Virus record (IMG/VR): IMGVR_UViG_3300015201_000010 | Coordinates: 1 to 27,109 of that record | Source of the DNA: a virus | Taxonomy: Duplodnaviria > Caudoviricetes | Length of the DNA: 27,109 bases | Direction: 5' to 3' (one strand) | In this document: in pieces, positions 1 through 27,109 of the stretch | How positions within the stretch are numbered: the stretch's first letter is position 1 | Layout of the letters: every line of letters starts with the position of its first letter | Made by a program: the position numbers and the translations under genes | The notes under the pieces: generated by a model | The model's database searches: none | Seen by the model: the letters and a program-made list of their open reading frames with translations, nothing else | What the model was told of the DNA's origin: nothing

Positions 1-422
1 ACTTCTTTTGATATATCATTATGGAACTGTAGTTCATCCGAACGTATGTCCATATTAGGTATTTCCGAAATATCTATATTGTCTATATAAAAATCTACCC
101 TATTTGTATGAAATTCAATTATTTCTAAGCTTGTATCTAGAAATTCCTGTACTTTCTCTGTTATCTCTGAACCTTTTACTTTTTTTAAAAATCTGCTTAA
201 ATGTTGTAACATCCCAGTTACAACATCATTTTGAAGTTTAAACTCGTTTTGTTTATACTTTATAGAATTTTTTAGTGCCTTATAATCTTCCTTATCTCTC
301 TTTTTAGTTTTGTCAATAATTGGTACATTCGTATCCGACCAATCATTCTCTAGAATATATTTTTTATTTTTTAAGAAAAGTTTATTTTTACTCTCTATAA
401 GTGCGATTGTTTGATCCAACAT
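1..422 (-). CDS. hypothetical protein, partial (runs off the left end)
   Basis: ATG at 422-420, 1 nt after the upstream gene's stop. Hand translation MLDQTIALIESKNKLF... stays open to position 1. Not in the ORF track. Confidence 0.8.
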   Translation of the reverse strand, partial: MLDQTIALIESKNKLFLKNKKYILENDWSDTNVPIIDKTKKRDKEDYKALKNSIKYKQNEFKLQNDVVTGMLQHLSRFLKKVKGSEITEKVQEFLDTSLEIIEFHTNRVDFYIDNIDISEIPNMDIRSDELQFHNDISKE

Positions 423-423
423 G

Positions 424-1629
424 CTATTTATCCTTAAATTTTATTATTTCATGTATGGGCAAATCTAAACTATAACATTCTGAATACCCATCAAAAAGTA
501 TTTTTACTTTATATTTGTACTTCTTATATTTTTTATGTAATTTTTCTTCTAGATCCCATATTTTATCTGCACTTCCATTATAAATAGATATTACTTCATA
601 GTTATATGGCATATTAGTTTTAGTAAATCTTTCCTTCATGCTTCTAAAAGTTTTACCAATTTTATAAAATTCTTCGTCCTCTATAAAACACCTTATTAAG
701 TATAAATAAGTGGTTCTGCCATTAGCTAAGTATATATACCCTTCTTTTGTATGATGATGTCTTCCTTTATATCCTGTGGTTTCATGTCTACATTTAAAAC
801 AAGTATATCCATCTAGATAACTGTTTGGATAAGCTTTAAATTTGAAATCATGTTTTTTACATCTTACCTCTAATTCTCTCCTACATCCAGTGTAAACAGT
901 ATCTGTATAATCGTGTAGATCTCCGTAAATTTCTTTAGCCTCTTTTATAAACTGTTCTGTAGGCTTCTTTCTTACTAAGCTGTAATTTTCTTCTGCACAT
1001 TTTGGACACTTTTGACCACCTAGTCTATTAGACACAATTAAATTAAAATAATGGTCGTGTACAGTACATTTTAAATTTACATTTTTTGAGGCTGATATCT
1101 CATGTACTTTTGAGTAATCTGTTATGTCTCCAAATAATTTTGTAGATTCTTGTATAAATAATTCTTTATTATTGTACTTAGATTTTTCTAATTTACATTT
1201 CTTACATGCAGTATTACTTTTTAATATTTCAGTCGGTACTCTAAAAAATGATCCATGTTTTTTGCATATCAATTCAACTTCTGTCCTATTATTTTTATAG
1301 TTAACTCTAGAAGTATCAAAAATATCTCCATGTAATTCTATTAACTCCTTTATGAATTTATCATTTCCTTTTTTAGCAGATTCTTTTTGTCGCTCTCTTC
1401 CACACTTAGGGCATCCCATACCTTTTTTATGGTCTTTAATTAATTGTTGGAATGTAAAATCGTGCTTTTTACAATGAATGCTTATTTTTGACTTTGTATC
1501 AACAAAATCTTCTTCATCATACTCATAATTTTCTTCCCCATGTACTTCTAAGAAACTTTTTTTGACCTGCTCCCAACTTAATTTATTATGAGCAACTCTT
1601 TTAGTTTTAATCTCCATATATTTAAACAT
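424..1629 (-). CDS. putative homing endonuclease: four Zn-ribbon (DUF723-like) repeats plus a C-terminal GIY-YIG/T5orf172-like domain
   Basis: Four CxxH...CxxC units (CKKH/CPKC, CKKH/CKKC, CTVH/CPKC, CKKH/CFKC), then YLYLIRC...FYKIGKT...ERF...GYSECY. Confidence 0.8.
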   Translation of the reverse strand: MFKYMEIKTKRVAHNKLSWEQVKKSFLEVHGEENYEYDEEDFVDTKSKISIHCKKHDFTFQQLIKDHKKGMGCPKCGRERQKESAKKGNDKFIKELIELHGDIFDTSRVNYKNNRTEVELICKKHGSFFRVPTEILKSNTACKKCKLEKSKYNNKELFIQESTKLFGDITDYSKVHEISASKNVNLKCTVHDHYFNLIVSNRLGGQKCPKCAEENYSLVRKKPTEQFIKEAKEIYGDLHDYTDTVYTGCRRELEVRCKKHDFKFKAYPNSYLDGYTCFKCRHETTGYKGRHHHTKEGYIYLANGRTTYLYLIRCFIEDEEFYKIGKTFRSMKERFTKTNMPYNYEVISIYNGSADKIWDLEEKLHKKYKKYKYKVKILFDGYSECYSLDLPIHEIIKFKDK

Positions 1630-1631
1630 TA

Positions 1632-1662
1632 AACCTCCTAAGAATTTTGTACTTAGGAGGTT
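1632..1662. terminator. 11-bp perfect hairpin (terminator and/or translation-blocking stem)
   Basis: AACCTCCTAAG (1632-1642) / CTTAGGAGGTT (1652-1662) between two minus-strand genes. The U-tail is short. Confidence 0.6.
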
Positions 1663-1669
1663 ATTTTAT

Positions 1670-2173
1670 CTATTCTTCTTTGGTTTGTTCTGCTTGTATT
1701 GCTTGCAAAACTATTTGTCTTATTTTATCTATTTCGTAGTTTTTAGTTAGAGTTTCTTTTCTCTGTTCTAGTCTTCCTTTTTCAACCTCTTTTGCCGAAA
1801 GTTTGTCATCAACTACAAAGAATAGTTTTGGCATTAGATATTCAAGACTTTCACATAATTCTGTTATTTCTTTAGGTAAAATCATTCCATCACCTACTTC
1901 TAAATAAGTTTTTACATTTAAATATAAGGAATAAAAAATGCTTTGTAAATCCTGCATGTAAATTTGCTCTTCTACTTGTAAGTCATATAAAGTTTTTAGA
2001 AAATCTTCTGGAATTACAATATCTTTTGTTTCCTTTTCCTTGTTTTCTTCGTAGACTTCTTTTACAGCTATCTGTCTTTTATCTTTGAATTCTAATTTTG
2101 TTTTTTCCAGAAATTCGTTATATAGTAAATACTCTTTGTGTTTAGCTATAATAAGGTCATAAAATTTATTCAA
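1670..2173 (-). CDS. hypothetical protein
   Basis: 167-aa ORF, tightly packed in the minus-strand operon. Confidence 0.8.
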   Translation of the reverse strand: MNKFYDLIIAKHKEYLLYNEFLEKTKLEFKDKRQIAVKEVYEENKEKETKDIVIPEDFLKTLYDLQVEEQIYMQDLQSIFYSLYLNVKTYLEVGDGMILPKEITELCESLEYLMPKLFFVVDDKLSAKEVEKGRLEQRKETLTKNYEIDKIRQIVLQAIQAEQTKEE

Positions 2174-2175
2174 AG

Positions 2176-2427
2176 TTATTGCTTTTTAGTTGTCCATAAT
2201 TCCCACTCTTCATCTGTCATTGTAGAATCTTTAAAATCTTTATTTAGTAATGACTCCACAGAACTATATAAATCTTCGTCTGGGATATCTCTTAGAAAAT
2301 TTAATGATTTATTTTTTTCTGTTGCTGTTTTTTGAAAACATGTGAATAAAAGGTCTCCTAATCCTAATTCTGGATTCTTCTGACCTAATACTTGTATTGC
2401 TCTAAGAGCTTCTTGCTTGTAATTCAT
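2176..2427 (-). CDS. hypothetical protein
   Basis: 83-aa ORF with 2-3 nt gaps to its neighbours. Confidence 0.75.
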   Translation of the reverse strand: MNYKQEALRAIQVLGQKNPELGLGDLLFTCFQKTATEKNKSLNFLRDIPDEDLYSSVESLLNKDFKDSTMTDEEWELWTTKKQ

Positions 2428-2430
2428 ATA

Positions 2431-2760
2431 CTATAGTGTTACTTGACCTTTAATGTTTATTACTGCTGATTTTGCTTCTTCTCCTTCTGTAAAATTTAAA
2501 TACACATTTTTATTGAAAGGATTAGTTAAATGTGTGTGTTTGTAATTTAAATCAATTTCTATTGTATCTTTATTAATTACGTTTGGAGAACTTTCTGTGC
2601 AACTACAATCTGATTGTGAAGTCATGTTTTTTAAACTTTCTCCTTTAATTTGAACTGTTCTTGATGCTTTATCTCCTTTTTTTATTACGCCGAAATCTAT
2701 TAGATATTTTTCCGCATTATTTTCTATTTCCTGTCCTGTTGTTTTATCTATTATTATCAT
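2431..2760 (-). CDS. DUF1573-like Ig-fold protein
   Basis: IDFGVIKKG...SDCSCT...FNKNVYL...IKGQV resembles the DFG...SCGCT...F.K.I pattern of Bacteroidota DUF1573. Confidence 0.6.
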   Translation of the reverse strand: MIIIDKTTGQEIENNAEKYLIDFGVIKKGDKASRTVQIKGESLKNMTSQSDCSCTESSPNVINKDTIEIDLNYKHTHLTNPFNKNVYLNFTEGEEAKSAVINIKGQVTL

Positions 2761-3082
2761 ATGTTTTTTGAAATTTTGTTCCTAATTCAACTCTTTTCCA
2801 TTTACTCGGTTCTCCTATTTCTGGCATAGAACATTCACTTTCTCTAACTAAGGTTTTTCTATTTATTGGACAGAAACAGATTTTACAATATTCTTTGTTT
2901 AAATAAAATATTCTAAGTAACTCTTCTTTCCAATTCTTGGGATTATACCAGATAGAGTTTTGGTTACAATCGCTACAAATTTTCCTTCTTTCTTTACACC
3001 AATCTGTCTTACTATTTTTGTAAGCACTTACTCGAGAATTAATTATCATTCTCCAAGTTGATAATTTTAGAAATTTATTCAT
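2744..3082 (-). CDS. small Cys-rich (putative Zn-binding) protein
   Basis: RRKICSDC, YCKICFCP, ECSMP...KW. Overlaps both neighbours. Confidence 0.7.
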   Translation of the reverse strand: MNKFLKLSTWRMIINSRVSAYKNSKTDWCKERRKICSDCNQNSIWYNPKNWKEELLRIFYLNKEYCKICFCPINRKTLVRESECSMPEIGEPSKWKRVELGTKFQKTYDNNR

Positions 3083-4710
3083 TATTTTTGAGTTTGAGCA
3101 GAAAATATTGGTGTTGAGTTATATGTTATTGCCCCTAAAGTTAAAAATGTTCCAGAGATAGAAACTGCATTTTGAAGTGCCAATCTCTCTACTTTAGTTG
3201 GATCAATAATTCCTCTTTTAATCAAATCTGTAAATTCTTGTGTTTGTAAATCTACACCATCTCCATAATATAATGAATTTTGAATATTATGAATATAGTC
3301 TTTTACTTGTTCTTCCATCCCTGCATTTTTAAGAATTTGATAGAATGGTGCTTCCAATGCCTTTACTAAAACTTCAATTCCTTTTCTCTCATCTTCGTTT
3401 CTAGTTTCAATATTAGCCGATTTAAGAGCATTTGATACTCTTAGGTAGGTTACACCTCCACCTGCTACAAAACCTTCCTCTAAACAAGCCTTAACTGCAC
3501 ATAATGCGTCTTCTACTCTATCTGTCTTCTCTCTCTTTTCAACAGTTGAATATCCTCCGACTTTTATCACTGCAACTCCTTTGGTAAGTTTAGAAAGTCT
3601 TTCTTTTACATACTCTACTTCTTTCTTACCTCCTGTGATATTTTTAATCTGTTCTTTAACTATTGAGGCTCTTTCTGAAATCTGTTCTTTCGTTCCTTTT
3701 CCGCCGATTAATACTGATTTATTAGCATCTGATACAACTTTATCAATGTGTCCTAGTCCTTCTAAAGTAACATCATCTAAACTCTCTCCTAAATCTTCAC
3801 TGTATACTTTTGCCCCTATTAATGCAGCAATGTCTCTTAATGTTTCATTTTTTCTTCCCCCAAAACTTGGAGAACGGAGATTCATTAATTTAAATCCCTG
3901 ATAACTGAATTCTAATATCTGTTTTTGTACGTGTCCTGATATGTTATCACAAATAACTAATAAACCTCCTAGTTCTCCCTTATCATTAGTTGATAAACGA
4001 ATTGCCTCATTTAATTGATTTGTATCTTGTAAGTGTCCTTGATAAATTAACACGTTCATATCTTCAAAAGATGCTTCAAACTTTTCTCTGTTATTTATAA
4101 ATTCAGGTGTAGCATAAGGTACATCTAATTCATATCCTTTTGCTACTTCAACAAAAGAGTGTAATTCCTCTGTTTCTTCTATCTTCACTGTTCCTGTTTT
4201 TCCTACTTTTCTGATTGCCTCGACAACTAGATTAGAGATTTCTTTGTCCCCATTAGTTGAAATGTTTGCAATATTTTTTAAAGTTTCAATGCTTGTAGAC
4301 TTATTAGACAGTGTTTTTAAAAACTTCAAAGAAAAATCTAGCCCTAAGTCTAATCCTCTCTTTAAAGATATTGCGTTAACTCCTGTATTTAATACTTCAT
4401 CTGCTTCATTTACAATGGCTTGCGCTACTACTACACTGGTGCTACTACCGTCTCCTGCAACCTCATTTGTTTGATTTGAAACTTGTTTTATTAAGGAAGC
4501 TCCTGCGTCAATAATAGGATCATTAGAGCTTACTTCTTTAGCTACGGATATTCCATCTTTTGTAATCACTGGTAAAAGAATGTCTCTTACGCACATTACA
4601 TTCATTCCTTTTGCCCCTAAAGTTACTTTAACTGCATTTGCAACTAAATCAACTCCTTCTTTTAATAATTTTCTTGCTTCTTGTCCGTAGACTACTCTGT
4701 TTTCTGACAT
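3082..4710 (-). CDS. groEL: chaperonin GroEL (phage-encoded)
   Basis: AVKVTLGAKG, ITKDGISVAKEV, AGDGSSTS, GVAVIKVGG, DRVEDAL, GFVAGGG and GIIDPTKV motifs; 542 aa. Confidence 0.97.
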   Translation of the reverse strand: MSENRVVYGQEARKLLKEGVDLVANAVKVTLGAKGMNVMCVRDILLPVITKDGISVAKEVSSNDPIIDAGASLIKQVSNQTNEVAGDGSSTSVVVAQAIVNEADEVLNTGVNAISLKRGLDLGLDFSLKFLKTLSNKSTSIETLKNIANISTNGDKEISNLVVEAIRKVGKTGTVKIEETEELHSFVEVAKGYELDVPYATPEFINNREKFEASFEDMNVLIYQGHLQDTNQLNEAIRLSTNDKGELGGLLVICDNISGHVQKQILEFSYQGFKLMNLRSPSFGGRKNETLRDIAALIGAKVYSEDLGESLDDVTLEGLGHIDKVVSDANKSVLIGGKGTKEQISERASIVKEQIKNITGGKKEVEYVKERLSKLTKGVAVIKVGGYSTVEKREKTDRVEDALCAVKACLEEGFVAGGGVTYLRVSNALKSANIETRNEDERKGIEVLVKALEAPFYQILKNAGMEEQVKDYIHNIQNSLYYGDGVDLQTQEFTDLIKRGIIDPTKVERLALQNAVSISGTFLTLGAITYNSTPIFSAQTQK

Positions 4711-4713
4711 AAA

Positions 4714-5220
4714 TTAATTTATTCCTTTTACTCTGTTATAATCTTTATTTTGTATATCTTCTACTGCTGCGAAAACTTCATAACTCTGTTTATACATCTT
4801 TCTGCAAACATCTGTTATCTCATATTTACTTTTAATAAACCTCTCAAATGAAAAGCTGTATGGTACTTTTTTATGAGCAGGTATTCCTGGATTTTCATCC
4901 GCAAATCTTTTTATCTGCTGTATTTGATCCATAGCCTGTACGTATTCATCTGATTCTACAGACATTAACTGTTTACTGTTTATTAGAAACTTTTCATTTT
5001 TATATAGGTGTCCTAAATATGGGAGTTCAATTGCAAATACTTCTGGATTTTTAGTTTCTTGCACAATGTATTCAAACATTATTTTAACTCCTTCCAAACA
5101 CTGCTTGTAATCATATTTCAGTTTATGTTTTCTGAAAACTTCTTTTAAAATATCGTCTAAATAGCTTATTTGTGTTGGTGGATATTTATATCTTTTGTGT
5201 CGTTCTCCTTTTTTTAACAT
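4714..5220 (-). CDS. possible HU/IHF-like DNA-binding protein
   Basis: Two helices followed by AIELPYLGHLY, resembling the HU V.L.GFG.F strand motif; C-terminal extension. Confidence 0.4.
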   Translation of the reverse strand: MLKKGERHKRYKYPPTQISYLDDILKEVFRKHKLKYDYKQCLEGVKIMFEYIVQETKNPEVFAIELPYLGHLYKNEKFLINSKQLMSVESDEYVQAMDQIQQIKRFADENPGIPAHKKVPYSFSFERFIKSKYEITDVCRKMYKQSYEVFAAVEDIQNKDYNRVKGIN

Positions 5221-5663
5221 GTTATAATAATCAATTTACAATCTTCATCCATAACTTTCTTTCTTATTGTTTCTAGTTCTGGCGTTAATTTAAACTTTTG
5301 ATAATTCTTTTCATCTCTAATTAAGTATCCTCGGTCTCTTAATTTTTTATTAATCGTGTGGAGGTGATTTTTAGTTAGAGGCTTTTCATTTCCATTTTTA
5401 TCTGTTGTGGGGTTGTCTTCTAAAATCATTTCCAGAACTTCATCTGATATTCCTTTGTGTAAATAATACAGTAAAATAGGTTTGTGAGATGGTAGTAATC
5501 TTTTTTCTACAGGAAATGTTAATTCTGAATAAGATGTGATGAATTTCTCTAACCTGTCTATTTTATTTTTGGGAGTTATTTTAATGTTAAGTGCATTTAA
5601 TGGACTCTTATATTTTAAGATTTCCGCCTCCAACATTTTAATTTTATTCTCTAATTCCTCCAT
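5214..5663 (-). CDS. putative winged-helix DNA-binding protein (start revised to 5663, MEELENK)
   Basis: LTKNHLHTINKKLRDRGYLIRD recognition-helix/wing pattern. A promoter element lies between 5663 and the track's start at 5705. Confidence 0.6.
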   Translation of the reverse strand: MEELENKIKMLEAEILKYKSPLNALNIKITPKNKIDRLEKFITSYSELTFPVEKRLLPSHKPILLYYLHKGISDEVLEMILEDNPTTDKNGNEKPLTKNHLHTINKKLRDRGYLIRDEKNYQKFKLTPELETIRKKVMDEDCKLIIITC

Positions 5664-5680
5664 ATTATAACATTTATATG

Positions 5681-5688
5681 CAAATATA
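5681..5688 (-). promoter_or_regulatory. Bacteroidota-type -7 element for the leftward operon
   Basis: CAAATATA on + equals TATATTTG on -, 17 nt upstream of the ATG at 5663. No clear -33 element. Confidence 0.55.
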
Positions 5689-5802
5689 AAAATTATTTTC
5701 CACATATTAATATGTCTTAACTTAACTTTAACTTATAAAATGATTTTAATTATTATATATGCGTAAAATAATAATTAATTTTTACATTTCAAGTTTTATT
5801 TT

Positions 5803-5810
5803 TATATTTG
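5803..5810 (+). promoter_or_regulatory. Bacteroidota-type -7 element
   Basis: TATATTTG 25 nt upstream of ATG 5836; weak -33. Confidence 0.5.
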
Positions 5811-5835
5811 TGACAAATTAATAAAACCGACAATA

Positions 5836-6090
5836 ATGCTTATTTACGAAGAATTTTACAATAGAATTTGGAACCACTACATCAACTTTACGGATGTTTC
5901 ATTTGAATACAGAGAACAGAATATTGAATTTATAAAAGCTGTTACTTTCGCTATGTTTCGAAAGTATGAGTCTAAGAATGTTAGTGAATCTGTTTATGCA
6001 GAATCATTGAAGCTGTTCTTTTATAACTTATTTTTGTTTCGCCCCGAAGTTTTTGATGCTGGGGAAGAAAAAAACTTTAATAGTAATTAA
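5836..6090 (+). CDS. hypothetical protein
   Basis: 84-aa ORF directly after a promoter element. Confidence 0.7.
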   Translation: MLIYEEFYNRIWNHYINFTDVSFEYREQNIEFIKAVTFAMFRKYESKNVSESVYAESLKLFFYNLFLFRPEVFDAGEEKNFNSN

Positions 6091-6122
6091 TTTGCACAGT
6101 AAATATAAATAAACTATATTTG
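6091..6122 (+). promoter_or_regulatory. Bacteroidota sigma70-type promoter
   Basis: TTTG (6091-6094), N20, TATATTTG (6115-6122): exact consensus. Confidence 0.8.
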
Positions 6123-6127
6123 CATAT

Positions 6128-6417
6128 ATAAATTAGTAAAATCGTTCGGGACGTATTTTGAGGGTTTGAGCTTAAAAAGCTTTTTATAAATCATCAATAT
6201 TTTATGCTAATAATTACAAAACTTAAAATAAAATAATATTTTCATTAGATGTAGAAAGCTAATAGAGTATTTGAACAATATAAATAATAATCCTTTTCAA
6301 ACATTAAAAACAGCCTTTCTACATTACGCTGTTTGTTTGAGGGGATTTTTGCGTTTTTAAAGGGTTCGTATTTTCCAAAACCCGCACAGTAAGATATAAT
6401 ATATAAAATAATAATTA
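6128..6417 (+). promoter_or_regulatory. long structured 5' leader or candidate ncRNA
   Basis: About 290 nt with no track ORF. Hairpins at 6138-6159, 6289-6347 and 6362-6383. Loop 6315-6324 is the exact reverse complement of 6249-6258. Confidence 0.55.
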
Positions 6418-7587
6418 ATGAAGTTATATAGTAATATATATATAGATAGTATAATAGATAATATAGTTAATAATGATAATTTTGAGAAGAATTTTAAATA
6501 TCATTACCTATTCATAATTTCATATATTAGAATGTATGGATTTAAAGATCGTAGATTTACAAATGAGATGTTTATTCCTGTAAATATGAAAACTTTGCGG
6601 AAACTTATTAGTTACGATTACGCCCACATATTTATAAAAAACTTACTAGATCATGGACTAATAGAAACTGATAATTTTTTTGAAAAACATGTCAAATCTA
6701 GAGGATATCGACTAAGTTCTAAATGTTATATGAATAAATATTATTTAGTTGAAAACAAAGATTTAAAACTTGAGAATAAAGTTAGAAAAACTTATGCTAA
6801 TTTAAAGCTGAAGATAACTGAAAAGCAAGACGCATATGGATATGTTACAACATGCATGGAAAATGTAAATATTGATAAAAAGACGGCATTTAAATATATA
6901 CAAGATAATGAAAATAATCCTGATGAGATAGAAAATTATGAATTAGTTACAGAAAATTTTGAGGATAAGTTTGCAATTGTAGATAAGACATCTAATAGGC
7001 TTCATAATAATTTAACCAACCTATACTCCCCATTAAGACAATTCTTGACTTACAATGGAGAAAACATAGTACAATGCGATATTAGAAACAGTCAGCTGGT
7101 ATTTCTGTATGTAATGCTAAAGAATTATCATATTCCAGAAAAAGAATTAAGATATTTTGGAGAAGTTGTGTGTAAAATTGGATTTTATGAGTTTTTTGCC
7201 GAAAAATTAGGTAAAAAATTAACAGAAGAAAATAGAAAAGAGTTTAAAACTTTTATTTTTAGAGATATTTTATTTGGAGAAAGTAAATTAAAATTAAACG
7301 AGATAGAGATAATATTTAAAAAGATATTCCCCTCCATATTTCATGTAATGAGAAGTATAAAAATGGAAAGCCAAAAAGCATTACCAGTGATGTTACAAAA
7401 AGCAGAGAGTGAATTTATTTTTAAATGTGTTGAAAAAATAGGAACCAAAATACCCTTACTAACTATACATGACTCTATAGGCACGACCTCTGGAAATGAA
7501 AATATAATAAAAAAAGCAATAGAGCAAGAATTTTTAGAAAATTATGGACTTACTCCAAAAATAAGAGTAGAAAAGTTTGCAAAATAA
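6418..7587 (+). CDS. compact family A DNA polymerase/T7 RNA polymerase-like palm protein (TV-Pol-like) with an N-terminal wHTH-like region
   Basis: NRLH...LRQFL, motif A-like QCDIRNSQ, motif B-like RKEFK, LQKAES, motif C-like LTIHDSI. No exonuclease domain; 389 aa. Confidence 0.65.
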   Translation: MKLYSNIYIDSIIDNIVNNDNFEKNFKYHYLFIISYIRMYGFKDRRFTNEMFIPVNMKTLRKLISYDYAHIFIKNLLDHGLIETDNFFEKHVKSRGYRLSSKCYMNKYYLVENKDLKLENKVRKTYANLKLKITEKQDAYGYVTTCMENVNIDKKTAFKYIQDNENNPDEIENYELVTENFEDKFAIVDKTSNRLHNNLTNLYSPLRQFLTYNGENIVQCDIRNSQLVFLYVMLKNYHIPEKELRYFGEVVCKIGFYEFFAEKLGKKLTEENRKEFKTFIFRDILFGESKLKLNEIEIIFKKIFPSIFHVMRSIKMESQKALPVMLQKAESEFIFKCVEKIGTKIPLLTIHDSIGTTSGNENIIKKAIEQEFLENYGLTPKIRVEKFAK

Positions 7588-7607
7588 TAAAATTATTATT
7601 ATATTTG
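7576..7607 (+). promoter_or_regulatory. Bacteroidota sigma70-type promoter
   Basis: TTTG (7576-7579), N20, TATATTTG (7600-7607). Confidence 0.8.
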
Positions 7608-7623
7608 CCTAATACAAAGCAAT

Positions 7624-7815
7624 ATGGAAGAAAAGACAGACTTAGATAATGATTGGCTAGACAGTTTAAACTTATGTTTATATATTTCCAAAACATTAGA
7701 ATACACAGAGCTATATAATGAATTACAAATTTTAGCAACAAAATACTTTTCTTTTAATTTGGAAATAAAAGATTGGGAGAGGTTAGAAGAAATAGAAAAA
7801 GAATTGATAAGTTAA
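7624..7815 (+). CDS. hypothetical protein
   Basis: 63-aa ORF after a promoter. Confidence 0.7.
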   Translation: MEEKTDLDNDWLDSLNLCLYISKTLEYTELYNELQILATKYFSFNLEIKDWERLEEIEKELIS

Positions 7816-7819
7816 AAGT

Positions 7820-8131
7820 ATGGGACTAGATATAGGAATTATAGAACATAAGGGATTTAATGATAAAGGGTATTTGATTACTGAATCACCCGCAATAAAA
7901 AATTGGAATTCAGATAGAGTGTATATTATGAAACATTTTTTAAAAAATATGACTTATGATGTTTTAAAAGCAAATGTAGAATGGGATTTTGAAGAATATT
8001 ACAGACCAAATAATTTTGAAGAGGCTTATAAGTATATGGAAACACTAAACGAAGCTGATAAAGAATATGTTAAAAATATTTTAGAAATTTTACAAACTAA
8101 CGATAATTATTATTTAGAATACTGTCATTAA
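7820..8131 (+). CDS. hypothetical phage protein (MGLDI start)
   Basis: 103-aa ORF, operonic spacing. Confidence 0.75.
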   Translation: MGLDIGIIEHKGFNDKGYLITESPAIKNWNSDRVYIMKHFLKNMTYDVLKANVEWDFEEYYRPNNFEEAYKYMETLNEADKEYVKNILEILQTNDNYYLEYCH

Positions 8132-8133
8132 AT

Positions 8134-8412
8134 ATGGAAAACACAAAACAAGATTGGAAAGTTTATAAAGAGATACTTATTAAATTTCAATATACAGAAG
8201 AACAAATAGAATCTGTATTTAATGTTAGAGAGAAACTTGATTTATGCCCTTATGAACAATTTAGGGAATTATTTTTGCAAGGGGTGATACAAAGAATTGC
8301 TAAAATCAAGAAGCCCAGAAACTACTATGTAAATGAGTCTGGGGAGTTCTTATATTTAAATCACAGAAATCACAGATACGAAATAGCAGGGAAGTTTAAA
8401 AATGAAGAATAA
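8134..8412 (+). CDS. hypothetical protein
   Basis: 92-aa ORF, operonic spacing. Confidence 0.7.
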   Translation: MENTKQDWKVYKEILIKFQYTEEQIESVFNVREKLDLCPYEQFRELFLQGVIQRIAKIKKPRNYYVNESGEFLYLNHRNHRYEIAGKFKNEE

Positions 8413-9169
8413 GCCTTATAATCATCCATTTTTTAAAGATAGAACTGGACAAAAATATATAACTACAGAGAATTACATAGCTACAGTTATTAAGTATATC
8501 AATAAAAATAATTGTACAATTCAACTCAATGATTGGAATAATACAATCCTATATAGTAGAACTATAAGGGAATTAAAGACAGGTAAAATTAAAAATCCTT
8601 ATCATCGTTCAGTTTATAGCATCGGTTACTTAGGTGAAGGTATAAGAGATAAAGCTATGGAACTTAAATGGAGATCTATGTTTGTCAGATCCTATAGTGA
8701 AAGTTATCATGAAAATCAACCCTCATATAAAGACTGTTCAGTAGACCCAAGATGGCATTGTTTTCAGGATTTTGCAAAATGGTATATTGAAAAATTTAAA
8801 TCTCATATGAATAGTACTTGGGAACTTGATAAGGATTTATTGTTAAAAGGCAATAGAAATTATTCTTCTGAGACGTGTTGCTTTCTTCCAAAAGCTATAA
8901 ATAATGTTTTAATGGTAAAATCAAGTTGCAGAGGTAAATATCCTATTGGAGTTGTATATCATAATAAAAATAAATGTTTTATGGCTCAATTACATAAAAA
9001 GTCTAAAAATAAAAGTTTTAGTCCATACAAAACCCCCGAAGAAGCTTTTTATAAATATAAAATTGAGAAAGAGCGCTACATTAAAGAAATTGCAGATGAG
9101 TGGAAAGAACTTATTGATTATGAAGCGTACCAAGCATTAATTAAATACCAAGTAGAAATAACAGATTAA
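8402..9169 (+). CDS. HNH-type (His-Me finger) homing endonuclease-like protein with an AP2-like C-terminus
   Basis: W..M..R...YKDCSVDPRWHCFQDFAKW...WELDKDLL.KGNRNYSSETCCFLP..IN, followed by PIGV...TPEEAF..Y. Confidence 0.75.
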   Translation: MKNKPYNHPFFKDRTGQKYITTENYIATVIKYINKNNCTIQLNDWNNTILYSRTIRELKTGKIKNPYHRSVYSIGYLGEGIRDKAMELKWRSMFVRSYSESYHENQPSYKDCSVDPRWHCFQDFAKWYIEKFKSHMNSTWELDKDLLLKGNRNYSSETCCFLPKAINNVLMVKSSCRGKYPIGVVYHNKNKCFMAQLHKKSKNKSFSPYKTPEEAFYKYKIEKERYIKEIADEWKELIDYEAYQALIKYQVEITD

Positions 9170-9171
9170 AA

Positions 9172-9375
9172 ATGAAAACTAAAATACAAGAATTAATAGA
9201 CCAACATACATTTGCAAAACAAGAGCTTAATGGGATGTTAGAAGAACTATCTCAGATAGATGATAGTAAGTTATCAGAATCAGATATACGTCAGTTAGAT
9301 TGCTCAAAATTAGCTTTAGTAAGTGAGTATGATTTGAGACTTATATTTATTAATCAATTAGAAGATTTATTATAA
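9172..9375 (+). CDS. hypothetical protein
   Basis: 67-aa ORF. Confidence 0.7.
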   Translation: MKTKIQELIDQHTFAKQELNGMLEELSQIDDSKLSESDIRQLDCSKLALVSEYDLRLIFINQLEDLL

Positions 9376-9410
9376 ACTTTTTTCGCGGAAAACAAATAAA
9401 AACATAAATT

Positions 9411-9881
9411 ATGAGCATAAAATATAATAAAGACGGAATAGAAATTAACGGAGAATTCTTATCTCTTAAAACAATTACAGAAAAGTGTAACAATATCGCT
9501 ATAAAAGAAAAGGATTTAGTTTTATTTATTATGTGTTGGGATGGTCGCGGAGGAGATGTAACAGAAAGAAGAGTATTACCTATTGAAAATGCATTAAAAT
9601 TACAAGAAATTCTTTTAGGGAGAGAAGTTTATTTTGGAGAAATTTGGGGTAAACATTCAGAAGTTTTTGGTGATATTTGCAAAGATACTTTTGAAATAGA
9701 CCGAGATAAAAAGAATGTAAAAAAGTTTTTAGCTAAGTATCCTAATGGAGTTAACTACAATTACAGTTTTATAGACACGTTTACTAATAACATAATGGAA
9801 AGAATAGATGATGACCCAGACTCACTAGAAGAAGATGAAAATGAAGAATTAGTTGATAAAATTTACGCTTTAATAAAATAA
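9411..9881 (+). CDS. hypothetical phage protein
   Basis: 156 aa, with a conserved-looking VYFGEIWGKHSEV segment. Confidence 0.8.
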   Translation: MSIKYNKDGIEINGEFLSLKTITEKCNNIAIKEKDLVLFIMCWDGRGGDVTERRVLPIENALKLQEILLGREVYFGEIWGKHSEVFGDICKDTFEIDRDKKNVKKFLAKYPNGVNYNYSFIDTFTNNIMERIDDDPDSLEEDENEELVDKIYALIK

Positions 9882-9883
9882 AT

Positions 9884-10093
9884 ATGAAACACGTAAACGA
9901 GATAAAATTTGAGGGTGATACTCCTTGGATAAAAGCTATGAATAAAGCTAACGAATACTGGACAAAATACAATAACGCACAAACTGAAAAAGAAAAGGAT
10001 GAATATTTTTTCAAATGGACAGATATGCGGTTTGAAATAGAATCAGGAGTACACGGAAATAACTCACCACAAGGCGGAGGAATTGTAGTTTAA
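9884..10093 (+). CDS. hypothetical protein
   Basis: 69-aa ORF with 2-nt gaps. Confidence 0.7.
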   Translation: MKHVNEIKFEGDTPWIKAMNKANEYWTKYNNAQTEKEKDEYFFKWTDMRFEIESGVHGNNSPQGGGIVV

Positions 10094-10095
10094 TT

Positions 10096-10350
10096 ATGAA
10101 AGCACTTAAATTTATTTTAGACATATTTAATCCGCCAACTATTGAAGAGCAAAGAGAGGATTATATAAGTAAAAATGGTTATCCAGAACAAACAGTATTT
10201 TTTGCAGATTCTAGAGGTAGGTTAGGAAGCATAATAGGTAAACAAACTCTTAGAAAATTTATAGAATCTGATTTTGCAAAACAATGTTCAAAAGACATTA
10301 AAGAAAAAGGATATTTCAAACCGAGTGACTACGGATACCCAATAGGATAA
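10096..10350 (+). CDS. hypothetical protein
   Basis: 84-aa ORF with 2-nt gaps. Confidence 0.7.
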   Translation: MKALKFILDIFNPPTIEEQREDYISKNGYPEQTVFFADSRGRLGSIIGKQTLRKFIESDFAKQCSKDIKEKGYFKPSDYGYPIG

Positions 10351-10352
10351 TT

Positions 10353-10757
10353 ATGGAAGAAATAGTAAAAAATTTAGAATTATACAATTCGGAATATAAA
10401 CTAGAAGAACATCAATATCTTTTAAAAGTAAGAAAAGATAGAGTAGGATTCTTAACTAAGTTAACACTTAAAAACGAACTTCCAATAGCTTTTAAAAATT
10501 GGACAAAAGGATATCATGATAAAAGTTGTAGCCTACCTATCTATGTTTTCGATAATTTTAGATATAGTGGGTGGAAATTAGTAGAATGGCGTTTTGGAAT
10601 GAGTCAAAATTGGGCGAAAGTTAAACATCCAGCAGGATTTGTAGTAGAAGTTCAGTTACATAATTTATTAGAAACCTTGTTAAACACAACTATGATTGAA
10701 GGACAAATAGAAGGAGAATATAGATGGGATAAATATAAAGGTTTAATTGATTACTAA
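10353..10757 (+). CDS. hypothetical phage protein
   Basis: 134-aa ORF. Confidence 0.75.
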   Translation: MEEIVKNLELYNSEYKLEEHQYLLKVRKDRVGFLTKLTLKNELPIAFKNWTKGYHDKSCSLPIYVFDNFRYSGWKLVEWRFGMSQNWAKVKHPAGFVVEVQLHNLLETLLNTTMIEGQIEGEYRWDKYKGLIDY

Positions 10758-10759
10758 TT

Positions 10760-11026
10760 TTGGCGGATAAAAAAGAAACAGCAGGAAATGATTTAGACAT
10801 TCTACAAGAAATGCATGCTAAATTAAGAAAGTGTAAGTATTGGTATTATGAACTACACAATAGTCTAATATCTGATTACGAATTTGACATGTTAGAAAAG
10901 AAATATGACAGGCTTTGTGATGATCTAGGTATACATTTAAAATTAAGAGTTAGTGAGTCTGTAGGATTTAGTTTTAGGATACCTATGGATTTAAGAAATT
11001 ATATCTATAATAATGATTTAAAATGA
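10760..11026 (+). CDS. stand-alone NAD+-dependent DNA ligase domain Ia-like protein
   Basis: YWYYELHNSLISDYEFDMLEKK resembles LigA Ia YY..D.P.ISD.EYD.L, and the SESVG tail resembles LigA TQRVG. No adenylation domain. TTG start. Confidence 0.7.
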   Translation: MADKKETAGNDLDILQEMHAKLRKCKYWYYELHNSLISDYEFDMLEKKYDRLCDDLGIHLKLRVSESVGFSFRIPMDLRNYIYNNDLK

Positions 11027-11199
11027 AGGAAGAAAAATTGTTAGTGAAGTCATTTAAAGATGGTTCTCTAAATTGGTGGTGCTCGTTAAAACACTTTACC
11101 ATATTAAATGGAGAACTAATTTGTGCCGCAGGAGGAGAACCAACAGATGAAGAGATAAATCATATGAAAAAGTACTTAAAAACTAAAAAGTTGTTATGA
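11023..11199 (+). CDS. hypothetical protein (58 aa, below the track cutoff)
   Basis: MKEEKLLVKSFKDGSLNWWC...; ATGA overlaps with both neighbours. Confidence 0.7.
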   Translation: MKEEKLLVKSFKDGSLNWWCSLKHFTILNGELICAAGGEPTDEEINHMKKYLKTKKLL

Positions 11200-11396
11200 A
11201 ATTTGAACTAAATGCTATAGAAATAGGGAATGTGAATTCAATTATTGCATCTATTAATATACTTCATAAAACTCCTCAAGATTTAATAATAACTTATTGT
11301 TTTTGTAGTGGAGGCATAGGTGTTAAAAAAGAAGTAACAGTCAAAAATGATACATTTGAGTACAAAAAAGATGTTACAGACTATTATAGTTGGTAA
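11196..11396 (+). CDS. hypothetical protein
   Basis: 66-aa ORF ending KDVTDYYSW. Confidence 0.7.
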   Translation: MKFELNAIEIGNVNSIIASINILHKTPQDLIITYCFCSGGIGVKKEVTVKNDTFEYKKDVTDYYSW

Positions 11397-11423
11397 TTTC
11401 CGCGAAAAAAGATTTAAAAAACA

Positions 11424-11455
11424 GTTGTTTATCTCAAATAAAATAACTACATTTA
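11424..11455 (+). promoter_or_regulatory. promoter variant
   Basis: GTTG (11424-11427), N20, TACATTTA (11448-11455). Confidence 0.55.
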
Positions 11456-11459
11456 CATA

Positions 11460-11885
11460 ATGAAAGGAAGAATAGATTTTAAAACTAAAGAATACGACAA
11501 ATTAACTATTTCTGATTTAAAAAGGGTAGCAGATTATTGGTTGAGACAATTTTTATTAAAAAGAGAAGGTAATCATAATTATCTTCATTGCCCTCTAAAA
11601 AATAGAAGTTATACTTCAAACAATATGGAGTGTGCTCACTACATAGATAGAGGAATTATGAATACGCGCTACGATTTAACAAATGTGCATTTAGTTTCAA
11701 AGCAGTCTAATTCGTTTGATGCTCAAGTTCAAGTGGAAGGATATAAATCACTTCACCATAAAGATTTTGAAAATTTTTTAGGTGAAAGGCTTGTTGAGGA
11801 TTTGCGCGAAAGAAGTAAAATAATAAAAGTATTTCAACGAGAAGACTATATAGGAGTAATAGAAAAATTTAGAGGTAATGAGTGA
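11460..11885 (+). CDS. NinG/Rap-like recombination endonuclease
   Basis: MECAHYIDRG..NTRYDLTNVH....SN, followed by a NinG-like C-terminal pattern (LGERLVEDL). Confidence 0.7.
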   Translation: MKGRIDFKTKEYDKLTISDLKRVADYWLRQFLLKREGNHNYLHCPLKNRSYTSNNMECAHYIDRGIMNTRYDLTNVHLVSKQSNSFDAQVQVEGYKSLHHKDFENFLGERLVEDLRERSKIIKVFQREDYIGVIEKFRGNE

Positions 11886-12291
11886 TACACATCCATTTTA
11901 TAAACTATCAGAGTTAATTAGTCAATATAATACTGACAGGAATTTACTAGATATAAAGCAATTACAGGATTTAAGAGAAAATATCTCTTTAACTTTATTT
12001 TATCTGAGTGATGATGCGGCAAAGGCAATAGCTAATTTTGATGCAAAGGAATATGAAAGACGTAGATTTTATGCTAACAGAGAAGAGTATTACAGAAATG
12101 ATGTAGATGAAAGAACAGGTAAAAATTTCAATGTAGCAGATTCAGAGAGGAAAGCAAGGTTAGATGCTAAACAGATAGATGAAGAAACAGTTACTTCACT
12201 AAGACAAAAAGAAAGAGTACGAATTATATTAAATGCAACAAATCAAATTCTAAATTCAATTTCAGGGAGAATTTCACAATTAAGTAAATAA
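11878..12291 (+). CDS. helical protein, possible UvsY-like recombination mediator
   Basis: Coiled-coil-like 137 aa between ninG and recA. The function is inferred from context only. Confidence 0.4.
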   Translation: MSDTHPFYKLSELISQYNTDRNLLDIKQLQDLRENISLTLFYLSDDAAKAIANFDAKEYERRRFYANREEYYRNDVDERTGKNFNVADSERKARLDAKQIDEETVTSLRQKERVRIILNATNQILNSISGRISQLSK

Positions 12292-12305
12292 TTTAAAAAT
12301 AAAAA

Positions 12306-13304
12306 ATGGCAAAAAAAGATTTAGAAAAAGCATTTGATAAAGTAGAATTTTTATATGCTCGTGGAGCAATAGTTAATTTGGATAAAAATCCAAGATATCC
12401 TGATAAAGTACTATCTAACAGACCTTCCATTGATTACGTTACTGATGGGGGTTTTCCAAAAGGGAGGTTAATATTAATTGCTGGGGAGCCAAGTGCGGGA
12501 AAAAGTTCTTTAACCATACAAATTGCTGAAGAATTAGGTAAGAAAATTCTGTACGCAGATACGGAAGCGACACTTACAACCGATTACATTTTAAGCCTTG
12601 GGGCAACACCATCAAAATTTGACCATTTTATTCCAGAAACGACGGAAACAATGTGTGATATAATCAGACAACAAATACCTAATTATGATGTAATAATTGT
12701 AGACTCAATTAATAACTCTGCTAGTGGAGAGCAATTACAAAAAACAGCAGGGGAAAGGACGATGGCTAACCGTGCCTTAGTAATGTCTTCACAATTACCA
12801 ATTTTGATAGGGTTAGCTAATCAATATAATACAACACTGATTATTTTGTCACAAGTTAGAGATAATATGGATAAAGCTAATAAGTATAGTCCAGATACAG
12901 TTGTTCCTGGTGGTAGAAGCTTACATCATAATAGCTCATTAACTTTAGAACTTTTTAAATCTTCTAAAAAAGAAAAAGATGAAAAAGGAACTTTGGGGAA
13001 TAAAGATAAAGTTGTTGACGGAAACATGGTTCGTATTAAGTGTACTAAAAATAAAGTTGGGAAAGTGAATAGAGAAGTTTCAGTTGAATTTACCTATGGA
13101 ATGGGTTACACAATCGAAGCAGATATTGCATCAGCAGCCAAAAGGCTAGGAGTTTTAGAAATGGCAGGAAGTTGGGTAAAGTATAAAGGAACTTCTATTG
13201 TGCAAGGTATTGATAATATAGTCCCAATGTTATTCGATAATCCTGATTTATTAGATGAGTTGAAGAAAGAGGTAGAAGAGAAAATGAAAGCAAAAGAAGA
13301 TTAA
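12306..13304 (+). CDS. recA: RecA/UvsX-family recombinase
   Basis: GGFPKGR, Walker A GEPSAGKS, DTE, Walker B IIVDS, SQVR, PGGRSL, KNKV, GSW.KY. Confidence 0.95.
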   Translation: MAKKDLEKAFDKVEFLYARGAIVNLDKNPRYPDKVLSNRPSIDYVTDGGFPKGRLILIAGEPSAGKSSLTIQIAEELGKKILYADTEATLTTDYILSLGATPSKFDHFIPETTETMCDIIRQQIPNYDVIIVDSINNSASGEQLQKTAGERTMANRALVMSSQLPILIGLANQYNTTLIILSQVRDNMDKANKYSPDTVVPGGRSLHHNSSLTLELFKSSKKEKDEKGTLGNKDKVVDGNMVRIKCTKNKVGKVNREVSVEFTYGMGYTIEADIASAAKRLGVLEMAGSWVKYKGTSIVQGIDNIVPMLFDNPDLLDELKKEVEEKMKAKED

Positions 13305-13559
13305 ATGAAAGACACAATCCAAGAAATACAGAAATTAACTTCAAGTCTAGGAGAATTACCTGACTATTATTCTGACATAGTAATTGATTTATTTGATAGT
13401 ATATCTCAACAGATTAAATATGGAGAATTTTATGAAAAGATATCTTTATATGAAGTTGAAAATTTACTTTCAGTTTTTAACCCCGCGCTAAAAAAGGATA
13501 TAGAAATACTAGAGCAGTTAAAAGAAAAATTAAATAGGTTAAATAAAATGAGTTTATGA
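13305..13559 (+). CDS. hypothetical protein
   Basis: 84-aa ORF abutting recA. Confidence 0.7.
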   Translation: MKDTIQEIQKLTSSLGELPDYYSDIVIDLFDSISQQIKYGEFYEKISLYEVENLLSVFNPALKKDIEILEQLKEKLNRLNKMSL

Positions 13560-13768
13560 AAAATATTTTACCATCTCATTACGAGATAACAGAAGGAGAT
13601 AATTGGATTAGATGTAAATCTTTAGAGGGATTACGAACTAATAATGACTCAGATGATGATGAAGCTTGGTCTTATGTTTTTGGCGCGATAAAAAATAAAT
13701 ATAAAACCTTAAAAGAAGTTTACTTTAACACAAATGCTTACTATCAAGATTTTGTAATTTATATTTAA
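13556..13768 (+). CDS. hypothetical protein
   Basis: 70-aa ORF, ATGA overlap. Confidence 0.7.
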   Translation: MKNILPSHYEITEGDNWIRCKSLEGLRTNNDSDDDEAWSYVFGAIKNKYKTLKEVYFNTNAYYQDFVIYI

Positions 13769-13776
13769 ACAAGGAT

Positions 13777-14229
13777 ATGATAGAAGACTCAAAAGAAACA
13801 AGTATAGAAGTATTATATAACTATATTAATTCAGTAAAGGCTAAAAATACAAAATCAGACTATTTAACATGTATTGATTTTTTATACAATTTGATTATAA
13901 ATAAAATTAAAAGTAAGAGGTACATAGCAGTAACAGAAGTAGAAACTAAGCCTCTATATGTTGAACCTATAAACTTTACACAATATGAGTTTGATAAAAT
14001 AGCACAAGGATTAAGTCGTTATAATACATTTGATCCTACACCTAAGCCAGTATTACCTCAATATATGTCAATACCTATGTCAGAAGAGACTTTTAAATTT
14101 ATAGAGTCTGTTTCTAATGTTTTTATCCCGATTTTCGGCGAAAAAGAATATAAAATAAACAACTTAAAGTTTAAAATGTATACAAAAGAAGAATACGAAA
14201 AACAATTTGGTAAATATGAGTGTATTTGA
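13777..14229 (+). CDS. hypothetical protein
   Basis: 150-aa ORF. Confidence 0.7.
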   Translation: MIEDSKETSIEVLYNYINSVKAKNTKSDYLTCIDFLYNLIINKIKSKRYIAVTEVETKPLYVEPINFTQYEFDKIAQGLSRYNTFDPTPKPVLPQYMSIPMSEETFKFIESVSNVFIPIFGEKEYKINNLKFKMYTKEEYEKQFGKYECI

Positions 14230-14395
14230 AAATAGAAAACAAGAACTTATGGATATAATTGACTTTTATTATTTTATAGAAGATTATGGACATATTTTTG
14301 GAGGAAAAAATGAAGAGTTGGATGCAGGGTTCATAGATATAAATAAAGGTATTGAATCAATTTATAAATTAGTTAATGATCACTATGGCAGATAA
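14216..14395 (+). CDS. hypothetical protein (start revised to ATG 14216)
   Basis: MSVFENRKQELM...; fills the gap between neighbours. Confidence 0.65.
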   Translation: MSVFENRKQELMDIIDFYYFIEDYGHIFGGKNEELDAGFIDINKGIESIYKLVNDHYGR

Positions 14396-14867
14396 AAAAG
14401 AAAATATAAATTGGTTTTTTGAGGAAAAGGAAATAACTGAGATAACTCAAATGCCAAAAGATGTTTATGGTTTCTGTTATAAAATAGAAATACAATTAGA
14501 GGGTAAAACTTTTTATTATATTGGACAAAAAAAATTAATTTCCCAGCGAAAAAAGAAAATGTCCAAAAAAGAAATAGAAGCATTACCTAATAAGAAACTA
14601 AAAAAATGGTATTATGTTTTTGCAGAAATGAAGTGGCAAATTTATGTAGGTTCAAGTAAAGAATTACTGTCTTTAATAAAAGAACATGGACAAGACAAAT
14701 TAAAATTAAAAAAAGAAATTTTACAATATGCTTATAGTGAAAATGAACTAAAGTATATAGAAGCTAGAGAAATTCTGTGTTCTAACTCTCTTTTATCAGA
14801 TTACTATTTTAATGATGGCGTTAGCCTAAGACAAGTTGGTAAACCGAATTTCGCTAAAAATAAATAA
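14385..14867 (+). CDS. GIY-YIG nuclease (Seg/EndoII-like); start at 14385 or 14376
   Basis: VYGFCYKIE...FYYIGQK...WQIYVGSS...KEIL...YIE...YFN. Confidence 0.75.
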   Translation: MADKKENINWFFEEKEITEITQMPKDVYGFCYKIEIQLEGKTFYYIGQKKLISQRKKKMSKKEIEALPNKKLKKWYYVFAEMKWQIYVGSSKELLSLIKEHGQDKLKLKKEILQYAYSENELKYIEAREILCSNSLLSDYYFNDGVSLRQVGKPNFAKNK

Positions 14868-14868
14868 A

Positions 14869-15057
14869 ATGACATATTGGTACAATAAAGGGAATAATTC
14901 TATAAGTTTAAGATATCTTCCTCAACATTTTAAGTTAGTTAATTGCAGTACAAATGGAGCTGTAAAAGGAGTAGATTCATGTTTTGATTTTAATTTACAT
15001 TTTTTAGGAGTGTTTTTCAGTTACACTAATTGGAATTATTCGCCGAAAAAGAAATAA
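14869..15057 (+). CDS. hypothetical protein (start revised to ATG 14869)
   Basis: ATG 1 nt after the upstream stop. Confidence 0.6.
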   Translation: MTYWYNKGNNSISLRYLPQHFKLVNCSTNGAVKGVDSCFDFNLHFLGVFFSYTNWNYSPKKK

Positions 15058-15070
15058 AAACAGAAAATAA

Positions 15071-15102
15071 TTAGGTCAATCCAAAAATAAAGTTTAAATT
15101 TA
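15071..15102 (+). promoter_or_regulatory. promoter variant upstream of phoH
   Basis: TTAG, N20, TAAATTTA. Near-copy of 17784-17815. Confidence 0.55.
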
Positions 15103-15125
15103 CTATAATAAAAACATATAGGTAT

Positions 15126-15854
15126 ATGACAACTCAAAGAAAAATGGCGAAAAAGAAAGTTTCAGATTATGATGAATCAGTAAGTAGTAGGGATTGTGAT
15201 AATTTTAAATTAGAACTACATGCTATGCAGAAACCAATCATAAATTTACATAAAGAAAATGATATGATTATTCTTCTTGCTCCCCCAGGTTCTGGAAAAG
15301 ATTTTATGCAAATTTACAGAGCCATGCAAGGACTCATAAGTAAAGAATTTGAAGAAGTTATATTTATGAGAACGATTGTGGAGGCTACTTCAAGTAAGTT
15401 AGGTTTTTTGCCTGGTGATGAAAATTCGAAGCTAGAACCTTATTTAGAGATATTTTATGAGCAAATGAGATCTATGTTAAAACCTCATGTTTTTGAAAGA
15501 ATTAAAAGTAAAGTGAGGTTTGAATACCCTGGATTTATACGCGGAAAAACATTTGGAGGAAATCATAAAGGAAATGTATGTGTAATTCTAAGTGAAGGAC
15601 AAAACGCAGATTTAAAAGAATTAGTTACAATTGCAACTAGAATGTCAGAAGGGTCTAAACTATTTATTAACTCTGACCCTAATCAATCAGATATTGGAAA
15701 TAGATCGGGAATAATGGATTTTATAAATATTGTAAAACACATAGATGGAGTAGCAGTTCAAGAATTAGATGAGTCATTTCAGATGAGAGGAAGACTAGTT
15801 AGAGAAATTGATAGTTCATATAGAAAATTTTTAAATAAAAAGTTGCAGAATTAA
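15126..15854 (+). CDS. phoH: PhoH-family ATPase
   Basis: APPGSGK, LGFLPGD..SKLEPY, FIRGKTF, SEGQN, TRMSEGSK, DPNQSD. Confidence 0.92.
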   Translation: MTTQRKMAKKKVSDYDESVSSRDCDNFKLELHAMQKPIINLHKENDMIILLAPPGSGKDFMQIYRAMQGLISKEFEEVIFMRTIVEATSSKLGFLPGDENSKLEPYLEIFYEQMRSMLKPHVFERIKSKVRFEYPGFIRGKTFGGNHKGNVCVILSEGQNADLKELVTIATRMSEGSKLFINSDPNQSDIGNRSGIMDFINIVKHIDGVAVQELDESFQMRGRLVREIDSSYRKFLNKKLQN

Positions 15855-15873
15855 AATAAAAGAGTTATATTTG
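15842..15873 (+). promoter_or_regulatory. Bacteroidota sigma70-type promoter driving the non-coding region
   Basis: GTTG (15842-15845), N20, TATATTTG (15866-15873). Confidence 0.75.
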
Positions 15874-15878
15874 TATTG

Positions 15879-16203
15879 TCGGTGCACAAAGTGTGATGGA
15901 CGTGGTAAGAGACTAAGTTCTTTTAAACGCAATACCGAAAGTTGCGCTCTTTACCTAGGGGGTAGAGTATATTTGTATATACTACATCGTTAACTTCCAC
16001 CACTCGAGAGGTAACAAGTAAGAAGAAGTTTTAACATAGTGTGGAGTAAAGATCGCCTTATGACATGTAGTTTTAATTCTTAGAGAGATTTAGTTAAAAA
16101 CACTTTTTGGCTTTTTGGTAATACGTGTGCTGTATCTTGGTAACAGGATTAAACCTTAAAACAACGTGTGATGTGGATGAGTGACCACAAATCTTTCTTT
16201 TTT
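15879..16203 (+). ncRNA. candidate structured non-coding RNA, family not recognised
   Basis: No track ORF, visibly more GC-rich than its flanks, bounded by a promoter and a terminator, with several nested helices and a GUAA-capped hairpin. Confidence 0.7.
16170..16203 (+). terminator. intrinsic terminator closing the ncRNA
   Basis: GATGTGG / CCACAAATC stem followed by TTTCTTTTTT. Confidence 0.55.
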
Positions 16204-16257
16204 AACTTTTTACGCGAAAATAATGAATAAAGAAACAATAAACAGATAATTTTAAAA

Positions 16258-16356
16258 ATGAGACAAGACAAAGTTACTGTTAAGGCTTATTTACAAAATG
16301 AAATAACTAAAGAAGAGTTCGAAAGTAAAAATATTAAGTTACATAAAATTAAATAA
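16258..16356 (+). CDS. 32-aa small ORF (possibly the 3' part of a frameshifted gene starting at 16223)
   Basis: MRQDKVTVKAYLQNEITKEEFESKNIKLHKIK; its stop abuts the next ATG. Confidence 0.45.
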   Translation: MRQDKVTVKAYLQNEITKEEFESKNIKLHKIK

Positions 16357-17316
16357 ATGAGATTAGAAGGAGAGTTCACTTACGAAGTTGATGGAGAAAA
16401 AGTAAAATCAGTAGATGAGTTTTACAAATTAACAAACAATAAAAATTATAATCTAGTTATAGATGGATTGAATATAATAACTACAAGTAAAAGTGAGCCA
16501 TTCTTTTTAGACGAGGTTGTTTTTCATTCTTTTTCTCCGAAAACAAGTAAAAAACAAAATGAAAAGCTAGATTTAATCAGGGATACTATTCTTCAAAATA
16601 AAAGTTTACAGTTAGATCTTAATGACTTTCTTAATATCACTGGAGCAGATTCAGAAGAAGAATTAAAAGATATTCTAAATAAGCTAGAAAATAATAAATC
16701 AATAGCAAAAAAAGAATTAGAAAAAGCAACATATGAACTAAATTTTGACAAGGCTTATGATTTTAAACTTCCAGTGTCAGGAGTTATAAGTCACACAGGA
16801 GGTTCAGTTTTTGAAAAAATACAAGATTCTACTTTAGATGTCTATAACGCCATAACAGGTCATAGTACTAGACATAAAGCAAACCCTTCTACATTTTATG
16901 ATTTATGTGCAGGAATATGTGAAAACAAGAATCTTATTAAATCCTCCAAAGAAAGTGAAGGTATTCAATCTAAAGATTTTCCAGAAGGTTTTGGATGGTA
17001 TAATATGAAAAGAGGTAAAGTAATTGATTATTCAAAAAGTGGCGCGAAAGAAACTGAAAACAAAGTCGATTATTCAGAAATAGATTGGGATTTTATCGAA
17101 CAACTCGCTAAAAGAATGTCTAAAAATAAAGATAAGTATATTGTTAATAACTGGAAAGCACCAACAGATTTAGATAAATTAAAACAAGCTTTATTAAGAC
17201 ATGTATTAGAAGTTCTAAAGGGAAATTATGCAGATGGAGAAGATGAACTAGGACACTTAGAAGCAATAGCTCTTAATGCCCAATTCTTAAATTATCAGAT
17301 AAAAAATATAAAGTAA
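16357..17316 (+). CDS. protein with a C-terminal dATP/dGTP diphosphohydrolase (DUF5664-like) domain
   Basis: GAKETENKVDYSEI...KY..NNWK...ALLRH...GHLEAIALNAQFL. Confidence 0.75.
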   Translation: MRLEGEFTYEVDGEKVKSVDEFYKLTNNKNYNLVIDGLNIITTSKSEPFFLDEVVFHSFSPKTSKKQNEKLDLIRDTILQNKSLQLDLNDFLNITGADSEEELKDILNKLENNKSIAKKELEKATYELNFDKAYDFKLPVSGVISHTGGSVFEKIQDSTLDVYNAITGHSTRHKANPSTFYDLCAGICENKNLIKSSKESEGIQSKDFPEGFGWYNMKRGKVIDYSKSGAKETENKVDYSEIDWDFIEQLAKRMSKNKDKYIVNNWKAPTDLDKLKQALLRHVLEVLKGNYADGEDELGHLEAIALNAQFLNYQIKNIK

Positions 17317-17322
17317 AAGTGC

Positions 17323-17787
17323 ATGAAAAAACAATTTCTATTTTTAACAGAAGTAATTACAGTGTTAAATGAAAAGGGCGAGAAAAGATTAAATAAAAAT
17401 TCCAGTCCTAAAAAATCATCTGAACCTGGGATGAGTTTAGAATGGTTTTTAGAAAATAATTTAAAACCACCTAAACATTTAGAAGATCAAGAGTCAGAAA
17501 TTGATGAAGATGGTTTTATGACATTGAATGATGATGAACTAGAGTTTAAATTTCTTGATCTAATATTAGACTCTTCTGAGTTTTTAATGGCGACAAACGA
17601 TGAAGAAGGGTTTGGAAGTACAGTTACTCTTAAAAATCTATTTACCATAAAAGTTGAAGAAGACATAGATGAAGTTTACGGACAAATACTTTACAATGAA
17701 AGAGGTTGGTTTGAAAGACTTAAAGATAATGTTAGAAGTTGGTATTATAATTTCCACCAAAAAAGAAATAAAACAGAAAATAATTAG
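17323..17787 (+). CDS. hypothetical acidic protein
   Basis: 154-aa ORF. Confidence 0.75.
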   Translation: MKKQFLFLTEVITVLNEKGEKRLNKNSSPKKSSEPGMSLEWFLENNLKPPKHLEDQESEIDEDGFMTLNDDELEFKFLDLILDSSEFLMATNDEEGFGSTVTLKNLFTIKVEEDIDEVYGQILYNERGWFERLKDNVRSWYYNFHQKRNKTENN

Positions 17788-17815
17788 GAATATCCAACAA
17801 TAAGAATTACATTTG
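17784..17815 (+). promoter_or_regulatory. Bacteroidota-type promoter
   Basis: TTAG, N20, TACATTTG. Confidence 0.65.
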
Positions 17816-17834
17816 CATAACAAAAATAAGATAA

Positions 17835-18056
17835 ATGAAAGTATTAAAAGAAATTTGGAAATTACTAGTTGAAATAGCTAAACTTATTGCATTTTTTATA
17901 CCCACAGCGTGTATGATAATGTCACTAATTTACCTAAATAAGGGAGACGAATTAAAAAGCATATGGTACTTGGCTATGTCATTATGTTGGATGGTATCAG
18001 ATATTAGACATAGGTTGTACAAAATTAAAAGAAAGAAGATTAAAGTAAAAGAATAA
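17835..18056 (+). CDS. small membrane protein
   Basis: Two hydrophobic stretches and a basic C-terminal tail. Confidence 0.6.
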   Translation: MKVLKEIWKLLVEIAKLIAFFIPTACMIMSLIYLNKGDELKSIWYLAMSLCWMVSDIRHRLYKIKRKKIKVKE

Positions 18057-18081
18057 ATATAAACACTAAATAAATTTAAAG

Positions 18082-18837
18082 ATGGCAGCAAACACAGGCA
18101 GCAACAGTACAGGAAGGAAGATTTTTTACGGAGTTAGTTACGGTAAACTTCAAACTAGTGTAAAAGAAATACCTCAGGATTACACAGAAATTACAGAGGC
18201 AGATTTAAAGTCAAAAACACAAGCAGTAGAACAAATTGACTTAAGAAAAAAATACCTAGATAAAGGTAAAGGAGATTACCCCTATAAGATTTTTTATGAC
18301 TCTATCACAGGTGTTATTTTATCTCAAGAGAAATTTGAAAATGATAACGGGACGAATCTTAATTTAACTATTTTAGATACAGATGGAGATACGAGTATTC
18401 TTCAAGTAAAATTCTATTCTAAGTATAATGAGAATCTACTAAATAGACTTTTAAATTCAGATACCTCTAAAGAGTTTACATTTTTCCCTTATGCAATTCC
18501 GAACTCAGCAGAATTTGATGGAAGTACTAAAAGTTTTTACACTCAAGGAGTATCTTTAAAAGTTGCGGGAACAAAAATTGAACCAAAACATAAAGATAAA
18601 AGTAAAGATGCTAAATCACCACTACCAGATACAGAGCAAGTAAAGGTTCAAGGTAAGATGTCAACAAGTAGAGATAATAGACTTGATTTCTTATACGGAG
18701 AATTTGTAAAACACTTTACGCCAGGAACAACAGCTACGTCTCCACAACCTAAAAAAGAAGAAGAAAAATACCAAGGTAAAAAGGAATTTACAGAACCATT
18801 AGGTAAAGAACACGAAGCCATAGATTTACCATTTTAA
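18082..18837 (+). CDS. putative single-stranded DNA-binding or annealing protein
   Basis: Beta-rich core, flexible C-terminus ending IDLPF (SSB-type tail). Confidence 0.5.
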   Translation: MAANTGSNSTGRKIFYGVSYGKLQTSVKEIPQDYTEITEADLKSKTQAVEQIDLRKKYLDKGKGDYPYKIFYDSITGVILSQEKFENDNGTNLNLTILDTDGDTSILQVKFYSKYNENLLNRLLNSDTSKEFTFFPYAIPNSAEFDGSTKSFYTQGVSLKVAGTKIEPKHKDKSKDAKSPLPDTEQVKVQGKMSTSRDNRLDFLYGEFVKHFTPGTTATSPQPKKEEEKYQGKKEFTEPLGKEHEAIDLPF

Positions 18838-18857
18838 CATAAAATTAACAAATAAAT

Positions 18858-18877
18858 GCCCTCAGAAATGGGGGCTT
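18858..18877 (+). terminator. GAAA-tetraloop hairpin (weak terminator or stabiliser)
   Basis: GCCCTCA-GAAA-TGGGGGC with only TT after it. Confidence 0.5.
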
Positions 18878-18891
18878 AATAAATTAAAATA

Positions 18892-19314
18892 ATGACACCA
18901 GAAAATTTAAACGTCCATAATTCAGGATTTAGAAAAGATACAAAATTAGAAATTACAGGAGAAGAGTATGCTATTTCAGCAGGAGCAATAGAACAGTTAT
19001 TTAATGCAAATATTCAGTTAGTACGCCCTTTAAAGTACAGATATTATGATGAAAATGACGAGTTAGTTTTTTCTCCCTCACAAGAAGATTTAGAATCAGG
19101 AAAAGTGAAAAAGGAATTTGACCCTCTTGGTTTTATGAGTGCAAACAATCTAGTTGAAGCTTATGTGGGAGACCCTTCATTTGTTATTATGAAAGCTATG
19201 GAAAATAGATTTGCGATTCATGAAAGAGGGATTGAAGCAGGTAAAGCAGAACCTATTGAATTACTAATCGCCGAAATGAATAAATCAAAATTAGAAGTGG
19301 TAAATGAAGACTAA
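18892..19314 (+). CDS. hypothetical protein
   Basis: 140-aa ORF. Confidence 0.75.
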   Translation: MTPENLNVHNSGFRKDTKLEITGEEYAISAGAIEQLFNANIQLVRPLKYRYYDENDELVFSPSQEDLESGKVKKEFDPLGFMSANNLVEAYVGDPSFVIMKAMENRFAIHERGIEAGKAEPIELLIAEMNKSKLEVVNED

Positions 19315-19561
19315 AGAAGATTTTCAAGCCTTGTATCTAAAACAGCAAATTGTAAGTGTCAAGAAAAGACTAGGTAAAGAATGTACTTTCCTGGCTTTCG
19401 AAACAGTAAAAGATAAATTGTTTTTCAAGGCTAAAATGAATAAAGATAGAGTTAGAATACAAATTTCGTGTGGTCTTCAAGAGATAGGAAATGTTGAGTT
19501 TGAAGACCTATTTAAAATTTTAAATACAAAAAGTTATGTCGGGAATAAAAACACATTATAA
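19304..19561 (+). CDS. hypothetical protein
   Basis: 85-aa ORF overlapping its neighbours. Confidence 0.7.
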   Translation: MKTKEDFQALYLKQQIVSVKKRLGKECTFLAFETVKDKLFFKAKMNKDRVRIQISCGLQEIGNVEFEDLFKILNTKSYVGNKNTL

Positions 19562-19703
19562 TTTCTTTTTAGAAAGCGGAGACATATATGAGATGAATGA
19601 AAATGCAACTGGAGAGTGGGATACAGATAAAAAATGGTTCAGAGTATTATATAAATCAACACTTGAAGGCGTTAATAATATAGAAGTAGATTATGAAGAA
19701 TAG
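19536..19703 (+). CDS. hypothetical protein (55 aa, below the track cutoff)
   Basis: MSGIKTHYNFFLESGDIYEM...GEWDTDKKWF; fills the gap. Confidence 0.65.
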   Translation: MSGIKTHYNFFLESGDIYEMNENATGEWDTDKKWFRVLYKSTLEGVNNIEVDYEE

Positions 19704-19926
19704 GATATTTGGAGAATGGATTTTAGTAGAGAAAGAGCTAGTAAAACAAACTGCTCTTGATAAGACAGGAGAATTTAAAGGAGTTGTTAAGATTCTTGGC
19801 ATAGGAGGAAATTTAAAAAATACTTCTCTAAAAGAGGGAGATAGAGTTAGAGTAGGTAGCAATCCTTCTGATATTAATGGAGAGAGTTATATCTCAGAAC
19901 ACCAGATTTTACGCTGGGAAGAGTAA
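19693..19926 (+). CDS. groES: GroES/Cpn10-like co-chaperonin
   Basis: RIFGEWILVEK...VKILGIGG...LKEGDRV...GESYISEHQIL resembles PL.DRVLV...V.AVG.G...VKVGD.V...GE.Y...E.DIL. Confidence 0.65.
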   Translation: MKNRIFGEWILVEKELVKQTALDKTGEFKGVVKILGIGGNLKNTSLKEGDRVRVGSNPSDINGESYISEHQILRWEE

Positions 19927-19934
19927 AATATTTT

Positions 19935-19963
19935 AACCCACATGTAAAAATTGTGGGTTTTTT
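19935..19963 (+). terminator. intrinsic terminator
   Basis: AACCCACA / TGTGGGTT stem plus a T-run. Confidence 0.8.
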
Positions 19964-19964
19964 A

Positions 19965-19996
19965 TTTGCACATGTTATTAATAAGTTGTAGCTTTA
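19965..19996 (+). promoter_or_regulatory. promoter variant
   Basis: TTTG, N20, TAGCTTTA, immediately after the terminator. Confidence 0.6.
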
Positions 19997-20022
19997 CAGA
20001 AAATAATCTAAAACACTTAAGT

Positions 20023-20196
20023 ATGAAAAAATTAATTGCTTATCCGTTGTCTTGGGGACTTTATTATATTGGAGATTTTATTTGCAATATTCCTGACTTT
20101 CCTTATCCTATTTATAGTCAAGTGATGTTGTGGTCTTTAGAAGTGCAAGAGTATGGAGAATTAGAGAGTCCTTGGAAATCAAATAAAACAAAATAG
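20023..20196 (+). CDS. hypothetical protein (start revised to ATG 20023)
   Basis: The track's TTG start lies inside the terminator; MKKLIAYP follows the promoter. Confidence 0.65.
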   Translation: MKKLIAYPLSWGLYYIGDFICNIPDFPYPIYSQVMLWSLEVQEYGELESPWKSNKTK

Positions 20197-20198
20197 TT

Positions 20199-20939
20199 AT
20201 GCAAGAAGTAATTCAAAAATATAGAGTTGTAATATTAATAGTAATTTGCTCAATAATATTTGCTTCCATAAAATCATGCGTGAATAGACAAGTAGATGAA
20301 TTGAGAGGTAAAAACGAACAGCTAGAAGAACAAGTTAAAAAGGCTCAAGATGGAACAAAAGTCTTAGAAGAAAATAGAGTAAAACTTAAAGATTCAATTA
20401 AAGCTGAAAATGTTAAAAAAGAATTAGAATTAAAAAAACTTATGTCAAAAGTCTCTGCAAGTGAAGGCAATATAAAATACTTAGAGAAACAAGCTACTGC
20501 AAACAAGGACAAGATTAAAAATATGGACTTACAAGAAGTAGCTAAAACTCTAAATGAAACTTACAACAGTAAAGACGCTACAGCTTTATCAAGTTCTATT
20601 GATATTAAAAATTCAATGCCTTACAAAATCTTAGAGACAGTTGTAGATGCAAATACTGCGCAAGAAATAATTAAAGAAAAAGATGTTCAATTAGTTTCGA
20701 AAGACAGTATCATTAATATAAAAGATACTCAACTAAAAGATTCCTCTACTCTTCTCATATCTACAGAAAATAGTTTAAACTCATATAAGGAAGTTAGTGA
20801 ACTTCAATCTGATTTAAATAAAAGTCTTGAAAAAGAAAATAGTAAAATAAGAACGAAAAGTACTTTGAATAAAATATTAATTCCTGTAGCAGCAGGTATT
20901 GGCATAATAATAGGAAATAAAGTTGCAAAAAACAAATGA
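20199..20939 (+). CDS. membrane-anchored coiled-coil protein, spanin-like
   Basis: N-terminal hydrophobic segment ending ...IKSC, a long coiled coil, and C-terminal hydrophobic ILIPVAAGIGIIIG plus a basic tail. Confidence 0.55.
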   Translation: MQEVIQKYRVVILIVICSIIFASIKSCVNRQVDELRGKNEQLEEQVKKAQDGTKVLEENRVKLKDSIKAENVKKELELKKLMSKVSASEGNIKYLEKQATANKDKIKNMDLQEVAKTLNETYNSKDATALSSSIDIKNSMPYKILETVVDANTAQEIIKEKDVQLVSKDSIINIKDTQLKDSSTLLISTENSLNSYKEVSELQSDLNKSLEKENSKIRTKSTLNKILIPVAAGIGIIIGNKVAKNK

Positions 20940-21100
20940 TACAATACATAGTTAACAGAGAAAAGAAAGAAATAGAGTTTTTATCGGGGGGATCTATTGA
21001 AGAACTTAAAGAGTTAACTGAGCTTTTTAAAGATTATACTTTTAAATTCTCCGAAAAAGAAAATACAAAAACAAGGATAACAGTAGGGGGTAAATTATGA
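20936..21100 (+). CDS. hypothetical protein (54 aa, below the track cutoff)
   Basis: MIQYIVNREKKEIEF...; ATGA overlaps at both ends. Confidence 0.65.
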   Translation: MIQYIVNREKKEIEFLSGGSIEELKELTELFKDYTFKFSEKENTKTRITVGGKL

Positions 21101-22320
21101 TAGAAACAGTTAGACAATTTGTAGTAGAACAATTACATGATAATGCTTTTTTTAAAGGCGGAGCAGCCATAGCAGTATTATCAGCAGTTGGTTTTTGGCT
21201 TAAATCCTTTTTCCCGTGGATTTGGGAAAGAATTAAAAGGCAGTTTTCATATACCATGCGCATAGAATCAAAAACAGAAATATATGAAATATTTAATTTG
21301 TGGCTCAGAGAAAATCATTCTGATAAATATAAAAAAGTACTACTGTCTGTTGAGTGTGAGAATAAATGGAATGTAGATGGGGAGCCAAAAAAATATTCTT
21401 TAAAAGAAAATAATTTCGAATCTAGTTTTTATTTTTGGCAGAATAAAACTCCAGTGTTTCTACACTCGTCTAGAGAGAAAATGGAAAATGCAAGTTATGT
21501 AGAAAATGCACACATAGACAACTACACACTTACCACATACTTTAACAGAAACACCTTAAAAAAATTAATACAAGATGTTTTATTAGATTATAATTCTAAG
21601 TTAAAAGAAAAGACTGTTAGTCATTTACTAGAATATGTGAATTTTGACGGTTGGGTTAAGACAAGTGATTTATCAGGTAAGACTTTTGATAAAATATTCA
21701 ATCTAGAAAAAAATGAAATACTAGAAGATTTAAATCAGTTTTTTGATTCCAGAGAATTATATGAAAGAAGAGGCACTACATTTAAAAGAGGTTACTCATG
21801 TGAAGGATCTCCTGGAAATGGCAAAACGAGTACTGTAAATGCGATAGCTCAAAAACTTAAAAAAGATATTTACTCATTAAATCTCGCATCACTCACAGAT
21901 GGGAACCAACTTAGAAAAGCCTTTCAAGGGGTTAAAGAAAATAGTTTCATTTTAATTGAAGATATAGACTGTATGGTTAATGGGAGAGAAAAATTAAATG
22001 AGAAGATTAATTTTAGTGAAGTATTGAATGTAATTGAAGGTGTATCAAATAAAGTTGGGATATGTATGTTCTTCACAACGAATCATCCTGAAAATCTAGA
22101 CCCTGCTTTAATAAGAGCAGGTAGAATTGATAAACGAATTACATTTAAAAATCCGCGAAAAGAAGATGTAAAAGAAATGATTAAATTATTCTTTAACGAA
22201 GAAAGTGGAGAGTTTGAATACAATGAAGATAAAAGTGCTGCCGAATTACAAGAAATAATGATTCAATCAAAAACAGTGAGCGAAGTATTAGTAAGATTAG
22301 AAACTAAACAATTAGTATAG
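21097..22320 (+). CDS. BCS1-like AAA+ ATPase with an N-terminal membrane anchor
   Basis: TM-like GGAAIAVLSAVGFWL, KRGY..EGSPGNGKTS, Walker B ILIEDID, SRH TTNHPENLDPALIRAGRID. Confidence 0.85.
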   Translation: MIETVRQFVVEQLHDNAFFKGGAAIAVLSAVGFWLKSFFPWIWERIKRQFSYTMRIESKTEIYEIFNLWLRENHSDKYKKVLLSVECENKWNVDGEPKKYSLKENNFESSFYFWQNKTPVFLHSSREKMENASYVENAHIDNYTLTTYFNRNTLKKLIQDVLLDYNSKLKEKTVSHLLEYVNFDGWVKTSDLSGKTFDKIFNLEKNEILEDLNQFFDSRELYERRGTTFKRGYSCEGSPGNGKTSTVNAIAQKLKKDIYSLNLASLTDGNQLRKAFQGVKENSFILIEDIDCMVNGREKLNEKINFSEVLNVIEGVSNKVGICMFFTTNHPENLDPALIRAGRIDKRITFKNPRKEDVKEMIKLFFNEESGEFEYNEDKSAAELQEIMIQSKTVSEVLVRLETKQLV

Positions 22321-22806
22321 ATGTATAAAACTTATTTTAATGATGAAATAACTCCAGAGTCTGCAAATGAATTAGTAGACAAGTTACATTCTCAAGAAGG
22401 AGAAATAGAGCTATGGTTTTCAACTTGTGGTGGTGACTCAGCAGCTATGGATTTTATAATATCCTATTTAAATTCTAGAAAAGAGGAATTAGGAGTGGTT
22501 TTGACAGAAAGAGTTTGTTCAGCAGGTACACAATTATTTTTAGATTTTAAGGGAGAAATTAAAATTGCAGAAATAGATTATATATTATTTCATTATTCAG
22601 ACAGAGACTTACCTAGTAAAAACATAGGAAAAATAAATGTAAACGTCTTAAGAAAACAAGATAAACAAGAGAATAAAATTTTCGCCAAAAAACTTAAAAA
22701 GAAAAAACTATTAACTGCCAAACAAATGAAACAGTTTAAAAAAGGTGAAGACATAGTAATCTATAAAAAACAAATAATGAGTTGGAAGTACAAACAAGCT
22801 TTTTAA
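22321..22806 (+). CDS. ClpP/crotonase-like peptidase
   Basis: YFNDEITPESA...IELWFSTCGGD (cf. INSPGG), VCSAG (cf. AASMG, catalytic Ser), ILFH (cf. IMIH, catalytic His). Confidence 0.65.
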   Translation: MYKTYFNDEITPESANELVDKLHSQEGEIELWFSTCGGDSAAMDFIISYLNSRKEELGVVLTERVCSAGTQLFLDFKGEIKIAEIDYILFHYSDRDLPSKNIGKINVNVLRKQDKQENKIFAKKLKKKKLLTAKQMKQFKKGEDIVIYKKQIMSWKYKQAF

Positions 22807-22876
22807 AACACTATTTTATACACAACTATACAAGACTATTAAAACATAATTATAATCGCTTAAAACGAACAAAACA

Positions 22877-23173
22877 ATGATTAAACAACTATATGAGTTA
22901 ACTAGAGTGCAAGAGGAATTAGGAAAATACTTTGAAGATCCTAATTTTGCAGATAAATATGTCGAGCAAAACCATTATGACTTTTTCGAAATACAAGGTG
23001 AAAGTATATACTGGGGCTCAAATAAAGAGGAGTCTGAATATTCGGCAGAAATAAAAAATACAATAAGAAAAGAAGAAGTAGTTGCAGTATTAGTTGAGAG
23101 TGATTTTGGAGATGACGATTACTGGAATATATTTTATGCAAAAAACGAAATAGAATTTGAAGAAAATAATTAA
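22877..23173 (+). CDS. hypothetical acidic protein
   Basis: 98-aa ORF. Confidence 0.75.
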   Translation: MIKQLYELTRVQEELGKYFEDPNFADKYVEQNHYDFFEIQGESIYWGSNKEESEYSAEIKNTIRKEEVVAVLVESDFGDDDYWNIFYAKNEIEFEENN

Positions 23174-23185
23174 AAACAAACAAAA

Positions 23186-23482
23186 ATGAATTTAGAAAAA
23201 TTAAAAAACGAGTTAGGAGAAATTGCATCATCTATTGACTATAATAATAGCAATCATTATCAATTAAATGAGAAACTTTTATCTGAATCTTCAGCCCTAG
23301 AATCTTGTAATAAAGAACAAGTCCCCTGCCATAAAGAAGGTTTAATGGTTGAACTAAAAGATGTGATTCAGTATTTAAGAAGATTGTCAGAAAATCAAAG
23401 ACTAAATGTAGAAAGAACGACAGAATTAGTTAAAGGCGTAGAAGTTGAAATTCCTCTGCCAGTAGAATATCAAACGAGATAG
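23186..23482 (+). CDS. hypothetical protein
   Basis: 98-aa ORF. Confidence 0.7.
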   Translation: MNLEKLKNELGEIASSIDYNNSNHYQLNEKLLSESSALESCNKEQVPCHKEGLMVELKDVIQYLRRLSENQRLNVERTTELVKGVEVEIPLPVEYQTR

Positions 23483-23503
23483 AATCATATAGCATAATTA
23501 ATC

Positions 23504-23531
23504 AGCCTCACTTTAATCGGTGAGGTTTTTT
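23504..23531 (+). terminator. intrinsic terminator
   Basis: AGCCTCAC / GTGAGGTT stem plus a T-run. Confidence 0.8.
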
Positions 23532-23542
23532 ATTTAATTATA

Positions 23543-23556
23543 TTTTTCGCGAAAAA
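23543..23556. repeat. perfect copy of the dispersed palindromic motif TTTTTCGCGAAAAA
   Basis: 14-bp perfect palindrome. Near-copies occur at 7192, 9378, 11397, 14132, 15039, 16207, 22679, 24290, 24460, 24929, 26905 and elsewhere. Confidence 0.7.
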
Positions 23557-23577
23557 AGAAAATAAAGCAAAATAAAT

Positions 23578-23608
23578 TTTGAAATCTCATTAATAGTAAT
23601 TACCTTTA
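23578..23608 (+). promoter_or_regulatory. promoter variant
   Basis: TTTG, N19, TACCTTTA. Confidence 0.6.
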
Positions 23609-23623
23609 CAAAAAATAAATATT

Positions 23624-23944
23624 ATGAAAAAACTAATAGAACAATTAAACGCATTGAATCTTACACAAAACTCTTATAAATGGTTAGAAGATGAAGATAT
23701 ACCACAAGACATTTATGATGCATTTCTTAAAGATATGAAAGAAGTAGATTCCCAATTAGACATAGACAAACATAGATGGTATGAAACTTCAGTATCTGTT
23801 TATCAAATTGGAGATAAGTTTTTAGGTGTTGAGAGTGTTACAGATTTATTTTCAGAACAAATGGATTATAGTGATTGTAGACACACTTTAAACTTTTTTG
23901 AAATGGAGGAGTATTCAACAGTTTCATATCGAGTTAAGAAATAA
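23624..23944 (+). CDS. hypothetical phage protein
   Basis: 106 aa with a DKHRWYE segment. Confidence 0.8.
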   Translation: MKKLIEQLNALNLTQNSYKWLEDEDIPQDIYDAFLKDMKEVDSQLDIDKHRWYETSVSVYQIGDKFLGVESVTDLFSEQMDYSDCRHTLNFFEMEEYSTVSYRVKK

Positions 23945-23951
23945 TTATATT

Positions 23952-24110
23952 ATGAAAAAGATAATTGGATATTATATAATAGTCACCCTAATTTGGTTTC
24001 TTGCTTTAAGTTTTGATAACACACCTTCTTTTATGCTCTTGTACATATGCTTAATATTTTCTATGGGAACTTTAATACTTTTTAAATTACTTTTATGGCT
24101 ACTGGATTAG
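23952..24110 (+). CDS. small two-TM membrane protein (start revised to ATG 23952)
   Basis: Two hydrophobic segments. Confidence 0.6.
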   Translation: MKKIIGYYIIVTLIWFLALSFDNTPSFMLLYICLIFSMGTLILFKLLLWLLD

Positions 24111-24556
24111 GAAGCATTGACGGAGTAGATCACATAAACATTTACTCCAAAGGTAAAACAGAAATAGGTAGATGGCTTAGTAATTTTAGTTTGTCTCCAA
24201 TTCAAACAGAGCATGGTTGGTTTAATTCCATAGAAGGTTATTGGTATTGGCACGCAACTTTGAATGATAAACTACGAGAGTTACATGGATTTTCGGCAAA
24301 AAAACTTGGAAAAGAGTCTGAAAAAATATTAGAATTATCTCCAGAAGTATTTCAAAATAAGATAAAATCAGCTATAGACTTAAAATTAAAGATAAGACCA
24401 AGAGATATTGCAAACATTAATTTACCATTAGCTCATTATTATGAATATGGAAGTGGTAATTCCGCGAAAAGAGTTGAAAAACAAGAATATAATTGGATAA
24501 CAGAACATATAGAACTAAGAGTAAAGCAGTTAAAAGAATATTATGACAAGAGATGA
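24095..24556 (+). CDS. NADAR-like protein
   Basis: DGVDHINIYSKGKTEIGRWLSNF...FNSIEGYW...AKKLG resembles the NADAR LSNF...F.S.E.Y...AK.LG pattern. Confidence 0.55.
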   Translation: MATGLGSIDGVDHINIYSKGKTEIGRWLSNFSLSPIQTEHGWFNSIEGYWYWHATLNDKLRELHGFSAKKLGKESEKILELSPEVFQNKIKSAIDLKLKIRPRDIANINLPLAHYYEYGSGNSAKRVEKQEYNWITEHIELRVKQLKEYYDKR

Positions 24557-24947
24557 TACTAAGGATATTAAAATAGGGTCAAAAGTCTACATATGGGGGA
24601 ATAAAGAAAAACCGCAAAAAGTAATTTGGAGAGGTTTAGGTACTTTAGGAACAGGTAGTCCTAGAGACATTAGATTTGAAACAGGAATGTATTTTTCTTT
24701 AAATGATCCCTCACAAATAGAATTTGCACCAGATGATGTTGAAACAGAACAATTGGATAAAAGTTTAATAGTAGTGATAATCCAAAACGGTAACAGTAAA
24801 ACAGATTTTTTTGAGGTGAAGGTTCCTTCTAGCAATAACTTTAACGAGAGAAGTTTTTATTTTATTTCTAATGGAATTAGTGCAGACCCAAATGGGCACT
24901 TAGTTACATATAATGAGCAATTTATAAATTCCGCAAAAAACAAATAA
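24543..24947 (+). CDS. hypothetical protein
   Basis: 134-aa ORF. Confidence 0.7.
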   Translation: MTRDDTKDIKIGSKVYIWGNKEKPQKVIWRGLGTLGTGSPRDIRFETGMYFSLNDPSQIEFAPDDVETEQLDKSLIVVIIQNGNSKTDFFEVKVPSSNNFNERSFYFISNGISADPNGHLVTYNEQFINSAKNK

Positions 24948-24957
24948 AAAGAATATT

Positions 24958-25137
24958 ATGCAGAAAAATAATTATTATTTAGGAAAAATAAGATATAGAA
25001 CTAATGTAAAGTGGAATGAGATAGATAAACTAATAGAAGCCAATGATATACAAGAAGCCGAAAAGAAATTACATAGTTGGGGATTAGAAAATGTAGGTAC
25101 AAAAGATTTTTTAATAATAGTAACAGAAACTTTATGA
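24958..25137 (+). CDS. hypothetical protein (59 aa, below the track cutoff)
   Basis: MQKNNYYLGKIRYR...; ATGA overlap with the next gene. Confidence 0.65.
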   Translation: MQKNNYYLGKIRYRTNVKWNEIDKLIEANDIQEAEKKLHSWGLENVGTKDFLIIVTETL

Positions 25138-25391
25138 GTGAATTCAAGAATTACAGGAGAAGTCAGATTGCAGAAATTAGAGAAGTGACACAAGAAGATA
25201 TAAATCAGTATGCTTCAAAAAATTACATAAATATATTTGGATGGCAATATGTAGTTTCTATTTCAAATGCTGATGAGAAAAATGGAAGTCCCAAGATAGG
25301 AGATATGATTGGAAGAAACCCTAAAAATCATAATGATCAGTGGTTAATAGCAGAACAATATTTTAAAGATAATTTTGAGGAAATAGAATGA
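25134..25391 (+). CDS. hypothetical phage protein (start revised to ATG 25134)
   Basis: MSEFKNYRR...GSPKIGDMIGRNPKNHNDQWL...YF.DNFE. Confidence 0.75.
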   Translation: MSEFKNYRRSQIAEIREVTQEDINQYASKNYINIFGWQYVVSISNADEKNGSPKIGDMIGRNPKNHNDQWLIAEQYFKDNFEEIE

Positions 25392-25621
25392 AAAACATAA
25401 AAGAGATATCTGTAGATTTATATTACATTCCAGCAGGTATAACAGTTTTTATAGTAGGACTTATTACAATTATATATTTACTTTTAAAACATGGACTTAT
25501 TGGAATACTAGATACTAGCAGTGAAGAATTTTGGGAAGGTTTATTTAAATATGTAGATCCTTATATGGAATATTACAACTTAGCAATTTGGCTAATTATA
25601 ATCTATAACATGTTATTTTAA
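25388..25621 (+). CDS. small membrane protein
   Basis: Hydrophobic segments; ATGA overlap. Confidence 0.65.
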   Translation: MKNIKEISVDLYYIPAGITVFIVGLITIIYLLLKHGLIGILDTSSEEFWEGLFKYVDPYMEYYNLAIWLIIIYNMLF

Positions 25622-25652
25622 AATCGCGCAAAAAAACTTAAAAAACAGAAAA

Positions 25653-25820
25653 ATGATAGAAAAGAAACAAGCAAAAAATGGACATTACTATTTTGTAGTA
25701 AAAGCTTATAACGGTCAAATAATAGTTTCAAGTGAACTTTATGCATCTGAAGCAGCAAGAGATAATGGAATAGCTTCTTTAAAGAGAATTGTAGAAGGAG
25801 AAATGTTTTCAGAAAATTAA
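25653..25820 (+). CDS. YegP/DUF1508-family protein (55 aa, below the track cutoff)
   Basis: MIEKKQAKNGHYYFVVKAYNGQIIVSSELYASEAARDNGIASLK matches G.Y.F.LKA.NG.II..SE.Y.S......GI.SVK. Confidence 0.8.
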   Translation: MIEKKQAKNGHYYFVVKAYNGQIIVSSELYASEAARDNGIASLKRIVEGEMFSEN

Positions 25821-25837
25821 AAACAAAAGATAACAAT

Positions 25838-26653
25838 ATGAATTATTACTTAGATACAGAATTCCTAGAGGGAAAACAAAAAGAAAATTTCCCAATAAAT
25901 TTATTTAGAAAATACACACCTAATACAATTGATTTAATTTCAATTGGGATTGTAGCAGAGGATGGGCGCGAATATTATACAATTTCAAAAGATTTCAACA
26001 TAAAAGAAGCATGGAATAGATTTCAATTAGAACAACAATCAGGAGATATGAGAAATCAATTTCCAGAAGGTAAAAAAGTTTATTGGATTCGTGAAAATGT
26101 ACTGAGACCAATTTATAGTGAATTAAACACAAAAGAATGGAATACATATCAAAAAGCTAAAAGTTTAGGTATAAATACTAAAACACCAGTTTTTAAGTTT
26201 ACATATAAAGAATTTAAAAGATTAATTAAAAAGTACGGGAAAACTAATAAACAAATAAAAACAGAGATTTCACAGTTTACTTTAGACCCTAATGAAGAGC
26301 TATATAATGAGTGGTTAGGCACCAGCGATGAGTATTTTGAAATCTTATTAAATGAAGAGGGCACTAAGGCAGAGTTTTATGCATACTATGCAGATTACGA
26401 TTGGGTTGTCTTCTGTTGGTTATTTGGAAATATGATGAACCTCCCAAAAAGCTTTCCAATGTATTGTAATGATTTAAAACAACTATTAGATGAAGAATAT
26501 AGGCTTGTAGGGAATTATAAATTAGGTTTAAAAGCACATCCAAATTTTCCAAAACAAAAAAATGAACACAATGCTTTATCAGATGCTAGGTGGAATAAGA
26601 GTCTACATGATTTTCTAATACATACTTCTGCTAAAATTAATGAGAACAATTAA
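25838..26653 (+). CDS. DEDDh 3'-5' exoribonuclease (Rv2179c/DUF5051-like)
   Basis: YYLDTEF, LISIGIV.EDGREYY, YDWVVFCWLFG, DLKQ, HNALSDARW. Confidence 0.85.
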   Translation: MNYYLDTEFLEGKQKENFPINLFRKYTPNTIDLISIGIVAEDGREYYTISKDFNIKEAWNRFQLEQQSGDMRNQFPEGKKVYWIRENVLRPIYSELNTKEWNTYQKAKSLGINTKTPVFKFTYKEFKRLIKKYGKTNKQIKTEISQFTLDPNEELYNEWLGTSDEYFEILLNEEGTKAEFYAYYADYDWVVFCWLFGNMMNLPKSFPMYCNDLKQLLDEEYRLVGNYKLGLKAHPNFPKQKNEHNALSDARWNKSLHDFLIHTSAKINENN

Positions 26654-26664
26654 AAATAAATAAA

Positions 26665-26922
26665 ATGGATAAACAAATATATAGATTAAGTGAAGTAGAA
26701 GACACAGGAGAGTTTGAATTTTTTGTGTGTGGTACTAATGATGTAGAACCTTATATACCTCTCAAAACAATAGGAGCTGTATTTTTAAAAGATGGTGATC
26801 AAGTAAACTTTGATTTTGACGAACAAGATATAGACAGTTTAATAAAATATCTGTCCGATGCAAAAGAGTACATTGAAAAGTATAATTTAGAGTCTAGAAG
26901 TAAATTCGCGGAAAAAGAATGA
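26665..26922 (+). CDS. hypothetical protein
   Basis: 85-aa ORF. Confidence 0.7.
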   Translation: MDKQIYRLSEVEDTGEFEFFVCGTNDVEPYIPLKTIGAVFLKDGDQVNFDFDEQDIDSLIKYLSDAKEYIEKYNLESRSKFAEKE

Positions 26923-27109
26923 AAGAAAAGATAATAGCTTTACTAAAAGAATACAAAGCAAAAGATATTGAAGAGGATGAAGACTCTATAGGATTTACAA
27001 TAAAACAAATAACAGCAGGAATTCAAATAGAAGAAAATGAATGTCAGTATTGGATAAAAGAAGTACAAGGAGTTGATCTTCCAGATTCGTATTATTTAAA
27101 TATGGTAAA
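26919..27109 (+). CDS. hypothetical protein, partial (runs off the right end)
   Basis: ATGA overlap; MKEKIIALLKEYKAKDIEEDED... is open to the window end. Confidence 0.7.
   Translation, partial: MKEKIIALLKEYKAKDIEEDEDSIGFTIKQITAGIQIEENECQYWIKEVQGVDLPDSYYLNMV

Follow-up and report, generated by a model that had tools for sequence, protein, structure and literature searches.

The DNA downstream of phoH in the window (the whole stretch analysed here, 27,109 nucleotides long) contains what its sequence and homologues identify as a real, uncatalogued phage non-coding RNA. This RNA, designated module C (16082..16198, + strand), is a conserved, free-standing gene of 117 nt with a predicted double pseudoknot. 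It is found in six full copies, and forms one module within a modular cassette. We are highly confident that the region is a modular slot in which module C is a separate gene. The preliminary description of this DNA had presented the same region as one self-contained, highly structured RNA of 320 nt. Its gap with an uncatalogued structured non-coding RNA and a phage promoter has held up, but the single large RNA has not, and the comparison with homologues largely refutes it.

The region downstream of phoH

The window, a viral fragment of 27 kb with a completeness of 19%, encodes GroEL (a phage-encoded chaperonin of GroEL type, at 3082-4710), RecA/UvsX, homing endonucleases and PhoH. By PhoH or RecA, no cultured relative has more than 36% identity among the matches listed. 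The RNA slot is bounded upstream by phoH (15126..15854, + strand), which encodes 242 amino acids (PF02562, E 2e-35; PHROG 170), and downstream by a gene for 319 amino acids with a dATP/dGTP diphosphohydrolase N-terminal domain (16357..17316, + strand; PF18909, E 8e-14). A 32-aa ORF at 16258-16356 ends immediately 5′ of the start of the latter gene, and shows few changes in the contig of run X3. As had been described, there is no ORF of at least 50 aa between the end of phoH (15854) and 16357, the GC content is raised (0.37 in the putative RNA stretch, compared with 0.285 for the window), and neither ARAGORN nor Rfam gives a tRNA or tmRNA signature.

A Bacteroidota-type phage promoter, TTGCA-N18-TATATTTG, is located at 15843..15873 (+ strand), with a start predicted near 15879. 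The motif recurs with an equal 31-nt span at 6092 and 7577 of the window, which sustains the earlier claim that the RNA has its own promoter, and it is also found 5′ of module C in three of the loci described below (L005, L006 and L010). Its -7 box agrees with TAnnTTTG, given as the Flavobacterium/Bacteroides consensus in passages of PMC7641319, and on the basis of the promoter motif and this box we infer a Bacteroidota host for the window. A second promoter at 15942-15975 was considered and rejected, as its span is 34 nt and not 31, and its -7 box is lost in the contig of run X5.

At the other end, module C is followed by a U-tract and a palindrome made up of a T-run, CGCG and an A-run (16199..16219, + strand), which together are a possible transcript end in the window. 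The U-tract stands 3′ of P1, the closing stem of module C, both in the window and in L010, where more RNA-like sequence comes after it. Palindromes with a T-run, a CG-rich core and an A-run occur at eight plus-strand sites in the window (7192, 9378, 14132, 16207, 16531, 22679, 23543 and 24290), several of them intergenic, and are present too in L116, L118 and L056. They are possibly processing sites or protein-binding sites.

The strand pairs of all ten helices and pseudoknots named in the preliminary description are present where they had been placed, and GTGTGATG was indeed found at both ends (15891 and 16166); a repeated 8-mer arises in 62% of shuffles of the stretch. Folding does not bear out a single highly structured unit: the 336-nt stretch has a z of 0.28, and 56 of 100 shuffles fold equally well. 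Perfect helices of at least 7 bp number seven, against a shuffled mean of 3.8, and 13 of 200 shuffles are as high. For modules A, B and C taken singly, the folding energy is not significant compared with shuffles (z of -0.9, 0.4 and -1.6 respectively).

The unit that is conserved between homologues is 117 nt long, and the 200 nt upstream of it are absent in all five of the other assembled full copies. Covariation was found, in P1 and P5 of module C, but the 320-nt unit is not kept. The X5 contig retains the promoter, has 407 other letters in place of 15876-15927, and is window-like from 15928 onward. In it, the supposed closing helix (15888/16106), helix 15904/15955 and the GCACA pseudoknot are each left without a 5′ strand, and helix 15966/15983 and the outermost C-G of the proposed 8-bp TCCA/TGGA pseudoknot are broken. 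The motif AAAGTGT occurs within 320 nt 5′ of module C in one of the five other copies (that of Calle, where a tRNA intervenes), and GCACA or GCATA occurs 5′ of module C in three of the five, within the promoter's own TTGCACA or TTGCATA. The hairpin at 16172-16189, described earlier as a terminator, is the invariant internal hairpin P6 of module C, and is taken as part of the module C RNA because it is kept where a tRNA-like gene starts within a few bases.

One 320-nt RNA closed by 15888/16106 and acting with PhoH is therefore hardly credible. Its named helices do exist in the sequence, and one relative preserves the order from 15928 onward, but the folding statistic, the five copies of module C that lack the upstream part, the replaced 5′ strand in X5, and the complete Calle_1 record, in which no phoH was found, all speak against it. 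From the preserved order, A2, B and C are probably co-transcribed.

Segment A1 (15876..15927, + strand) is the variable 5′ segment replaced in the X5 contig, and lies outside any conserved long RNA. Segment A2 (15928..15967, + strand) consists of two hairpins, 15928-15933/15941-15946 and 15949-15956/15960-15967, the second of which is terminator-like by scan. It is kept in the X5 contig, where its sole change among the differences listed (seven of the 12 on the aligned piece) falls in a loop. A is weakly similar to what L118 and L119 carry in this slot, and pattern searches with A gave only L118/L130 and L119/L134, plus three chance matches.

Module B (15981..16071, + strand) is a candidate 91-nt RNA with a 7-bp closing stem, defined from the sequence and one close relative. 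Within it are a stem (15989-15997/16025-16035) and a pseudoknot core of 6 bp (15998-16004/16038-16043), both on the + strand, and the three changes listed for its one close relative, X5, are all outside the core helices. It looks like a second pseudoknotted RNA with a layout similar to that of module C. It remains a candidate because it has no distant homologue (a pattern search with B gave no loci) and no significant likeness to C. The idea that A and B are diverged paralogues of C was rejected: neither scores with the covariance model of C, and pairwise comparisons gave p of 0.13-0.71 for B and 0.02-0.14 for A.

Copies and genomic settings of module C

A BLAST search of the region against 50,697 phage records matched only 16090-16199, in four Cellulophaga phage Calle records, at 83.5%. 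Between the window and Calle_1 (Pervagoviridae), module C is 80% identical. A metagenome pattern scan gave five loci, namely the window's own record, full copies in L005 and L006, and half copies in L007 and L008, and a looser viral pattern scan gave 44, two of them real (L010 and Calle) and 42 chance. A covariance model was built from five copies, which score 122-146 bits with it, and recovered a sixth (L137, in G005) at 132 bits from one of three new records searched. The pattern scans had passed over L137, which indicates that exact patterns pick up too few members of the family. The full copies are thus those in the window, Calle_1, L005, L006, L010 and L137. Between any two of them the core is 74-95% identical, and 70 of its 106 columns are invariant; four of the six sequences have more than 90% mutual identity.

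Contigs of runs X3, X4 and X7/X8, which come from three studies, match only C, with unlike sequence at or inside its borders; X7/X8 are RNA by guess only, and X1 was left uncounted as it may be the window's own sample. Two exact patterns gave no real copy in GTDB genomes (no match, then one chance match), and a plasmid search gave chance matches only. The model found no copy in 50 further viral records, which were mostly gut crAss-like or unrelated and many of them fragments, and a homologue search with the window PhoH alone gave none.

The copies are found in different settings: three begin 1-8 nt behind a promoter (P1 starts 8, 4 and 1 nt after the -7 box in L005, L006 and L010 respectively), two are in tRNA clusters, and that in the window is the last in an array. 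Calle_1 provides a copy in a cultured phage-host pair, the host being Cellulophaga sp. HaHa_2_95. Here tRNA-Arg(UCU) is followed by module C, which takes up the whole space before the next gene, an unannotated tRNA-like one whose anticodon is UAU. The G005 copy is among tRNAs, ~4 kb from phoH, and is directly 3′ of tRNA-Arg(UCU) and 5′ of a degenerate tRNA-like gene.

The tRNA-like genes after C in Calle_1 and G005 are tRNA-Ile-like. The first (L001, 4114-4184) is missed by ARAGORN and matches Rfam tRNA with 23 bits (E 0.009); the second (L137, 1617-1693) has an apparent CAU anticodon and an odd D-arm, and is not called by ARAGORN. The tRNA coordinates deposited for Calle_1 are ~52 nt off the ARAGORN calls at this locus, and more structured-looking unannotated gaps between tRNA genes are seen in L001 at 3577-3700, 3101-3189 and 3861-3922. 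PMC8776804 (passages) reports 20 tRNAs and a tmRNA for Calle and nowhere uses the term 'non-coding'.

L007 and L008 have only the 3′ half of C, directly after tRNA-Thr. The half copy in L007 (1496-1542) is fused to the end of the tRNA-Thr and lies beside a permuted tmRNA (1172-1391). In both, the P6 loop is without the PKa complement. Circular permutation was rejected, and the locus is treated as a truncated copy, because what comes after the 3′ half has no more than a weak likeness to the 5′ half (p 0.07-0.57).

The slot after phoH holds four of the six copies, in L005 with a nuclease-like ORF in between. The window and G001 share 95% identity in module C, compared with 26% in their PhoH proteins, which indicates strong selection or a recent transfer of the RNA gene alone. 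L118, where PhoH is 70% identical, has different candidate RNAs in the slot and no module C; L119 and L120 stop too soon after phoH to judge its presence. Judged by eye, the slot is filled by other stem-closed sequences in L118 and L119, and by C and then other candidates in L006 and L010; one of these candidates reappears in the tRNA cluster of G005.

Stem-closed, apparently pseudoknotted sequences of this kind are seen at L118 3215-3330 and 3530-3700, L119 3210-3347 and L116 2620-2830, and after C in L006. Rfam gave no match for those of L118 and L119 at E 0.1, and none for those of L006 and L116 at the gathering threshold. One L116 candidate is found again between tRNA-Val and tRNA-Arg in L137 (1310-1426).

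Judging from this distribution, module C moves between tRNA clusters and the phoH slot, and the best reading of the adjacency to phoH is an insertion slot that carries a promoter. The earlier proposal of a possibly novel phage RNA, perhaps tied to PhoH, is retained in its first part, since there is no Rfam family; the link to PhoH looks positional. The same distribution bears on a role in cis, as a leader or attenuator of the downstream diphosphohydrolase-domain gene. Such a role would suit the U-tract after P1 in the window and L010, and a similar-looking gene (the likeness is by eye) is present farther downstream in L006 and L010. We nevertheless consider it very improbable: two copies have tRNA genes on both sides and no protein gene that they could control, the L118 slot has no module C, and the independence of C from its neighbours argues against a cis-regulator.

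Predicted structure of module C

The closing stem P1 pairs 16082..16091 with 16189-16198 (all coordinates in this section are on the + strand). It has 7-13 pairs in all six copies, although the sequences differ, and 6 of 720 permutations match or beat the cognate pairing. The first pseudoknot, PKa, pairs 16101..16104 with 16180-16183 in the loop of hairpin P6 (16172..16189), whose five pairs are all invariant in the six copies. PKa is paired in every copy, with one C-G to U-G change. The core pseudoknot is made up of P3 (16117-16119 with 16153-16155), which is paired and invariant in all six, and PKb (16121-16126 with 16164-16169), also paired in all six, with an 8-nt A-rich linker at 16156-16163. 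One PKb pair occurs as U-G, C-G and U-A, and the run contigs carry wobble-keeping changes. Hairpin P5 (16134..16149), which is the ATCTTG/CAGGAT helix of the preliminary description, is changed on both sides in two of its five pairs. Many unpaired positions of module C are also invariant.

The 23 modelled pairs can form in 138 of 138 cells, a value that 8 of 500 shuffles reach (relatedness alone can yield such counts), and slid controls give 29-56%. Because the structure was drawn from the same alignment on which it is scored, and because six related sequences are few, we regard these statistics as support and not as proof. RNAalifold returns P1, PKb, P5 and P6 independently, crossing helices being beyond it. 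Eight run variants are listed within C, of which four keep a pair, three are unpaired and one (16153) breaks a P3 pair when set against the window's base; the loose end of the contig with this variant has a G opposite it, so that a G-U pair would form. It is concluded that P1 and P5 are supported by covariation, and PKb more weakly, and that module C is predicted to be a double pseudoknot (PKa and P3/PKb).

An extension of PKa beyond 4-5 bp is seen only in L006, where it has 7 bp. Processing of C to an 87-nt tRNA-like RNA (16101-16187), with PKa as the acceptor stem and a free ACCA, would make it a tRNA mimic, which we think improbable. ACCA is found directly 3′ of the PKa 3′ strand in all six copies, the L006 stem is a perfect 7 bp, and the cropped 87-mer folds with ACCA unpaired; T4 RNA D and T5 RNA I likewise end in or beside CCA. 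However, C has no T-loop and no tRNA call, and the extended stem is unsupported across copies (120 of 720 permutations). The CCA is also within the invariant P6, the covarying P1 is outside the 87-mer, and the idea was formed post hoc.

Comparison with known RNAs and possible functions

Rfam 15 gave no family at the gathering threshold in the window, the best local matches having E of 2.2-8.7, in keeping with the novelty proposed for the RNA. A match of FopS to the stretch (E 2.6, 15 bits against a threshold of 56) is at chance level and was rejected. The literature gave no description of module C; this covers part of the supplements of PMC10690425, with more than ten thousand candidate viral RNAs, which may list it.

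The closest parallels in size, phage origin and tRNA niche are T4 RNA C (rnaC, 139 nt) and RNA D (rnaD, 119 nt), and T5 RNA I, III, IV and 2H (passages of PMC9697503 and PMC12685909). The Calle_1 and G005 copies are inside a phage tRNA cluster, and the window's own copy is not. Module C differs from the T4 and T5 RNAs in lacking a T-loop, in its two predicted pseudoknots, and in occurring also away from tRNAs under its own promoter; it has no cloverleaf, and is not called as a tRNA or tmRNA by ARAGORN or Rfam. The best score of the C model on the T4 and T5 tRNA regions was 12.3 bits (E 0.7), and pairwise comparisons with ten annotated T4/T5 RNAs gave nothing significant.

No known ribozyme core was found in the stretch. 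The hatchet ribozyme (RF02678) has a superficially similar motif order, GGC ... GUGC ... UUAAAAC, which is visible in the Rfam consensus. According to passages of PMC6561176 (background in PMC4604424), its conserved residues are C20-A22, U28-G31, G63-G66 and A73-A75, and C20, G29-G30 and A65-G66 are without a counterpart in C. At the hatchet-invariant sites C reads AAAAA, its GGC is preceded by a run rich in pyrimidines, and its (G/A)UGC is followed by UG or CUG. This assignment was rejected, there being no RF02678 match at E 10. As a control, seven of 14 pattern loci tested (14 of the 52 given) passed RF02678 at 80-102 bits, above the Rfam threshold; these hatchet ribozymes are seen in many viral contigs of ~100 kb (L064-L115).

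For theta ribozymes, whose hosts include Bacteroidota, a distance of ±5 nt from the 3′ end of a tRNA is used (passages of PMC10879173). Module C is similar in being a phage RNA that can begin at a tRNA 3′ end, but most of its copies are not beside a tRNA: two of six start within 5 nt of one. It differs from theta and HDV ribozymes in that its covarying first helix, P1, pairs with the very last bases of C. An HDV-like P1-P2-P3-P1.1-P4 layout with a catalytic C in J4/2 was found in none of the six copies, using a descriptor of our own without a positive control.

It is doubtful, but a chance worth taking seriously, that C represents a new class of self-cleaving ribozyme, which would cleave at its own 5′ side and so release the tRNA-Arg upstream with a free 3′ end, in a theta-like manner. 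P1 begins 1-2 nt past the predicted end of tRNA-Arg in both cluster copies, within the theta range (PMC10879173, same passages), and the half copy in L007/L008 likewise begins at a tRNA end. The size of C, its two pseudoknots and its many invariant unpaired bases would also suit a catalytic core. On the other hand, four of six copies have no adjacent tRNA and three begin at a promoter, spacers of 2-9 nt are common in the tRNA cluster concerned, and neither the HDV-like layout nor the hatchet invariants are present.

We tentatively prefer a different function, argued from analogy, and consider that it may well be wrong: that C serves as a stable decoy acting in trans on a host protein, probably in counter-defence. 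The slot after phoH would place one phage promoter ahead of separable RNA modules, from which C would be released as a stable double-pseudoknot RNA of 117 nt. Copies in clusters would be matured by the cuts that mature the flanking tRNAs, and those at promoters would be near-primary transcripts. The RNA would fold compactly, with A-rich strands lying in the grooves of the pseudoknots, and would act in trans as a decoy that binds a protein of the host, for which a defence nuclease that targets RNA is the likeliest candidate. We infer the transcription, processing, compact fold and protein partner of C from several features. The lack of a fixed upstream or downstream neighbour points to action in trans; a position at a promoter start or in a tRNA operon suggests that C would be abundant; and the invariant unpaired bases suggest a binding surface or an active site.

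Phage pseudoknot RNA mimics, such as pseudo-ToxI of phage PhiTE, block ToxN (passages of PMC3475682). Like the proposed decoy, pseudo-ToxI and ToxI/CptI are pseudoknot RNAs that act in trans on a host protein, and in CptI (passages of PMC5086642) a loop 1 of 1 nt and an A-rich loop resemble the core of C. The core of C is predicted to be an H-type pseudoknot with an A-rich loop (P3/PKb and the 8-nt linker), paired in six of six copies. Type III antitoxins differ in being tandem short repeats (36 nt in ToxI) copied from a host locus (PMC5086642, in the same passages), whereas C consists of one unit of 117 nt, closed by a stem. C is not a tandem repeat, with only 7-13 nt repeats within the stretch, and the known antitoxin RNAs in Rfam show no likeness to it. 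The tRNA-rich regions of T5 have counter-defence functions, and few known anti-defence proteins were found there (passages of PMC11555353). Both pseudo-ToxI and the T5 regions are precedents for a decoy by analogy only. Counter-defence genes are usually variable. The strong conservation of C fits a housekeeping target or a catalytic core equally well.

A ligand other than a protein was also considered, with C as a free aptamer that sequesters a small nucleotide signal, either ppGpp or a second messenger of immunity. This would be consistent with a riboswitch-like pseudoknot core and A-rich linker without a fixed expression platform, and with the position at a promoter start in three of six copies. 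It is distinctly improbable, as C has no likeness to any Rfam riboswitch and its neighbours, of which phoH is not a constant one, give no clue to a ligand. More boldly, C could be the founding member of a new double-pseudoknot class, either a tRNA-maturing ribozyme or an immune-signal sponge, movable among Bacteroidota phages and with A2 and B as further exchangeable effectors; we give this proposal some credence, though limited.

What the small stable RNAs of phage tRNA regions do is a question that dates back to the annotation of T4 RNA C and D and T5 RNA I-IV. Module C is a short, strongly conserved and uncatalogued example, and its copy in the cultured phage Calle_1 makes it experimentally accessible. 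It also shows RNAs of this kind leaving tRNA clusters for a promoter-driven slot, which is filled by different RNA-like sequences in different relatives. This is the pattern expected of exchangeable effectors rather than of spacers.
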